This document shows positions 1-64,000 of a DNA stretch of 64,000 nucleotides, one piece after another. A program made the translations under genes and the position numbers. The notes beneath the pieces were generated by a model. That model was not told the DNA's origin, ran no database searches, and saw only the letters and a list, made by a program, of their open reading frames with translations. This DNA is from Candidatus Poseidoniaceae archaeon (GTDB lineage Archaea > Thermoplasmatota > Poseidoniia > Poseidoniales > Poseidoniaceae), in contig CASIAW010000005.1 in NCBI GenBank assembly GCA_949372875.1, positions 98,586 through 162,585 on the forward strand, written 5' to 3'. The first letter of the stretch is position 1, and each line of letters opens with the position of its first letter.

Positions 1-213
1 CCGCTGGTTGTGCTATCGAAACCCAAGGGGTCTGATTCCATATTCCAGTTATATCCTCACTTGTAAAACCAATAAAAACGTCATCAAGAGCCGTTTTTTC
101 AACAGAATCACTGCGCTTGCCATGAGAGGTATATCCTTCAAGAAGCGGAGAAGTAAGGCTACTCAGAACGAACATCAGGGCCAAAAGAAGACCTGACCTC
201 CTCGAGTCCATGT
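1..213 (-). CDS. Partial CDS (N-terminal part, runs off the window start). Predicted secreted or membrane protein with an N-terminal hydrophobic signal (MDSRRSGLLLALMFVLSSL...)
   Basis: Manual reverse-strand translation from the ATG at 213..211 gives an open frame to the window edge with signal-peptide-like hydrophobic N-terminus. Not in the ORF track because it is truncated. Confidence 0.3.
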
Positions 214-366
214 TTCCGGCTAACATCAATAGGGTTTAGCAGTGCCGGATGAGAAACGGTCTATCAGGTTCGGCTTTCAAAAAAGCGTGGCGAAAATCTC
301 TTTTGGAGAGTTTTTCATGGAGAAACTGCGAACTTGATAAGTAAGGTGGCCTCACATGGTTGACTG

Positions 367-990
367 ATGGCAGAACTCTACATGGCACGAACATGCAAAT
401 GGGGCATTCTACGCGTTGTCGGTGGTGACGTATGGAATCACTCCGGTGATGTGCTCATCACGCCTGCCAATAACCGACTTTCTGGTCGTGAAGGATTGGA
501 TGCTCTTATCCATGCAAAAGCGGGCCCAGAATTGACACAAGTCACTCGTAATATTTGTCTAGAAATGCGGAAAATTAACGCCCCGCCATGCGCAGTTACT
601 CAGAATGTCGTCACTGAGCCATATGACTTGGCTGAGAATTATAAACACATTATTCACGTTGTTGGACCAGATTGCCGACGGCCGAATCAAGACGAAGCAC
701 GGCGTGAACTGCTTCCAGAAACATACGTCAATCTGTTCGAGACTTTGTCAGAAATGAAAGATGTAAAATCGATCATATCGCCTCCTCTTTCAATGGGCAT
801 TTTTGCTTACCCACACCGTGAAGGTGCTCGATTAACACTCGAAATCATCCTTGGAAAACTTAACGGAGAAGAAGACCCTGGGTTTTCCGAATATACAATT
901 GTTGTAAAGGAGAAGAACTTTATTTCAAACATGAGAACTGTTTACAGAGAAACTGAAGACCAGTTACCTGGTTTTGATTCAACCTCATGA
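367..990 (+). CDS. Macro-domain protein (ADP-ribose binding / O-acetyl-ADP-ribose deacetylase-like)
   Basis: N-terminal motif VLITPANNRLSGREGLDALIHAKAGPEL resembles the macro-domain consensus (VNAANxxLxGGGGVxxAIHxAAG). Length 207 aa. Confidence 0.65.
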   Translation: MAELYMARTCKWGILRVVGGDVWNHSGDVLITPANNRLSGREGLDALIHAKAGPELTQVTRNICLEMRKINAPPCAVTQNVVTEPYDLAENYKHIIHVVGPDCRRPNQDEARRELLPETYVNLFETLSEMKDVKSIISPPLSMGIFAYPHREGARLTLEIILGKLNGEEDPGFSEYTIVVKEKNFISNMRTVYRETEDQLPGFDSTS

Positions 991-996
991 GGCTTT

Positions 997-1848
997 TTGA
1001 TGGTTGACCTCGCTGCGATGGTCTCGAGTACTCTCTCCTCGGAGAGACGTTCTTTTCAATCGGCATTGATGCTTGCAAACAGTGTTCGAAAAGTAAAATT
1101 AGTAGCCGAAGTTCTTCCCCCTGAACTTTCTCTTACCGTTCTTTCAAGCCAAAATAGAGTCGTTGAATCCCTCAATGAAAGTGGAATTGTAAGTTCTTTG
1201 CTTGAAGAGAACCTCACATCGCAAGGTTTGAGCGTCCTCAATCACATGCACGATTTGGTACTACAAGCAATAGGTGAAGGGAACCTTACCAGTGGAGAGC
1301 GAATGTTGGTTATACTTGCTGAACCAATAGATGGTGTTTTTGTAATCGATACTTCAACCTTAAATTCCAACAGATTTGCTACTTTAGCACAGGAGTTTCA
1401 TATTGATCTCGAAGTGCTAACCAAAATGATGCAACTTGCTCGCCACATCGGTTCACGAGGAAGAGAGGGGCATGCTATTGGAGCATTATTTGCAATCGGC
1501 CCACTGCCAGGGTTAAGAAAGCATACAACTGCACTTGTCCTTAACCCATTCAAAGGACACAGTGCAGAGAAACGAAGTGTCTTGCATGACGGAAATCATG
1601 AAACTCTCGCCGAATTTGCTTGGCTCGATGGTGCTATTTTGTTTAATCGTGACGGAGTCGCAAGTGACGCTGGTAGGTATATCCAAGTCCCAGCAGGCAT
1701 CGTCCCAAAGGCCGGAGAAGGGGGGCGGCATCTGGCAGCACGAGCTATTTCTCAATTGGTCGAAGGTATCGCAGTCTGCGTCTCCTCAACTGGAACAATT
1801 ACGGTGTATGCCAACGGAAGAGATCGTTACAAGGTCAAATTGAACTGA
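997..1848 (+). CDS. dacZ: Diadenylate cyclase (DAC / DisA_N domain; archaeal DacZ-like c-di-AMP synthase)
   Basis: C-terminal half carries DAC-domain signatures (HAIGALFAIGP..., DGAILFNRDG, GGRHLAARAIS..., TGTITVYANG). Sits 6 nt after the macro-domain gene. Confidence 0.65.
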   Translation: MMVDLAAMVSSTLSSERRSFQSALMLANSVRKVKLVAEVLPPELSLTVLSSQNRVVESLNESGIVSSLLEENLTSQGLSVLNHMHDLVLQAIGEGNLTSGERMLVILAEPIDGVFVIDTSTLNSNRFATLAQEFHIDLEVLTKMMQLARHIGSRGREGHAIGALFAIGPLPGLRKHTTALVLNPFKGHSAEKRSVLHDGNHETLAEFAWLDGAILFNRDGVASDAGRYIQVPAGIVPKAGEGGRHLAARAISQLVEGIAVCVSSTGTITVYANGRDRYKVKLN

Positions 1849-1849
1849 G

Positions 1850-2455
1850 TCACTCCGATTCATCAGAGACGAGACGAGAGTCTAACTTTGATTCCACAGA
1901 TTTTAGAGATGCCGTGGTTGAGATGAAGTCCATACGAACAGCATCCAGATTTGAATGATTCAAATTTCGTTCAATGCTCATTTTCGTTCGATTCATTGAC
2001 GCTACTCGTTGCGTTCTGTCCTTTGGGCGGAGAACGTCTCCTCGTTGACTCATCAGCCATTCCTCAAGCAATGCTTGACCCCACTCTGGCGCTCGGAGTC
2101 GGGCAGCGAGATGAATTTCTAGATTACGATGTCGAAAACGAACCCGGCCATCAGCAGTTCGAATGGCTTGTATAGACCCTGGATTCCATCGATCCAAAGG
2201 TATCTGAAGATGTTCTTGGCAGATGGCCAAACCTTCTTGCGTTATCGTAAAATCAGCGATAAGCACACTTCGATGTAGGCGCATAAAGACTTGAGCTACA
2301 TCCTCATCAACGAACCATTCTGAAATGCCAAGGGGGGATTGACCCCATTCTTCTTCGCACCAATTCGCAAGAGCGCGTTCCAGAGATGTGTCCATGGACA
2401 AGGGTTTGGTCGAACCATCATCAACTTTGTTGAGAAAAAGTCTGTCAAGTTTCAA
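1850..2455 (-). CDS. Hypothetical protein
   Basis: 201-aa ORF filling the gap between neighbouring genes. No recognisable motif. Confidence 0.4.
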   Translation of the reverse strand: MKLDRLFLNKVDDGSTKPLSMDTSLERALANWCEEEWGQSPLGISEWFVDEDVAQVFMRLHRSVLIADFTITQEGLAICQEHLQIPLDRWNPGSIQAIRTADGRVRFRHRNLEIHLAARLRAPEWGQALLEEWLMSQRGDVLRPKDRTQRVASMNRTKMSIERNLNHSNLDAVRMDFISTTASLKSVESKLDSRLVSDESE

Positions 2456-2479
2456 GGAGAAGGAGTGTTTGCATCAACC

Positions 2480-3937
2480 ATGGATGGGGCATGGGGGTCG
2501 GTGCAAGCCGATTGGAGATTCGTGGTTTTACTCATCTTTGCATGGTACATCATGCTTCGCTTATGGGAAAAAGATGGTACTCTTGACCGATGGAACGCTT
2601 CACGTGTGTTCGGCGTAATTTTGATGGTTCGAAGTAATCGAGGTTTGAAAACTCTGGAACGTGTTGCGCGTCCGCGACGATTTTGGCGAATCTATGGAGA
2701 AGTGTCGCTTTGGCTCTGTTTATTGTGCATGTTCGTTGTTGCGCTCATGATGATTCTCGCATTTGTAACTTCAGTATTGTCACCACCTTCAGCAAGTCCA
2801 CCAACGGCGAGTGAACTCGTTGCGATTCCCGGAATAAATCCAATGATTCCTTTGGGATGGGGTACAATGGCGTTTGTCATTGCACTGGTCATTCATGAAT
2901 TCGGACATGGGCTACTTGCCAGAGCGCACGGTATGCGCATACGTGCATTTGGCCTTCTCCAATTAGGACCACTACCGCTTGGTGCTTTTGCCGAGCCCCA
3001 ATACCAAGAATTACACAAAGCCCCTAGGAAAGAGAGAATGAGAATGTTTGCGGCTGGACCTGCAACGAATTTATTTGCGGCATTCATCTGTTTGTTACTG
3101 CTCGGTGGACTGGCTGGTAGCTTTACATCTACTTCCGATAACCCTCATGTTCGTGGCATCATCAAGGACGCAGGTGCGGATAATGCAGGTATGCAGCCAT
3201 GGGACACGATATTGAGGATTGATGATGTTGAAATTCATGGTCAAGAAGGGTTTCAAACTGTAATTCAAGGATATCAGGCTAACGATACCATCGTTGTTGA
3301 TGTCCGTCATGAAAATGGATCGTTGGAGAGTGTAGATCTGTTACTTTCCGACAAATACGATTACTATATCGAACTGGGTTGGAGTGAATCGAACCTTGAA
3401 GCACTTGGAATTCAACAAGGTGATGCATTTGTTGGTGTCGAGGGAATCAGCCCGAGTACTGCCGGAATTGATCGGCTCGCCGGTCCCTTTTCTCCGAGAT
3501 TTGAAGGAGGTGTTGCAAGTCAAGTCATCTATACACCGATTCACATACTCAACATGATGATTCTTCCCTTTGAATTGCAAGGTGTTTCAATGCATCCTGT
3601 CGAAGAGGCTATGCTCATACCTGCTGATGGATTCATTGGCGAGAGCCTTGGGATGACTGGGCTGTTATTCATTGTCAATTTCTTCTTTTGGCTGATGTGG
3701 GTAAATATTCTTCTCGGATTCACCAACCTCCTCCCAATGGTGCCTTTTGATGGAGGGCATTTGTTCAAAGATTGGTTGAATGGTAACCTGAATCGGTTGA
3801 AGAAAATTGGCAAAAAAACAAGACTATGGAACATTCATCCGATGTGGGTTGCACATATCTCAAACAAGGCCTCAAGCCTTTCATCGATTGCATTACTGGT
3901 AATGTTGCTGTTTGTACTCTTCATCCCATACATCTAA
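2480..3937 (+). CDS. Site-2 protease (M50 family intramembrane zinc metalloprotease, RseP-like, with a PDZ-like central region)
   Basis: HEFGHGLLARAHG (HExxH) in a TM segment and a second motif LLPMVPFDGGH. Multi-pass membrane profile. The start was moved to the internal ATG at 2480 to avoid overlap with the upstream minus-strand gene; the ORF itself opens at 2339. Confidence 0.75.
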   Translation: MDGAWGSVQADWRFVVLLIFAWYIMLRLWEKDGTLDRWNASRVFGVILMVRSNRGLKTLERVARPRRFWRIYGEVSLWLCLLCMFVVALMMILAFVTSVLSPPSASPPTASELVAIPGINPMIPLGWGTMAFVIALVIHEFGHGLLARAHGMRIRAFGLLQLGPLPLGAFAEPQYQELHKAPRKERMRMFAAGPATNLFAAFICLLLLGGLAGSFTSTSDNPHVRGIIKDAGADNAGMQPWDTILRIDDVEIHGQEGFQTVIQGYQANDTIVVDVRHENGSLESVDLLLSDKYDYYIELGWSESNLEALGIQQGDAFVGVEGISPSTAGIDRLAGPFSPRFEGGVASQVIYTPIHILNMMILPFELQGVSMHPVEEAMLIPADGFIGESLGMTGLLFIVNFFFWLMWVNILLGFTNLLPMVPFDGGHLFKDWLNGNLNRLKKIGKKTRLWNIHPMWVAHISNKASSLSSIALLVMLLFVLFIPYI

Positions 3938-4615
3938 TCAAGAACGGCGTCGGGCGAGCTCAGCAAGCACATCCAATGGTTTGTTGGTAATCGTTTGAGC
4001 AGGAAGGATTTCTTCGAGTTCAGTTGAGGGTAACGTGGGTGAAAAAAGATTGTTCCTTAACGTTCGAACTTCTAAATTATGTAAAGCATGATTTTCTGAG
4101 CCAGCAGAAGAGCAGACAAGAGCGATGAAGGCGTGCAGTGGCATTCCATCTTCCCAATTGAGATATACCGAGCCATTACGGGTTGTTGGGAAAGCAGGTA
4201 TAGACTTTTCAAGTTGGCGAAGACGTCCAGAAAGATTTTGTGTTTCTACCCGAAAGATCCTCCATGAATCCCCTCGAATACCTTTCTGTCGATGGGCATA
4301 CAGCGGCATAAGGTTACATCTTTCGCCCTCATAGACCATTGCTTCATACTGAAGTTTCGTTCGGCCAGAAAGATAGAGTTTCGTTGCGCGAGTAGATTTC
4401 ACTTCAATTGGGAAACATAAATCTCCTCGTAGAGCCAATAAATCACCTGTACCTTCCATGCCGGAACCTGCTGCTCGAACAACCAAAAAAGGACGTTCAA
4501 TCACTTGACGCATCTTTTGTTTTTCAAGCGGGTTGCACGATCGAATCACTGAATCAACACCCTTCGGAACTCCAGCAAGAACCTGCCGCAATTCCCGCTC
4601 ATATTGGCTCGACAC
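3938..4615 (-). CDS. hjc: Holliday-junction resolvase Hjc-like nuclease (restriction-endonuclease fold) with a C-terminal extension of about 80 aa
   Basis: YERELRQVL..., FLVVRAAGSG..., GDLLALRGDLCFPIEVKS match the Hjc catalytic core (ERELV / RAxGSG / DIIA...IEVK). 225 aa is longer than canonical Hjc (about 140 aa). Confidence 0.55.
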   Translation of the reverse strand: MSSQYERELRQVLAGVPKGVDSVIRSCNPLEKQKMRQVIERPFLVVRAAGSGMEGTGDLLALRGDLCFPIEVKSTRATKLYLSGRTKLQYEAMVYEGERCNLMPLYAHRQKGIRGDSWRIFRVETQNLSGRLRQLEKSIPAFPTTRNGSVYLNWEDGMPLHAFIALVCSSAGSENHALHNLEVRTLRNNLFSPTLPSTELEEILPAQTITNKPLDVLAELARRRS

Positions 4616-4652
4616 AGATATTCATCACTGTCAATCGTTCTTGATAACTTCG

Positions 4653-5483
4653 GTGAAAGTTCAACATTACTTGGTGGTTTTGAAGACCTATCGGAACGCC
4701 CGCAGAGGCGGAAGATTAGTTAATCTCGGAAAACAAGAATTGTATGTGCCTCGGTTAGCAATACGCACCATTGATTTCAAATTAGCATTTAGGTTAATGA
4801 ATGAACTCAAAAAGCGAGGGTTGAGGTTTATTCTACTCGAACACGATGCGGTTCTTCCTGAAGCGGACATGATTTGGTTTGGTAGTGAAATTGAAGTTGT
4901 AAAGTTCCGCGACGAAGGTCAACCGATTATGACTGCCCCCGATTCGGTCAAAGAGGCTGTTGACAATGCTGTTCGACAGATGAGAGGGATTAAACAAGTT
5001 CACCAATTGTGTTTTGGGATAGACCCTGGTCCACGACCTGGACTTGCTTGGCTTGCTGATGGTGTTGTCTTAGGCGTTGCTCAATTTGAACAAATTGAAA
5101 ACCTTGCAGCGCAAATTATCGGGATTTCATCCGCTCTGGAATACAAACAGAGAGTGGTCCGAATCGGAGATGGAGCGCCCTTGAATCGTGACCGAATCAT
5201 CAATGATTGCCTCACTCATCAACTGGATATCGAAGTGGTCAATGAAGCGAAAACATCGCGTGGTCTACTACGTCACAATCACGTCATCTCTGCGATTCGT
5301 ATTGCTTTGATTTCCGGTGAACGTGCCTGGGACTTCCGAGAGGTTCACCCAACTGAAGGCGAAATAAGGGAAATTCAACGACAAAGTCGTAAAAAAAGCA
5401 ATGGCCGGAAAACCATTTCATCAGCCATAGCACATGCAGTGGCTTGTGGCGATTTGTCCTTGGAAGAGGCACTGCAAGAGTAA
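4653..5483 (+). CDS. RNase H-fold (RuvC/YqgF-like, DUF460-like) protein. Start codon uncertain.
   Basis: GIDPGPRPGLAWLADGVVLGV resembles the N-terminal strand/Asp motif of RuvC/YqgF-type nucleases. The listed ORF start (4533) would overlap hjc by 83 nt. In-frame GTG 4653, GTG 4674 or ATG 4797 are alternatives. Confidence 0.4.
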   Translation: MKVQHYLVVLKTYRNARRGGRLVNLGKQELYVPRLAIRTIDFKLAFRLMNELKKRGLRFILLEHDAVLPEADMIWFGSEIEVVKFRDEGQPIMTAPDSVKEAVDNAVRQMRGIKQVHQLCFGIDPGPRPGLAWLADGVVLGVAQFEQIENLAAQIIGISSALEYKQRVVRIGDGAPLNRDRIINDCLTHQLDIEVVNEAKTSRGLLRHNHVISAIRIALISGERAWDFREVHPTEGEIREIQRQSRKKSNGRKTISSAIAHAVACGDLSLEEALQE

Positions 5484-6506
5484 TTATTCTTCTTCATAGT
5501 ACTGCTTCAACTGCTCAGATGCCGCTTGTTCAAATTCGGGAGCACCCGTCATCAATCGCCGGATGAGTGGTTCAAAGAGCATTGGTAATACCAAGACACC
5601 ACCTATGATGAGAAACAGTATGAAAAATGATGAACTAGGAACATAACTCGTTCCTGGAGTTCCTTCACCACTGACCATCAGTTTAACAGTACCCAACCAT
5701 GGAATTTCCCCCCCACCGACTCCAATGAGCCATGAAGAGCGAATTGGCCCAACTGTTCCAGATGCGCTGTGAACACCCGATGAACCGTTCACTGCTTGAG
5801 AGCCTTGGTCGACTGAACAGTTGTTATTATCGCCAAGAGTTAGAATCCCCGCATGCCGTGGCTCCCATTGCCAAACCACCAAATATGGTTCCACATTTGC
5901 ATGAGCCATTCGTTTGCAATCGTAATATCCAGCCTTGACTCCATCAAAATGAACCGTGACTTTTTCGACATCGATGACTTCAGTTCCAGGAACATCCCAT
6001 GTAAGGACACAAACACCCATTAAGCCATTTTCATCCAACGATTCAGAATCATAGGTACCTCCTTCAGGGCAATGTTCAGAATTGGAAGAATCTGTGGTTG
6101 CATCTCGATCTGGAGTCAATATTTGGTTCGGCACTACTTCCATTATTGCTCGGTGAATGATTGGCGTACCTGCTTCACCGTTCTTCTTGTAGATGATGAC
6201 ATCACCACCGAGACCATGTTGAGAATATCCAAATTTGGAATTACCTACCTCTGTTGCTTCTGCAAAGGTAACGATGGTGTCAAAATCGTGATTGTGAACG
6301 AGAACTAAATCTCCCGCATCAATACTACCTACTTCGCCGTCTATATCATGAATCATTGAAGAAGATTCAACCACAACCAGTGGCGGCATTGAGCCTGTGT
6401 GTGCGTAGAGTGCCAAAATGAGTAAGCCAATCATGCCAGCTGCAAGAAGAAGTTCTCGAACAAGTGTCTTTAGCGGGTCACTGTCACTCACGCATTGCCC
6501 CCTCAA
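5484..6506 (-). CDS. Signal peptidase I (S26 / Sec11-type) with a C-terminal extension and TM anchor
   Basis: N-terminal TM, then the catalytic Ser motif VVVESSSMIHDI and GDLVLV box typical of archaeal/eukaryotic-type signal peptidases. C-terminal hydrophobic segment. Confidence 0.65.
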   Translation of the reverse strand: MRGQCVSDSDPLKTLVRELLLAAGMIGLLILALYAHTGSMPPLVVVESSSMIHDIDGEVGSIDAGDLVLVHNHDFDTIVTFAEATEVGNSKFGYSQHGLGGDVIIYKKNGEAGTPIIHRAIMEVVPNQILTPDRDATTDSSNSEHCPEGGTYDSESLDENGLMGVCVLTWDVPGTEVIDVEKVTVHFDGVKAGYYDCKRMAHANVEPYLVVWQWEPRHAGILTLGDNNNCSVDQGSQAVNGSSGVHSASGTVGPIRSSWLIGVGGGEIPWLGTVKLMVSGEGTPGTSYVPSSSFFILFLIIGGVLVLPMLFEPLIRRLMTGAPEFEQAASEQLKQYYEEE

Positions 6507-6508
6507 GT

Positions 6509-6952
6509 TTACCGTCGAAGTCCTTTGCTTTCAAGGAATGCTGTCCATGAAGCATCGTGGCCTGCACCCAGTGCGTCAGCGGCTTCGTTCCCTTCTTCTC
6601 TACGTCGACGTAATTCTGAGGTTGAGTCAATGGCCTTTAGGTCCTCGAGCGTGCCAACATGGCTTCGCAAAGAAAGGAATTCTGGTAGAACAACAAGAAG
6701 CGCTGCTGCGGAGAAGACGCCTAAGGCAATAGCGTGACCAGTGAAATCACCCCAAGTAGTGTGATTTTGGAGAAATAAGAGTTGGTAGGCAGAAGTCAAA
6801 AAGAGTATACCAAACGAACCACAGAGTGTAGCTGTGATGCCTAATTGACGCCCGTGTTGTTGTTGCCACCAATTTGAAATGAGTCCCATCTTCTGTCCGC
6901 CTCTGATGGACGATAGGTGCTCGCCTTCTTTTTTGTATCGCTTCAAAGTCAA
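6509..6952 (-). CDS. Hypothetical small membrane protein
   Basis: 147-aa ORF with 2-3 hydrophobic helices. Immediately downstream of the signal peptidase on the same strand. Confidence 0.4.
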   Translation of the reverse strand: MTLKRYKKEGEHLSSIRGGQKMGLISNWWQQQHGRQLGITATLCGSFGILFLTSAYQLLFLQNHTTWGDFTGHAIALGVFSAAALLVVLPEFLSLRSHVGTLEDLKAIDSTSELRRRREEGNEAADALGAGHDASWTAFLESKGLRR

Positions 6953-7090
6953 TATTTGAAATTCGTTCGTAAAATCACTTTACCAGTTTCTTGAAAAGCC
7001 TCACCTCAAGAATAGATTCACAATTGACCTGACGGGGCGAAGTTCAAATGCTTTGTAGAGCGTGGGCCAAAGGCCCACTGAGGGAAAACG

Positions 7091-10000
7091 GTGTTTACCA
7101 TGCAAAAAGCTCTTTTTTTAACTCTCCTTTTCTTGATGTCGTTAGTTGCTCCAATGGCATCCAGTGCAACCGTTGAAACGCAATTCACCGATGGAACGTC
7201 TTCGTACAGGCACACCTTTTCCGGCACAGGAAGTGGAACGGCGGGGGAACTTACGATTCCTTGGGGAGCGGAAGTGACTGCTGCACAGTTTAATTTGAGA
7301 GGAGAAGCGAGTTCAACCTCCTATTCCAACTTCACAACCGATGCTCACTTCGGAGGTACTGGAGATAACACTTGGTCGGGAAGCCCCCCTTCCCCATTCA
7401 CTTCAGGAAGCCGTTCAAACATGGATGTTGCCTCTCAGTCAATGTCCTTGAAAGGAAACCCTTCGGTTCAATCCATTGACTTCGCGCGTTCTTCAAGCAT
7501 ACAATCAAAAGTCAATGTACATCAAAATACAACAGGACAATTTGCCTCCCTCTCCGACCAAGGTTACACCGGGTTGACAAAGAAATCTCCTCAATTTAGT
7601 GTCAGCACAAGTGCTTCCTGGGGCTATATTGGCGTTGTTGTATTGGTCGACCATGAATATCACATCATGAAATATTCGTCTTCAAGCCTCTACAACACAC
7701 CTACAATTCTTCGCATTAACTCCACAACAGGCGCCTATATTGGAACTGCATCGTTGAATACCAACGGCTGCAGTTCATCTTCATACTACAATATGGTTGA
7801 TGCAACGGTTGATGGAACCACAGTTTACACTGCCCATTACACGAGTTACTATCTGACAAAATGGTCTGTCGTCACCACTGGTACGGCAAAATCATGGCGT
7901 TGTGATGGTTCATGGAATGCATTCAGTAACACTTACGTCACCGGAGTTGACATTGATGATGCAACTGGCAAACTCTATGTTGCTACATATTCTTATTCAG
8001 CCAATACCCACTACCTTAACGAAGTGAGTAAAACTTCTCCTTCTTCAATTCAGGGAACTTGGACTTTAGCGACCGGTTCGACAGTCTCTCGTTATGGGGC
8101 AGGAATGATCGTTAACATGCCGACCATCATCTACAACGAATACGACCAACAATACGTTAGCGGTGTGGGTTACAATTACGACTCATACCATCATTTCTTC
8201 ACTATGCGTGGAAATTTCATCGAACACATGGGTGAAGTTGCTGTTCCCGAAGGTGGACATTATGGCATGGTAGAATCGGAATTAGGGCAATTTAGTTTCT
8301 CATGCCACTATTACAGCACGACATACTGCAGCAGTTCAACCCGGCATAAAATCAACAATTTTGGAGATGGAGCTCTATTTGAACAACGCGCACACTCAAC
8401 AACGACCGGTTCCATTATAGGTACTGCATTTACGACCTCTAAAGCAATTGATACTTTGAAAATCAGTAGTATTCTGGGATATGTCCCCACCGGAACAAGT
8501 ATCAGCGTCGACATCTCAAACGATGGAGGAAGCACGTGGAGGCATGTAACCTCAGGTCAAACAATAACATTCCCGCAAAGTAGCACATCCTTTGTTTGGC
8601 GAGCGACGCTGAATGGGACCGCTTCAAAAGCACCGATTCTTGATGGTGTTGGAATTGAATACATCACCTCATACGTCACCTCATCGTACATGTATGCCTA
8701 CCAGTACGTTGGTTCCGGGACAAAAAGTGTCGTTGCAGCCACCATTACATGGGATGAAGTATTGCCTCCCAGCACCTCGCTGCGGGTTTATTTTGGTTTC
8801 ACCACTTCAAGTACCTGCACTTCGACGAGCGCTGGCGTTTTGACTTTCACTCAATCGAATCAAACCAAATCAGTAACGGGAACAGGATACTACATGTGTA
8901 TGCGAGTTCAATTATCCACTTCCAATTCAGGAGTAACTCCTTCGATATCGAATATCTCTATCGCTCAGCACTCAAACGCACCTTCGCAACCTGGAATAGA
9001 TATCAACGGAAACTCGAGCTGGGCACGAGCATCACAAGATGGTGCATTACTCGGACCATTAGCCGTGACGCATCAATCAGGTGGAATCAACAATATTCTC
9101 AAACACTTTAATGATGCCATTCCAGATACTGGTTCAGGATTCAGCAACATTTCAATTGAGTTGGTTGCTGCTTCATCGGGAATATTGATTCTCGAGTCGT
9201 TTGCAATCACCTACACAATGAACACTGTTAACCTGGATATCGACATTCCAGAAGGTGAAATCCTGCATGAACGTTTAGAGCCATATGAAGTCGTAACTCG
9301 TCACATTATCGGCGAAGATGCCTCCAGTATGTCAGAAGCAAGTCTTACTCTTATCACCAATTCAATTGCCAAAAATCCGACCCTCTATTGGACAAATGGC
9401 GATGTATTCCCGAGTCCAAATGACCCCGAAGATTACATTGAATTGGATGCGAGCTCTTGGTCCTCAACCAATAATGGAATCTTAGAAGTGCATTGGATAT
9501 TCCATGTGACTTCTGAATTCCCGGACCAGAGTAATGTTCGTTTTAGAACGGGATGCATGGATAACTCAGGTTCTGCTGGATATTCTCCTCTTGATTTGAC
9601 AAGTTCCACTGGGTTGGAAGTCAACAGAACTTTTGGCCTTGGATGGTTAAAGGTCCGTGACAATGATGGTGCCTTAGTGATGGACGATGTTCCTGACAAT
9701 TCATGGGTTGCTGCAGGTGAAACGCTTTACTTCCAAGGCGCAATGTGGTTCCAAAATACTGAAGATGCGCCAAAAGACAGTGCATTTGACGTGCGCGTTT
9801 CTCGCAATGGTTGGGTTGAAAGTACTGCACGTGATACGACCAATAACAACGGCAGTTTCTTCATCTCTGTTGATCTTCCAGACATTGATGTTGAGTCGGG
9901 CTTGACCTATGAAGTTCAGACCTATAACGAGAAGGAGCCAACGCATGTAATGCAACCGAATTCGGATTGGCAACGTACTTTCTTAGTCGATGCTACTGCA

Positions 10001-12163
10001 CCTCTACGAAAAGCAGTTCTTCCTATTGACGAAAGTTATGAAGCAGCAAGTACTGTTCAAGAAGTCAAGGTTCTTGTCAACGATGATGTTGGCCATCCAA
10101 TGGCTCTTGATTTGCTATATTGGGTTGAGTCTGATCATGACTTAAACCGTAACGGCGAGCCTGACCCTCAAGAATATGTAACCAAGAGTGTATACAATTC
10201 AACTGAGGCCAAGAACAAGTGGTTTATCACGACTATTGACCATTCGAGAAACCCGAACATGGGACGAGTTTCCTATTATTGGGCTGGAGGAGACCAAGCA
10301 GGTAATCCATTGCATTACACGCAAATGGACAGTGATGATGTCCTGCATGAATTCCAGTCAGGACCTGGCTTCCTTTACGATGATGCAACATTCCGTACTC
10401 GCAAAGATTCAACTGCGGTATTTACCGGATTGGATTGGGTCGGACACGTCGATAATGCTCCTGTATTCGCTGGAATGAAGCAGACCATTACACTCGGTTT
10501 CATCGATGCAAATACCGCTATTGACTTTGAACACATCTCCTTGGTCTTTGACTTTGAAGGCCCAAACCCATTGAGAGACGCACAGCGCATTTCATATTCA
10601 GGAATCAACAACACGTTCTGGTCTGAAAGTGATTTCATTTCTCTCATGACTAGCAGTTCAATGCATGAAACAACCAATGAGTCTGGACTTCCGTGGATTA
10701 TTGTAACCTTTGAATTTGTCATTGGATGGGATTGGCCTGATGAGGAGATGGGAGATGTAGCATTGGTCTACAAAGAAAGAGGCGCTGATGATGATGCACA
10801 AATCTTGTTACTCGAACATACCTTCAGAGTCGAAAACGACTTGATGCTCTCTCCAACAGAATATTTAGTTGAAGATATTTCAGAACCACGAACTGGAATT
10901 GTAGCTGATGGAAGCCGTGTTCGAAAAGATGACCGGTTAGCATTCACTGGCCGAGTTGTCTACGAAGGCAGTTCGGTTGCTGCACCTCGAGACGTAGGCA
11001 TACTCATCGAAGTGTTTGATGGAGAAAAAATGTGGAGCGATGGTTCAATAAGTTCACTTGGAGAATTTTCTGTCGAGGTACCGCTCTCGTCAGCATTAAC
11101 TCTACAATCTTCACCAACTCGTACCTGTCTCATCTCAATTACCAATATTCCTGGACGAGGAGAAGACATGACAGGAACACTGGTTTCAACAACATTGCAA
11201 GTCATTGTTGATGATGCAGCACCACGTGTAGTTCGTCGGATTTCTCCACTCAATGTTATTGATATTTCGTTGGATAACGATCTTGAAAATATTCAGGTCG
11301 AATTCCATGGAACTGAAGATGCAGATCTTACCGGTTCGAGCCAAATGGTTCATTGGGTTATGAGGGATGCTACACGAACGGTTACTATCGGTGCAGGGTC
11401 CTCACTCTTGGGAATGCAGCAAGAGGGACAGAACGTCATCTGGACCGGTGCAGTGGATTTGACTGACGGAGGAAGAATTGTCCTTCAAGAAGGTGACTTC
11501 GTAGGATTCTACGTCACAGGTTATGATGCTGCAGGAAATCAATTCCCAGTGGTTTCAAATTCTGAAGCGAGCCCTATTCCTGAACTCGCTGTTGACGACA
11601 CTGACTTTGAACGACAATGGATTCGATTAGGTGCTGTAGGGGCTGAATTACGAGTCAAGTCAATCACCCTCTCAGACGATCACATTGCGCCTGGTTCAGA
11701 AATTGAAATTCGTGCAGACATCATCAATATTGGAGGTCCGACTGAAAAGTTGTTCAAAGTAGCTTTCTATTCTGGTGATGATGAAGACCCATTCAAGACA
11801 GTCGGTGTCGCTGGAATTGATGGTGATGAAGTATTCAGCGTGAGTACAACATGGAGAGCAGAAGATGTTGACCGGATTCGTGTGGTTGTAGATTATGACA
11901 ACTCGATTGTCGAAGTAAACGATAATGACAACAGTGCAGAACATTCCATCGATATTGCATACGGGCAATACTTCGGCTGGTTCGACTCTCCACGTGAAAG
12001 TCCACTCGCTTGGATATTTATTGTCACATCAATATTGGTACTTCTTGGCGTTGCATCTATTGCATCCCGCACCACAATCGACCACGGCGACGGTGTATTC
12101 ACCGATGAAGAAGAAGATTGGGAAGACGATGAGGAAGAAGAAGACGAATACGATGATGACTGA
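7091..12163 (+). CDS. Giant (1690 aa) secreted surface protein. N-terminal signal peptide, Thr/Ser-rich beta-rich repeats, a CARDB-like domain near the C-terminus, one TM anchor and a poly-acidic cytoplasmic tail.
   Basis: Signal peptide MFTMQKALFLTLLFLMSLVAPMASSA. Long low-complexity S/T/Y/N-rich region. C-terminal TM LAWIFIVTSILVLLGVASIA followed by DEEEDWEDDEEEEDEYDDD. Confidence 0.8.
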   Translation: MFTMQKALFLTLLFLMSLVAPMASSATVETQFTDGTSSYRHTFSGTGSGTAGELTIPWGAEVTAAQFNLRGEASSTSYSNFTTDAHFGGTGDNTWSGSPPSPFTSGSRSNMDVASQSMSLKGNPSVQSIDFARSSSIQSKVNVHQNTTGQFASLSDQGYTGLTKKSPQFSVSTSASWGYIGVVVLVDHEYHIMKYSSSSLYNTPTILRINSTTGAYIGTASLNTNGCSSSSYYNMVDATVDGTTVYTAHYTSYYLTKWSVVTTGTAKSWRCDGSWNAFSNTYVTGVDIDDATGKLYVATYSYSANTHYLNEVSKTSPSSIQGTWTLATGSTVSRYGAGMIVNMPTIIYNEYDQQYVSGVGYNYDSYHHFFTMRGNFIEHMGEVAVPEGGHYGMVESELGQFSFSCHYYSTTYCSSSTRHKINNFGDGALFEQRAHSTTTGSIIGTAFTTSKAIDTLKISSILGYVPTGTSISVDISNDGGSTWRHVTSGQTITFPQSSTSFVWRATLNGTASKAPILDGVGIEYITSYVTSSYMYAYQYVGSGTKSVVAATITWDEVLPPSTSLRVYFGFTTSSTCTSTSAGVLTFTQSNQTKSVTGTGYYMCMRVQLSTSNSGVTPSISNISIAQHSNAPSQPGIDINGNSSWARASQDGALLGPLAVTHQSGGINNILKHFNDAIPDTGSGFSNISIELVAASSGILILESFAITYTMNTVNLDIDIPEGEILHERLEPYEVVTRHIIGEDASSMSEASLTLITNSIAKNPTLYWTNGDVFPSPNDPEDYIELDASSWSSTNNGILEVHWIFHVTSEFPDQSNVRFRTGCMDNSGSAGYSPLDLTSSTGLEVNRTFGLGWLKVRDNDGALVMDDVPDNSWVAAGETLYFQGAMWFQNTEDAPKDSAFDVRVSRNGWVESTARDTTNNNGSFFISVDLPDIDVESGLTYEVQTYNEKEPTHVMQPNSDWQRTFLVDATAPLRKAVLPIDESYEAASTVQEVKVLVNDDVGHPMALDLLYWVESDHDLNRNGEPDPQEYVTKSVYNSTEAKNKWFITTIDHSRNPNMGRVSYYWAGGDQAGNPLHYTQMDSDDVLHEFQSGPGFLYDDATFRTRKDSTAVFTGLDWVGHVDNAPVFAGMKQTITLGFIDANTAIDFEHISLVFDFEGPNPLRDAQRISYSGINNTFWSESDFISLMTSSSMHETTNESGLPWIIVTFEFVIGWDWPDEEMGDVALVYKERGADDDAQILLLEHTFRVENDLMLSPTEYLVEDISEPRTGIVADGSRVRKDDRLAFTGRVVYEGSSVAAPRDVGILIEVFDGEKMWSDGSISSLGEFSVEVPLSSALTLQSSPTRTCLISITNIPGRGEDMTGTLVSTTLQVIVDDAAPRVVRRISPLNVIDISLDNDLENIQVEFHGTEDADLTGSSQMVHWVMRDATRTVTIGAGSSLLGMQQEGQNVIWTGAVDLTDGGRIVLQEGDFVGFYVTGYDAAGNQFPVVSNSEASPIPELAVDDTDFERQWIRLGAVGAELRVKSITLSDDHIAPGSEIEIRADIINIGGPTEKLFKVAFYSGDDEDPFKTVGVAGIDGDEVFSVSTTWRAEDVDRIRVVVDYDNSIVEVNDNDNSAEHSIDIAYGQYFGWFDSPRESPLAWIFIVTSILVLLGVASIASRTTIDHGDGVFTDEEEDWEDDEEEEDEYDDD

Positions 12164-12223
12164 TTTCCCATCATTTGGCATCGATGCTTCACTGCAAATA
12201 CTCAAAAGAGGTCGACCGGACCA

Positions 12224-15200
12224 TTGCTCCATAGGGGTGGGGAGAGTATGTCGGATGTATTTTCCAACCTTGAGCCGAAACTGGCTGCAGCACTTCATTC
12301 AAAGGGTTGGGAGCCAACACCTGTTCAGATTGCTACACTACCCGAATTGTGCAATGGCGGGGACCGGATTATTGTCGCACCGACCGGTTCAGGAAAAACC
12401 CTCTCGGCAGTACTTCCAATGCTGCATCGATGTTTAACCGAGCAATGGGAGCCGCTTTCAATTCTCTACATTACCCCTCTAAGGGCATTGAACAGGGACG
12501 TAGACCGACGATTAACAGAAATTACGGAAGCTGTCGGTTTGAAAATCGGACTGCGTCACGGAGATACAAAACAAAGTGAAAGAACGCGCCAAGTCCGAAA
12601 CCCTCCCGATTTGCTTGTAACCACCCCTGAAACATTCCAACTCATGTTCACAGGAAAAAATCTGCGCGAACTCTTGAAACGAGTTCAGGCGGTAATCATC
12701 GACGAAGTGCACGATTTGGCTGCCAGTGAACGAGGATGGCAACTGTCTGTCGGATTAGAGCGACTTGAAGCCCTTTCAGGCCACCCCGTTCAACGAATCG
12801 GGCTCTCTGCGACCGTTGGGAATCCTGAAGAAGTTGCAAAGTGGCTTTCACCCAAAAGAGGACAAGCATTGCTCACAACAGGTGACCGAACAACTGATTT
12901 GACCGTCGAATGTGCTCAAAGTTTGCCTGAAGATGAAATTGGGGCGTTAGAAATGAGTATTCAACCTCGTGCCCATGCGAGTTTCCGAAGATTGATTGAA
13001 GTTTTAGAAACTGAACCTCCTTGTTTGGTGTTTGTAAACAGTCGTAGCGATGCTGAGACGATTGCCAATCGGTTGCAGAGCATGGCGCCTAATCTCAATG
13101 TTGGAGTTCATCATGGTTCACTTGCTGCTGAAACTCGCCAAGATATGGAGGATAAACTGCGTAGTGGCGAGTTGGCTGGACTGGTTTGCACTTCAAGTCT
13201 TGAACTTGGAATTGATGTCGGGAAAATCCGACGGATTATTCAGATTAAAAGCCCCCGCTCTGTTGATCGGATGCTCCAGCGTGTCGGACGCGCAGACCAT
13301 CGATTAGGTGGTGTAGGTAAAGGACATCTTTTGTCATGGGATACCGACGATATTGCGGAAAGTGCAGTTGTTGGAAGACGGGCGATGCTTGGCCAGATTG
13401 AATCAATTGAATGGCGTCAACGTCCTCTCTCAGTTGCTGCGAACCAGTTGGTTTTAATGGCGCACTCTTTCAACGCAGTTGCTATTGATGAAGCAACACT
13501 AATTCTCTCCAACGTAGCTCAATTCCAAGGTTGGAAGAGGCAAGATACCGAATCAATACTTCGGGTTTTAGCGGACAGTTGGATTCTTCGATTTACACCT
13601 GACCCTGACGAAGTACCGTGGTATAGATGGCCAAAGGCAGTCTACACTGTCGCTCAACAAGAGGCAGCAAAGAAAGGTGAACCTCTTCCTGACGAACGAC
13701 CATTGTTTTCACTCCCAGAAGAAGAAGTGCCTGAAGTATTCAAACAAAGGACTGTACCCGTGCCTCTTCCATTCAGATTCGGTTGGTTTTCGACTGCAGG
13801 AAGAACACGCCAATGGGTCACAAATCACCTCTCTATGATTCCTGACAAACAATCCTATCGAGTTCGAGACGCTGTTACACGACGCAGTTTAGGAAGTGTT
13901 GATGAGGCATTTGTATTGTCACTCAATGACAGTGGAGAGGATGATGATGGAAGCAGGCGCCAATTCGTAATGGCTGGAAGAACTTGGCTGATCATTGATG
14001 CAGACCCTGAGAAATCGGAATTGCTGGTCGCTCCGGTTTCTGATAAAGCACAAGCTCCACGATGGGTTGGAGAATTACCACCTGTACCAAAGGCCATTGG
14101 CAGAGACATTGGAAGATTACGTCAGTTGATTGCAGATGACTTAGATTTGTTCGAAAATGAGCCAAATACCATGCAAAATACTCTCATGATTGATGCGGAA
14201 GGGATTTTTGCAGACCGTCATTCAACGCTTTCTGAACACCCCTTTGATGATGAAGCATTGGGAGTCATGGCAGAATCCATTACAGCCCATATCGAAGCAA
14301 CCGGTCATGTTCCTACTGACCGATTGATGACCCTTGAGGCACGAGAGGATGCGATTGTCATCAATTCATGTCATGGTTCCCGAATCAATGAGGGATTAGG
14401 ACATTTCCTCATGGCGATGGCAACCACAAAGTCGGGTAAATGGGGTAGACTGGTCGTTGAACCGACTCGAATCGCTCTCCAAACAGGAGCAGTGAATCCA
14501 GAACAGCTCGTCGCTTGGATGATGGAGACGCCACCTGATGCCATTGAAGGACTACTCAGCGTAACGTTGCCGAATTCAAGACAAGTACGCTGGAGGTTTG
14601 CTCAAGTTGCCAAAACATTTGGAATCTTACGCCATGGTGTAGATCCACGCAAAATCAACCTTCAAGCCCTTTTACGTAAATATCGTGGAACCGTAGTGAT
14701 GGAGGAAGTCTTGTCAAAACTTTTCCATGAGCGTATGGATGTATTAGGGGTTCGGGACATTTTACGTTCCATTCAAAATGGAAATATTGAACTCAAAATC
14801 ACTGCATCCGGGCCGATTGGATTATCCAACCACTCGAGTCGAGATATGCTACTGCCAAATTGGGATAATGCGCAAGTTCGAAACCAGTTGAGAAGTCGAT
14901 TAACCAATGAAAGGGCGGTTTTATGTTGTTTAAAATGTAAAGCAACTCGCCGATTCCGCGTAGCGAGATATACTGAAATTAAGGATATTAAAAATTGTTT
15001 GAAATGCAAGGGTTCGATGCTGGCTTGCGCGCCAGAAAGGATGCAGTCTATGTTGGAAGATTGGGTAAAATCCGATGATGAAAAGGACCAAGGGCGAATG
15101 ATGAAAAACGCTTCAATTATTCAATCACGGGGATACGAAGCCGTTCTCTGCTTAATGGGTAGAGGAATCGGAGAAGCAACAGCCCAAAGAGTGCTAAGAA

Positions 15201-15289
15201 AAGTGCAGCGCAACAACCTCGAAGGATTACTTGAAGCGATTCATAATGCTGAGATTGAGTATGCCCGTACTCGCAGGTTTTGGAATTAG
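12224..15289 (+). CDS. lhr: Lhr-type large ATP-dependent DEAD/DEAH-box helicase with a C-terminal zinc-ribbon
   Basis: Walker A VAPTGSGKTLSAV, DEVH box (IIDEVHDL), helicase C motifs. Length 1021 aa. C-terminal CCLKCK...CLKCKGSMLAC four-Cys cluster. Confidence 0.8.
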   Translation: MLHRGGESMSDVFSNLEPKLAAALHSKGWEPTPVQIATLPELCNGGDRIIVAPTGSGKTLSAVLPMLHRCLTEQWEPLSILYITPLRALNRDVDRRLTEITEAVGLKIGLRHGDTKQSERTRQVRNPPDLLVTTPETFQLMFTGKNLRELLKRVQAVIIDEVHDLAASERGWQLSVGLERLEALSGHPVQRIGLSATVGNPEEVAKWLSPKRGQALLTTGDRTTDLTVECAQSLPEDEIGALEMSIQPRAHASFRRLIEVLETEPPCLVFVNSRSDAETIANRLQSMAPNLNVGVHHGSLAAETRQDMEDKLRSGELAGLVCTSSLELGIDVGKIRRIIQIKSPRSVDRMLQRVGRADHRLGGVGKGHLLSWDTDDIAESAVVGRRAMLGQIESIEWRQRPLSVAANQLVLMAHSFNAVAIDEATLILSNVAQFQGWKRQDTESILRVLADSWILRFTPDPDEVPWYRWPKAVYTVAQQEAAKKGEPLPDERPLFSLPEEEVPEVFKQRTVPVPLPFRFGWFSTAGRTRQWVTNHLSMIPDKQSYRVRDAVTRRSLGSVDEAFVLSLNDSGEDDDGSRRQFVMAGRTWLIIDADPEKSELLVAPVSDKAQAPRWVGELPPVPKAIGRDIGRLRQLIADDLDLFENEPNTMQNTLMIDAEGIFADRHSTLSEHPFDDEALGVMAESITAHIEATGHVPTDRLMTLEAREDAIVINSCHGSRINEGLGHFLMAMATTKSGKWGRLVVEPTRIALQTGAVNPEQLVAWMMETPPDAIEGLLSVTLPNSRQVRWRFAQVAKTFGILRHGVDPRKINLQALLRKYRGTVVMEEVLSKLFHERMDVLGVRDILRSIQNGNIELKITASGPIGLSNHSSRDMLLPNWDNAQVRNQLRSRLTNERAVLCCLKCKATRRFRVARYTEIKDIKNCLKCKGSMLACAPERMQSMLEDWVKSDDEKDQGRMMKNASIIQSRGYEAVLCLMGRGIGEATAQRVLRKVQRNNLEGLLEAIHNAEIEYARTRRFWN

Positions 15290-16294
15290 TTATTCCCAAC
15301 TATCTAATTCATTGATTGCTTTTGCAGCAGCGACAACGTCGCCGTCTTCCCACCAATCTACTGCGATGAACGTTGGCCGTTTTCCATGCTGCTGCCAACA
15401 CTCCTTGGAACGTTCGATAAGAAAATCAACATCGTTTGCTTCATCGCCTCGCGTTGGATCTGACAATCCAAGAGGACCTCTTAACCAGTTATTCATGTGA
15501 TAGACTTCTTGCTCAATATCTCCCCGCAAAAGGTTGCAATCCATATCCTCAGTGTTCTCTTCAGCGAAGTTGGTGGTCCAGCTATGGGTAAGGAAATCGT
15601 GAATCCATGGGTGCGACACATCTTCGCCTTGCTCCCAAAAGACCACCAGCGTTGTGTTTTGTTCGATCAACTCCTGTAAGGTTGGCCATGGAGTGTTCAA
15701 TTCATGATAGAACACTTTTTCATACAGACCTGACAATTCAAACGTGGCTTTGAGATGGTCTGGTTGAACATAATTTTCAACAAGCAGAGTCACGATATCA
15801 CGAGGGTTTTGTTCCATCTTACTGTTCAAATTGGATAACCATGCCACGGAATCTACATTTCCGTAAGTGCATGGGCTGAATCCTCTATCATCATCTCCAT
15901 GACATAAGCGAACTGTTTCTATTTGTTCATTTCCGAGTGTTTCGTAGTGCGTATCCACCATGAAAGCCCTCATCCCGGCATTCCATTGAGCATCCAGTCC
16001 AGTTTGATGGTTGCTGGCGGGATAGTAAATCCCGTCTTGATGTGTAGAAAAGGCATTATGAGTTTCAGGGAATGTAACTTCATCATATGCACGCAGACAC
16101 AGAATCAACAGACCATTACAGGCCTCAGTAGGCGTTTCAATCTCTTGTGATTCGCTAAGTGAAAGCGTATCCACAGTCGGTGCGACACACCCCGAACATA
16201 GCAGGAGGAAAGTCACTACAACCGCTGTCGGCCCGCCTCGCATGGATTTGCCAAGAAACAAGACAGCATGAAACCGTCGGTAGAGACAAATCAA
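15290..16294 (-). CDS. Secreted PLC-like phosphodiesterase (PI-PLC X-domain-like) lipoprotein
   Basis: Signal peptide with Cys (LLLCSGCVAP). ...FPETHNAFSTHQDG...NHQTGLDAQWNAGMRAFMVDTHY resembles the catalytic His region of PI-PLC X domains. Confidence 0.5.
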   Translation of the reverse strand: MICLYRRFHAVLFLGKSMRGGPTAVVVTFLLLCSGCVAPTVDTLSLSESQEIETPTEACNGLLILCLRAYDEVTFPETHNAFSTHQDGIYYPASNHQTGLDAQWNAGMRAFMVDTHYETLGNEQIETVRLCHGDDDRGFSPCTYGNVDSVAWLSNLNSKMEQNPRDIVTLLVENYVQPDHLKATFELSGLYEKVFYHELNTPWPTLQELIEQNTTLVVFWEQGEDVSHPWIHDFLTHSWTTNFAEENTEDMDCNLLRGDIEQEVYHMNNWLRGPLGLSDPTRGDEANDVDFLIERSKECWQQHGKRPTFIAVDWWEDGDVVAAAKAINELDSWE

Positions 16295-16749
16295 ACTGTT
16301 CGAACCAAAACGCCTGCTTCAACAAGCATTCCATTTGAGATAGTAAAATCTTCAAGCCATCGCTCAGGAATTCCATCGTTTTCAGGATAGACGATTTCTC
16401 GAATACCTGCTTGAATTAACGAACGAGCACAACGTGAGCATGGTGGCCATGTGACGAAGGCAGTTGCTCCTTTCAAGGAAATCCCGATACGAGCTGCGTG
16501 CATAATGGCATTCTCTTCAGCATGACAAATCAATGGATATTTCTTTGAACGGTCTGTAAGGCGTTCATTGTCGTCTTGGATACCTCGCGGAAACCCGTTG
16601 AATCCTGTTGAACGGATTTCTCTGTCTTCACCGACGACAACACAACCGACTTTGGTTGAAGGGTCTTTACTCCAGCCAGAAATATGTTTAGCAAGTTCCA
16701 AAAAACGTAGATCCCATTTATCGCTCATGGCCCTCAACAAGCCTCTCAA
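16291..16749 (-). CDS. dCMP / cytidine-deoxycytidylate deaminase
   Basis: Zinc-binding motifs HAEENAI and PCSRCA (H-A-E ... P-C-x-x-C). 152 aa. Confidence 0.8.
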   Translation of the reverse strand: MRGLLRAMSDKWDLRFLELAKHISGWSKDPSTKVGCVVVGEDREIRSTGFNGFPRGIQDDNERLTDRSKKYPLICHAEENAIMHAARIGISLKGATAFVTWPPCSRCARSLIQAGIREIVYPENDGIPERWLEDFTISNGMLVEAGVLVRTV

Positions 16750-16763
16750 ACACTAACTCTCTA

Positions 16764-18047
16764 TCAGTGCTTCGCAACTAATGAAAGGTTTTCATCACTG
16801 GCCCAATTAAAAAAGTTAAGAATGTTACCTTGCAAATACAAAGACCCTAAGCTGACCACGAGTCCAACACTATCTTCTGATTGAGTTGCTAAATATTCGA
16901 TGGCTTGATCTGCTGAAGCGAAGGTTAACGGATTCTTTATTGTCCATTTTTGTTCGAGTAAATCGTTCACATCCACACCAGGATAACGTCCTCCGTGGGG
17001 TTGAGTTAACAGAATCTGCTTTGGAGGCAATCGTTGACACAAGTCATGTAAAGGTGCCAGAAAATCAGCCAAGTCATGTTGAGGTGAAGTTCCAAAGATC
17101 AATGTCCAATTCGAATTGGGTGCATGTTGGGAAAGAAGTTCTTCCAGTTCAGGAAGTACGCGACGTATACCTGAAGGGTTGTGTGCTGCATCGAGCAAGT
17201 AAGGGTGTGTGGAGGTTTCTTTTTGATTCAAAAAATGAAGTCGTGCGGGCCATCGCAACACAGATTTTGCCTGCTCAATGGAAGCGGTTGAGAAACCAAG
17301 TGTCTCAAAGAGAGCAGACGCCATCACTGCAGCCTCTTCCCGAACACCGACACCGCTCGGAATCGGCACAAAAGTTGCTTGCGCAGGTGCTTGAATTTCG
17401 TCAAGCGATGTGTTCCCAGCATTCAATGTCTCCTCCTCCATGGCGTTACGAACTTCAATGTCTTCTGGGTCTCGGATGATAATCGGACAACTAGGACGAG
17501 CAATTGCCGCCTTTTCTCGAGCGATTTTTGGCAAGTTAGAACCTAAGATTTCCATGTGCTCTCGACTTACTGCTGTCACAAGAGAAGCGGTTGCTGGTCC
17601 ACTTCGAGTTGCATCAAGACGACCCCCTAAACCGGTTTCAAGAAGAAGAACTTCGCTGCCAGCTGAGGTAATCATGGCAATCAGATAGGTGATTTCAAAG
17701 AAAGTGAGTTCAATGGCTGAATTGTTTTCATCACCAATCGACGCCCTTTGAATTTGATTCAATGCTTCATCAAACTCATGAGAAGATATGGGGGTTCCAT
17801 TTCTTCGGATTCGTTCTTCAATCCGAGCTACGTGGGGTGAAGTGAACAGGACATTATCTATATTGTTGAGGGTGAAAGCCGTTGACATCAAGGCGCAAAC
17901 CGTTCCTTTTCCGTTACTTCCTGCCACGTGAATAATATGCGGTGGAAATTCAATTTGAAGACGATTGAGAACAGTTTTTGTTCCTTGAAGGCCGAGCGCC
18001 ATACCGCGCTTTTTTGACGATTCAAGCCAAGAGCGTGCTTCGACCAC
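16764..18047 (-). CDS. folC: Folylpolyglutamate synthase / dihydrofolate synthase (Mur-ligase family)
   Basis: P-loop HVAGSNGKGTV and overall Mur-ligase/FolC architecture. 427 aa. Confidence 0.8.
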   Translation of the reverse strand: MVEARSWLESSKKRGMALGLQGTKTVLNRLQIEFPPHIIHVAGSNGKGTVCALMSTAFTLNNIDNVLFTSPHVARIEERIRRNGTPISSHEFDEALNQIQRASIGDENNSAIELTFFEITYLIAMITSAGSEVLLLETGLGGRLDATRSGPATASLVTAVSREHMEILGSNLPKIAREKAAIARPSCPIIIRDPEDIEVRNAMEEETLNAGNTSLDEIQAPAQATFVPIPSGVGVREEAAVMASALFETLGFSTASIEQAKSVLRWPARLHFLNQKETSTHPYLLDAAHNPSGIRRVLPELEELLSQHAPNSNWTLIFGTSPQHDLADFLAPLHDLCQRLPPKQILLTQPHGGRYPGVDVNDLLEQKWTIKNPLTFASADQAIEYLATQSEDSVGLVVSLGSLYLQGNILNFFNWASDENLSLVAKH

Positions 18048-18149
18048 ATGTCGCCGAACAGTTGCTGGGATTTGGGCTTTTGTTCAAGAGATATTGACGC
18101 AGGTTGTATCGCCCCCGTAGGGGGCGTGGCAGGCGCGACGCTCATATGA

Positions 18150-20369
18150 GTGTCCGAACTCGCAATGGGTATGAGCGAACAATCGGAACCCTCGACGCCG
18201 GACAGAAAGGTTTCGAAGGAATTTTCCGCCGTTCAGGCAGAACTCGAGGCTGAAGACAACCTTTTCTCGATGATGAAGGAACAATTTACTTCGATGATGG
18301 GCATGATGTCCATGTTTGTAATAACCATTGCAATTGCTCTCTTCATTCGACCTTGGTATGACATTGCTAATTTGCAAGCCTTTGGAGAAGCAGGCGCTAC
18401 TCAAATTCGCTATATTGCACTCGAATTAGTAATGATCTTCATTTTCACTGCAGCAATCTTAATGCTAGCAAAATACAAGAAAGAATGGGTCATCAAGTAC
18501 GGTATTATGGGCGTTTTAGCAATTGCATTGATGTATACTACAGTCCCTCTTGCCCACATGCTGGTACTAGATTTCGAAGTTGAATCGTTCTCCTATGAAG
18601 ACGAAAGTGAATTTGATGTGTCCTATCTTGCTCATCACGGAATGGACACACATCTCACCAATTCATTGATTGGAGCCCCTGGGATGTGGAACGATTCAAT
18701 CAGCCTTTACCACGGAGAGGGGTTGACGAATGGCACTCCTGCTTGGACAATCACGCACGAACGGCTACCTTTCGCAGACACTGCAGAACTGAGAACGGTA
18801 GTTTCAGATCAATATTATTCGTTCACCAACCAAGGACACATTTGGTATGTTGATGCAGCAACAGGTGAAATTCAAGACTCTTATGATTGCCATCGTTATA
18901 TTGTAGACCCGGTTGATAACTCATCATACCTTGACTTCCTAGGTAACTTAGGAGGTGCATGTTCACTTGCATTTTATGCGGATGATGCAATGTATGTCAT
19001 CAATGAAGACAACCTCTTGGTTCGATACAACGTTTTTGAAGAAAGTCCAGGGTTGCTGGCCTATCAAGCCGGATGGGAATTACCAATGAACTTGGAAACA
19101 CATTTCGGAGTCGAATATGCGGAATTGATTGCGGAGGACATGGTACTTATTGTTACTTCCAACACAGCAGTAGTCATCGAATTGGAGAAGACCTCTCCTA
19201 GCTTGGACCCATTGGCGCCAAATATTGCTCGCTCAAACGCAAGTGTCCTGTTTCAAGTAAATTCCACCAGCAACTTCACGAGTGCCGACTACGGACATTC
19301 TCCTTGGTCGGACAATTTAATCAATGAATCTGAAGAGGGTGAAGGGTTTTTGATACTTGGTGAAGAGAACGGTGATGTTCTTAGTATCGAGAAAAGTGGA
19401 AGCGAATTCACCCCTCAAACAAAGATGAATTTGTTAGGATATGCAGACTCTATCCAATCTGTTCGGATTACTGACCTTGATGAAAGTGGTTATACTGACT
19501 TGCTTATAGCGACTGATACCAATGCAAATTGGCACCATTCCCAACTCTTGAAAAATAGAATTTCGTTCCCAGTTACAGATAATTTGGAAACAGTTTGGTT
19601 TGGGCAAATAAATGAATCTTCTCAATTCCATGCGGTCTATGATAACGGCTCTGTAATGATTGAGTCAGGCCTCGTAACTGGAGACATGATGGCATTAGAG
19701 GGCTTGCAACTGGAGAATGGACCGTTGTTTATCGGCCTCTTCGTCGCTGCTCTATTGATGGTTTTACTGTACGTCCACAGTGAATGGTATGTTGTCAACA
19801 CCGTTGGAGTCCTCGTTGGCTCTGGTGTGATTGTCATGCTTGGAGTAACCTTTGTTCCAACCCTCATCATTCTGTTTATGATCGCTGCTGCCGTGTATGA
19901 TGCATGGGCAGTTTATCGCTCTGAGCACATGCTTGATTTAGCCGATACAATGATTGGATTACGACTACCTATTCTCTTGGTTGCTCCACAAGAAAAGGGT
20001 TATTCGTTTATTGATGAAACAGTTTCCATGAAAGGAATGAATGCTGACGCACCTCCTCGCCCTCAACCAACATCGGCGCCCAAGAAGAAAAGTAAGGATG
20101 CAATGTTCATGGGCCTTGGAGACGTTATTTTCCCAGGTATGCTCGTTCTCTCAGCAGCCCAATACATCGATGGAAGCGATGGATTCTTGATTGCAATGAC
20201 AACTCTTCTTGGCGGATTAGTGGGTTATTTTGCATTGATGACATATGTGGCTCGTGGTCGCGCCCAAGCAGGATTACCGTTGCTGAATGGTGGCGCAATT
20301 CTAGGATATGTGATTGGTGGACTACTCTTCGTTGGTACTGCTATTTTTGACTTTGGAATAACATTGTGA
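18150..20369 (+). CDS. Presenilin / signal-peptide-peptidase-like (A22 family) intramembrane aspartyl protease homolog carrying a soluble insertion of about 370 aa
   Basis: C-terminal TM block contains AVYDAWAVY (YD motif), MGLGDVIFPGML (GxGD motif) and QAGLPLL (PAL-like). Three N-terminal TMs are separated from these by a large hydrophilic domain (about aa 160-530). Confidence 0.5.
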   Translation: MSELAMGMSEQSEPSTPDRKVSKEFSAVQAELEAEDNLFSMMKEQFTSMMGMMSMFVITIAIALFIRPWYDIANLQAFGEAGATQIRYIALELVMIFIFTAAILMLAKYKKEWVIKYGIMGVLAIALMYTTVPLAHMLVLDFEVESFSYEDESEFDVSYLAHHGMDTHLTNSLIGAPGMWNDSISLYHGEGLTNGTPAWTITHERLPFADTAELRTVVSDQYYSFTNQGHIWYVDAATGEIQDSYDCHRYIVDPVDNSSYLDFLGNLGGACSLAFYADDAMYVINEDNLLVRYNVFEESPGLLAYQAGWELPMNLETHFGVEYAELIAEDMVLIVTSNTAVVIELEKTSPSLDPLAPNIARSNASVLFQVNSTSNFTSADYGHSPWSDNLINESEEGEGFLILGEENGDVLSIEKSGSEFTPQTKMNLLGYADSIQSVRITDLDESGYTDLLIATDTNANWHHSQLLKNRISFPVTDNLETVWFGQINESSQFHAVYDNGSVMIESGLVTGDMMALEGLQLENGPLFIGLFVAALLMVLLYVHSEWYVVNTVGVLVGSGVIVMLGVTFVPTLIILFMIAAAVYDAWAVYRSEHMLDLADTMIGLRLPILLVAPQEKGYSFIDETVSMKGMNADAPPRPQPTSAPKKKSKDAMFMGLGDVIFPGMLVLSAAQYIDGSDGFLIAMTTLLGGLVGYFALMTYVARGRAQAGLPLLNGGAILGYVIGGLLFVGTAIFDFGITL

Positions 20370-20370
20370 G

Positions 20371-21672
20371 GTGAAAGGAATGCTCGATCTTGATTTATTT
20401 AGAAACGAACCTGATGTAATTCGTAAGGACCACGACAAACGCGGGATTCCTCATGATAACATTGAGCAGGTCATCGAATTGGACCAACAATGGCTCAATC
20501 TTCAGCATGATACAAACTTACTTCGAGCAAAGAAGAACACTGCTGCTCGGGGAATTGGTGCAGCGAAGAAATCTGGCGATGAACAAGCAGCTCAACAAAT
20601 CCTGGCCGAGGTTGCTAATTTAGGAACGCAAATTGCAGAAATGGAAGCAAAAACGGACTTAGCAATGGCAGAAAGAGATCGGTTGCGGATGAGTATTCCC
20701 AATATTCTTCACCCTGAGGTCCCAGTTGGAGCTGATGAGTCAGGTAACACTCTACACAGCGTTCATGGTGAAAAACCAGAATTTGGATTTGAACCTCGTA
20801 CCCATAATGAACTCATTGAAATGAATAAGTGGGTTGATTTGAAACGCGCTGCAAAAATCGTTGGTAGTCGATTCTTTTTCCTCAAAGGGGATTTGGCAAG
20901 GCTCGATTTTGCCTTACAACAGTATGCAGTTAATTTCATTCGAGAACGAGGGTATACGTTTGTTCAGCCACCGGTGATGATGAATCGTGAAGCATACGAA
21001 GGGGTAACTGACCTCTCGGACTTTGAAACCGTCATGTATGGCGTTGAACCAGACAAGTACTACATGATTGCCACATCTGAACACCCACTTACAGCGATGT
21101 TCATGGGAGAGACGATTCCAGAAAGCGACTTGCCTCTCCGCATAGTAGGTGTTTCACCTTGTTTCAGGAGAGAAGTTGGTTCGCATGGTCAATCCGATTT
21201 AGGAATATGGCGAGTGCATCAATTTACCAAGATTGAACAAATTATCATTGCAACTCCGGAACAATCATGGGAACTTCAAGAAGAACTCTTACAGAATTGC
21301 CTTGACTTATGGGACCAACTGGATATGCACTATGAAGTCGTCAATATTTGCACCGGGGACATGGGAACTGTTGCTGCTCGGAAATACGATCTTGAAGCTT
21401 GGATTCCTGGCGCTAAACAATACAAAGAAATTGTATCATGTTCCAACTGTACAGATTATCAGGCGAACCGATTGCAAATTCGCTATGGCCAACCAGGACA
21501 TTCTGGGCAGCCTATTGCTCACACCCTCAATTCGACTGCTGTAGCGACTTCCCGAGCTTTAGTGGCCATTATGGAACAGAACCAAATGGAAGATGGGCGG
21601 GTTAGAATTCCTCTTGTTCTCCAACCTTTAATGGGTGGGCAGGAAATCTTGGAACCGTGCTCTTGGGGTTGA
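20371..21672 (+). CDS. serS: Seryl-tRNA synthetase
   Basis: N-terminal MLDLDLFRNEPDVIRKDHDKRG coiled-coil arm and class-II aaRS core motifs (...FRREVGSHGQ...). 433 aa. Confidence 0.9.
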   Translation: MKGMLDLDLFRNEPDVIRKDHDKRGIPHDNIEQVIELDQQWLNLQHDTNLLRAKKNTAARGIGAAKKSGDEQAAQQILAEVANLGTQIAEMEAKTDLAMAERDRLRMSIPNILHPEVPVGADESGNTLHSVHGEKPEFGFEPRTHNELIEMNKWVDLKRAAKIVGSRFFFLKGDLARLDFALQQYAVNFIRERGYTFVQPPVMMNREAYEGVTDLSDFETVMYGVEPDKYYMIATSEHPLTAMFMGETIPESDLPLRIVGVSPCFRREVGSHGQSDLGIWRVHQFTKIEQIIIATPEQSWELQEELLQNCLDLWDQLDMHYEVVNICTGDMGTVAARKYDLEAWIPGAKQYKEIVSCSNCTDYQANRLQIRYGQPGHSGQPIAHTLNSTAVATSRALVAIMEQNQMEDGRVRIPLVLQPLMGGQEILEPCSWG

Positions 21673-21712
21673 TTTCGTAATGTTTGATATATCCTAACCT
21701 TCACTACAGTCC

Positions 21713-22594
21713 ATGGAAGACGATGGCATGCTGTATTTTGGATACGGCTCCAACCTTGACTGGGATGATTGGAAGTCGTGGTGTGAAAAGAAAAATCTCC
21801 GATTCGAAGGATTGGTTGAACTCAGCCCATGTTGGCTACCAAATTATTCAATGAAGTTTCACTACTTTTCCGATGGGCGAAAAGGAGGTGCTGCTGATGT
21901 TGTGGAGGCAGGCCGGGGTCATGCAGTTCCCGGAGTACTGTTCCGAATGGATGAGGTTGCACTCAAAGCGATGGACAGAAAAGAGGGCGTCAAGGTCGAA
22001 GCATACCTACGTCGAAAAGTAAAGGTGACCCTTCCAAATGGTACCTTTGTTGAGGCAATAACGTACTGCGTATCTGAAAAGAGGAGGGAAAACAGGTTTA
22101 TTCAACCTACAACAGCATACAGCAAACTCATCGAAAATGGTCTTTTGAAAAGAAATCTTCCAATTGGAGAATTGAAAAATGCTATTGAAGACTTCTCACC
22201 AAGTTATCCCCTTGAAAACCTATTTGTATATGGCACACTCATGGAAGGCGGACGATTTCATTCCACCATCTCCGAATTTAGTATTGGTGAGGGAAGGCGA
22301 GCCTCAGCCAACGGAAATCTTGTTGATTTAGGCGACTTTCCTGGAATGATTACGGGAGGAGAAGGTGAAGTCAAAGGCGAAGTGTATCAAATCGACCAGA
22401 TATTTCCTGCTTTACGAACCCTCGATACTATTGAGGGGTTTTATGGCTATGATTCTACACATTCTCTGTTCACCAGGACGATTGTTCAAATCAAGACTGA
22501 GCAAGGTACTGAATGGGCTTGGGCTTATTCATACAACCAACAAAAAGACGAAATGTTGAAAATCATAGATTCAGGTGATTGGCGAAATCGCTAG
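21713..22594 (+). CDS. Tandem gamma-glutamyl cyclotransferase (GGCT/AIG2-like) domain protein
   Basis: Two copies of the AIG2/GGCT signature: LYFGYGSNL...W (N-terminal) and LFVYGTLMEGG (C-terminal). Confidence 0.55.
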   Translation: MEDDGMLYFGYGSNLDWDDWKSWCEKKNLRFEGLVELSPCWLPNYSMKFHYFSDGRKGGAADVVEAGRGHAVPGVLFRMDEVALKAMDRKEGVKVEAYLRRKVKVTLPNGTFVEAITYCVSEKRRENRFIQPTTAYSKLIENGLLKRNLPIGELKNAIEDFSPSYPLENLFVYGTLMEGGRFHSTISEFSIGEGRRASANGNLVDLGDFPGMITGGEGEVKGEVYQIDQIFPALRTLDTIEGFYGYDSTHSLFTRTIVQIKTEQGTEWAWAYSYNQQKDEMLKIIDSGDWRNR

Positions 22595-23064
22595 TCTTCA
22601 TTTTCATCCATTTCCAAAAGGGTTGAACCTTGCTGGACTTGATCTCCTGATGCGAAATGGATTGCTGTGATGTGGCCGGATGATGATGCAAGAATTCTGT
22701 GCTCCATTTTCATCGCTTCAAGCACCATGAGTGTTTGACCTGCTTCGACCGGTTGATTCAGTTCAACCAAAACATCGAGTATTTTTCCTGGCATTGGAGC
22801 GATAAGGCCACCATTGTCTTCTGATTGAGATGCACCAGGTTCAATTCGCTCTAAGCAAAATGTATGTCCTTGGAAATGAACCCACCAAACATCTCCGACT
22901 TTGGCTGTTGTAGCATATCCAGTTAAGCCACTCGATAATTGGATTGAAAGCCTACCATCAGATTCAATTCGAGCTTGATGTTCACCCAAATGCCAAACTC
23001 CATCCTTTTTCGCAACCGTAACTTCAACAGGTCCTTCGGGAGTTTTGAATTGATGATGCATCAA
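22591..23064 (-). CDS. accB: Biotin carboxyl carrier protein (biotin/lipoyl attachment domain)
   Basis: Biotinylation motif EAMKMEH. 157 aa. 4-nt overlap with the upstream biotin carboxylase gene. Confidence 0.75.
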   Translation of the reverse strand: MMHHQFKTPEGPVEVTVAKKDGVWHLGEHQARIESDGRLSIQLSSGLTGYATTAKVGDVWWVHFQGHTFCLERIEPGASQSEDNGGLIAPMPGKILDVLVELNQPVEAGQTLMVLEAMKMEHRILASSSGHITAIHFASGDQVQQGSTLLEMDENED

Positions 23065-24572
23065 GGATACCTCCTGTTGAGGGTCAAAAATGGACTAATT
23101 GGGCCTGATTGCTCATCGGATTGAGCAGTTGTGACAGACGTTCTATGCAAACCAGCACTTTCTGAAACAGCGGCGGCCATGAGGGCTGCGTCTTCAAAGT
23201 CGGTGGGAAGGTTTGGCGACCACCCGTTGGGCCAAAGTCTGTCAATCATCGTCGTATCCGTAGTTCCTTCAATCACATCAGGAACATCACACAGTTCTCG
23301 TAAAAATCGAAGATTTGTGACGGTACCAAGAACAATGAATTCATCAAGAGCTCGGCGCATACGTTGCAGTGCCTCGACTCTTGAAGGAGCCCAAACAATC
23401 AGTTTAGCCAACATCGGGTCATAATTAGGCGTGACTTGATCCCCTTGACGTACGCCAGTATCGAGCCGAATACCGGGCCCTTCAGGAGGCTGAAATACAG
23501 CGAGTGGTCCAATTGCTGGAAGGAAATTATTTTCAGCATCTTCTGCATACAACCGCACCTCAATTGCATGACCTCGCAGATGCAATTCACCACAGGACAT
23601 CGGTTCACCAGCCGCTATACGCAACTGCTCTCGAACAATGTCCACACCAGTGACTAATTCAGTCACTGGATGTTCAACTTGAATCCGAGTATTCATTTCA
23701 AGGAAGAAAAACTCACCTGTAGGTGCGAGCAAAAACTCAACGGTTCCAGCTCCTTCGTAGTTTACAGCCATAGCGGCTGCAACTGCCGCTTTCCCCATTG
23801 CAGAACGTATGTCCTCACTCATGGTTGCACATGGCGCTTCTTCGAACACTTTCTGGTGACGACGTTGAACACTGCACTCGCGCTCTCCCAGATGAATTGT
23901 ACGGCCATGTCGGTCAGCGAGAATTTGAATCTCTACATGCTTCGAGCCTGTAAGCATCCGTTCAAGGTATACACGGCCGTCTCCGAACGCTGCTAATGCC
24001 TCACGGCGGGCGCTTTGAGCCGCTTCAAGAAGATCTTCGTGCCGTTCAACCGCACGCATTCCTTTACCACCGCCACCGGATGAGGCCTTGAGCAGTAAAG
24101 GATAGCCAACACGGACGCTCGCTTGTTGAATAGCGATAAGTGCTTCCTGTTCATCTTCTGTTTCAATCTCTTCACCAGGGATGACGGGGACACCGGCATC
24201 CCTCATGGTAATTCGGGCAGTCATTTTGTCGCCCATTCTCTCAATTGCAGAAGGGCTTGGCCCAATCCACTGAAGTCCTGCTTGAGATACTGCTCTGGCG
24301 AAGTCTGCACGCTCTGAGAGGAACCCAAACCCTGGATGAACTGCATCAGCACCAGTCGCTTGTGCAATAGCTAGAATTTGAGATTGATTGAGGTATGTTT
24401 CAGTAAGAGAATCACCCTCAAGAAGGACTGCTTGGTCTGCAAGTTCGACAAAGAGAGAAGATGCGTCGTTTTCAGCATAGATGGCAACGCTGCTCAAGCC
24501 AGCTTCATTGCAAGCACGTAATATTCGGCAAGCAATTTCACCTCGATTGGCAACCAAGACTTTGCTGACCAT
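23061..24572 (-). CDS. accC: Biotin carboxylase subunit (ATP-grasp)
   Basis: MVSKVLVANRGEIACRILRAC N-terminus and ATP-grasp and biotin-carboxylase C-terminal motifs. 503 aa. Confidence 0.9.
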   Translation of the reverse strand: MVSKVLVANRGEIACRILRACNEAGLSSVAIYAENDASSLFVELADQAVLLEGDSLTETYLNQSQILAIAQATGADAVHPGFGFLSERADFARAVSQAGLQWIGPSPSAIERMGDKMTARITMRDAGVPVIPGEEIETEDEQEALIAIQQASVRVGYPLLLKASSGGGGKGMRAVERHEDLLEAAQSARREALAAFGDGRVYLERMLTGSKHVEIQILADRHGRTIHLGERECSVQRRHQKVFEEAPCATMSEDIRSAMGKAAVAAAMAVNYEGAGTVEFLLAPTGEFFFLEMNTRIQVEHPVTELVTGVDIVREQLRIAAGEPMSCGELHLRGHAIEVRLYAEDAENNFLPAIGPLAVFQPPEGPGIRLDTGVRQGDQVTPNYDPMLAKLIVWAPSRVEALQRMRRALDEFIVLGTVTNLRFLRELCDVPDVIEGTTDTTMIDRLWPNGWSPNLPTDFEDAALMAAAVSESAGLHRTSVTTAQSDEQSGPISPFLTLNRRYP

Positions 24573-24581
24573 TGCGTCACC

Positions 24582-25439
24582 TCATTCGTTTTTCCAATTT
24601 GCAGGACGCTTGTCGAGAAAAGAAGACAGTCCTTCTTGTCCTTCTAGTGAGCCTCTCATGCGGCTGGTAAAATCAAGAGTAAACTCTCGTAACTCTGTAT
24701 CACTGCCAGTCCATCTGTCAAATTCAAGTGTCAATTCCTTCGCCAGTGTAATGGCTTGAGGACCGGTGCCAAGGATTTCTTCTACCAATTCATCGACCGC
24801 AGGTGATAGTTCATCGATTGAATCGACAACTGCTTCTATGAAGCCAATCCGAAGTGCTTCTTCTGACTCGATACGGCTGGCTTGCATGGCGAGTCGCCGG
24901 AAACAAGCGGAGCCGAGTCGCCGATACACATAGGGCCCGATTACAGCAGGAAGTATTCCGAGTTTGCCTTCCGACAACGCAATTTTGACATTCGATGTCG
25001 CAATGACATGATCAAGACAGGCGACAAGACCAGCACCGCCGCCAAGTGCAACACCTTGAACTGCTCCAATCGTGAAGCATGGGTGCGACCATAATCCGTT
25101 GAACAAACGGTCAAGGCGTTCTGAATCAATTCGGTTTTCTTCGGGAGTATTCGCTCCTGCATCACGCATCATGTTGATGTCAGCGCCTGCACAGAAATGC
25201 CGCCCTGCTCCGGAAAGCACGAGTGTTCGAAGATAAGAGGCACCGTGAGTATCAGTAAGTGTTCCTTGAACACCCACGCTTCGTTCAGCAGTCCAGTCAA
25301 AAAGCGTGCATAATTCAGTGATCATTTGAACATTGAGTGCATTGAACTTCTCTTCCCGGTCGAGTTTGATATGGCATCGTGAATCAGTAATCTCGACGGT
25401 CACCAATTCGGTTTGCGGTGGTTTATCCATTATTTTCAT
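24582..25439 (-). CDS. Enoyl-CoA hydratase/isomerase (crotonase) family protein, embedded in the carboxylase operon (possibly methylglutaconyl-CoA hydratase-like)
   Basis: Crotonase oxyanion-hole motif LSGAGRHFCAGADI. Start set at the internal ATG (MKIMDKPP) so that it does not overlap the upstream carboxyltransferase gene. Confidence 0.7.
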   Translation of the reverse strand: MKIMDKPPQTELVTVEITDSRCHIKLDREEKFNALNVQMITELCTLFDWTAERSVGVQGTLTDTHGASYLRTLVLSGAGRHFCAGADINMMRDAGANTPEENRIDSERLDRLFNGLWSHPCFTIGAVQGVALGGGAGLVACLDHVIATSNVKIALSEGKLGILPAVIGPYVYRRLGSACFRRLAMQASRIESEEALRIGFIEAVVDSIDELSPAVDELVEEILGTGPQAITLAKELTLEFDRWTGSDTELREFTLDFTSRMRGSLEGQEGLSSFLDKRPANWKNE

Positions 25440-25482
25440 GTTAAAAACTCCAATTGCATTTTTAATTTTTAAATTGAAATAT

Positions 25483-27099
25483 CTACATTCTAAATACGCC
25501 AAATCTATCGTTTGGCATTGGCGCATTACGGGCGGATGCTAAACACAAACCGAGAACATCCCGGGTATCTCTCGGGTCGATTATACCATCGTCCCAAAGA
25601 CGAGCGGTGGAATAATACGGGCTCCCTTCAGTTTCATACTTCTCAAGAATCGGGGCTCGGAACGTATCCAGTTCCTCTCCCGCCATTGCTGAAAGTCCTT
25701 CTCGAGCTCGTTGATCTTGTTTCACCGTTGTCAGAACATCCGCTGCTTGAGGCCCACCCATAACCGAGATTCGGCTATTCGGCCACATGAATAGGAAACG
25801 AGGATCGTAAGCTCTCCCGCACATTCCGTAATTCCCTGCGCCGTGAGAACCACCGATGATAACGGTAAATTTAGGAACATTGACGCAAGAAACTGCAGTG
25901 ACTAATTTGGCTCCATCTTTGGCAATGCCTCCAGCCTCATACGCTTTACCAACCATGAATCCTGTGATGTTCTGTAGGAAGACGAGCGGTATGCCTCGTT
26001 GACCACAAAGTTCAACGAAATGAGCACCCTTCAGAGAGGATTCAGAAAAGAGGATTCCATTATTGGCGACAATTCCGACCTTGTGCCCGTGGATGTGTGC
26101 GAAGCCGCAAATGAGAGTAGTGCCGTAGCGAGATTTAAATTCGTGGAAACGAGAACCGTCAACAATTCGAGCAATGATCTCTTTGATGTCAAACGGAGTT
26201 CGATTATCGCTTGGTATTAAGCCAAGTAAGTCATTCACATCATGCGAAGGAGGTTCAGGGGCTGCACTGGCAGACGGAGCGAGCGTACGAGGACCAAGGT
26301 TTTCTACGATGTTTCGAACCATTCGTAGTGCTTCATTTTCGTCTTCAGCAAAGTGGTCAGCTACGCCGGATTGCGAAGTGTGGACATCAGCGCCCCCCAA
26401 CTCCTCAGCTGTAACTTCTTCACCCGTTGCTGCCTTGACCAATGGAGGCCCTGCGAGGAAGATTGTGCCATTTCCTTTGACGATAATTGACTCGTCACTC
26501 ATCGCTGGAACATAAGCGCCTCCAGCGGTACAGGAACCGAGAACTGCAGCGATTTGAGGAATTTTATCACCTGACATACGTGCCTGGTTTCTGAAGATTC
26601 GTCCGAAGTGCCCAATGTCTGGAAACACTTCATCTTGCATTGGTAGGAAAGCCCCGCCGGAATCGACCAGATAGATGCAGGGGAGATGATTCTCATGTGC
26701 AACCGTTTGCGCCCGAATGTGCTTCTTAACCGTCATTGGGTAATAGGAGCCACCTTTCACTGTTGCATCATTCGCAACAAAAAGGCACTCACGTCCGTGG
26801 ACCAAACCAACGCCGGTCACAATTCCAGCAGAATGGGCACGACCGTCATACAAATCAAAAGCGGCGAGTGGAGAGAGTTCCAAAAACGCGGTCCCAGGGT
26901 CGATAATACGCTCAATTCGCTCGCGTGCAAGGAGTTTATTTCTACCTCGATGACGTTCAACATATTTGCTGCCCCCTCCATTCGAAGCGATTGCTAAGCG
27001 TTCTTGCAGAGTATCGAGGAGTGATTGATTGAACTGCTTGTGTTCTGCGAACTCTGGGTCGCTGCGATTCACACGGGTAGGTAATCGGTCCATATTCAC
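25483..27099 (-). CDS. Acyl-CoA carboxylase carboxyltransferase (beta) subunit, methylcrotonyl-/propionyl-CoA carboxylase beta-like
   Basis: N-terminal [22 protein letters not shown] and two carboxyltransferase half-domains. 538 aa. Confidence 0.85.
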
Positions 27100-27168
27100 C
27101 CCTCATACCGAGGCAGGTGGATGCCGTCTTTAACACTACTACAGTTCAGGTTATCCGGACTTTTATTC

Positions 27169-28557
27169 TCAAACGCCGAGCATGAGACGACCAATGTCCC
27201 TTAATCCAGGTGCTAATCCAACAATGAGAACAGCTAAAACAATCAAAATACGGATATGACGTTGTCTCTTTTCCACTTTCATCTCGATGAACATCCAAGT
27301 GATTGCTCCAACTAAAGCTGCTTTGAGCAGTACAAACAGCCATGCCCCTTCGCCAAACTCAATGCCGAGCATTGAATTTAATTCTCCACCGTAAAGAATA
27401 ACTTGGTTACTTACAACATGTTTCTCACTGTATCCAAAATAATCAATTCCAACCATGGTAGCAAATCCATCGCATAATTGGCCGAAAACCATGGCGAGGA
27501 CCATTGGACTAGCGAGCAGAGCATTTCTCGAAAGCATGGCGACGGGATGATGATCGACATGATCTCCAGCATCTTCCCATGCTTTGGTGCTGATGCCTTC
27601 TGGTAGAACCCCTGCCTCATAGCCGGTTAATTTCATTTGAAGTGCGTCCTCAGCACCGCGCCTATACATTGCAATACAAACCAGTCCCGGAATTCCGAAA
27701 ACAACGAGAACCGGCCACCATGCAATTGATTCTGAAACTCGAGAACTCTCTTGAGCCCACGGCGTAGCAAGGAATTGAACCCAATGAGCAAAACCAAGCA
27801 TACTTGCAGAGGCGCCAAATGCAAACATTCCTCTGGTGATTGCTGGCCACCCTCTGGTTCGGATGATGACGCCAGTTAAGACGATGAACGATAGAACCAA
27901 ACCGGCGTAGATCCAAAACATTCCGATGCCCTCGTGCGTGATGTATGCAGGTTGATACAAAAAAGCCCAATGGAAAAACAACATGAGAAATAAAATTGGA
28001 AGAAGCGCCTTACGAATCTTTACTTCGATTCTATCAGATGTCTCACCATCCCATTGTGATGCAAGGAATTGAGAGAGCCCTGCAACAACCACAAGCCAAA
28101 GTGCGAGGTGAAGATGGATTACCGGTGAGATGAACAACCAATCCATATCAGAACTAAAGAAATCCGCGTCTTCTAGAACTCGCAAGACTGGTGCAAGGCA
28201 CACCCAAGTTAGGAGCGCTAGAAGCATTCGATCGTCTGCTGGAAAATGAGCTCTACGAAACAAGGCTTGTAGAACCAGAACGCTTGCAAGCATACTGAAT
28301 GTGTAAAGCAAGGTATTCAACGGATTATAATCAGCATCTCCAGCAGAACCTGCATCTTCCATAATCGGGTCCCAAACTATTGGTTTAAGACCATCTGTCC
28401 AAACGAAATCGTTGGCAAAAACAAAACCAAGAATGAAGGCAATACTGCAGGCAAAGGCAACCCAAAGCGTACCTTTCTCTAATGGAGAATAAGTCTCTGA
28501 AGGCAAAGAAGGATGTTCTGATGCCAACTGTTGTTCAAGTTCTTTGAGACTCGTCAT
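27169..28557 (-). CDS. Polytopic integral membrane protein, function unknown
   Basis: 462 aa with at least 10 predicted hydrophobic helices. No catalytic motif recognised. Confidence 0.5.
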   Translation of the reverse strand: MTSLKELEQQLASEHPSLPSETYSPLEKGTLWVAFACSIAFILGFVFANDFVWTDGLKPIVWDPIMEDAGSAGDADYNPLNTLLYTFSMLASVLVLQALFRRAHFPADDRMLLALLTWVCLAPVLRVLEDADFFSSDMDWLFISPVIHLHLALWLVVVAGLSQFLASQWDGETSDRIEVKIRKALLPILFLMLFFHWAFLYQPAYITHEGIGMFWIYAGLVLSFIVLTGVIIRTRGWPAITRGMFAFGASASMLGFAHWVQFLATPWAQESSRVSESIAWWPVLVVFGIPGLVCIAMYRRGAEDALQMKLTGYEAGVLPEGISTKAWEDAGDHVDHHPVAMLSRNALLASPMVLAMVFGQLCDGFATMVGIDYFGYSEKHVVSNQVILYGGELNSMLGIEFGEGAWLFVLLKAALVGAITWMFIEMKVEKRQRHIRILIVLAVLIVGLAPGLRDIGRLMLGV

Positions 28558-28644
28558 AGTTATCCCTGTTGATGGGTTGGGTATCTTATCAATATCCTTT
28601 GGGGATGGATGCTTGCTGATTCAGTCATTCAAGCAAACATTGGT

Positions 28645-29475
28645 TCACTCTTCTTCTTGAGAAAGACGAGCAACGAGGTCTGCTTTCTTGCCGCCAACTG
28701 GTAAGCCCGCTGCCTTGCAGCGTTCCTTGAGTTCAGCAACTGAAAGAGAGGAGAGGTCTTCACCCTCGTCATCACTAGCATCTTCTTCAACACCGAAGCC
28801 ACGTGGTTCGTGAACTTCGATAAACGAAACTTTACCGCATTCAATAGCATCACGAATTGTGGTGACCAAGCGGAATTTGAGCATTGCAGCGTTGGTATCG
28901 AAAAGCATTGTTTGAGGCAATACGATTGAAAGGTCGTCTCCAGAGAAACTAACCTCAAAACCAGAATGCCCGGTGTTTGCTTGGAGAAGAGCAGTGACTT
29001 TGTCTTCTTTACCCTCGACAACATCAACGACATTGAAGGAGTATTTGAGGGATTTACCAGCCATAGGATGGTTATAATCGATTCGTGCACGACCTGCTGC
29101 AAGATAAGAAAGTTGACCTTGACGACCGTTAATGGTCACGGGTGCACCAATGTAGAGTGCGTTCGGGTCTTGGACTGCTCGAATGAGTTTGTCGATGCTG
29201 ATTGTTTCGACTTGTTCTGGGTCTTTTTCACCATAGGCGTCTTCTGGAGCGATGACGATCTCGGTTTCTTTGCCTTTCTTAGCTTCTCCGAGTGCTGCTT
29301 CAAAACCTGGAATAAGTTGGCCACCGCCGACAATACAAACCATTGGTTCGTAGTTACGACCCTCTTGGTGAGATTCATGTTCCTTGGCGACTGCTTCACG
29401 GGTTGTCTCGATGAGATCCCCTGTTTCATTGTTGTAAAGTTCATAATCAACGTGGACTATTGTTCCATCTTCCAT
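28645..29475 (-). CDS. Long-type archaeal FKBP peptidyl-prolyl cis-trans isomerase (SlyD/FKBP26-like)
   Basis: MEDGTIVHVDYELYNNETGDLIETT... FKBP fold with insert-in-flap region. 276 aa. Confidence 0.75.
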   Translation of the reverse strand: MEDGTIVHVDYELYNNETGDLIETTREAVAKEHESHQEGRNYEPMVCIVGGGQLIPGFEAALGEAKKGKETEIVIAPEDAYGEKDPEQVETISIDKLIRAVQDPNALYIGAPVTINGRQGQLSYLAAGRARIDYNHPMAGKSLKYSFNVVDVVEGKEDKVTALLQANTGHSGFEVSFSGDDLSIVLPQTMLFDTNAAMLKFRLVTTIRDAIECGKVSFIEVHEPRGFGVEEDASDDEGEDLSSLSVAELKERCKAAGLPVGGKKADLVARLSQEEE

Positions 29476-29545
29476 AGTATTACCTCCCTTTCGGGTAGTT
29501 CGGCGACCATCGCCCCCTTCATAATTGCATTGGCGAGGAAGTTGT

Positions 29546-32170
29546 TCACTCTTCCTCCATGGAAGTAGTGTTTATGGCTTTTCGTCGGTCGTTTTTGAAA
29601 ATGTCACCCAGAACGACCACACCCATTCCGATGAGCATTGTTGTCCAGCCGAGCCACACCAGATGGGAGGCTGGAAGGTCGTAAATGGTGACTCGGACGA
29701 TTTGAACAGACTCTGAACCATTCTGCACTGTTTGTTGCATCAAACCATTTGCTTGGCTACCGTCGAAAATGAAAACAATATCCCCACTCCACCGAGTGAG
29801 TGTATCGACTTCTGAACGGGACCTAGACTGCAACACAAATCCAGAATCTGTCGTTGTATCAAAACGTAACATGCCCGGTTCAACCGTTCCGATTTTCTCA
29901 CCAACAGCACCTTGTTCAAGTTCATATACGTTGATTTGGATACCAACATAGCCATCACCAACCTCTAGGTCCTCAGATGTTAAGCGTAAACCTGTAAATT
30001 CGTAGCCATAATTTCCGCTAAGGACAATTTCGTCTTTGACCATCGTTACTCGATGACTCGCATCACCTCTATCGACAAGTACTGTTGTGTATACATGGCC
30101 AATGAGCAGCAAGAGAAGACCGAGATGAACCAAGTGGGCTCCGAAAGGTATACGCTTCCATAGAGGGGTTTTCGGCCGCTCAATTCCTTGGGTAATTATT
30201 ACTTCTTTGATCATTGGAATCACTACCAAAATGAGGAGAGGGAGTGTGAGCCAAGCAAGAACACCACGAACAAGAAGCGTCGACATAGCAGTGCTAGAAT
30301 CCATTCCAAAAGCAGTGGGTTGCCAAATGGCTAACAGAACTGAAAGCAACAAAGTACCAAGCAGCAGGTTCGCATTCCTCTTCGCCTCATGCCGGCGGTT
30401 GGAATACAGGAAAAGAGCAGCGGTGAAAGCCATCACAAAGGGAGTACCATACAATTCGTGTCCCTCGAAATTAATTGCATCAATGCTTGAGAGAAGGAGA
30501 ACTAATGTCAAAATCAAATATGTTCCAACAACCAATACTGAGGCCCATAAAGCCATAACTTGTTGGGATTTTTTATCGAAGAAAGAAAAGGTAGACTCAT
30601 CTTCGGATTCTGGAGCAAGAAGCCATGGAAGAATGAATAACAGCATGATGACACCTGCTGAAACAAGTTCAATCATCCCAGACCATGCACCAGCCAATCC
30701 AAGCATGACTCCAGCTGCACCAAGTGCCCATTGTTTCGTGGCATCTTCCGCAAAAAACAATGGCGTGAAGAATACCAAAAAGAAGGCAGTATAAAGGAAA
30801 TTACCAGTCATTCCAAACATGAGAAGAGAGATGAAAATTAAGACGACAAGCGATAAGTATGCAGGTCTCTTCTCGTTCTTTTGAATCATACCTAAGAAAC
30901 TCCAACCGCCGTATTCCGGTTGATTTACACTCTTTCCGTAGCGAAATTCAAGACAGAGTGGTGCAAATAAAACCAACGAAAAGGCAAATGTTGGTACTGA
31001 AGCATAGACCGCAGGATCAAAGGAAACCGAGCAAGATTGGAGTGAGGAGCCGCAAGACTGGTTAAAGTAAGCATTCAGAATTAAAGCCAATACCACGCCA
31101 ATGACAGGTATACTGAAGAGGCGAAGAGAAGAAACGTGTGGCTTCCAATCCTTATTTGAACTACGCTGTAACTGAAGCCAAAAACCCATGAAGAGCAGGA
31201 GAAGGAGAAGATAAGACATAACTTCTACTCCAGCAGTAGCATCGGATTTGAGAACCATCATCCGAGAAAAAGCATCTGCAGGGGCAGTGCCTTCCGAATC
31301 AGTGACAAAGGTATGAACTGAAGAAGCCCAAACACCGCCGGCTCGAGTAACGAGCGTTGCAAAAAGAGCAAGGCCTCCTGCTGCTAAACCTGCCCCTATC
31401 CAAGTGTTTTCCGAGGTTTTGCCTGGACGAGTACGAAGATGGGACATGAAAACTAAAGCAAGCCAAGGCAACATAGAACCTGTTTCGACAGGATCCCAGG
31501 CCCAATAACCTCCCCAATCAAGAATCAGATAGGCCCATAACCCACCGAGCCCGATACCAAGAGTTGAGACAAACAGACCTGGCCGAACAATACTCAGCAT
31601 GCGATCTTTAATCCCACTTGCATCGGCAAACATCGAGGAAAGAGCGACACAACTGATGTGCAAGCAAAGGGAATATGCGAGAAAGATAAGAGGGGGATGG
31701 ATGACCATGAGGTCAGTTTGAAGTAATTCGTTCAAACCCTGTCCCATTCCAGTTCCAGTGCTTTGTTTGAATGGTTCGAGATTCAACGCAAGCAGCAGAA
31801 TGAGCAGATTGAAGCCATAGACTAATCGGAGTCGGAGAGGGTAGGTCGAAGTGATATTTTCTCCAGCCATAGGTTGTCTCCAGATATAGGCCAGTAATGT
31901 CATCCACATCACCCACAAGAGCAAGGGCCCTTCACGTGCAGCCCAAGTTGCCGCAAACCGATATCGGAGTGGAAGATCTTCGCCCCCATACGAGACTACG
32001 TGGGCAAATGAGGTGTCATTGACGAGAAAACGACTCGCAAGAGCAAAAAAAGGAACGGCCATGAGAACATGGCAAGTGATGAAACCAAGTTTCGATTGAC
32101 GCTGGAGTAATGGGCGAATCAACAATACTACTGCGGCGAGGATTGCAAGCCACATTGTAACCCCCCACAT
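29546..32170 (-). CDS. ccmF: Cytochrome c-type biogenesis protein CcmF-like (heme lyase, WWD family) with a C-terminal extension of about 200 aa
   Basis: Tryptophan-rich WWD motif WGGYWAWDPVETGSMLPWL. At least 14 TM helices. 874 aa, versus about 650 aa for typical CcmF. Confidence 0.65.
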   Translation of the reverse strand: MWGVTMWLAILAAVVLLIRPLLQRQSKLGFITCHVLMAVPFFALASRFLVNDTSFAHVVSYGGEDLPLRYRFAATWAAREGPLLLWVMWMTLLAYIWRQPMAGENITSTYPLRLRLVYGFNLLILLLALNLEPFKQSTGTGMGQGLNELLQTDLMVIHPPLIFLAYSLCLHISCVALSSMFADASGIKDRMLSIVRPGLFVSTLGIGLGGLWAYLILDWGGYWAWDPVETGSMLPWLALVFMSHLRTRPGKTSENTWIGAGLAAGGLALFATLVTRAGGVWASSVHTFVTDSEGTAPADAFSRMMVLKSDATAGVEVMSYLLLLLLFMGFWLQLQRSSNKDWKPHVSSLRLFSIPVIGVVLALILNAYFNQSCGSSLQSCSVSFDPAVYASVPTFAFSLVLFAPLCLEFRYGKSVNQPEYGGWSFLGMIQKNEKRPAYLSLVVLIFISLLMFGMTGNFLYTAFFLVFFTPLFFAEDATKQWALGAAGVMLGLAGAWSGMIELVSAGVIMLLFILPWLLAPESEDESTFSFFDKKSQQVMALWASVLVVGTYLILTLVLLLSSIDAINFEGHELYGTPFVMAFTAALFLYSNRRHEAKRNANLLLGTLLLSVLLAIWQPTAFGMDSSTAMSTLLVRGVLAWLTLPLLILVVIPMIKEVIITQGIERPKTPLWKRIPFGAHLVHLGLLLLLIGHVYTTVLVDRGDASHRVTMVKDEIVLSGNYGYEFTGLRLTSEDLEVGDGYVGIQINVYELEQGAVGEKIGTVEPGMLRFDTTTDSGFVLQSRSRSEVDTLTRWSGDIVFIFDGSQANGLMQQTVQNGSESVQIVRVTIYDLPASHLVWLGWTTMLIGMGVVVLGDIFKNDRRKAINTTSMEEE

Positions 32171-32233
32171 GGGTCTTGGTCGTGATGCTCCCTCAAGGAG
32201 GTTGCGCGTGTTCTAAGTTCAAACCACAGCGGA

Positions 32234-33481
32234 TTACCAACCGAAAAACTTCGCTCGAGAATAGCCGAAAGAGAGAAGCACATGAATGACGCTTTTCGTG
32301 AATAACATTGGCTTGCGGAAAAGTATTTTGAATCCAATTCCCACTTTTTGTAAAGGAGACATGTTTCCGAGTTCTTCAGGTAAACAATGCGCCATAACAG
32401 ACATTTCATCGTCCGTAAGTTCATACAGCGCAGTTTTTCCTTTCAAGATTTTAGAATAAGGAGGGAATGTTTTCTTCCATGCCTTTTCATAATCCATGAG
32501 CTTCTCTTTTGAGAGGTGAGAATCTGATGCCATCACAGACGCAATCGTTTGGGCTGCTTGTCGACCCGACCATAGAGCCAAGTGCGAACCACCTTCAAAC
32601 AGCGGAGAAGTGAAACCTGCAGCGTCGCCAACAAGAATCAAACCGTCACCTACGGTAACAGATCGCGGGCCTGAAATCGGAATCGTCCCGCCAAAGGGTC
32701 GAACTTTGATGCCATCCGCCCTCCATGGAGGGTTTACGGTTGGCTTGCCATCCAAATAGGTGTCTTCAATGAACGAATTAAGATACTTGATTGCTCCCTT
32801 TTTATCGGTTGTCACCAAGCCTACATTGGCCCGGCCTCCTTCTTTCGGAATCATCCAGACGTAGCCGTGCGGAGAATACTTTGGCCAGATGTAGAAATCT
32901 AAGTATCCATCGTTTTTGACATCCAGCATTTCATATTGGAACCCTGCAATGACTTCAACTTCAGTGCCCATGTCAAGGAGTTTTGAGGCAGCACCAGAGA
33001 CACCTGATGCATCAATCACTGATTTACATTCCAATGGAAATCCGTCCCCCTTGCCATTAATTTTCCAATAGGAAAATTGATTCTCGCTATTGAAAATTCG
33101 TTCCATAGAAGTCACGCGATGATGGAGTTTTAACTCTGCGCCTTCTTTGATGGCTTCCTCACATAGCCAGCGTTCAAAGAGATGTTTTTCAAGCACGTAT
33201 CCTTTCTCAGTGAGAAGCTTTTCAGTGCCATCAGGAAATATGACTCGAATGCCTTTCACATCGAGTGCTTTTACGTGGTCTGGTATCTTTAAATCGAGGT
33301 TTTCAACAGCCAATTCGCTCAAGCATTCACCGCAATGAACAGGAGTTCCAACTTCTGGATCTGCTTCAACAATGAGGGTGGATAAACCAGCTCTTGAGGC
33401 ATGAAGTGCAGCAGAGCCACCACCGGGCCCGGCTCCAATGACTAGGACATCATACATCTTCGGTCCCTCCGCCATGTGCAT
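32234..33481 (-). CDS. Geranylgeranyl reductase (FAD-dependent; digeranylgeranylglycerophospholipid reductase family)
   Basis: FAD-binding MYDVLVIGAGPGGGSAALHASRAG and the GGR-family Cys (PVHCGE). 415 aa. Confidence 0.8.
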   Translation of the reverse strand: MHMAEGPKMYDVLVIGAGPGGGSAALHASRAGLSTLIVEADPEVGTPVHCGECLSELAVENLDLKIPDHVKALDVKGIRVIFPDGTEKLLTEKGYVLEKHLFERWLCEEAIKEGAELKLHHRVTSMERIFNSENQFSYWKINGKGDGFPLECKSVIDASGVSGAASKLLDMGTEVEVIAGFQYEMLDVKNDGYLDFYIWPKYSPHGYVWMIPKEGGRANVGLVTTDKKGAIKYLNSFIEDTYLDGKPTVNPPWRADGIKVRPFGGTIPISGPRSVTVGDGLILVGDAAGFTSPLFEGGSHLALWSGRQAAQTIASVMASDSHLSKEKLMDYEKAWKKTFPPYSKILKGKTALYELTDDEMSVMAHCLPEELGNMSPLQKVGIGFKILFRKPMLFTKSVIHVLLSFGYSRAKFFGW

Positions 33482-33527
33482 CTACCGGAGAATCAAGTCC
33501 ATGAAAGAAACGGTCAAAACCACTGGT

Positions 33528-33998
33528 TCAATCCTCGTTAGGACGATGGAGAACTGCGACAAATGCCAGCAACGTGATCGAGGCTGCGAATGATACGGAG
33601 GGAGTTTTCTCCGGAATTTCCTCCTCCTCTTCAATTTCAGAGATGGGAGCCGGAGCTGGCTCAACGGTGATTAATCCGACCATTCCCACACTTTCATGCG
33701 GCTCGCAAACAAACTGATATGAACCGGCCATGCCGACTTCAAACTCAAACCGGTAATCAACATCTCGTGCAGGTTCTCCAGAGTCAAACAACCCACTGTC
33801 TTCGACAGCGTTGTGAGGTAGTGCTTGACCACCCCAAACAAATCGAACTGCTTGTCCCTCCTCGAGAGTGACTTCTGAGGGGTTAAACCGCAGATTTGTG
33901 CTGTCAACAGTGATGATGACATCGTTTGCGGACTCTTGAGCGGAAGCGAGTCCAGTGCTGCAGATGAGCAAGAACAGAGCGAAGAGTGTGCTTTTCAT
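33528..33998 (-). CDS. Halocyanin/plastocyanin-like blue-copper protein (cupredoxin), secreted
   Basis: Start set at the internal ATG giving signal peptide MKSTLFALFLLICSTGLASA. Type-1 copper ligand pattern ...PHNAV...CEPHESVGM (H, C, H, M). Confidence 0.65.
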   Translation of the reverse strand: MKSTLFALFLLICSTGLASAQESANDVIITVDSTNLRFNPSEVTLEEGQAVRFVWGGQALPHNAVEDSGLFDSGEPARDVDYRFEFEVGMAGSYQFVCEPHESVGMVGLITVEPAPAPISEIEEEEEIPEKTPSVSFAASITLLAFVAVLHRPNED

Positions 33999-34109
33999 GA
34001 GTTGCCACACTCGATGGAGGTTTTCAATGCATGTATTGCAAAGCAGTGCATTTTTGTCGCATGTGAGCGAATACGACGGTTCAAAGGTAGGTTCCGTAAC
34101 GGAAGGTCG

Positions 34110-36071
34110 ATGGCGTGGCGTACTTCCAAGCGATGGCTCAACCATCTTGAGCAGCGCGGTGAGTTGTTGAAAATCTCTCGACCGGTTGACGTCCAATTTG
34201 AAGCCGGTGCGATTGCAGACCTGTTAGTCAAGAATGACGGCCCTGCGGTTCTCTTTGAACAACCTCGACTGCCAGATGGTTCGATAAGCGAGATACCACT
34301 GGCCATGAATTTGTTTGGCGGCCAAGACAGGACCCTTCGTGCACTCGGTGCAAGCCATGAGACCGAAATCGGAGACCGAATGGTTGCGATGATGAAGCCT
34401 GACATTGGCCTCTACATGCGCAAACCGTGGAAAGGACTCCCTCTTGTACGAGATGCATTAGCAATGCCTCCAAAAAAGAAGCGAAAAGGGAACTGTCAAC
34501 GCGTGAAATTGCCTCTTGACTTAACGAAACTCCCAATCCCGACGACATGGCCAAAAGACGGTGGTCCGTTTGTTACTCTTCCATTGGTCGTCACAAAGAA
34601 TCCTAAGAATGGAGAGCACAACCTTGGCATGTATCGTGCTCAAGTCTTCGGTCCAAAACAGATCGGACTCCATTGGCAAATTCACAAACATGCTGCAGAC
34701 CATGCTGCAGCCATCAAAGATTCAGGTGGGGACGGACGTATGCCCGTAGCCATTTGCATGGGCGGACCTCCTGAACTTATTTTCTCAGCCATTTCTCCAC
34801 TACCAGACAACCTAAGCGAGTATCAATTTGCTGGAATCTTAGGTCGTAAGTCACTTCCTATTACCAAAGCACTCACCCAGGATTTGATGGTCCCTGCTGA
34901 AGCAGATATTGTGATTGAAGGCTACTGTATTCCAGGCGAGACTCGACTTGAGGGGCCCTTTGGCGACCACTTCGGATTTTATTCATTGACCGGTCAATAT
35001 CCTGTGATGCACGTGACAGCCATTACGTGTCGAAAGGATGCGGTCCTTGCAGCGACCATTGTTGGCCTGCCACCGATGGAAGATGGTCATCTGGGTGAAG
35101 CAATCGGGCGCCAATTTTCTCCAGTCCTCAATTTCCAACATCGAGATGTCAGTAGCGTTCACTTGCCAATGGAAACCGGTTTCCACAATCTTGCCATTGT
35201 ATCTTCAAAACAACGCTATCCACGACAAGGAAGAAAAACTGCCCTTGGATTGCTTGGTGCAGGACAAATGATGTTCTTGAAAACGATGATTGCGATTGAC
35301 GAGGGTCAAAATCCGAAAAACTTGGAAGCGCTGTTAGATGCACTTAACTCAAAAGTCGATATTTCGACTGACGTGCTTGTTCTTGATGGAATGGTTGCTG
35401 ATTCTTTGGAAGCAGCAAGCCCCTATGAAAACGTCCACAGTAAGTTACTGATTGATGCTACGACGCTTGCCCAACGAGATCCACGCTCCGCAAATGACCC
35501 GTTGGAAGGCTCATACAGTCAAGCAACACCTGAGTGGCGTCAAGGAATCGGCAAAGCACCTGGATTCTCTGGCATTGAAGAGGTTCTCAAACTCAAACAT
35601 GTCACTGAGGCGAGAATGCTACGAGACAGCATCATGGTCGTAACGACTCATATCGAAAACACACCAACCCCTCAAGACGGTCAAGATGAGTCAAATGATG
35701 AAGCTGAAGCGGCAAGAAGGGAGCGTATTTCTCAATTGCGAAAATCAATTTGGCAATTGGATAAATCATCCTCACTTCGCTGGCTCTTTATCACCAATGA
35801 TGACCTCGATTTACACTGTGATAAAGCTCGACGTCGCCTCTTGTGGCAACTCACCTCTCGATTTGATGTTGGCCGTGGACTCATGTTTGATGAAAAGAAA
35901 GAGAGACTCTGCTGGGATGCTACGACCCCAATCCCCTCCAAACAATACGGTGTACGCAGATGGCCATCGATTACTCTGCATTCTGCTGAAACATTGGAAA
36001 AGATAGCACAACATCCTGAATTAGAATCATATGAGTGGCCCCCCCACCTCTCTTTCGGGGGACCGAAGTGA
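34110..36071 (+). CDS. ubiD: UbiD-family (prenylated-FMN-dependent) decarboxylase with a C-terminal extension of about 160 aa
   Basis: UbiD-like N-terminus (MAWRTSKRWLNHLEQRGELLKISRPVDVQFEAGAI...) and core. Start moved to the ATG at 34110 (ORF opens at 33936). Confidence 0.75.
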   Translation: MAWRTSKRWLNHLEQRGELLKISRPVDVQFEAGAIADLLVKNDGPAVLFEQPRLPDGSISEIPLAMNLFGGQDRTLRALGASHETEIGDRMVAMMKPDIGLYMRKPWKGLPLVRDALAMPPKKKRKGNCQRVKLPLDLTKLPIPTTWPKDGGPFVTLPLVVTKNPKNGEHNLGMYRAQVFGPKQIGLHWQIHKHAADHAAAIKDSGGDGRMPVAICMGGPPELIFSAISPLPDNLSEYQFAGILGRKSLPITKALTQDLMVPAEADIVIEGYCIPGETRLEGPFGDHFGFYSLTGQYPVMHVTAITCRKDAVLAATIVGLPPMEDGHLGEAIGRQFSPVLNFQHRDVSSVHLPMETGFHNLAIVSSKQRYPRQGRKTALGLLGAGQMMFLKTMIAIDEGQNPKNLEALLDALNSKVDISTDVLVLDGMVADSLEAASPYENVHSKLLIDATTLAQRDPRSANDPLEGSYSQATPEWRQGIGKAPGFSGIEEVLKLKHVTEARMLRDSIMVVTTHIENTPTPQDGQDESNDEAEAARRERISQLRKSIWQLDKSSSLRWLFITNDDLDLHCDKARRRLLWQLTSRFDVGRGLMFDEKKERLCWDATTPIPSKQYGVRRWPSITLHSAETLEKIAQHPELESYEWPPHLSFGGPK

Positions 36072-36991
36072 TGGATGCGAAACAAATCCTGTCTTTCATT
36101 AAAATCGAACACACACTGTTCTCTCTACCATTCGTTCTCATTGGCTATATGATTGCCATAGAACAGTTCAACATCTCACCGGGTATTGACTTACTCTGGA
36201 TTCTTCTTGCTGCTGTGGGTGCACGAGGCCTAGCAATGGCTCTCAATCGAATCATTGACCGAGATATTGATGCTGCTAATCCTCGTACAAAAGACCGTCA
36301 TCTCGCTTCTGGAGCAATGAGTCTGCGTACTGCATGGACGCTTTCGGCTTTCTTCTTCTTTATGCTACTTGTGAGCGCTGGCATGCTCAATACCGTCGCA
36401 CTCATGATGTCGTGGCTACCTGTTCTTGTCTTCGTCATCTACCCCTACATGAAAAGATACACCTGGCTGTGCCATTTCTGGCTTGGTCTTTGCCTGGGTC
36501 TTGCCCCTGCAGGTGCTTGGGTGGCCATGGCTGCAGACGTGCATGGATGGGCAGCCATAACTGGAATGTTCGAAAATGAAACCGTATTTTTGTGGTCAGC
36601 AACAATACTACCTATTTCGTTGGGAGTTGCATTATGGATTGCCGCTTTTGACATCAATTATGCTCGCATGGATGTCGAGAATGACCGTAACAGCGGCATA
36701 CACTCATTCCCCTCCCGATTCGGCGAAGATCTGACAACCCGTGCTACGGTTCAATTGACGCTTGTATGGTTTGCATGTTTTGCCGTCTCCAACCCGATGG
36801 ACGGGGTTTGGTTTCTCGCTGCCGCTGGATTGATGGCAGGGTTGAACATTTGGGTTGTCTTAGCAAAAAACAAGTTTGAAGACTTTCAAACGGTTTTATT
36901 CCGAGCCTCAATGTTGACCGGATGGATGCTTCTGTTTGCACTCATCATCGGTTTCATGCTGGAGCCAAGCGCTGAAGGAATGTTGGACTGA
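36071..36991 (+). CDS. ubiA: UbiA-family aromatic prenyltransferase (4-hydroxybenzoate polyprenyltransferase-like)
   Basis: Asp-rich motif NRIIDRDIDAANPRTKDRHLASG, 8-9 TM helices. ATG overlaps the ubiD stop by 1 nt (TGATG). Confidence 0.8.
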   Translation: MDAKQILSFIKIEHTLFSLPFVLIGYMIAIEQFNISPGIDLLWILLAAVGARGLAMALNRIIDRDIDAANPRTKDRHLASGAMSLRTAWTLSAFFFFMLLVSAGMLNTVALMMSWLPVLVFVIYPYMKRYTWLCHFWLGLCLGLAPAGAWVAMAADVHGWAAITGMFENETVFLWSATILPISLGVALWIAAFDINYARMDVENDRNSGIHSFPSRFGEDLTTRATVQLTLVWFACFAVSNPMDGVWFLAAAGLMAGLNIWVVLAKNKFEDFQTVLFRASMLTGWMLLFALIIGFMLEPSAEGMLD

Positions 36992-37077
36992 AAGGCTCTC
37001 ATCCGAATGCTGGCCGGTTTTTTCGACCACACTTCACCTATGGAAGGTTGATGTGCTTCAAGCAATCACCGTATATC

Positions 37078-37455
37078 ATGAACCCTATTGTAAAATCACT
37101 GCTTGAGTTTAATGAAGCCTTTGAAATCCCAAAACTCGATTCTCCAGGACTCGGAACAGATGAAATGATTGAACTGCGAATCAAATTACTTCGCGAAGAA
37201 GTAGAAGAATACGCAGAGGCTGCTCGGGCGGGCGATATGGTTGAGGTTCTCGATGCGCTTGCAGACATTGGCTACATTCTCGGTGGAACCATCATCAACC
37301 ATGGTATGCAGAAGATTTACGATGATGCATTCAATGAAGTTCATCGCTCAAACATGGCGAAACTGGTTGATGGAAAGGTCATTCGACGTGAAGATGGAAA
37401 GGTGCTCAAACCAAAAGGTTGGCAACCACCGCAACTCGCTCAATTCCTCGAATAA
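37078..37455 (+). CDS. MazG-like nucleoside-triphosphate pyrophosphohydrolase (all-alpha NTP-PPase / HisE-like)
   Basis: EEVEEYAEAARAGDMVEVLDALADIGYIL matches the MazG/HisE EExxE...D metal-binding helix pair. About 125 aa. Confidence 0.55.
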   Translation: MNPIVKSLLEFNEAFEIPKLDSPGLGTDEMIELRIKLLREEVEEYAEAARAGDMVEVLDALADIGYILGGTIINHGMQKIYDDAFNEVHRSNMAKLVDGKVIRREDGKVLKPKGWQPPQLAQFLE

Positions 37456-37554
37456 GCCTCTATGAACTTTCGAGTGGAAAAAAACCACTAAGTCCCCCAA
37501 AGAGGCTTGTGAAAACGCGGCAATCTAGATATACCATGGCGTTAAGTTGAACAC

Positions 37555-40500
37555 ATGAAGATTCAAACGCTGTTAATCGTATTGATGCTAACACTTTCTG
37601 GTTGCCTTGGACTCAATGATGCTGGTGAGGAAATCGACCCTGATGATAAATTTCCGAATGATACTGCGGCTTTTTACGATACCGACAACGACGGGTTGCC
37701 TGACGAACTTGATGGCCCATCAACCTCCAACCCTCCATTGATTGCTGATAGTGACGATGATAACGATGGTTTCCCTGATTCAATGGAACTCTCATGTGGA
37801 ACGAATCCGCTATTGGATACATCTTTCCCTGACGACCTTGATGGAGACTTTGAATGCGATGACCAAGATTTCGATATCGATGGAGACGGTATTTTCAACT
37901 CAGCTGATGCCTTCCCCTTGGATGCGACCGCAACTACAGACACTGACGGCGATGGAATGCCTGATACGGTAACTGGTGAATCAACCCTCACAGAAGATAC
38001 CGATGATGACAATGACGGGTGGTCTGATGAAGTTGAAACTGAATGTGGCAGCAATTCCCTGGTTGCTTCACTCACCCCAATAGATGAAAACGGCGACGGT
38101 GTATGTGATTCTGTTTCAACCGATGACGATGGAGATACATATTCTGATGACGAAGAAACACTGTGTGGTTCTGACCCACTTGACGCTTTGAGCATTCCTT
38201 CTGACCTTGACGGCGACTCTATCTGCGATGCACTGGATGAGGACGTCGATGGCGATGGAGTCTCCAACGCACAAGACATGTATCCTAGCGACGCGAGTAA
38301 ACATGAAGATGTGCCCGGATGTATTGATGAAAATGCTTTCAACCACGACATTGGTTCAAACCTCGATGATGGTTCTTGCTTTGGCCCCGAAGAAGCACAT
38401 TCCATGATGTCCGAATTTATGGAAAGCGGTACATGGCACTTTACTACAGAGCAACAAGAAGAGATGGATGAAGGCGAGTTTTATCTGATTCAATCCCTCT
38501 TTGTCAATGATGCTGAGAATGATACAACACTGATTAGTCAAGTGGTCTTGGACGATTCCGGGGAAGAAATGTTCAGCATCAGCTTATTGGCTAAAGATGG
38601 CATCATTGAACTGCATCAATATGCTGATGTTTATTTGGAAGAAGAAGGCCAAACCATTACCATGGATGATGCAGTGCTCATTCACGACCAAATTATGACG
38701 AGTCCTTTCATGGAAGAGAGTGAAACGTGGTATCATTGTGAACAAGATGTGAGCAGTGTATGGTTCTGCTCGAGTTCCTATTTCTTTACCGTGGGTGAAG
38801 AAATTTCTCTCTTCGACTGCGATGATGGAAGTCAGATATATATCTCTCAAGTCAACGATGGCATGACTGACTGCGCAAATGATGAAGACGAACCGAAGTA
38901 TGATGAAACAGAATACAGCGAATTTGAGTGCGACACTGGCGAATATATCTACCTCTCTGAAGTCAATGATGGAAGTCCTGATTGTCCGGCAGGCGATGAT
39001 GAACCAACTTATGACCCAATTACACAGGAAGAAACCTCTAATTTCGAATGTTATGATGGCAGTACAATCCCCCTTTCTTGGGTGAATGATGGAACATATG
39101 ATTGTCCTTACCAGGCTGATGAACCATACTATGAATCTGAAGAAACTTCCGAATTTGATTGTAATGATGAAGTAGATACAATTGCACTTTCCTGGGTCAA
39201 CGATGGATACGAAGACTGCCAAGACGGTTCTGATGAATCAGAGTATAGCGATGCCACTGGCAATGCAGACAGTGCAACAGATACTCTTCACCTGTTTACA
39301 TGTGATGATGGAACTATGATTTTAGCAGAGTATGCTAACGATGACAACAACGATTGTTCTGACGGTTCTGACGAAGCACAAAGTACAGAAGCGACAACGT
39401 ATGAATGTAAGAATGGTGAAGTAATTGACTTTAGCCTTGTCAACGATCAATCAAAGGATTGTACTGATGGTTCTGATGAACAATATGACTTCCAATGCGA
39501 GAATGGAAATTCCATTCCGCTCTCATATGTGAACAATGGATACTCGTACTGTGAAGATGGTTCTGACGAACCTGAGTATGAGGAAGGTGAAGAACTTTCG
39601 ATGTATGATTGCGCTGATGGAAGTCAAGTTTTCCTTTCAACGGTGAACGATGGAAATGATGACTGTAGTGATGGAACTGACGAAAACCCTACGCATCTTG
39701 ATTATGTTGAACTGGTATACTTCTCATGTGAAGAAACTGATTCCGAAATTCCTCTCAGCCTCGTGAACAATGGGGAAGAAGATTGTCAAGATGGTTCCGA
39801 TGAAGCGGAATATGACAGTATGGGTAATGAAATCTCTGAGTATTACTGTGAAGATCCAACGACTTTCGACGAAGAAGATGAAACAGTAATCAACCTCAGT
39901 CAAGTGAATGATGGTACAGAGGACTGTGCTTTTAGCTGGGATGAATGGACATATGTGAGTGAAAACTGGTTCGGAATGGAACGTGATAATGAAGAAGAGT
40001 TGAACGGTGATTGCCAAATTGATGGCGAGGATTTCTTTGTCCCATGGGTCTTCGTGAACGATGGTGATGATGACTGTGATAACGGCGATGATGAACCATC
40101 TTACGACAGTTCTGGCATGGAGACTTCAACAATGACATGCTGGAGTGGCGATATTATTGCACTTTCTTTGGCCAACGATGGCAACAACGATTGTCCCGAC
40201 GGAGATGATGAAATACTCTACATGTATGTGGTTATACTTGAAGGACAAAGCAGTTCTGGAGAAAACTGGTCCTGCATCATACCCTTTGAATACCTCAATG
40301 ATGGAGATGGAGATTGTCAAGGGTACGCCGATGAACCTGAGTATGATAATGGAGAAGAACTTACTTTCTTCGAGTGTGATGATGGAACCCAAATATATCT
40401 CTCTCAAGCAAATGATGGCCTGGCTGACTGCGCAAATGGAGAAGATGAGCCTACGTGGGAAGAAGTAGAATACTCTGAATTTGAATGCAATACTGGCGAT

Positions 40501-42339
40501 TACATCTACCTCTCTAAAGTCAATGACGGAAGTCCAGATTGTCCGGCAGGCGATGACGAACCAACATATGACCCCATAACACAAGAAGAAACTTCAACTT
40601 ACGAATGCTCTTATGATGGCAGTACAATTCCTCTTTCTCAGGTGAGTGATGGAACCTATGATTGCCCTTATGGAGAAGATGAACCGTATACAGAGGAGGA
40701 GGATACTTCTGAATATGAGTGCGCTGATGGTGCGTATACAGTTCCGACCTCCTACATAAATGATCGATATGAAGACTGTGATGATGGTTCCGATGAACCC
40801 GAGTATGACCTCGAGGAAATCAGTGTATTCACATGCAATGATGGAATTGAAATCCCATTGTCTTCGGTAAACGATGATTTCAGTGATTGCTCTGATGGAA
40901 GTGATGAGCCAAATAATTTCGAATGTCTCGATGGTTCATCTCTCTCATGGTACTGGGTAAATGATGGATATGAAGACTGTCAAGATGGTTCTGATGAATC
41001 CGATATTGATTATGTAGGAAACTATGTTTGTCAAGATGGAAATGAAATTCCAATGCAGAATCTTAGAGATGAGTATGCGGATTGTAATGACGGGTCGGAT
41101 GAAATCTACTTCGATGATACTTTTGAAGAATGTGACTGGGATATCGACGATAATATGTGGGCATGCTCTGGAAGTCCAATGCCCGATGGTACATGGAGTT
41201 GGGTCATTGAGAGCGACGGTAGTTGGGCAATTACCTTAGAGCAATCTTACGATACATACTTGATCCTCATTACTCCGGAAATGACCATCAAATCGGTCAC
41301 CAATTACTTCGAAGATGACGACAACTCAGAGACGTATACTGCCGGTCTTGGTGGACATGTTATGTCCCTCAACATGGAACTTAGCGATGCTGCTCCTCCG
41401 TTTATGGTATATTTCGAAGGTATTCCAATTTCCTCAGGCGATGATACTTTCGAATGTGACGATGGGGCATTCATTGCCTTCTCATCCATTAACGACGGAA
41501 ATGAAGATTGCTCTGAAGGTGAAGATGAGCCTCAATACGAACAAAATGAAATTTCCGAGTGGAAATGCGTCACAGGTGAAGATGATGAATGGCTTTGGCT
41601 CTCTCAGGTATCTGATGGCACTCAGAATTGTCTCGATAATTCTGACGAGGACATAACGGCACTCTTTGAGTGTAATGACGGTTCAACAATTACCATCGAG
41701 ATGGTAAGCGATGGAACGAACGATTGTGCAAATGCGGAGGATGAGCCTACGTATGAACAAGGAGATCAAGAGGTTTCTGAGTTTGATTGTTATGATGGTG
41801 AAGAGATTATTCGACTTTCTTGGGTGAATGACGGATATGCTGATTGTGAAGACGGCTCAGATGAAAATCTTGGTGAAGGACATGGACATGGCATGTATGG
41901 AGTATCAACTCTCGGTTTTTCTTCAGAAATGGAAATCATTGAATGGAACGGTGGCTCTCTCACCGACTCAACGAGTGCTGACGGAATGGACCTCGTTCTT
42001 TCAATGTGTGATTCCTTTTCCCACCAGTTCACCGACGAATACATGCTTGTTTCCGAATGTGGTGCTGATGTTCAGCGATGGTCTCTTGCAGATATTTTTG
42101 CAGGGCAAGTTACTGGAATTGAATTTTATGATACTGATGAAAGTGGAACACTCACCGATGGTGACATGTTTGAAATTACTGAAGATCTTGACAATAACCT
42201 CGAATGGAATGCTGTTCGCCTAGCGAAAGGTTCTGCCTACGCAGATGAGAATCCTGAAGTTGTTCTTCCTGGTTTCACAGCTGCTCTTGGCATTATCTCA
42301 ATGCTTGGAGCTGCTCTTCTTGTCCGCAAGAACGAGTGA
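37555..42339 (+). CDS. Giant (1594 aa) acidic surface lipoprotein. Lipobox signal peptide, thrombospondin-type-3-like Asp repeats, about 24 tandem LDL-receptor-class-A-like calcium-cage modules, C-terminal PGF-CTERM archaeosortase sorting signal.
   Basis: MKIQTLLIVLMLTLSGC (lipobox). DTDNDGLPDELD, DSDDDNDGFPD, DTDGDGMPD (TSP3-like DxDxDG). Repeated modules of about 45 aa with consensus [FY]xCxDGSxIxLSxVNDGxxDCxDGSDEPxY. C-terminus LPGFTAALGIISMLGAALLVRKNE (PGF + TM + basic). Confidence 0.85.
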   Translation: MKIQTLLIVLMLTLSGCLGLNDAGEEIDPDDKFPNDTAAFYDTDNDGLPDELDGPSTSNPPLIADSDDDNDGFPDSMELSCGTNPLLDTSFPDDLDGDFECDDQDFDIDGDGIFNSADAFPLDATATTDTDGDGMPDTVTGESTLTEDTDDDNDGWSDEVETECGSNSLVASLTPIDENGDGVCDSVSTDDDGDTYSDDEETLCGSDPLDALSIPSDLDGDSICDALDEDVDGDGVSNAQDMYPSDASKHEDVPGCIDENAFNHDIGSNLDDGSCFGPEEAHSMMSEFMESGTWHFTTEQQEEMDEGEFYLIQSLFVNDAENDTTLISQVVLDDSGEEMFSISLLAKDGIIELHQYADVYLEEEGQTITMDDAVLIHDQIMTSPFMEESETWYHCEQDVSSVWFCSSSYFFTVGEEISLFDCDDGSQIYISQVNDGMTDCANDEDEPKYDETEYSEFECDTGEYIYLSEVNDGSPDCPAGDDEPTYDPITQEETSNFECYDGSTIPLSWVNDGTYDCPYQADEPYYESEETSEFDCNDEVDTIALSWVNDGYEDCQDGSDESEYSDATGNADSATDTLHLFTCDDGTMILAEYANDDNNDCSDGSDEAQSTEATTYECKNGEVIDFSLVNDQSKDCTDGSDEQYDFQCENGNSIPLSYVNNGYSYCEDGSDEPEYEEGEELSMYDCADGSQVFLSTVNDGNDDCSDGTDENPTHLDYVELVYFSCEETDSEIPLSLVNNGEEDCQDGSDEAEYDSMGNEISEYYCEDPTTFDEEDETVINLSQVNDGTEDCAFSWDEWTYVSENWFGMERDNEEELNGDCQIDGEDFFVPWVFVNDGDDDCDNGDDEPSYDSSGMETSTMTCWSGDIIALSLANDGNNDCPDGDDEILYMYVVILEGQSSSGENWSCIIPFEYLNDGDGDCQGYADEPEYDNGEELTFFECDDGTQIYLSQANDGLADCANGEDEPTWEEVEYSEFECNTGDYIYLSKVNDGSPDCPAGDDEPTYDPITQEETSTYECSYDGSTIPLSQVSDGTYDCPYGEDEPYTEEEDTSEYECADGAYTVPTSYINDRYEDCDDGSDEPEYDLEEISVFTCNDGIEIPLSSVNDDFSDCSDGSDEPNNFECLDGSSLSWYWVNDGYEDCQDGSDESDIDYVGNYVCQDGNEIPMQNLRDEYADCNDGSDEIYFDDTFEECDWDIDDNMWACSGSPMPDGTWSWVIESDGSWAITLEQSYDTYLILITPEMTIKSVTNYFEDDDNSETYTAGLGGHVMSLNMELSDAAPPFMVYFEGIPISSGDDTFECDDGAFIAFSSINDGNEDCSEGEDEPQYEQNEISEWKCVTGEDDEWLWLSQVSDGTQNCLDNSDEDITALFECNDGSTITIEMVSDGTNDCANAEDEPTYEQGDQEVSEFDCYDGEEIIRLSWVNDGYADCEDGSDENLGEGHGHGMYGVSTLGFSSEMEIIEWNGGSLTDSTSADGMDLVLSMCDSFSHQFTDEYMLVSECGADVQRWSLADIFAGQVTGIEFYDTDESGTLTDGDMFEITEDLDNNLEWNAVRLAKGSAYADENPEVVLPGFTAALGIISMLGAALLVRKNE

Positions 42340-42364
42340 TTTGAAACAAGCAGTCGTATCAACT

Positions 42365-45016
42365 TTAGGACACGAGAGGGTTGGAAACGTATGGCTTTGA
42401 GTCTGTACGTTGAGCCTTAAGGTTGTGAAGAAGAATCGCAGCGCTTGCAGAGAAGATTTGAACAAGAGCGAAAAACGCTTGCCAGGTTAACATGAAGATT
42501 AGTCTTGGATAAGTAGGAGAATATGCATAGAGGCAAAGACATCCCAAAACAAGGAGAGATTGTGCGAGAATAAATGGCATTAGCGGAATCTCTTGTTCTT
42601 GTATGAACATCATCATGACGCACGACGCAATCAAGAGAGGACTTGCAATCATCAAGATCATCCATCCGGTTGAAGGGCTGTTACCAGCTGCGAAATAGCC
42701 TCCTTGAACTGCTACTGCGCCCGGGTCTAATTCTCTTGGGTGTGGACAAATCCCTTCAAAACAGGTTTGAATTCCATTAACTTGACCATAAAGAGTCCAC
42801 CAGAGCAACCACATCAACCAAGGTAACATGGCATAGAACAACCAAAGCCACTGTTGCGATGATTGCCTTCGTTCAAGTCCAGTCCATTTTTTCAAGGCAG
42901 AAACAATTGTTGGGGTGGATGCTAACAAGACGGTAATACAACAAGCAGCCCATGGCCCCCATGAGACCAAAGTATGCAATGCAACTGCATGGATGGTGTG
43001 CATCTTCGAATATTCTCGATTCTCACCGAAAAATGAGTGATGTATAGCAAGCCCATACCCAGCGAGAACAAGGATGAGCATCAATCGCTCAAGAGGGTCA
43101 TAACCGATTTCACGAACGATTACGCCAAGTACGAGTGCTATCCCAAAAAATGTGGTCGCTCGATGCTCATCTTTGGGTAATACGGTGTTTTTCACTACGA
43201 GGAGCATCCAAATGATGAGAAGGCCCGTTAGCAAAAAACCACCTATGCTGACGGCACTCAAATTAATCAGATCTAACATGTAATGCCTTCCAAACAAACG
43301 ACGATGGACCAGAACGATAGCCGATAATGTCAGAGCAAACACTGACAGAAGAGGTATCATAGATTCCTTTGTGCGTTCTGTATCTTTCTCAAGAAGAATT
43401 CCTCCAAGGATGTAATACCAAGGTATGAGGAAAAACCAAAGACGCAGTCCTCCGATACTGATGAGGACAACTGCAAACAGAATGAAAAGGTAATTTCGCT
43501 CTTTCTCATCACTTCTCCAATGTCCCGAGAATGCAAGAACAGAGACGGCAAGCAAGGCGAACATAGCGCTTTGCACCATAGCTTGCGTGAGCGTTCCTTG
43601 GAATACTACTAACGCAAGGAGAGTCAAACCTACGAGGCTCCAAAAACTGGGTTCAAACTTTTTCCATTTAATCGACGTGTTTGGAGCACGACCAAGCGCT
43701 GAGCTTACCAACCAAACCGCACCAAGTGCGCCGAGTCCACGCGGAATCATAGCAGAATAAGCAAGGTTTGCTTGAAAATACATCAATACAAAGCCAAACA
43801 AACCAATACCGCCAAGCTTGATTAATTCGTCTCTTTGAGTCATTTTATTGGCTCCAAACGCATAAGCAACTCCGGCGAGGAGAATGAGTAAAGTGAGAAT
43901 GGATACAATCACATCCAATGTCCTCACTTGAATCGGTTCAGTTTCGATTGATTCCCAATCAACAACCGTTTCTGACAACATGTCTTTGTCTTGAGGATAA
44001 TAAAACACGTGTCTGTTATATCCAGCCTTCCAATTCCATTGCTCCAACGTTGAAATTTCAGAGGATGTGTGGTCCAACATCGCAAGAGGAATCCTTCCTT
44101 GCAGTTGGTTAGGGAAATCGAGAAGCAGTGTGGAGACCATGAATGCGGCGATATCTGGCTGTTTGATGTCAGACCATACTCCAGTATTCACATGCGGTCC
44201 AGAAATAATAGCAGCGACTTCTTGAGTGACTTTTTCAGCAGAACCGTGGGTTCCTGCATCGGTCATGCCGTGATCGGCAGTTATGACAACAGTCCAATCA
44301 GGCGGCACTGTTCGTAAGAGTCGGTCCACTGTCAGGTCAATGGAGAGGAGTTTCTGCCTGTATTCATCGGTTTGAATCCCCCAATGATGGCCGACTTTAT
44401 CCGGTCCAGAAAAGTGTGCAGCAATGACGTTATGTTCTCCGTTTTGAAGCCATTGTGCGGCTACAGTTTCTGTTTCTTCATCGCCTTGATAGTAGTCGCT
44501 ATGGCCTTTGAAAGTATCAACAAAACTGATATTTGGCATACCTTGGTAGATATTCCCCATCACATAGCTTCCAACCATGCCTACAGAATACCTCTCATCT
44601 TGGGATGCGAGAGTCCATGGATCATTGCCACCTGGGTGGCCAAGATTGAAGTTGTTTAATCCATCAATCGGCCTGTTTGGAACTCCAGTCATCAATTCAC
44701 TGATGCATGTCGCAGACAGCGTAAGTGGGCCTGTTTGGATGTTTAATACAGCAGCCGTTTGTTTGTGACTGTTCAGGTTCGGCATGGATTTTTCATCCAG
44801 CATCAATTCTCTTCCAACACCATCCAAAATGATGAGCAGAAATCCTTCGTTTTGACTGATTATGCTCACCGCATCGACTTCTCCAGGTGGAGTGTCTGTG
44901 TCCAGCAAGACATAAGGAGCGGTAATGAACGCTGGAATGAGCATTAAAGCGAGTAGAAAATACAACCACCGTGTTGGAGGTGAACTGTACAGTTCAGCGC
45001 TTTGCGTTGATTCCAT
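42365..45016 (-). CDS. Alkaline-phosphatase-superfamily (type I phosphodiesterase / phosphotransferase) domain fused to a C-terminal polytopic membrane domain. Architecture resembles eukaryotic GPI ethanolamine-phosphate transferases (PigN/PigO-like).
   Basis: N-terminal TM, then FLLIILDGVGRE (metal-binding Asp), GPDKVGHHWG, VVITADHGMTDAGTHGS (AlkP-core His/Asp). After about aa 380 there are at least 12 hydrophobic helices. 883 aa. Confidence 0.55.
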   Translation of the reverse strand: MESTQSAELYSSPPTRWLYFLLALMLIPAFITAPYVLLDTDTPPGEVDAVSIISQNEGFLLIILDGVGRELMLDEKSMPNLNSHKQTAAVLNIQTGPLTLSATCISELMTGVPNRPIDGLNNFNLGHPGGNDPWTLASQDERYSVGMVGSYVMGNIYQGMPNISFVDTFKGHSDYYQGDEETETVAAQWLQNGEHNVIAAHFSGPDKVGHHWGIQTDEYRQKLLSIDLTVDRLLRTVPPDWTVVITADHGMTDAGTHGSAEKVTQEVAAIISGPHVNTGVWSDIKQPDIAAFMVSTLLLDFPNQLQGRIPLAMLDHTSSEISTLEQWNWKAGYNRHVFYYPQDKDMLSETVVDWESIETEPIQVRTLDVIVSILTLLILLAGVAYAFGANKMTQRDELIKLGGIGLFGFVLMYFQANLAYSAMIPRGLGALGAVWLVSSALGRAPNTSIKWKKFEPSFWSLVGLTLLALVVFQGTLTQAMVQSAMFALLAVSVLAFSGHWRSDEKERNYLFILFAVVLISIGGLRLWFFLIPWYYILGGILLEKDTERTKESMIPLLSVFALTLSAIVLVHRRLFGRHYMLDLINLSAVSIGGFLLTGLLIIWMLLVVKNTVLPKDEHRATTFFGIALVLGVIVREIGYDPLERLMLILVLAGYGLAIHHSFFGENREYSKMHTIHAVALHTLVSWGPWAACCITVLLASTPTIVSALKKWTGLERRQSSQQWLWLFYAMLPWLMWLLWWTLYGQVNGIQTCFEGICPHPRELDPGAVAVQGGYFAAGNSPSTGWMILMIASPLLIASCVMMMFIQEQEIPLMPFILAQSLLVLGCLCLYAYSPTYPRLIFMLTWQAFFALVQIFSASAAILLHNLKAQRTDSKPYVSNPLVS

Positions 45017-45066
45017 GTAGGGTCCTCAAAGTGACTCTTCGGTTGCAGCAGGGACTTAGTCGTAAC

Positions 45067-45102
45067 CTGGACAGGTGCCCCCCCTAGCGGGGGGGCGTCC
45101 AG
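45067..45102. terminator. GC-rich interrupted hairpin (6-bp outer + 8-bp inner G/C stem) between two co-oriented minus-strand genes. Candidate terminator / RNA structural element.
   Basis: CTGGAC-aggt-GCCCCCCC-tagc-GGGGGGGC-GTCCAG read directly in the sequence. Lies 44 nt downstream of the lipoprotein stop and 50 nt upstream of the next gene start. Confidence 0.35.
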
Positions 45103-45145
45103 TATCAACAAAGCACAATGCTTCAATCGAGGTATATTATCGGTT

Positions 45146-46297
45146 TCAACTGTAGGTTCCAATGTCATCAGAGGTGATGCCATAGTGAGCCCAGACATGC
45201 TCGAGGTGAGCAGTAACGTCGTAGGAGGTTCCAAGTTGAGTAGCGTCTTGAAGGTTCAAGATCTCGTTGATTTTGTCTGCACCGTAGTGTCCATCAAAGG
45301 TTTCGTTTGCTGCGTCACAAGCGGATGCATCAGAGTTTCCGACATAAGTTACGTTTCCGTCAGTGTGGATACATGCATTGGTGTGAGCAGCCGAGTATGC
45401 TTCGATTGCCTTCCAGAATGCATATCCTTCAACTTGATACTTCTCGCCGGACTCGTTGCTGTCCATCTTCGAAGTGTACTTGAGAACTGCTTGGGAGTAT
45501 GTAATGACGAGGTTCTTGACAACGGTGTCTGCTGCTGCAGTGTATCCAGCAGAGTCTCCTGCTTGGAGTGCTGCAAGTCCGTCAACCATTGCGGTTTGAG
45601 AAGCAGTGAGAGCGTTTGAGACGCCATTGGTTTCTGTGCCAAAGTCAGCAGCGCGCTTTTCCATTACCTTAGCAGGAGAGCAGCCGTAGTCTTCATCAGG
45701 TCCGTGGAAGAATGCCCATCCTTCGTCCCAGTTGTGTGGAGCGCCGGAGTCGTTGTCGACGTTTCCAGCATCTGCCTTTGCAATTGCTGAGTTCAACTCG
45801 TGAATAGTGTAAGCAACCATTCCCATGTTAACGGTCAACTTTGCAATACCTTGGTATCGAACGGTGTCAGAAACACCAGCGAAGTCGCCTGTGCCGTCCA
45901 TTGCAGCCATGATGTGGTCATCGACTGAACCGGATGCGTCGTAGTATGCATCGTAGCCGTGGTTCTTACCATCAGCAGACGCAAAGCCAGCGAGTGTGCG
46001 GTAAGAGCCATCGCTTTTTTCTGCATTCTTGCCGTTCATGTAGATGTCCTTTGCAGTTGCGAAGTCGTAGCCGCCATCAGAGCTAGCTGCGGTCTTCATG
46101 TCGCAAAGGTCCTTCATGAGAGAGCGGTGGTTGTCAACATTTGATGCATAGGTGTAGCCACCATCTTCAGCATCCATTGCAACGACCGAATCTGCTGCGT
46201 CCGTCGTTTCGTCTTCTTCTGATGCCAAGCAGCCTGCTAATCCAGAAACTGCCATCAATGCAATCAATACTAATCCTTTCAATTTTGTGTGGTTCAT
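45146..46297 (-). CDS. Secreted lipoprotein of unknown function (DGGY/DGSY-repeat containing)
   Basis: Lipobox MNHTKLKGLVLIALMAVSGLAGC. Repeated ...DGGYTYA..., ...DGGYDFA..., ...DGSYRTLAGF... 383 aa. Confidence 0.6.
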   Translation of the reverse strand: MNHTKLKGLVLIALMAVSGLAGCLASEEDETTDAADSVVAMDAEDGGYTYASNVDNHRSLMKDLCDMKTAASSDGGYDFATAKDIYMNGKNAEKSDGSYRTLAGFASADGKNHGYDAYYDASGSVDDHIMAAMDGTGDFAGVSDTVRYQGIAKLTVNMGMVAYTIHELNSAIAKADAGNVDNDSGAPHNWDEGWAFFHGPDEDYGCSPAKVMEKRAADFGTETNGVSNALTASQTAMVDGLAALQAGDSAGYTAAADTVVKNLVITYSQAVLKYTSKMDSNESGEKYQVEGYAFWKAIEAYSAAHTNACIHTDGNVTYVGNSDASACDAANETFDGHYGADKINEILNLQDATQLGTSYDVTAHLEHVWAHYGITSDDIGTYS

Positions 46298-46311
46298 AAT
46301 AATGTCCTCGT

Positions 46312-46358
46312 TTAGGGGGCCCTAAAACCGCCTTATAAATGTTCTTAGGGCGCCCTAA
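46312..46358. promoter_or_regulatory. Two 14-bp palindromes (TTAGGGGGCCCTAA near-perfect; TTAGGGCGCCCTAA perfect), centres 33 bp apart, bracketing a TATA-like box (TTATAAA, 46333-46339) upstream of the lipoprotein gene. Candidate operator pair.
   Basis: Direct reading: 46312-46325 and 46345-46358. The lipoprotein start codon is at 46297. Confidence 0.4.
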
Positions 46359-46492
46359 AAATTAGAGCGTTATGTTATCGCCTTTGTACGGTCCAAACAG
46401 ATGAGAATGAATCGTAGTCGAACCAATAACCGGATAAGACCTTCACAGAAGCATTCTGACAGTCCGACCGAGGTGAAGCCGATGACTATGGC

Positions 46493-46918
46493 TCAGCAAC
46501 AGCCTTCATCACGCATGGGGGCGCTGATGAAAGTAACCTTATCGACATTGGCAGTATTCTGGAGTTGCTCAATAACCGAACGATAGTGAGATGCCTTTCC
46601 AATGCCTTGGATCACATCGACACACGAATGGCTATGTTTGAGACAGCTGTGGTTGTATGAAGTAATCTCAAGTTCACCGGAGTGACGTAAATCGATAAGT
46701 TTATGCTCATTTCCGTGTTGATAGTAGATGACTAAGTGACCTTCAACGACTGTATCATCATCCATATCTGCTAACTCTCCTCTCTGTTGTATTTCAGCAA
46801 AAAGTAAAGCAGCATCTCGAATGAAGCGACTTCGGTTTTGATATCCTGATTTTTTGATTAAGTCTTCAAAGTCCTCGGCAAATTTTTTATCAGCACTAAA
46901 CGAAATGATTTGGCTCAT
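46493..46918 (-). CDS. nikR: NikR-like metal-responsive transcriptional regulator (N-terminal ribbon-helix-helix + C-terminal ACT-like metal-binding domain)
   Basis: N-terminal DKKFAEDFEDLIKKSGYQNRSRFIRDAALLF resembles the NikR RHH region (...LDxLxxxRGYxNRSEAIRD...). C-terminal domain has HLVIYYQHGNEH and HSCLKHSHSCVDV, His/Cys clusters placed like the NikR high-affinity metal site. 141 aa. Confidence 0.6.
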   Translation of the reverse strand: MSQIISFSADKKFAEDFEDLIKKSGYQNRSRFIRDAALLFAEIQQRGELADMDDDTVVEGHLVIYYQHGNEHKLIDLRHSGELEITSYNHSCLKHSHSCVDVIQGIGKASHYRSVIEQLQNTANVDKVTFISAPMRDEGCC

Positions 46919-46938
46919 GTTGTAACGGAGGAGAGAGT

Positions 46939-46974
46939 CACTAATAATAACTGCCTAGGTGGTAATTATTAGTG
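46939..46974. promoter_or_regulatory. Perfect 10-N16-10 inverted repeat (CACTAATAAT-N16-ATTATTAGTG) in the divergent promoter between the nikR-like gene and the ZnuA-like gene. Candidate NikR-type operator.
   Basis: Read directly. The spacer centre contains CCTAGG. A TATA-like TTAAATA (46977-46983) sits about 27 nt upstream of the ATG at 47007. E. coli NikR is known to bind a GTATGA-N16-TCATAC dyad. Confidence 0.5.
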
Positions 46975-47006
46975 TTCATTAAATAGTTAATAGAAAACGG
47001 CACGAC

Positions 47007-50000
47007 ATGAACAACAACCGTATGAGAGTCGTTTTCGTAAGCCTGATTATGATTTTTTCAAGCCTTGCTGGATGTATTGGCGATGAAGAATTGGAAGCTA
47101 TTGAAGAGGCCACTGACCTCTTGAATGATGCAACAAACTCCACAATGGATGGCAACAATACCACAACCATTGGGATGTTGGGATCCGTAATGGTTTCAAC
47201 ATACCACGTCGGAGAACTCGTCAAAGCAATCGCTGGCGAACATGTCGACATGGAATACATGAGTCTTGACAACATCCCCGTCCACGATTACGAACCATCT
47301 GCATCGGATCTCATCCGACTTCAGAACTCTGACGTTTTCTTCTACCACGGACTAGGACTCGAACCCTGGGTCGATGCAACGCTTGACTCCTTGGGTAACG
47401 ATGCTCCAACAGCCGTTCAAGTTCACACCATGCCTAGTGGGGAAGAGACCCTCGATTATGAATCGTTACTCGTCTCTGATTTGTGCAAAACTCTCTTAGA
47501 AGGGCCATACGAAACCGTTGAACTTGTTGATGAAGAAGAGCACGCTGATGATGTTAAAATCCTAGCTGAATACATGGCGCATAACATCACATTCCCTCAC
47601 GAAGAGCATGACGACCATGCTGATGAAGAAGGTGACCATGATGACCACGCTGAGGAAGAAGACGGGCATGACGGCCATGCTGATGAAGAAGGCAACCATT
47701 CAGAAGAAGGTCACGAAGACCACGACGCTCATGATGATGGCCACGAAGGCCATGCCCACCTTGTTGCTGAACAAACTCTTTCCAACCCTGCAGGATGTCC
47801 TGCTGACACAATGATTTCCATATTCCACCTCGAAGAAGGGGAATACATCATTGAATTCGATGCAGAACATGCAGATGATTTCACAATGGCAGTTCTCAAG
47901 ATGCTTGGCGGTCACGCACACCACGACCATGGTGACCACGGTGACGAACACGGAGATGAACATGATGACCATGATGGTCATGGTGACGAACACTTCGTTT
48001 GCCACGATATGACAACTCACGAAAACACCAACCACACCACTGAGGAAGAATGTGTAGCCGCAGGCCACATGTGGATGAAAGAAGACGGTCACGACGACCA
48101 TGAAGGCGACTACTGCCACGATACAACAACTCACGAAAACACCAACCATACCACTGAGGAAGAATGTGTTGCCGCAGGCCACACGTGGATGGAAGAAGCC
48201 GATCACGATGACCATGATGGCCACGACGACCATGATGGCCACGACGACCATGACGACCACGATGGCCATGACGACCACGATGGCCATGACGACCCGTGCG
48301 CCGACCACTATGACCACGACGACCATGATGACCACGGAGATCACATGACTGCAGAAGAAGCGCTTGAAGAAGCCGATTCAAACAACGACAGTCTCCTTTC
48401 TTGGGATGAATTCTGGGATTCCTGGAACGACGATGGGCACGATGACCATGACGACCATGACGACCATGATGAAGAACATCACGGCGTCTTCGTATTATTC
48501 CCTGACAACTGCATGCTCATGTATGCTGCTGAAGACGATATGCTGCCTGAAAACGCAACTGGATGGAACCTCACAACATCTGCAATGATGGGAGATGACA
48601 CACTCGAGCTCAATTACTCCGTTCATGAAACATACGGCACTAGTGTCAGTGGAATCAACGGATTTATGGCTCCAGAAGATTATTCCTGGTATTGGCAACT
48701 TATGCTCTGGAACGGCACAGAAAACAACACTGGCTGGGAAGTCAGCAATGTTGGTATTGACTCTGTAATGATTCCTGAAATGACAGAACACGTCGCTTGG
48801 ATGCCAAATTCCTCGGACATGTCATATTTGCCAGACCTCAGTATGATGCATGATGACCATGATGACCATGATGACCATGATGGCCATGATGACTTCGAAA
48901 GAACATTCCACTGCAGTTCTACCGTTGGTGGCACTCCAGACACAGAAATTCCGTTCTCTCAAGTGAACGATGGCACTGAAGACTGTGGCGATGGTTCCGA
49001 TGAGCCTCAAGACTTTGACGGTGATGGTATTGTTGACAACTGGTTCGACTGCATGGATGGTTCAAATGTGTCCATGGAATTCGTTAACGACGGATATGAT
49101 GACTGCCCTGATGGTGATGATGAATCTCACGATGATGACCACAGTGACAATGAAGGAGCGCCAACGCCTCAAGAATTTATCAATATGACTGATACTGACG
49201 GAAATGGAACAATGAGCTTTGATGAATTCATTGCATTCATGAATTCACCTGATCCTGACGGTGAACATGAAGATGATGATGAGTCATTGCCACAATCTAT
49301 GGTTGACGAACTCAGAGTAATATTCGATAACAACGATGCAGATCAGTCCGGAGAGTTAGATCTCGATGAACTCGACCAATTTATCATTGACACGGATGAG
49401 TACTTTATGTCAATGGATGGCGGTGATGGCGAACCGACTCAAGAGGAACTCCAGTTCCTCTTCAACGCATCCGATGCAGACGGCGACCAATTGTTGAACG
49501 TTACCGAACTTGGTGCATTCATGGAAATGCTCGAAGACCTCATGGAAGATGACCACCATGATGATCACGACGACCATGACAATCACGACGACCATGACGA
49601 CCACGGCGACGATAACCACGCTGACGAAGAAGATCACCATCCTGTCGGCTATGTGACCCTTCACGTTAATGCTGAAGGCGACTATGGTTTCGCTCTACCT
49701 ATGGATGTTGAATTCCACATCATGATGGCCGAAGGCGGCCATGACGACCATGCTGGCCATGATGATCACGACGACCATGATGACCATGCTGGAGAAGAAG
49801 GCGACCATGCTGAAGAAGAAGGCGACCATGATGACCACGCTGATGAAGAAGGTAACCATACTGATGAAGAAGGTGACCATGATGACCACGCTGACGAAGA
49901 AGGAGCTCTCGATTATGACCCTCACAGCTGGCTTAGCCCACTTGCTTTCAAGGCACAAGTGAATGTTGTTCTCGACGGACTAACCACTGCTTTCCCTGCT

Positions 50001-50447
50001 GGAGAAGCAGTCTTCAAGGTAAACGCTGAGGCATATGCTGCTCAATTAACAGCTCTTGACGTTTCATTTGACGCTGCCTTCGGAGAAGGCGGCCAATGCA
50101 TGGCTGGAGGTCAACAAAAGACTGTGGCTTCAAACCACAACGCTTACTCCTACATCGCAGTTGAATACGGAATCCAATTCATGACCGTTCACGGACTTGA
50201 CCCAGAAGGAGAACCATCTCCTGAAGATGTCGCTAAGGTTGTTAACTTCATCAAGGAAGAAGGAATCACTGTTCTGTTTGTTGAAGAATACACCGACCAA
50301 TCTTCAGTGCAAAGCATTGTTGATGAAACAGGTGTGTCGATTCAAATCCTTTACACCATGGAAATGGCACCAAGCGATTCTGATGACAATTACATGACAA
50401 TGATGACCAAGAACCTTGCAAACCTCGTAGCCGGTATCGGATGCTGA
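47007..50447 (+). CDS. znuA: ZnuA/TroA-family (cluster-9) metal-binding lipoprotein with an interlobe His/Asp/Glu-rich loop hyper-expanded to about 800 aa, containing EF-hand-like and LDLa-like calcium-binding modules
   Basis: Lipobox MNNNRMRVVFVSLIMIFSSLAGC. N-lobe motif ...DNIPVHDYEPSASDLIRLQNSDVFFYHGLGLEPWV... C-lobe DPHSWLSPLAF...ASNHNAYSYIAVEYGIQ...EPSPEDVAKVVNFIKEEGITVLFVEE... (TroA-like). Between them are HDDHDGHDDHDDHDG-type runs, DTDGNGTMSFDEF / DNNDADQSGELDLDEL / DADGDQLLNVTEL (EF-hand DxDxDG...E loops) and two VNDGxxDCxDGSDE modules. Confidence 0.85.
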   Translation: MNNNRMRVVFVSLIMIFSSLAGCIGDEELEAIEEATDLLNDATNSTMDGNNTTTIGMLGSVMVSTYHVGELVKAIAGEHVDMEYMSLDNIPVHDYEPSASDLIRLQNSDVFFYHGLGLEPWVDATLDSLGNDAPTAVQVHTMPSGEETLDYESLLVSDLCKTLLEGPYETVELVDEEEHADDVKILAEYMAHNITFPHEEHDDHADEEGDHDDHAEEEDGHDGHADEEGNHSEEGHEDHDAHDDGHEGHAHLVAEQTLSNPAGCPADTMISIFHLEEGEYIIEFDAEHADDFTMAVLKMLGGHAHHDHGDHGDEHGDEHDDHDGHGDEHFVCHDMTTHENTNHTTEEECVAAGHMWMKEDGHDDHEGDYCHDTTTHENTNHTTEEECVAAGHTWMEEADHDDHDGHDDHDGHDDHDDHDGHDDHDGHDDPCADHYDHDDHDDHGDHMTAEEALEEADSNNDSLLSWDEFWDSWNDDGHDDHDDHDDHDEEHHGVFVLFPDNCMLMYAAEDDMLPENATGWNLTTSAMMGDDTLELNYSVHETYGTSVSGINGFMAPEDYSWYWQLMLWNGTENNTGWEVSNVGIDSVMIPEMTEHVAWMPNSSDMSYLPDLSMMHDDHDDHDDHDGHDDFERTFHCSSTVGGTPDTEIPFSQVNDGTEDCGDGSDEPQDFDGDGIVDNWFDCMDGSNVSMEFVNDGYDDCPDGDDESHDDDHSDNEGAPTPQEFINMTDTDGNGTMSFDEFIAFMNSPDPDGEHEDDDESLPQSMVDELRVIFDNNDADQSGELDLDELDQFIIDTDEYFMSMDGGDGEPTQEELQFLFNASDADGDQLLNVTELGAFMEMLEDLMEDDHHDDHDDHDNHDDHDDHGDDNHADEEDHHPVGYVTLHVNAEGDYGFALPMDVEFHIMMAEGGHDDHAGHDDHDDHDDHAGEEGDHAEEEGDHDDHADEEGNHTDEEGDHDDHADEEGALDYDPHSWLSPLAFKAQVNVVLDGLTTAFPAGEAVFKVNAEAYAAQLTALDVSFDAAFGEGGQCMAGGQQKTVASNHNAYSYIAVEYGIQFMTVHGLDPEGEPSPEDVAKVVNFIKEEGITVLFVEEYTDQSSVQSIVDETGVSIQILYTMEMAPSDSDDNYMTMMTKNLANLVAGIGC

Positions 50448-50502
50448 TTGTAAGAACTTGATTTCGCAAACATAACCATGAACTGAAGAGAAGGTGAAAG
50501 AC

Positions 50503-50622
50503 GTGCACCTTGTAGATACACTTCCAATCATCGTTGTTTCAACGGTGTTCGTTGCCTTTTTTGGCTACTTACTGGTTGAATCTTTCTGGGCTACATACTC
50601 CAGTCAAGACGATTTTTCGTGA
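50503..50622 (+). CDS. Possible small (39 aa) single-TM membrane protein between the ZnuA-like and ZnuC genes (GTG start). Speculative.
   Basis: Manual translation gives VHLVDTLPIIVVSTVFVAFFGYLLVESFWATYSSQDDFS*. Hydrophobic core of about 20 residues. Below the 60-aa ORF-track cutoff. Confidence 0.2.
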   Translation: MHLVDTLPIIVVSTVFVAFFGYLLVESFWATYSSQDDFS

Positions 50623-50671
50623 TATCAATCTCAGATTCACTTTTGCGAATTGACATCAATGACATATCAAC

Positions 50672-51535
50672 ATGGTAGTGCTTAATATGCAACCTCCAGC
50701 CGATAACAAAGTGATGGAAGAAGCGGCTGCAATCCTAAAAATAAAGGATTTGACCGTAAGCCGTTCCGGAAAAGTGGTTATCCACGACATCAATCTAAGC
50801 GTACGTAAAGGCGAATTTATCGGTTTAGTTGGACCCAATGGTAGCGGTAAGTCAACGCTTCTTCTGTCCATTCTTGGCGTTTTGAGAGCCCAGCAAGGCT
50901 CTATTCAGATATATGGTCAAAAACCAATGTCAAGAAGCATTCTGGGTAAAATTGGCTGGGTCTCTCAAGCTGCAGCGGTCATGCCGAAGAACGTGAGAAT
51001 TACAGTTCGAGAACTCGTCCAACTAGGTACCTTAAACTCGAGGAATATGTTTTGGCGAAGAAAGGGAATCCATCGTGAAAAAGTGGACCAGGCAATGAAA
51101 ATGGTTGGATTAGAAGGGGTTGCAGACAATGACATAGCGCGACTTTCAGGAGGGCAGCGTCAGCGTGCTGTTATTGGTCGTGCTCTTGCATCCGATGCAC
51201 AATTTATCTTGTTGGATGAACCTCTCGTGGGTATTGACCGAGAATCTCGAAACTCGTTACTCAAGTTATTAGACAAGCTCTGCCATGATGAAAATAAAAC
51301 TATCCTGATGGTCTCACACGATCTCGCTGCGATTCGTCAAACCGCTCACCGTATGATTTATCTTGAAGAATCTATACGATTTGACGGGCTAACTGAAGAC
51401 TTCCCTGACCTTACAACCCTTGCTGGATTACGCGGCATTGAACCAGTGCATGGTCATAGCCATGACAAAAATATTCCGAAATCAATTGTTCTTGGGACTG
51501 AGAAGAATGAACATTCCAATAAGGAGGAAGAATAA
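50672..51535 (+). CDS. znuC: ABC transporter ATP-binding protein (ZnuC/TroB-like, metal-type ABC)
   Basis: Walker A GPNGSGKSTLL, ABC signature LSGGQRQRAVIGRAL, Walker B FILLDEP, H-loop MVSHDL. Confidence 0.85.
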   Translation: MVVLNMQPPADNKVMEEAAAILKIKDLTVSRSGKVVIHDINLSVRKGEFIGLVGPNGSGKSTLLLSILGVLRAQQGSIQIYGQKPMSRSILGKIGWVSQAAAVMPKNVRITVRELVQLGTLNSRNMFWRRKGIHREKVDQAMKMVGLEGVADNDIARLSGGQRQRAVIGRALASDAQFILLDEPLVGIDRESRNSLLKLLDKLCHDENKTILMVSHDLAAIRQTAHRMIYLEESIRFDGLTEDFPDLTTLAGLRGIEPVHGHSHDKNIPKSIVLGTEKNEHSNKEEE

Positions 51536-52449
51536 TGGGAATAGGAATGACGATTTTAGAACTCGTTGCTCCAGTACTCGAGTTTATCGCACCAATGGTT
51601 CCTGGAGAGATTTTTCCATATTTCTTTACTATGGAAATGTTTCAACGTGCTCTTTTGGCAGCGATCATGGTCACGATGGTTGCTGGTGTACTTGGCTCCT
51701 TTTTGCTGATTCGAAACCTCGCCCTTATCGGGGACGGTTTGGCTCACGTATCCTTTGGTGGGGTAGCTGTTGGTGTGGTATTGGGGGCCACTTCCCCCCT
51801 CTGGTATGCACTGGTATTCAGCGTAATTTCTGCAGTTATTATTCACGAAATGCAAACCAGAGAATTGCTAACTGGTGATGCCTCAATCGCTATTTTCTTA
51901 ACTGGAATGCTCGCTTTAGGTCTCGTTGTTCTTCGAGTATTTGGTGGAGGAATAACGAGCGATATCGAGGGATATCTGTTCGGAAGTTTACTTCTCATTG
52001 ACGAGAAGAGTCTTGACATGATTGCTAGCATCAGTATATTCTCACTTCTTTCCCTCTTAATGCTCTATTCTGGATTACTTTCGACGACCATTGATCCACT
52101 TGCTGCTCGTGTTCAGGGACTTCCAGTTCGAGCAATTGGACTCGTGTTTAGCATCATCACTGCTGCTGTAGTTGTGAGTATGGTTCAAGTTATTGGGGCT
52201 TTACTCGTAACCGCGTTACTGGTCACTCCAGCTGCAACCGCCCAACTGGTAGGGCGTAGTTTCCGTTCCTGTTTAATTTGGACTCAAGTTTTTGGAATGT
52301 CTGCTATTTTCATTGGGCTGTATCTCTCAGCAGAGCACGACTCGGGTAGTGGAGCAATGATTGCTTTAGTTGCGGCTTCGATATTTGCAACAGTGGCAAT
52401 CTTAAAAACTGTAATTCTGGGTTTGATTAAGCCAAATCAAAACCTCTAA
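51535..52449 (+). CDS. znuB: ABC-3 family metal-transport permease (ZnuB/TroC-like)
   Basis: 304 aa, about 8-9 TM helices. Start codon overlaps the znuC stop (ATAATGGG). ABC-3-like hydrophobic profile. Confidence 0.85.
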   Translation: MGIGMTILELVAPVLEFIAPMVPGEIFPYFFTMEMFQRALLAAIMVTMVAGVLGSFLLIRNLALIGDGLAHVSFGGVAVGVVLGATSPLWYALVFSVISAVIIHEMQTRELLTGDASIAIFLTGMLALGLVVLRVFGGGITSDIEGYLFGSLLLIDEKSLDMIASISIFSLLSLLMLYSGLLSTTIDPLAARVQGLPVRAIGLVFSIITAAVVVSMVQVIGALLVTALLVTPAATAQLVGRSFRSCLIWTQVFGMSAIFIGLYLSAEHDSGSGAMIALVAASIFATVAILKTVILGLIKPNQNL

Positions 52450-52578
52450 CCCCTCTGTAAAGTATTCATTCCTTCTATCGTAAGGAGTAAGAGCAGTTAG
52501 ATTCAATGTAGAATTGAAGGGAAATCATATCCTATCGATGACTGGAGGGGTTATGATGGAGGGGCGCCACGGCGTTGT

Positions 52579-53310
52579 ATGTCCCGCCCTGTTGCACTGG
52601 TTACTGGAGGCGGCAGAGGTATCGGTGCAGCAGTATCGAAGCGTCTTGCCAAGGATGGCTATGATGTACTGTTAACCTACAATACCTCTTCCAAACCTGC
52701 AGAGATGGTCGTCGAAGAAATCCGTTCCTCTGGAGATGACGCACTTGCTGTCAAGGTCGATTGCTCAGATACGGGGGAAGTCGGCTTACTTGGAATTCAT
52801 CCATGGATGGCTCGAGGAATTGATGTATTGGTCCTTAACCACGGGTCTTATGAACGGATTTCGGCTGATGAGATGACAATAGAAACATTACGTAAAACAA
52901 TGCTAACAAATTTTGAAGGCGCTGTTTCAGTATGGAAAGCGGTTCAGCCTCACCTTACTGCTCATGCCAGAATGGTTGTCGTTGGCTCACAACTTGGCAC
53001 AAAAGGATCGCCACATGGCGCTGACTACTCAGCTTCCAAAGCAGCACTCTCAACCTGGGCTCGCTCACTGGCACAAGCAGTTGGACCGGAAGGAAAGCGA
53101 GTGAATGTGCTGGCTCCGGGATTTGTCGATACAGCTATCCTCGCAGGTGATTCAAAAGAGAAGCGAAGTCAACGTGAACAACAGGTTCCACTCAGGCGTG
53201 TCGGTACACCTGAAGATATGGCAGGAACAATCTCCTTTTTGGTCGGCCAAGATTCAAAATACATCACCGGTGCAATACTCCATGTCAACGGCGGACTCTA
53301 CCTGCCTTAA
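52579..53310 (+). CDS. Short-chain dehydrogenase/reductase (SDR; FabG-like)
   Basis: TGGGRGIGAAV (TGxxxGIG), catalytic YSASK, PG motif NVLAPGFVDT. 243 aa. Confidence 0.8.
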   Translation: MSRPVALVTGGGRGIGAAVSKRLAKDGYDVLLTYNTSSKPAEMVVEEIRSSGDDALAVKVDCSDTGEVGLLGIHPWMARGIDVLVLNHGSYERISADEMTIETLRKTMLTNFEGAVSVWKAVQPHLTAHARMVVVGSQLGTKGSPHGADYSASKAALSTWARSLAQAVGPEGKRVNVLAPGFVDTAILAGDSKEKRSQREQQVPLRRVGTPEDMAGTISFLVGQDSKYITGAILHVNGGLYLP

Positions 53311-53337
53311 GTGAAGAATTGAAAACCCGTCGACGTA

Positions 53338-55812
53338 ATGAGAAAAAACGACGGAGGTGAGAGTATGGTAAAACAATGGGACGATAATGGCGAATTTGAA
53401 CAGATGGCAGACCTCGATGTCGGTCAAGGAGATTTGACAGAAAGAGACCCCTTTGACCTCTCAAAAGCGCTCGGAGGTGCTGCACTAGAGCACTTACACC
53501 CTGATGTGAAACGCCTTCGGCTTCATTCAGATTTCGAACCTGCTGGAGACCAGCCTAAAGCAATTGAAAAATTGATTTCCCAATTGGAAAATGGGCAGGA
53601 GAGAGCAGTCCTCCTTGGTGTCACTGGAAGCGGAAAAACATATGCGATGGCGCAAGTCATTCAACACCTCAACATTCCCACTCTAATTATCAGCCATAAC
53701 AAAACGTTAGCGCGACAACTGCATCAAGAAATGTCTGGATATTTCCCCGAAAATGCTGTCGATTATTTCGTATCTCACTATGACTATTATCAACCTGAAG
53801 CGTATTTGGCAAAACGTGACCTTTACATCGATAAAGAATTGTCAATCAATGAACGGATTGAGCAAGAGCGGTTCGCTACAGTTGCCTCTTTAGTGACTCG
53901 TCCTGACTGTGTCATCGTTTCTTCTGTTTCGTGTATTTACGGATTGAACCCCCCTGAAACATTCCTTGAATACCACGTCCGTGTCCATGTTGGCCAAAAC
54001 ATCGAAACCAGTGATTTGCTGAAAGAACTCATTGTACTGCAGTATAAGCGTACAACAACGGATTTGTCCCGAGGTGAATGCCGATTGCGTGGCGAGGTTC
54101 TTGACGTATGGATGCCGAGTCGCGACGATCCCTTGCGCATCCAATTTGATTTCGATGGCGTCACGAAAGTGCAGGTTTGTGACCCAGTTACATGGGAAGT
54201 TCTCGATACATTGGATGAGGCTTGGATTCATCCGAAAGAATTCTTCATGACCAGTCCCGAGCGATATGAATCAGCTTTAGTTTCGATTGAAGATGAACTG
54301 GATGACCGTATTGCACACTATTCAAGCCTCGGCCATGAATTGGAACGCCATAGAATTGAACAAAGAACTCGTTATGATTTGGAGATGATTCGAGAGATTG
54401 GGCATTGCAGGTCTATGGAAAACTATTCACTTCACTTCGATGGACGTGAACGCGGAGAACGTCCGTATTGTCTACTCGATTTCTTTGCAGCATGCGCAAA
54501 ACAATTTCATGGAAGCCCAGACAAATTTCTTGTCATCATGGATGAATCGCACGTGACGCTCCCGCAAGTTGGTGGAATGTACTACGGTGACCGTTCGAGA
54601 AAGGAGAGTCTTGTTGAGCACGGCTTCAGACTTCCGACTGCTAAGGACAACCGTCCGCTGAAGATTCCAGAGTTTCAAAACCTCATACCGCAGATGGTCT
54701 ATGTTTCGGCAACCCCTGGTGAGCGTGAATTACGTCATCTGTGTGAAATTACTAATCAACCCCTTCCAAACGGCCTCCTGCATGCAAAATCCGAAGGTGG
54801 GGCTGGCCAAGCAGATATCGACAAGAAACATCCTGACAGTGAAAGTTTGTATCACATGGTTCAGGGAATTGAAGGCATTGCTAAAATGGAGATTCGTCCA
54901 ACTGGCTTATTGGACCCTGAAATAGAAGTTCGGCCCACAAGTGGTCAAATTGCAGATTTATTGTCAGAGATAAACGCTCGAATAAAAAATGGTGAACGGA
55001 CATTAGTCACTGTATTGACAATCAAATTCGCCGAAGAAGTCGCTGAATACCTCAATAAAATGGGTGTTAAAGCACACCACTTGCATTCCGAAATCGATAC
55101 GATCGAGCGAACCGAGATCATTAATGCGTTGCGCATAGGTCACATCGATGTCATTGTTGGAATTAATTTATTGCGAGAAGGTCTCGACTTACCAGAAGTA
55201 AGTTTAGTCGCTATTTTTGATGCAGACCGGCAAGGGTTCCTTCGTAATGAACGGAGTTTATTGCAGACGATAGGCCGAGCTGCTCGAAATATCAATGGCC
55301 ACGTGTTGCTGTATGGTGATAGCATTTCTCCAGCAATGCGTGCAGCAATTCAGCAAACGCTCGAACGGCGTGAACGGCAACAAGCTTACAATGATGCAAA
55401 TAATATCACTCCAAAGACCATCAAAAAGGCCTTGCCTAAGATGAATTCAGATATTGACGATCTCATTTCAGGAACCTCGACATCGAAGGATGGTACACGG
55501 CGTCTTGTCGCTAAGAAAGGTGGCCGAAAGGATGGAGATTGGGCCAAGAATTTGAATATTGGAGCAGGTTCATGGGCCGCAGGTGCAGGTCAAGATGGAA
55601 GTCGTGGCGAAGGTGATTCTTCAATTGGAAAATCAAATATTGAATTGAATTATGAGGGACCTGACGATGTTCTTTCGGGGCTCGAACCTTCTCAGATTCA
55701 AGACTTGCTTGTAGAATTGAAATCAGCAATGAAAGAGGCTGCTAAAAATCTCGACTTTGAAGAAGCTGCACGGCTTCGAGATCGAGTTTTTGAATTAGAA
55801 CAGCGACTGTAA
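53338..55812 (+). CDS. uvrB: Excinuclease ABC subunit B (UvrB) with an extra low-complexity segment before the C-terminal UVR domain
   Basis: PAGDQPKAIEKL, Walker A LLGVTGSGKTYAM, beta-hairpin region, helicase motifs, C-terminal UVR motif EEAARLRDRVFELE. The start could also be a downstream ATG (53365 or 53404). Confidence 0.9.
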   Translation: MRKNDGGESMVKQWDDNGEFEQMADLDVGQGDLTERDPFDLSKALGGAALEHLHPDVKRLRLHSDFEPAGDQPKAIEKLISQLENGQERAVLLGVTGSGKTYAMAQVIQHLNIPTLIISHNKTLARQLHQEMSGYFPENAVDYFVSHYDYYQPEAYLAKRDLYIDKELSINERIEQERFATVASLVTRPDCVIVSSVSCIYGLNPPETFLEYHVRVHVGQNIETSDLLKELIVLQYKRTTTDLSRGECRLRGEVLDVWMPSRDDPLRIQFDFDGVTKVQVCDPVTWEVLDTLDEAWIHPKEFFMTSPERYESALVSIEDELDDRIAHYSSLGHELERHRIEQRTRYDLEMIREIGHCRSMENYSLHFDGRERGERPYCLLDFFAACAKQFHGSPDKFLVIMDESHVTLPQVGGMYYGDRSRKESLVEHGFRLPTAKDNRPLKIPEFQNLIPQMVYVSATPGERELRHLCEITNQPLPNGLLHAKSEGGAGQADIDKKHPDSESLYHMVQGIEGIAKMEIRPTGLLDPEIEVRPTSGQIADLLSEINARIKNGERTLVTVLTIKFAEEVAEYLNKMGVKAHHLHSEIDTIERTEIINALRIGHIDVIVGINLLREGLDLPEVSLVAIFDADRQGFLRNERSLLQTIGRAARNINGHVLLYGDSISPAMRAAIQQTLERRERQQAYNDANNITPKTIKKALPKMNSDIDDLISGTSTSKDGTRRLVAKKGGRKDGDWAKNLNIGAGSWAAGAGQDGSRGEGDSSIGKSNIELNYEGPDDVLSGLEPSQIQDLLVELKSAMKEAAKNLDFEEAARLRDRVFELEQRL

Positions 55813-55881
55813 TCAAAACACACCCTACGGGTGTGGAAAATGTGTGGGCAGGTTCTTGAAGGAAGGACAGATGGATGAACC

Positions 55882-56898
55882 ATGGCGATTCACCCAGAAG
55901 ACTTCGATGTGCCAGTCGTCGACTATCGGTTTTCTGACATCTCCTCCCCACAGTCCTTGCTGGACCAAATGGCCAGTGCTGGAGGTTTTACTGCAACGAA
56001 ACTAGCAACTGCTCGAGATATCCTGCTCGATATGAAAAAGCAGTCTGACGCTTTAGGTGGTGACATTTCGAAAATTTGTAATTGGCTTTCATTCCCTGCT
56101 TGCCTGTGTGCAACTGGGACGCGAGGATTCTTTGTTGAAGCGCTCAGACAAAAGATGTTCAATGTTGTTTCGACAACCTGTGGAATGCTGGACCACGACA
56201 TTGCTCGTTCTCACAAACACTACTATCACGGGGCGTTTGAACTCGATGATATTGAACTGGGAGAGCATTCACTTATGCGTCTTGGAAACGTGATAGTTCC
56301 GAACTCGTCATACGGCGAAATCATCGAAGATGTGCTCACTCCAGTATTGGAAGAGATGTATCAAGACCGACTCAAAGAAACAGGTAAAACAGGAGCTGAT
56401 GCTTGGCTTGGCTTTGGTTCAATCCATCTCGTATGGGAACTTGGTAAGCGAATCGGAACGCCAGACTCCCTCATATATTGGGCATACAAGCATCAAATCC
56501 CAGTGGTGATCCCCGGAATCACCGATGGCTCGATAGGAGCGCAACTCTTCATGTTGAGACAAAAGCATCGTGACTTCCACATCGATACTCTTGCCGATGA
56601 GCAAGTGATGAGTGATTTGACATGGGATGTTGAAGTTTCAAACGCCTTGATGGTTGGTGGAGGAATTTCTAAACACCACGTCATTTGGTGGAACCAATAT
56701 CGAGGTGGTCTTGATGCTGCTGTGTATATCACAACTGCTCCTGAACATGATGGAAGCCTTTCTGGCGCAAGACTACGTGAAGCAATTTCATGGGGTAAAA
56801 TGCGACCCGAGGCTCCAAACATTTGCGTTGAAGGTGATGCGAGCGTTTTGCTCCCTCTACTCGGTGCAGATCTTTTTCAAAGAGGTGAACAAAAATGA
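55882..56898 (+). CDS. dys: Deoxyhypusine synthase-like protein
   Basis: ...SAGGFTATKLATARDILLDM... and VGGGISKHHVIWW resemble conserved DHS blocks (GGGvpKHhI). About 338 aa, typical of archaeal DHS. Confidence 0.65.
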   Translation: MAIHPEDFDVPVVDYRFSDISSPQSLLDQMASAGGFTATKLATARDILLDMKKQSDALGGDISKICNWLSFPACLCATGTRGFFVEALRQKMFNVVSTTCGMLDHDIARSHKHYYHGAFELDDIELGEHSLMRLGNVIVPNSSYGEIIEDVLTPVLEEMYQDRLKETGKTGADAWLGFGSIHLVWELGKRIGTPDSLIYWAYKHQIPVVIPGITDGSIGAQLFMLRQKHRDFHIDTLADEQVMSDLTWDVEVSNALMVGGGISKHHVIWWNQYRGGLDAAVYITTAPEHDGSLSGARLREAISWGKMRPEAPNICVEGDASVLLPLLGADLFQRGEQK

Positions 56899-58340
56899 AC
56901 AATAAAAAAATGGCCATGCTCATAACCCTGTTAATGACAATTATGCCCCTTGCTGGATGCTTTGGTAGCGATGAAGTAATGTCAAATGATGAAACGACTG
57001 GTGGTTTCTTTGATTTTGAACAAGGCTCAAACAGTGGCACATGGTATCATTACCCTGGTGGCGTCAATGCCATGAACAACACTTCAGCACTCGGAGGCGC
57101 AAACATTCCGTTTTACAGTCAAGGAACATACTATGCAACAGGATATTCTACCTTTGAACCAACAATGGGAATTACCTCAACCGATAACATTTACTTCACA
57201 AGTTATGGAAATGGAAATGGTGGCTCAACCGCAATTATTCAATGCACAAACATGATTGAAATGACAAGCTTGTCTGATTTCAGTTGTCAAGACATCTACG
57301 GTGCCTTCCCACCGGTCATCAATTCAAATGACCCATACGTCTACGTTGACCCATGGACTGACCGCATTATGAAGTTCGACATGCATGCTTTAGGCGGAAT
57401 GACAGTTGAATGGACCGACGATGAGGGAGCGTCTTGGGTCGGCCCTTCGGTTGCCACAGGATATTCTGTTCAAGATCACCAAACCATTGCGTCCTCGCCT
57501 TATGGAGGGATTCTTCATGAGACATTGTGGGTATTCTGTATTAACGGCAATTACCCATCGCCACTTTGCTCTGCAAGTCAAGATGGGGGTCTAACATGGG
57601 GGCCTGAACTTCCTGGCGCCCCAGTAGATTGCCAGAGTGGAGGGCTTTCAGCTCACCTTATCGGCGCTGACAATGGCAATTTCTACCGTGGCCAAATTGG
57701 CTGCGATGGAACTGGCTACTCGATGTATAAGACTGAAAATGGAGCACTAACGTGGACCGAGCATGTCTTGCCTACCGAAGAGTCTGGAACTGCAGATACG
57801 TGGAATGCCGAGGAAGCACAAGTCGATACGGATACGGAAAGCAACGTCTACGCAATGTGGATGGGTATCGATAACATGCCTTATTTCTCATACTCTGTCG
57901 ACGATGCAAATACCTGGTCTGATGCCATTATGGTTGGGCCAAGTCATTTGGAAGGAACAGGATTCCCCGTTGTAATAGCAGGCGATCCTGGGCGAGTTGC
58001 ATTTGGATACATCGGAACTGAGGGTGATGGAGTCTGGCATGGATACATCTCGGTTATCACGGATGCTTTCAACGAAACTCCCCTAATCACAACCGTCCAA
58101 GTCAATGCACCAGACGACCCTCTTGACAATGCTAGCCCTACCTGTGGATATGAGCGGTGTGGCGGCTTTGGTGATTTCATTGATATGCAAATCGATGCGT
58201 TTGGGCGACCATGGCTTTCGTTGTCTCATAATCCAAGTGGAGATACTGGCATAATGGGTACTTTCATCGAAGGCCCTACGCTTTTGGGTAATGTAACATC
58301 GTTGTCAGTCTTACCTGAAGGTGGGTCTCAAACTCTTTGA
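56895..58340 (+). CDS. Secreted BNR/Asp-box repeat lipoprotein (sialidase-like beta-propeller)
   Basis: Lipobox MNNKKMAMLITLLMTIMPLAGC. Asp-box repeats SQDGGLTWGP, TENGALTWTEH, DDEGASWVGP, VDDANTWSD (S/TxDxGxTW). Confidence 0.6.
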   Translation: MNNKKMAMLITLLMTIMPLAGCFGSDEVMSNDETTGGFFDFEQGSNSGTWYHYPGGVNAMNNTSALGGANIPFYSQGTYYATGYSTFEPTMGITSTDNIYFTSYGNGNGGSTAIIQCTNMIEMTSLSDFSCQDIYGAFPPVINSNDPYVYVDPWTDRIMKFDMHALGGMTVEWTDDEGASWVGPSVATGYSVQDHQTIASSPYGGILHETLWVFCINGNYPSPLCSASQDGGLTWGPELPGAPVDCQSGGLSAHLIGADNGNFYRGQIGCDGTGYSMYKTENGALTWTEHVLPTEESGTADTWNAEEAQVDTDTESNVYAMWMGIDNMPYFSYSVDDANTWSDAIMVGPSHLEGTGFPVVIAGDPGRVAFGYIGTEGDGVWHGYISVITDAFNETPLITTVQVNAPDDPLDNASPTCGYERCGGFGDFIDMQIDAFGRPWLSLSHNPSGDTGIMGTFIEGPTLLGNVTSLSVLPEGGSQTL

Positions 58341-58343
58341 GAC

Positions 58344-59204
58344 TCATTGAACATAGTCGACAAGCGCGTGCATTAGTGCAGTACGAATCGGAACCAGTGG
58401 ACGCCATCCATCACCATCAATTCGGTGTAAGACATCATGTAATGGAGAAAGCTCTGGCCTTTGCTGAGCATTTTCTTCAACACTCATCGGAGTTGATGGG
58501 CTCACCCGCAACGACTCAACTTCAATTGTTGGCGACGGGGCTGCAGTAAGGTGCTCGATACTAAATTCGCCAGTTTTACCAGCGAGAGTTCTATCGTAAA
58601 GCAAAGAGAGTTCTTCAATCGTTTGCGATTGGCTCCAAGCCCTTCTCCCCGATACTTTCAGTTCAACTGGGAAGGGTTCATCACTCATCAAAATGCGAAC
58701 AAAAGCGTCTGCGACATCAATATCACTCACCCACCACTGTTGTGATGCACCGGTTTCTACAGGTCGGCCACCTGCGTTGAGCTGCTTCATCCACTGTTCA
58801 AAGAGTGGTGAGCGCCAAGTCATATCAAGAATACGTGGTAGAACATCATGTATGACAATAAGACTGTCAAGCCATTCTGAATCAATCTCGAATTCGAAAT
58901 GTGCAGGAGTTACCAGGACTACTTCAAGACCATCGACATCAAAGCCATCACTGCCATCACTCGCCGTATCAAAAGGACCCAATCCAATGAGCATTAATCG
59001 ATGGCCTGCTGAAAAAGGAACAGCCGTAGAGGAATGAAGTTCACATTCTCCGAACTCAAGTTCTGTTGAATAGTGTTGTGAGACTTCTTGATAGTGTTCT
59101 GGAATGAGTACGAGATTGGCATTCGTGCGAAGAATTCGCTCGACTAAAGCGTGACCTATACTTGAATCAAAGCCCCGTATGTGAATCACGGGTGCCTGAC
59201 GCAT
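58344..59204 (-). CDS. Hypothetical protein (possible degenerate Rossmann-like N-terminus)
   Basis: 286-aa ORF. VIHIRGFDSSIGHALVERI weakly recalls an NAD(P)-binding beta-alpha-beta start but lacks the Gly-rich loop. Confidence 0.4.
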   Translation of the reverse strand: MRQAPVIHIRGFDSSIGHALVERILRTNANLVLIPEHYQEVSQHYSTELEFGECELHSSTAVPFSAGHRLMLIGLGPFDTASDGSDGFDVDGLEVVLVTPAHFEFEIDSEWLDSLIVIHDVLPRILDMTWRSPLFEQWMKQLNAGGRPVETGASQQWWVSDIDVADAFVRILMSDEPFPVELKVSGRRAWSQSQTIEELSLLYDRTLAGKTGEFSIEHLTAAPSPTIEVESLRVSPSTPMSVEENAQQRPELSPLHDVLHRIDGDGWRPLVPIRTALMHALVDYVQ

Positions 59205-59707
59205 ATTTCATCCAACAGTCAAGCATACATCAATATGTCCATACAGTGAATTATACGACCTTTGAATTGTAAATAAATCAATTGAAAAATCAAAAATCTA
59301 ATTGGAAAAATGAATAATGGTGGGTGTCAGCGAATGAATGAATTACAGCTCTTCGCAACTTCAGAAGAAATCTCAAAGGAGACAATATGGATCCTTTAAT
59401 CGCACACAGAAATCTCAAAAAAAGAACATTTTATATTGAAAAGAATGCCAAAAAGGAGATTCCGTCTGTAATAAGTCTCGCTCTATAGAATCGAGTGAAA
59501 AAACTCTTCGGCGTTCTTGAACTCCTATTGTAGGAATAAATTATACGACATACCCTAAAATTGAAAAAAAAACGCTTTTCTAATTGAAATGGCAATAAAT
59601 TATACGACAAATGCAATTGGAATTCAGATTTAAACCGCCAAAGAGTATAAGACCTTTCAAGTGAAGCATGGGGTAAGCCGGATTGAACTGGCAAAGGAGA
59701 TGGGAAA
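59205..59707. repeat. Unusually long (503 bp) AT-rich divergent intergenic region carrying three same-orientation copies of AAATTATACGAC followed 6-9 nt later by AATTG
   Basis: Copies at 59248-59259, 59538-59549 and 59598-59609. The region has no ORF longer than about 30 codons. The flanking genes diverge from it. Confidence 0.4.
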
Positions 59708-60298
59708 ATGACGAACGACAAATATGACATCCAAGAATTACTCGGAAGAGATGTTTACGTAAATGATAAGAAAGTAGGAAATATAGTTGGTGAGCGCCAC
59801 CATCCGAATGAAGCACGCGTGCGATCAATGCGATTGCAAGTAGAATCGGATGTAGCAGATGAATTCATGCGGAAGCCCGCTGAACTCGTACCTCTACCAA
59901 AAGAATTAGTCCACAGTATCCGGAATGACGGTACTGTCAAACTTTCAAAATCGATGAGAGAATTACAACGCAGATGGCGCAACACCGTCCGCATTGATGA
60001 AAAGCTGTATGCGCCTGATGAGATGCTTGACAGAGCAGTCCTTGATAACCAGGGAGATGAAATCGGTGTCATTACTGATTTGTTCAAAGTTAAGCGCACC
60101 TACAAAGGTGTTATCGTACAAGTACGAATTGGCATTCAGAAGCAGTATGGTGTTGAAGCAGAATTGCGTATACCAATCAATGCTTTTTCCAGAACTCGTG
60201 AACGCCTTGATGAGGTCGTACTTTCTCGAACATTCGACAAAGTTCTCTCACTACCATCGTATATCTCAATCAATGAGATGAGTGGCGAAGAAGAATGA
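59708..60298 (+). CDS. Tandem PRC-barrel-like domain protein
   Basis: Two PRC-barrel-like segments (ELLGRDVYVNDKKVGNIVG... and LDRAVLDNQGDEIGVITDL...). 196 aa. Confidence 0.5.
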   Translation: MTNDKYDIQELLGRDVYVNDKKVGNIVGERHHPNEARVRSMRLQVESDVADEFMRKPAELVPLPKELVHSIRNDGTVKLSKSMRELQRRWRNTVRIDEKLYAPDEMLDRAVLDNQGDEIGVITDLFKVKRTYKGVIVQVRIGIQKQYGVEAELRIPINAFSRTRERLDEVVLSRTFDKVLSLPSYISINEMSGEEE

Positions 60299-60375
60299 GC
60301 GCATACCAGGGTCCTTTGTGACCTTGCTTACTCCGTCACTCTTATGACGGGGAGGTCAGTCGCCGAACTACAGTT

Positions 60376-60449
60376 GCGCGGGTAGCTTAGTCGGTTAGAG
60401 CACCCGGCTGATAACCGGGAGGTCGCAGGTTCAAGTCCTGCCTCGCGCA
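60376..60449 (+). tRNA. tRNA-Ile (anticodon GAU). CCA not encoded.
   Basis: Manual cloverleaf: acceptor GCGCGGG/CTCGCGC (one G-U), D-arm GCTT...AGAGC, anticodon stem CCCGG/CCGGG with loop CTGATAA (anticodon GAT), T-arm GCAGG-TTCAAGT-CCTGC, discriminator A. Confidence 0.85.
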
Positions 60450-60552
60450 CTCTTTTCCTTCATTGGTACGTTGTTTCGACGATTGAATTCAAGACCACCT
60501 CACTCGCAAAGAACATGAAGGGGCAGTGCTTCGCTCATCACAAGGGAATAAC

Positions 60553-61500
60553 ATGGTCGTTCTATCTGGGAGTAATTCTCGCTTGTTGGCAGAACAACTT
60601 GCCGACTCACTCGGTTGGGATCACCATCAGCTAGAAACTCGAAGATTCCCTGATTCAGAAGGTTACATCCGAATACCTTCAGAAACCATAGAAGCTGTGC
60701 GAAACGAACCTGTCGTATTGGTGTCCAACACGTTCCCTGATTCAGGAATTGTCGAAACATTGCTCATGCTTGAAGCATTAAATGATGTTCGAAAAGGAAA
60801 TATGGAGAACTTACGTGAAATTGGACCTCAATCCATGGCGGATGTTGGCCCGGGAATTTTACTGGCGGTGCCCTACTTTGGTTACTCTCGACAAGATAAG
60901 CGCTTCAAGCCAGGTGAAGCAATTTCAGCCCGAGCGATTGGACATCTACTGGCGTCTCGATGCGACGGCATCATCCTCTTTGACTTACATGCACCTTCCG
61001 TTCTTCAAGATTTACCGGTCCCAGTATCGTTTACTTCTGCAATGCCTGAACTCGCACTCCACCTTCAAGAGACGGTCAAGCCTGACTTCATACTCTCCCC
61101 TGATAAAGGGGCGATTGAAAGAGCGTCGATGGTGGCTAAAGAAATAAATTGTGAATTCTCTTACTTGGAAAAAACCAGAATAGATGCCCATACAATTGTT
61201 CACAAAGCCAAAGACCTCAATGTCGATGGCAAAATTGTCGCCATTGTCGATGACATGATCGCAACCGGAGGGACAATCTGTCGTGCTGCTGAAGCCCTAC
61301 GAAATCAGGGGGCAGTCGCTGTTCACGCTGCTTGCTCACACGGATTGTTTACCGGTGGAGCAATTGCCAGACTGATTCGATATGTCGATGGCGTGCATGC
61401 TACCGGCTCGTTGTCAAACCCCCGAGATGTGATATCCGGCGGCCCTGCGCTTGCTCGTGGAGTAAATGAGCTGTTTGAACGCCTTGGCTGGGAAAGATAG
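60553..61500 (+). CDS. prs: Ribose-phosphate pyrophosphokinase (PRPP synthetase)
   Basis: MVVLSGSNSRLLAEQLADSLG N-terminus, PRPP-binding loop IVDDMIATGGT. Start set at the internal ATG (ORF opens at 60526). Confidence 0.85.
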   Translation: MVVLSGSNSRLLAEQLADSLGWDHHQLETRRFPDSEGYIRIPSETIEAVRNEPVVLVSNTFPDSGIVETLLMLEALNDVRKGNMENLREIGPQSMADVGPGILLAVPYFGYSRQDKRFKPGEAISARAIGHLLASRCDGIILFDLHAPSVLQDLPVPVSFTSAMPELALHLQETVKPDFILSPDKGAIERASMVAKEINCEFSYLEKTRIDAHTIVHKAKDLNVDGKIVAIVDDMIATGGTICRAAEALRNQGAVAVHAACSHGLFTGGAIARLIRYVDGVHATGSLSNPRDVISGGPALARGVNELFERLGWER

Positions 61501-61635
61501 CCTTTCAGTGAGTCTTTTAACGAGTAATACGAACCACGAATCACTAGAAAATATCCAATCCCAAGCAGGTATTTCTTTCCGTCGTGTTTATATCCGCGAG
61601 GTTGTGCGGAGGAACGCCCTTAACATGAGGACAGA

Positions 61636-62016
61636 GTGATTCCAGTGACTGTACACGTGCAATTTGAAACCCCTGAAGAAGTATCGAACCAAATCTACGA
61701 CATGCTACAAGCCAATTCTAATGGCCGCATTAAGAAAGGTAGCAATGAAGTGACAAAGACCGCAGAGCGCGGAACTGCACAATTCATTATCCTTGCAGAA
61801 GATGTCAACCCTCCAGAACTTCTGGCTCACGTTCCTCTTATCTGTGCTGAAAAAGGCATTCCATTCGGATACGTGCCTTCTCAAGAACACCTTGCACAAG
61901 CCGCTGGACTCCCAGCAGGTGTCAAAGCAGCGTCTATTGCTGTGATGGAAATCACCAAAGGCGCTCAAGAAACATTTACACAAGTTGTTGAAGCCATCAA
62001 TGGCCTCAAAGCTTGA
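61636..62016 (+). CDS. rpl7ae: Ribosomal protein L7Ae (also a C/D and H/ACA snoRNP / K-turn-binding protein)
   Basis: ...NGRIKKGSNEVTKTAERGTAQFIILAEDVNPPELLAHVPLICAEKGIPFGYVPSQEHLAQAAG... is a canonical L7Ae/L30e fold sequence. Confidence 0.9.
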   Translation: MIPVTVHVQFETPEEVSNQIYDMLQANSNGRIKKGSNEVTKTAERGTAQFIILAEDVNPPELLAHVPLICAEKGIPFGYVPSQEHLAQAAGLPAGVKAASIAVMEITKGAQETFTQVVEAINGLKA

Positions 62017-62031
62017 AATTGATACGAGGAG

Positions 62032-62265
62032 ATGACAAAGATGAGCGAAGAACTTGGTGGATGGCCTGCTGAAGTCGTTGAAATTGTCGGAAGAACCGGT
62101 ATGACCGGGGAAGCGACTCAAGTCAAAGTCCGTGTTAACGATGCTCCAAACCCACGTGACGTTGGTAGAATCATTTCTCGAAACGTCTTGGGACCTATTC
62201 GAGTGGGCGATATTTTGATGCTCAAGGACACTGGCCGAGAAGCCCGTAAGTTGAATGCACGGTGA
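62032..62265 (+). CDS. rps28e: Ribosomal protein S28e
   Basis: [23 protein letters not shown]...[30 protein letters not shown] matches S28e. Confidence 0.9.
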
Positions 62266-62271
62266 TGAAGA

Positions 62272-62460
62272 ATGCCTGAACGTAGAATCTGTAATTTCTC
62301 TGGTGAAGAGATCGAACCTGGAACCGGAATGATGTTCGTCCGCCGAGATGGAAGCGTTTTGTGGTTCAAGAATTCCAAGGCCCGTAAGAACATGGTCAAA
62401 CTTAAGCGAAATGCTCGTCGAGTCAAGTGGACCCGTCATTTCGTTAAGGGCGGCATTTGA
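62272..62460 (+). CDS. rpl24e: Ribosomal protein L24e
   Basis: MPERRICNFSGEEIEPGTGMMFVRRDGSVLWFKNSKARKN is an L24e zinc-ribbon (TRASH-like) domain. Confidence 0.9.
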   Translation: MPERRICNFSGEEIEPGTGMMFVRRDGSVLWFKNSKARKNMVKLKRNARRVKWTRHFVKGGI

Positions 62461-62576
62461 GCCTTCATTCAACCCAAGTTTTCCCTTGGAATTTTAAAGT
62501 TCAGAGTGCAACCGCTGTTGAGATTATTCCGTATGGCTCATAAAGGGGAGTCAGTTGGACTGAATCGGTGAACAAC

Positions 62577-63023
62577 ATGGAAACAACCTATGTAATGGTC
62601 AAGCCTGATGGCGTGCAACGTGGATTAATTGGAGAAATTATTGGAAGATTTGAGCGCAAAGGTCTCAAATTAGTCGGACTCAAGTCCGTCGTTCCAAGCA
62701 GAGAAACTGCTGAAACGCATTACGCAGTTCATGCTGAACGCCCGTTTTACCCAGGACTCATTAATTTCGTAACATCTGGGCCGGTTGTCTGTATGGCATG
62801 GTCCGGAAAGGACGCTATCAGCGTGGCTCGCACGCTCATTGGTGCTACAAATGGTCGCGAAGCAGCGCCTGGAACAATCCGTGGCGACTTTGGAATGGAC
62901 ATGGGTTACAACATGATTCATGGTTCAGATGCTACAGATACTGCTGAATTTGAACTCGGACTTTGGTTCCCTGATGGATTAATGGATTGGGAACAAACCA
63001 TCACGTCCTGGGTTTATGAATAA
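62577..63023 (+). CDS. ndk: Nucleoside diphosphate kinase
   Basis: [36 protein letters not shown] and catalytic NMIHGSD (His). Start at the internal ATG. Confidence 0.9.
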
Positions 63024-63043
63024 TTGAACTGCAGTTGATTTAC

Positions 63044-64000
63044 ATGACCGATGAAGCCAGCGATGAAGTGGTGGATGTCGAAGAAACGCTTCGCCAACCA
63101 ATCGTTGCTGTAACTGGCCACGTCGATCACGGTAAAACCAGTCTACTCGACCTTCTCCGCTCAATTGGAGGAAATAAAACAAACGTCATGAACCGAGAAG
63201 CTGGCGGAATTACCCAAGAACTTGGCGTGACCAATGTACCTTCCGAACTGCTGGTAAAAGCAATTCAAACAATGCCGTTTAAAGAAAAACCGAAATTTGA
63301 AAGCCCTGGAATCATATTTTTGGATACTCCAGGGCACGAATCGTTTGGCTCTATTCGAAACCGGAGCGGCAGTGTAGCAGATATCGCTATTCTCATCGTG
63401 GACATCGTTGAAGGTTTCAAGCCCCAAACGATTCAAAGCATCCAAATCTTGGAGCAAAACAATATCCCGTTCATCATTGTGGGCAATAAAATAGACAGGA
63501 TTCACCGATGGGAGTCAAAGCGAGGGCGTTCTTCATGGCAATCGTGGAATGAGCAATCAAAAGATGCCCAAAAAATGGCTGATGACTTTTATTACAAACT
63601 TCTTGGGGAAGTCGCTTCGCATTCGAAATTTAATCTAGCGAAATACTGGGATGGAATCAAAACTTTTGACATCAAAAACGACCGGTTATTTGTTCCAATG
63701 AGTGCAAAAGAAGGAGAAGGATTGCAAGATCTACTTTTCGTTATTCTTGCAATGGCTGAAAAGTTTGCTCGAGAAGACCTCATTATTCACTCTGAAGACA
63801 TGGCTGAAGGCTATGTATTGGAGTCACGTGAGGAAATTGGGGTTGGAAAAACCATCGATATCATCCTCACAAAAGGTTCTATTCAAGTTGGAGATAGCGT
63901 AGCATACAACACAAATGAAGGCCCAATTGCTGATTCGTTCCATGACGATGATTCCTCAAGTGTTCGTATTCGCTCAATTCGCAAACCCATGGGTATGGCT
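63044..64000 (+). CDS. infB: Translation initiation factor aIF5B / IF2 (N-terminal part; continues beyond the window end)
   Basis: ATG at 63044. G-domain motifs VAVTGHVDHGKTSLLD (G1), DTPGHESF (G3), VGNKIDR (G4). Open frame to the window edge. Confidence 0.85.
   Translation, partial: MTDEASDEVVDVEETLRQPIVAVTGHVDHGKTSLLDLLRSIGGNKTNVMNREAGGITQELGVTNVPSELLVKAIQTMPFKEKPKFESPGIIFLDTPGHESFGSIRNRSGSVADIAILIVDIVEGFKPQTIQSIQILEQNNIPFIIVGNKIDRIHRWESKRGRSSWQSWNEQSKDAQKMADDFYYKLLGEVASHSKFNLAKYWDGIKTFDIKNDRLFVPMSAKEGEGLQDLLFVILAMAEKFAREDLIIHSEDMAEGYVLESREEIGVGKTIDIILTKGSIQVGDSVAYNTNEGPIADSFHDDDSSSVRIRSIRKPMGMA

Follow-up and report, generated by a model that had tools for sequence, protein, structure and literature searches.

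Reduced-cysteine LDL-receptor class A-type modules in the histidine-rich loop of a ZnuA-like lipoprotein from a Poseidoniaceae archaeon

Results

A ZnuA-like lipoprotein with a giant loop is encoded near a 24-module surface protein

We analysed a window of 64,000 nucleotides from a Candidatus Poseidoniaceae archaeon, a member of the Poseidoniales or Marine Group II (contig CASIAW010000005.1 of assembly GCA_949372875.1). It contains a gene for a ZnuA/AdcA-like substrate-binding lipoprotein, directly downstream of which lie genes for an ABC ATPase and an ABC-3 permease (Table 1), and the three make up a ZnuABC-type operon. A conserved micro-ORF of 42 aa, located between the ZnuA-like and the ATPase genes, resembles genes of 38 aa and 35 aa found at the same position in loci L001 and L002. 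Two divergent genes on the other side, coding for Fea1-like and NikR-like proteins (45146..46918, minus strand), are metal-related as well.

Table 1. Features of the window discussed in the text (positions are those of the window; SEQ entries denote the peptide of the feature or, for the loop, of its AdcA counterpart).
Feature	Position	Strand	Details
1594-aa surface protein gene	37555..42339	+	lipobox LSGC, TSP3 repeats, 24 LDLa modules, PGF-CTERM
Array of 24 modules	38800..41874	+	consensus xxSxFxCxDGxxIxLSxVNDGxxDCxDGxDEPxY
Fea1-like gene, divergent	45146..46297	-	Pfam Fea1 107.5 bits
NikR-like RHH regulator gene, divergent	46493..46918	-	NikR_C 22.0 bits, RHH_1 21.7 bits
ZnuA/AdcA-like substrate-binding lipoprotein gene	47007..50447	+	1146 aa, lipobox LAGC, zinc-type cluster A-I
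Loop insertion (aa ~176-965)	47532..49901	+	~790 aa, at the His-rich loop; aligned to AdcA GDHDHGEEGHHH loop
Module A (aa 634-667)	48906..49007	+	FHCSSTVGGTPDTEIPFSQVNDGTEDCGDGSDEP; Cys636, Cys660, 6-residue TVGGTP insertion
Linker (aa 668-679)	49008..49043	+	QDFDGDGIVDNW; DxDxDG-type acidic loop
Module B (aa 680-706)	49044..49124	+	FDCMDGSNVSMEFVNDGYDDCPDGDDE; Cys682, Cys700, reduced-cysteine LDLa-type
EF-hand region (aa 723-846), right after the cassette	49173..49544	+	Pfam EF-hand_7 48.9 bits, EF-hand_1 36.9 bits
42-aa single-TM micro-ORF	50494..50622	+	between ZnuA-like and ATPase genes; conserved
ABC ATPase gene	50672..51535	+	Pfam ABC_tran 110.6 bits
ABC-3 permease gene	51535..52449	+	Pfam ABC-3 200.3 bits

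The ZnuA-like protein is extremely rich in acidic residues and histidine (194 Asp, 122 Glu and 102 His, with only 16 Lys and Arg together). The Pfam profile ZnuA (PF01297) matches it in two stretches with 144.7 bits, at a threshold of 29. Its best solved relative is AdcA (7jj8, E 1.5e-38), to whose HEYEPS, DPHVW, H..F and LE motifs the residues H93, H973, H1044 and E1119 align, and we take these four residues to be the zinc ligands (a His3+Glu set). Both NCBIfam equivalog scores lie below their cut-offs (AztC, 121.7 versus 350; ZnuA PRK09545, 43.6 versus 268), so that no specific equivalog can be assigned.

The insertion sits exactly at the AdcA loop, just before the DPHxWLSP motif, and like that loop it is rich in His/Asp runs. 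The described His-rich loops of ZnuA and AdcA, however, comprise a few tens of residues, whereas the loop found here extends over ~790 aa and includes predicted Ca2+-binding domains (two LDLa modules and at least five EF-hands), Cys-repeats and an extra domain. Its elements follow each other in the order His/Asp runs, two 2-Cys repeats (two copies of CHDxTTHENTNHTTEEECVAAGHxW), EF-hands, a domain of ~120 aa, a cassette of two LDLa modules, four EF-hands and again His/Asp runs. Pfam searches with aa 492-612, aa 250-307 and the Cys-repeats returned nothing significant. Large loops of 298-785 aa are present in all 120 Poseidoniales ZnuA homologues examined; in the one Poseidoniales paper found to mention ZnuA, the loop is not discussed.

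In the 1594-aa surface protein, Pfam Ldl_recept_a is detected in 15 stretches with 229.7 bits (E 2.4e-69), far above the threshold of 24.1. PRKCSH-like is also above its threshold (61.1 bits versus 34.9), and TSP3_bac scores 33 bits. The C-terminus ends in LPGFTAALGIISMLGAALLVRKNE, with a PGF motif, a TM helix and a basic tail; it is recognized as PGF-CTERM by Pfam PF18204 (23.6 versus 18.8), while the score for NCBIfam TIGR04126 stays below the cut-off (19.9 versus 24.5). Within the array the module pairs 2/15, 3/16 and 1/14 are 91%, 80% and 80% identical in nucleotides, respectively, and modules 1-3 and 14-16 thus reflect a recent internal duplication of three modules.

Two segments of the loop and the 24 repeats belong to one domain family

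An earlier note, made from the window alone, had claimed that the giant surface protein and the metal-binding protein share the same module. It quoted two peptides, both of which are present exactly in the translation of the ZnuA-like ORF. Its coordinates, 48886-49140, are right to within ~20 nt but out of frame: the first residue of FHCSS...DGDG is aa 634 (nt 48906), and the last of FDCMDG...HDDDH is aa 712 (nt 49142). The claim itself is borne out. An HMM built from the 24 modules recovers both segments well above noise, module A with 41.2 bits (i-E 6e-12) and module B with 36.0 bits (i-E 3e-10), whereas no other of the window's 1210 six-frame ORFs exceeds 4.3 bits, the next best score. On module A the HMM aligns only positions 8-31, because the TVGGTP insertion separates the first Cys from the core. 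Searched with a regular expression, the upstream ORF contains exactly 24 modules and the ZnuA-like ORF two.

Convergence of low-complexity, compositionally similar sequences could be rejected as the source of the match. We shuffled the whole loop 2000 times and aa 601-760 another 5000 times, and of these shuffles 6,688 gave a scored match. The highest domain score among them was 8.7 bits, which shows that the match is not due to acidic composition. Thus, the two ZnuA segments and the 24 repeats of the neighbour are members of one domain family.

The modules are reduced-cysteine relatives of LDLa and glucosidase II beta domains

LDLa is an animal ligand-binding domain stabilized by three disulfides. 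The modules found here resemble those of LDLR (LA5, 1ajj), LRP2 and VLDLR in length class, in the F-x-C...I...D-G-x-x-D-C-x-D-G-S-D-E register, in the acidic cage positions and in the predicted fold. They differ, however, in their cysteines. Each module comprises ~30 residues and has two Cys that align to LDLa Cys2 and Cys5 in HMMER alignments, one native pair, predicted to form the single disulfide. The position of Cys4 is occupied by Asn (as in 'VNDG') or Ser, and Cys1, Cys3 and Cys6 are missing. The six-cysteine, three-disulfide pattern of PF00057 (C1-C3, C2-C5, C4-C6) is consequently lost, with four of the six defining Cys absent. Moreover, the host proteins are archaeal and anchored by a lipobox or a PGF-CTERM, and the ZnuA copies score below the Pfam cut-off (Ldl_recept_a, PF00057, 14.7 bits, E 0.037, gathering threshold 24.1).

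The acidic Ca2+ cage, in contrast to the cysteines, is retained. Across the 26 modules D30 and E31 never vary, and the conservation of D20 and D24 reaches 90% or more; the four residues presumably correspond to the LA5 ligands D196, D200, D206 and E207. All conserved ligand positions provide a carboxylate or backbone oxygen, and there is no conserved His. A cation-binding role of the module, as the earlier note had suggested, is therefore well founded as a prediction from the LDLa Ca2+-cage fold and its four invariant or nearly invariant acidic positions. The note had based this role on the co-occurrence with EF-hands and His-runs, of which one part stands: EF-hands recur beside the module in 7 of 10 other archaeal proteins that carry it, but the His-runs belong to the ZnuA loop and say nothing about the module itself.

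An AlphaFold2 model of the single module B has a pLDDT of 89.6, and each of its top 50 Foldseek matches in the PDB is an LDLa module or a chain containing one (TM 0.68-0.87, rmsd 0.9-2.4 Å among these 50). The predicted fold is therefore that of LDLa (a beta-hairpin plus a Ca2+-binding loop), although this prediction and the sequence similarity are not independent lines of evidence. The single-module model is the usable one, as the 83-aa di-module modelled with six orthologues reached a pLDDT of 43.5.

Sequence searches of the PDB point in the same direction. Phmmer with the ZnuA modules finds LRP2 (E 2.6e-10) and glucosidase II beta (GIIbeta, E 1.4e-7), and the 24-module profile matches LRP2, LDLR and VLDLR, its best single-stretch match among those tabulated being glucosidase II beta (55 bits, E 4.4e-14). 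The G2B domain of the latter (PF12999; 5f0e_B, 5hjo_B) likewise consists of two tandem LDLa-like modules with a 'VNDD/VNDG..DC.DGSDEP' signature and Asn at the position of Cys4. This tandem pair with Asn is found in the alignments of our sequences to 5f0e_B and 5hjo_B, including ATIPFDQVNDDYCDCKDGSDEP, where module A can be aligned over its whole length to the second of the two GIIbeta modules. The Pfam score of the ZnuA-like protein for PRKCSH-like (PF12999) is 23.4 bits, below the threshold of 34.9. GIIbeta differs in retaining extra cysteines (CDC and a C-terminal Cys) and in being the partner of the alpha subunit in the eukaryotic ER. Its LDLa-like pair is likewise followed by EF-hand-like motifs; when the cassette and the EF-hand region were searched together against the PDB, calmodulin matches dominated, which says nothing on collinearity with GIIbeta. 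Our searches of the literature turned up nothing relevant on LDLa (PF00057, Ldl_recept_a) in archaea or in Marine Group II.

The two modules form a highly conserved cassette

The two modules and the DxDxDG linker between them constitute a conserved di-module cassette. In six orthologues 55 of its 83 positions are invariant, some of which are neither Cys nor cage ligands. The invariant positions include G43, D44, G45, D48, N49 and W50 of the linker, which, to judge from its motif, may be a third Ca2+ site. Whole ZnuA orthologues share 43-70% identity and their cassettes 78-88%. Compared with the copies that other MAGs encode, be it in ZnuA orthologues or in other proteins, the cassette of the window reaches 84-93% identity. 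In every comparison it is the best-conserved segment, with an amino acid identity of 0.88-0.93 versus 0.61-0.90 for the metal-binding lobes. Its third-codon identity is 0.66-0.71, compared to 0.50 between the modules of the neighbour, but we do not claim recent gene conversion from this figure because codon bias in Asp/Glu/Gly-rich sequence inflates it. The cassette is present in only 6 of the 120 ZnuA homologues, which are dispersed across the tree of the core, and this indicates that it is dispensable for ZnuA function as such.

The module family is widespread in Poseidoniales secreted proteins

A scan of 1.84 billion proteins yielded 36 reduced-cysteine matches among the best 150. In these archaeal-type proteins Cys makes up 1.8-9.9% (median about 2.8%), versus 3.4-13.1% (mostly 6-13%) in the canonical hits. 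The earlier note had proposed to check whether all carriers of the module are secreted, lipobox or PGF-CTERM proteins, and this largely holds: an N-terminal hydrophobic or lipobox segment is found in 25 of the 36, and a C-terminal TM-plus-basic tail also in 25, preceded in 22 cases by a PG[FALP] motif. The remaining matches are mostly short and may be fragments. Of the 68 GTDB loci retrieved with an alignment of the cassette, 66 are labelled Poseidoniales, Poseidoniaceae, Poseidonia or broader archaeal, and the homologues are named accordingly. The domain family is common in secreted proteins of Poseidoniales, and the cassette has its closest copies in orthologues of ZnuA as well as in secreted proteins unrelated to it. 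A search with a cassette profile, in which 66 candidates were scored, retrieved fragments of 72-129 aa and missed known full-length carriers, and is not a census.

The closest copies outside ZnuA are found mainly in His-rich, EF-hand-rich PGF-CTERM lipoproteins (L004, L005, L008, L013 and L019) that share several loop elements in the same order. In L004, L005 and L008 the cassette is 89-93% identical. L008 is a protein with a lipobox, a His-run, an EF-hand and a PGF-CTERM, whose cassette is identical to the one in the window in 93% of its amino acids and 88% of its nucleotides. It can be aligned to the ZnuA loop over the Cys-repeats, an EF-hand, the cassette and further EF-hands, which follow one another in the same order in both, and the lipoproteins of this group have CxDxSTH...C..AG.MW repeats, EF-hands and His/Asp runs arranged as in the loop. 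Unlike the ZnuA-like protein they are devoid of ZnuA lobes and are PGF-CTERM anchored, and outside the cassette the identity is ~25-40%. Further copies of the cassette occur in L009, L010, L012, L014 and L018.

The cassette has no special tie to the neighbouring gene

The earlier note had read the shared module as a sign of domain shuffling between neighbouring genes. Under such a reading the ZnuA modules would derive from the 24-module gene by recent shuffling or gene conversion, aided by proximity. Both genes do encode the same module family, on the same strand and 4.7 kb apart in the window, but an excess similarity is not seen. Over the 22-aa core, modules A and B are 55% and 48% identical to the modules of the neighbour, which are 47% identical among themselves. 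The highest nucleotide identity between a ZnuA module and a neighbour module is 70%, and the third-codon identities of 0.51 and 0.45 are at the background of 0.50. In addition, the insertion of module A is missing in all 24 neighbour modules, and far closer copies exist in other genomes and other protein families, as described above.

The gene neighbourhoods tell the same story. ZnuA orthologues with the cassette exist in loci that have no module-bearing neighbour, and homologues of the giant protein, present in about 14 loci, have no ZnuA within the 8-10 kb of flank examined. Among 70 related loci, there is no case of a module-bearing ZnuA next to another gene with the module, nor of a ZnuA next to a homologue of the giant protein. 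We thus reject a recent transfer from the neighbour, which we regard as extremely improbable. The link between the two genes is membership in the same family rather than local shuffling, and the ZnuA cassette would represent a separate, older lineage.

Discussion

We consider it likely that the two segments are reduced-cysteine LDLa (complement-type) modules that reside in the loop of a ZnuA-type protein, form a Ca2+ cage, play a structural role and do not derive from the neighbouring gene. Of this picture, the analysis shows the identity of the domain, its cysteine pattern, the conservation of its ligands, its predicted fold, its distribution and the absence of a special relation to the neighbour, from which we infer that Ca2+ is bound, that the disulfide forms and that the role is structural. 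Their most likely function is that of a Ca2+-stabilized structural knot within a zinc-scavenging loop. In seawater, at ~10 mM Ca2+, each module would hold one Ca2+ by its oxygen ligands and be closed by one disulfide. The resulting rigid, protease-resistant knots could, together with the adjacent EF-hands, order a His/Asp-rich tether that is otherwise disordered and extremely acidic. Zn2+ would be captured by the His runs of the tether, not by the modules, for the His3Glu site.

It might be argued that the modules themselves capture transition metals (Zn2+ or Mn2+) and add to the metal capacity of the loop, rather than being Ca2+ sites. They are embedded between the His/Asp runs of a metal-uptake protein, at a locus with Fea1-like and NikR-like genes. 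Yet their conserved ligand positions are all oxygen, without a conserved His, their solved homologues hold Ca2+ (1ajj is titled 'calcium-coordinating'), and the module also abounds in proteins that have hardly any His runs or none at all, which makes this reading very improbable.

A structural role alone leaves unexplained why the cassette is so much more conserved (84-93%) than the generic modules of the same fold (47% among themselves). This excess favours a specific interaction. The cassette could be a Ca2+-dependent docking or adaptor module, similar to LDLa-ligand or dockerin-type interactions, that tethers ZnuA, the His-rich PGF-CTERM lipoproteins and a protease-like protein to one surface partner. 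Its high identity is maintained over at least four unrelated host architectures, it is the most conserved part of ZnuA, and its 55 invariant positions extend beyond the Cys and cage residues. In eukaryotes, both LDLa modules and the G2B domain serve to bind other proteins, as in the PDB complexes among the matches. However, canonical LDLa modules clamp a lysine of the ligand with an aromatic residue two residues before Cys4, and the corresponding site before Asn/Cys4 is not conserved here (Q/L/K/E in module A, F/L in module B). Nor is there, in the loci examined, a conserved neighbouring gene that would point to a docking partner. Docking is therefore an idea we take seriously but think unlikely, and the fuller version of it, in which the transferable Ca2+-dependent cassette assembles a zinc-scavenging envelope complex of ZnuA, 'zincophore-like' lipoproteins and the protease-like protein, strikes us as distinctly doubtful. 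Were such a complex to exist, it would account for the higher conservation of the cassette compared to the zinc-binding lobes. A corollary would be that, among prokaryotic domains, these archaeal 'VNDG' modules are the ones most closely related to the eukaryotic G2B domain of glucosidase II beta.

LDLa domains reduced to the Ca2+ cage and one predicted disulfide are thus common components of the surface proteins of an archaeal group that ranks among the most abundant in the surface ocean. Such reduced modules bear on the minimal requirements of the LDLa fold. Moreover, the conserved module pair in a giant His-rich loop offers a testable handle on the way in which these uncultured archaea arrange very long metal-scavenging tethers in Ca2+-rich, Zn-poor seawater.

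The ZnuA-like protein and its neighbour share a module

The region under study lies within the ORF of a ZnuA-like protein of 1146 aa. The upstream neighbour is a giant surface protein of 1594 aa, in which a regular expression finds exactly 24 modules, short reduced-cysteine units of the LDLa type. The two peptides that the earlier note reported in the ZnuA-like protein (modules A and B) are present letter for letter, but the range it gave, nt 48886-49140, misses their start by about 20 nt and is out of frame. We made a hidden Markov model (HMM) solely from the 24 modules of the neighbour and ran it on the 1210 six-frame ORFs of the window. The two ZnuA segments score 41.2 bits (i-E 6e-12) and 36.0 bits (i-E 3e-10) and the 24 source modules 26-57 bits each, whereas the best remaining ORF reaches 4.3 bits. 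Since the loop of the ZnuA-like protein is extremely rich in Asp, Glu and His, it was also shuffled, 2000 times as a whole and 5000 times locally; 6,688 of these shuffles gave a scored match, with a top score of 8.7 bits. Thus, both proteins contain the same module, as had been proposed.

Each module has the ligands of the LDLa Ca2+ cage, one cysteine pair and a predicted LDLa fold. In Pfam, the neighbour matches Ldl_recept_a (PF00057; 229.7 bits, E 2.4e-69) and PRKCSH-like (PF12999; 61.1 bits), and the ZnuA-like protein matches both at sub-threshold scores (14.7 and 23.4 bits). Among all PDB sequences, the 24-module profile matches LRP2, LDLR, VLDLR, ApoER2, CD320 and enteropeptidase; the top single-stretch match among those tabulated is glucosidase II beta (55 bits). 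Like the module, glucosidase II beta has Asn at Cys4 (VNDDYCDC and VNDGVCDC), and its second LDLa-like module aligns end to end with module A. The register, taken from residue-level alignments, places F-x-C of the module on F-x-Cys2 of LDLa and D-C on D-Cys5. The Asn of VNDG takes the place of Cys4, and nothing in the module corresponds to Cys1, Cys3 or Cys6. The disulfides of LDLa connect C1-C3, C2-C5 and C4-C6; with its cysteines on Cys2 and Cys5, the module therefore retains exactly one native pair. The side-chain Ca2+ ligands of LDLR LA5 (1ajj) are D196, D200, D206 and E207; across the 26 modules, the four matching columns show at least 90% conservation or do not vary. Finally, an AlphaFold2 model of module B, with the 26-module alignment as input, has a pLDDT of 89.6. 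Foldseek compared it with the PDB, and each of the 50 highest-ranking hits is an LDLa module or a chain containing one (TM 0.68-0.87, rmsd 0.9-2.4 A).

The modules sit in a hyper-expanded His-rich loop

The ZnuA-like protein is a lipoprotein (lipobox LAGC) whose ZnuA match (PF01297, 144.7 bits) covers an N-lobe (aa ~57-175) and a C-lobe (aa ~966-1146). Of the solved structures, that of the zinc protein AdcA (7jj8) matches it best (E 1.5e-38). H93, H973, H1044 and E1119 fall on the conserved H/H/H/E motifs of AdcA, whose His-rich GDHDHGEEGHHH loop aligns to the junction of the two lobes; in the ZnuA-like protein this loop is thus hyper-expanded, to the ~790 aa that separate the lobes. The whole protein has 102 His, 194 Asp and 122 Glu (Asp+Glu 316) and 16 Lys+Arg. 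ZnuA loops as described comprise a few tens of residues; a loop of 298-785 aa occupies this position in all 120 best Poseidoniales ZnuA homologues (P0001-P0120). Homologues bear the source names Candidatus Poseidoniaceae or Thalassarchaeum.

Features of the locus, in window coordinates
Feature	Position (strand)	Residues	Content
Giant surface protein	37555..42339 (+)
Its modules 1-3	38800-39132
Its modules 14-16	40357-40692
Polytopic membrane protein	42365-45016 (-)
Fea1-like and NikR-like genes	45146-46918 (-)
ZnuA-like protein	47007..50447 (+)
Loop insertion	47532-49901
Loop element 1			His/Asp runs
Loop element 2	47994-48191	aa 330-395	Two tandem 2-Cys repeats, CHDxTTHENTNHTTEEECVAAGHxW
Loop element 3			One EF-hand
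Loop element 4	48480-48842	aa 492-612	~120-aa domain
Loop element 5	48906-49142 (in-frame span of the two peptides)		Two LDLa modules (A, B) with linker DFDGDGIVDNW (DxDxDG-type) between
Loop element 6			Four EF-hands (Pfam EF-hand_7, 48.9 bits)
Loop element 7			More His/Asp runs
Micro-ORF	50494-50622 (+)

The 2-Cys repeats have no Pfam match. Their homologues are the VCYDMSTHTVDDSYDNQADCEsAGLMW repeats of His-rich PGF-CTERM lipoproteins at four related loci (L004, L005, L008 and L019), and they may constitute a novel small module, either metal-related or of a disulfide type. The ~120-aa domain directly precedes the cassette (modules A and B plus linker) and has a hydrophobic core (GVFVLFPDNC...EHVAWMPNSSD); it gives zero Pfam matches even at E<=1.

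The ZnuA modules have their partner in the cassette family, not in the neighbour gene

According to the earlier note, modules were shuffled between the two neighbouring genes. Over the ungapped 22-aa core, mean identity to the neighbour's modules is 55% for module A and 48% for module B, and 47% for the neighbour's 24 among themselves; the best single neighbour matches are 73% and 64%. The two sets share at most 70% of their nucleotides. Where residues are identical, third codon positions agree at rates of 0.51 for A and 0.45 for B, equal to the within-array background of 0.50. Moreover, a 6-residue insertion of module A is missing from all 24 neighbour modules. The closest cassette copy, 93% identical in amino acids and 88% in nucleotides, belongs to a non-ZnuA Poseidoniaceae lipoprotein (L008). 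No second module-bearing ORF was found in the flanks of any cassette-bearing ZnuA examined, and no ZnuA in the 8-10 kb flanks of loci with giant-protein homologues of 17-20 modules, so the adjacency is not conserved. All this, together with the conservation of the pair as a cassette described below, speaks against shuffling between the neighbours. Domains do move among the secreted proteins of Poseidoniales; for the ZnuA modules, the partner is the cassette family, not the neighbour gene. Within the giant protein, modules 1-3 and 14-16 reflect a recent internal three-module duplication (nucleotide identity 80-91%, against an average of 54%).

The cassette occurs in 6 of the 120 ZnuA homologues, scattered across the core-domain tree, and is 78-88% identical among them, while the whole proteins are only 43-70% identical. 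In codon-level comparisons it is the best-conserved segment (identity 0.88-0.93 in amino acids, 0.84-0.88 in nucleotides; zinc-binding lobes 0.61-0.90 in amino acids). The 16 cassette-bearing ORFs in the loci comprise 6 ZnuA-type, 8 PGF-CTERM (6 rich in His runs, 2 without) and 2 further large proteins, of which one has the motif AHEIIH. The L008 protein has His/Asp runs, VCYDMSTH...C..AGLMW Cys-repeats, EF-hands and a PGF-CTERM anchor. It is collinear with the ZnuA loop (Cys-repeats, EF-hand, cassette, then EF-hands; E 6e-43 for the cassette and following EF-hands); the two are 93% identical over the cassette but 27-39% over its flanks. A 1235-aa Poseidoniales protein (L009:7763-11467 (+)) combines a cassette of 88% identity with an HExxH-type AHEIIH motif; Pfam detects only its LDLa domain, and the protein is a candidate metalloprotease.

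Distribution of the module

Among 1.84 billion representative proteins, the 24-module profile has 7559 matches with E<=1e-3, 75 of them with E<=1e-30. The best 150 comprise 108 canonical proteins (Cys at Cys4, Cys mostly 6-13%, up to 6000 aa), 36 reduced-cysteine proteins (Asn or Ser at Cys4, Cys mostly 2-4%) and 6 mixed ones. Of the 36 reduced-cysteine proteins, 25 end in a TM-plus-basic tail, which follows a PG[FALP] motif in 22 of them; at the N-terminus, 25 of the 36 carry a hydrophobic or lipobox segment. The proteins without these features are for the most part short, perhaps fragments. EF-hands are also present in 7 of the 10 reduced-cysteine proteins scanned. Therefore, the prediction that carriers are secreted or anchored largely holds, and the link to EF-hands holds as well. 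Among 68 GTDB loci, 66 bear the label Poseidoniales, Poseidoniaceae, Poseidonia or that of a broader archaeal taxon. Two loci with bacterial labels and 1-2 modules apiece also fit the cassette patterns (L034, Micrococcales MAG, 3920-aa ORF; L065, Salinimicrobium MAG); these are Poseidoniales contigs placed in the wrong bin or else true instances in bacteria.

Possible function of the cassette

In seawater, the module cages would be Ca2+-loaded and the Cys2-Cys5 pair oxidised, making each module a compact rigid knot. The cassette, its DxDxDG linker and the adjacent EF-hands would then form a folded, Ca2+-dependent island in a long, acidic, largely disordered His/Asp tether. Zn2+ for the His3Glu site would be gathered by the His runs rather than by the oxygen-only cages. 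The main rival to such a structural knot is a docking role, suggested by the conservation of the cassette across unrelated hosts, which exceeds the needs of the fold, generic modules being just 47% identical. Canonical LDLa modules, however, clamp ligand lysines with an aromatic residue, and docking is weakened because this position is not conserved in the cassette (Q/L/K/E in module A, F/L in module B).

Neither the domain family nor the host family is new, and the His-rich loop is a known concept. In the searchable literature we found no account of a one-disulfide 'VNDG' form of LDLa from which Poseidoniales surface proteins are commonly built, of a conserved di-LDLa cassette common to ZnuA loops and His-rich PGF-CTERM lipoproteins, or of folded Ca2+ domains within a ~790-aa ZnuA loop.

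Genomic context

The ZnuA-like gene is followed by an ABC ATPase gene and then an ABC-3 permease gene. Between the ZnuA-like and ATPase genes lies a 42-aa single-TM micro-ORF (MKDVHLVDTLPIIVVSTVFVAFFGYLLVESFWATYSSQDDFS), which may encode a small transporter subunit that has escaped annotation; two related loci (L001 and L002) have similar genes of 38 aa and 35 aa at this position. Genes for a Fea1-like protein (a low-iron-inducible periplasmic family) and a NikR-like RHH regulator lie divergently upstream of the ZnuABC-type operon, and this part of the locus resembles an island for metal acquisition. Between the giant-protein gene and the metal genes, an 883-aa polytopic membrane protein is encoded, with an N-terminal phosphodiesterase/metalloenzyme domain of the alkaline-phosphatase superfamily.
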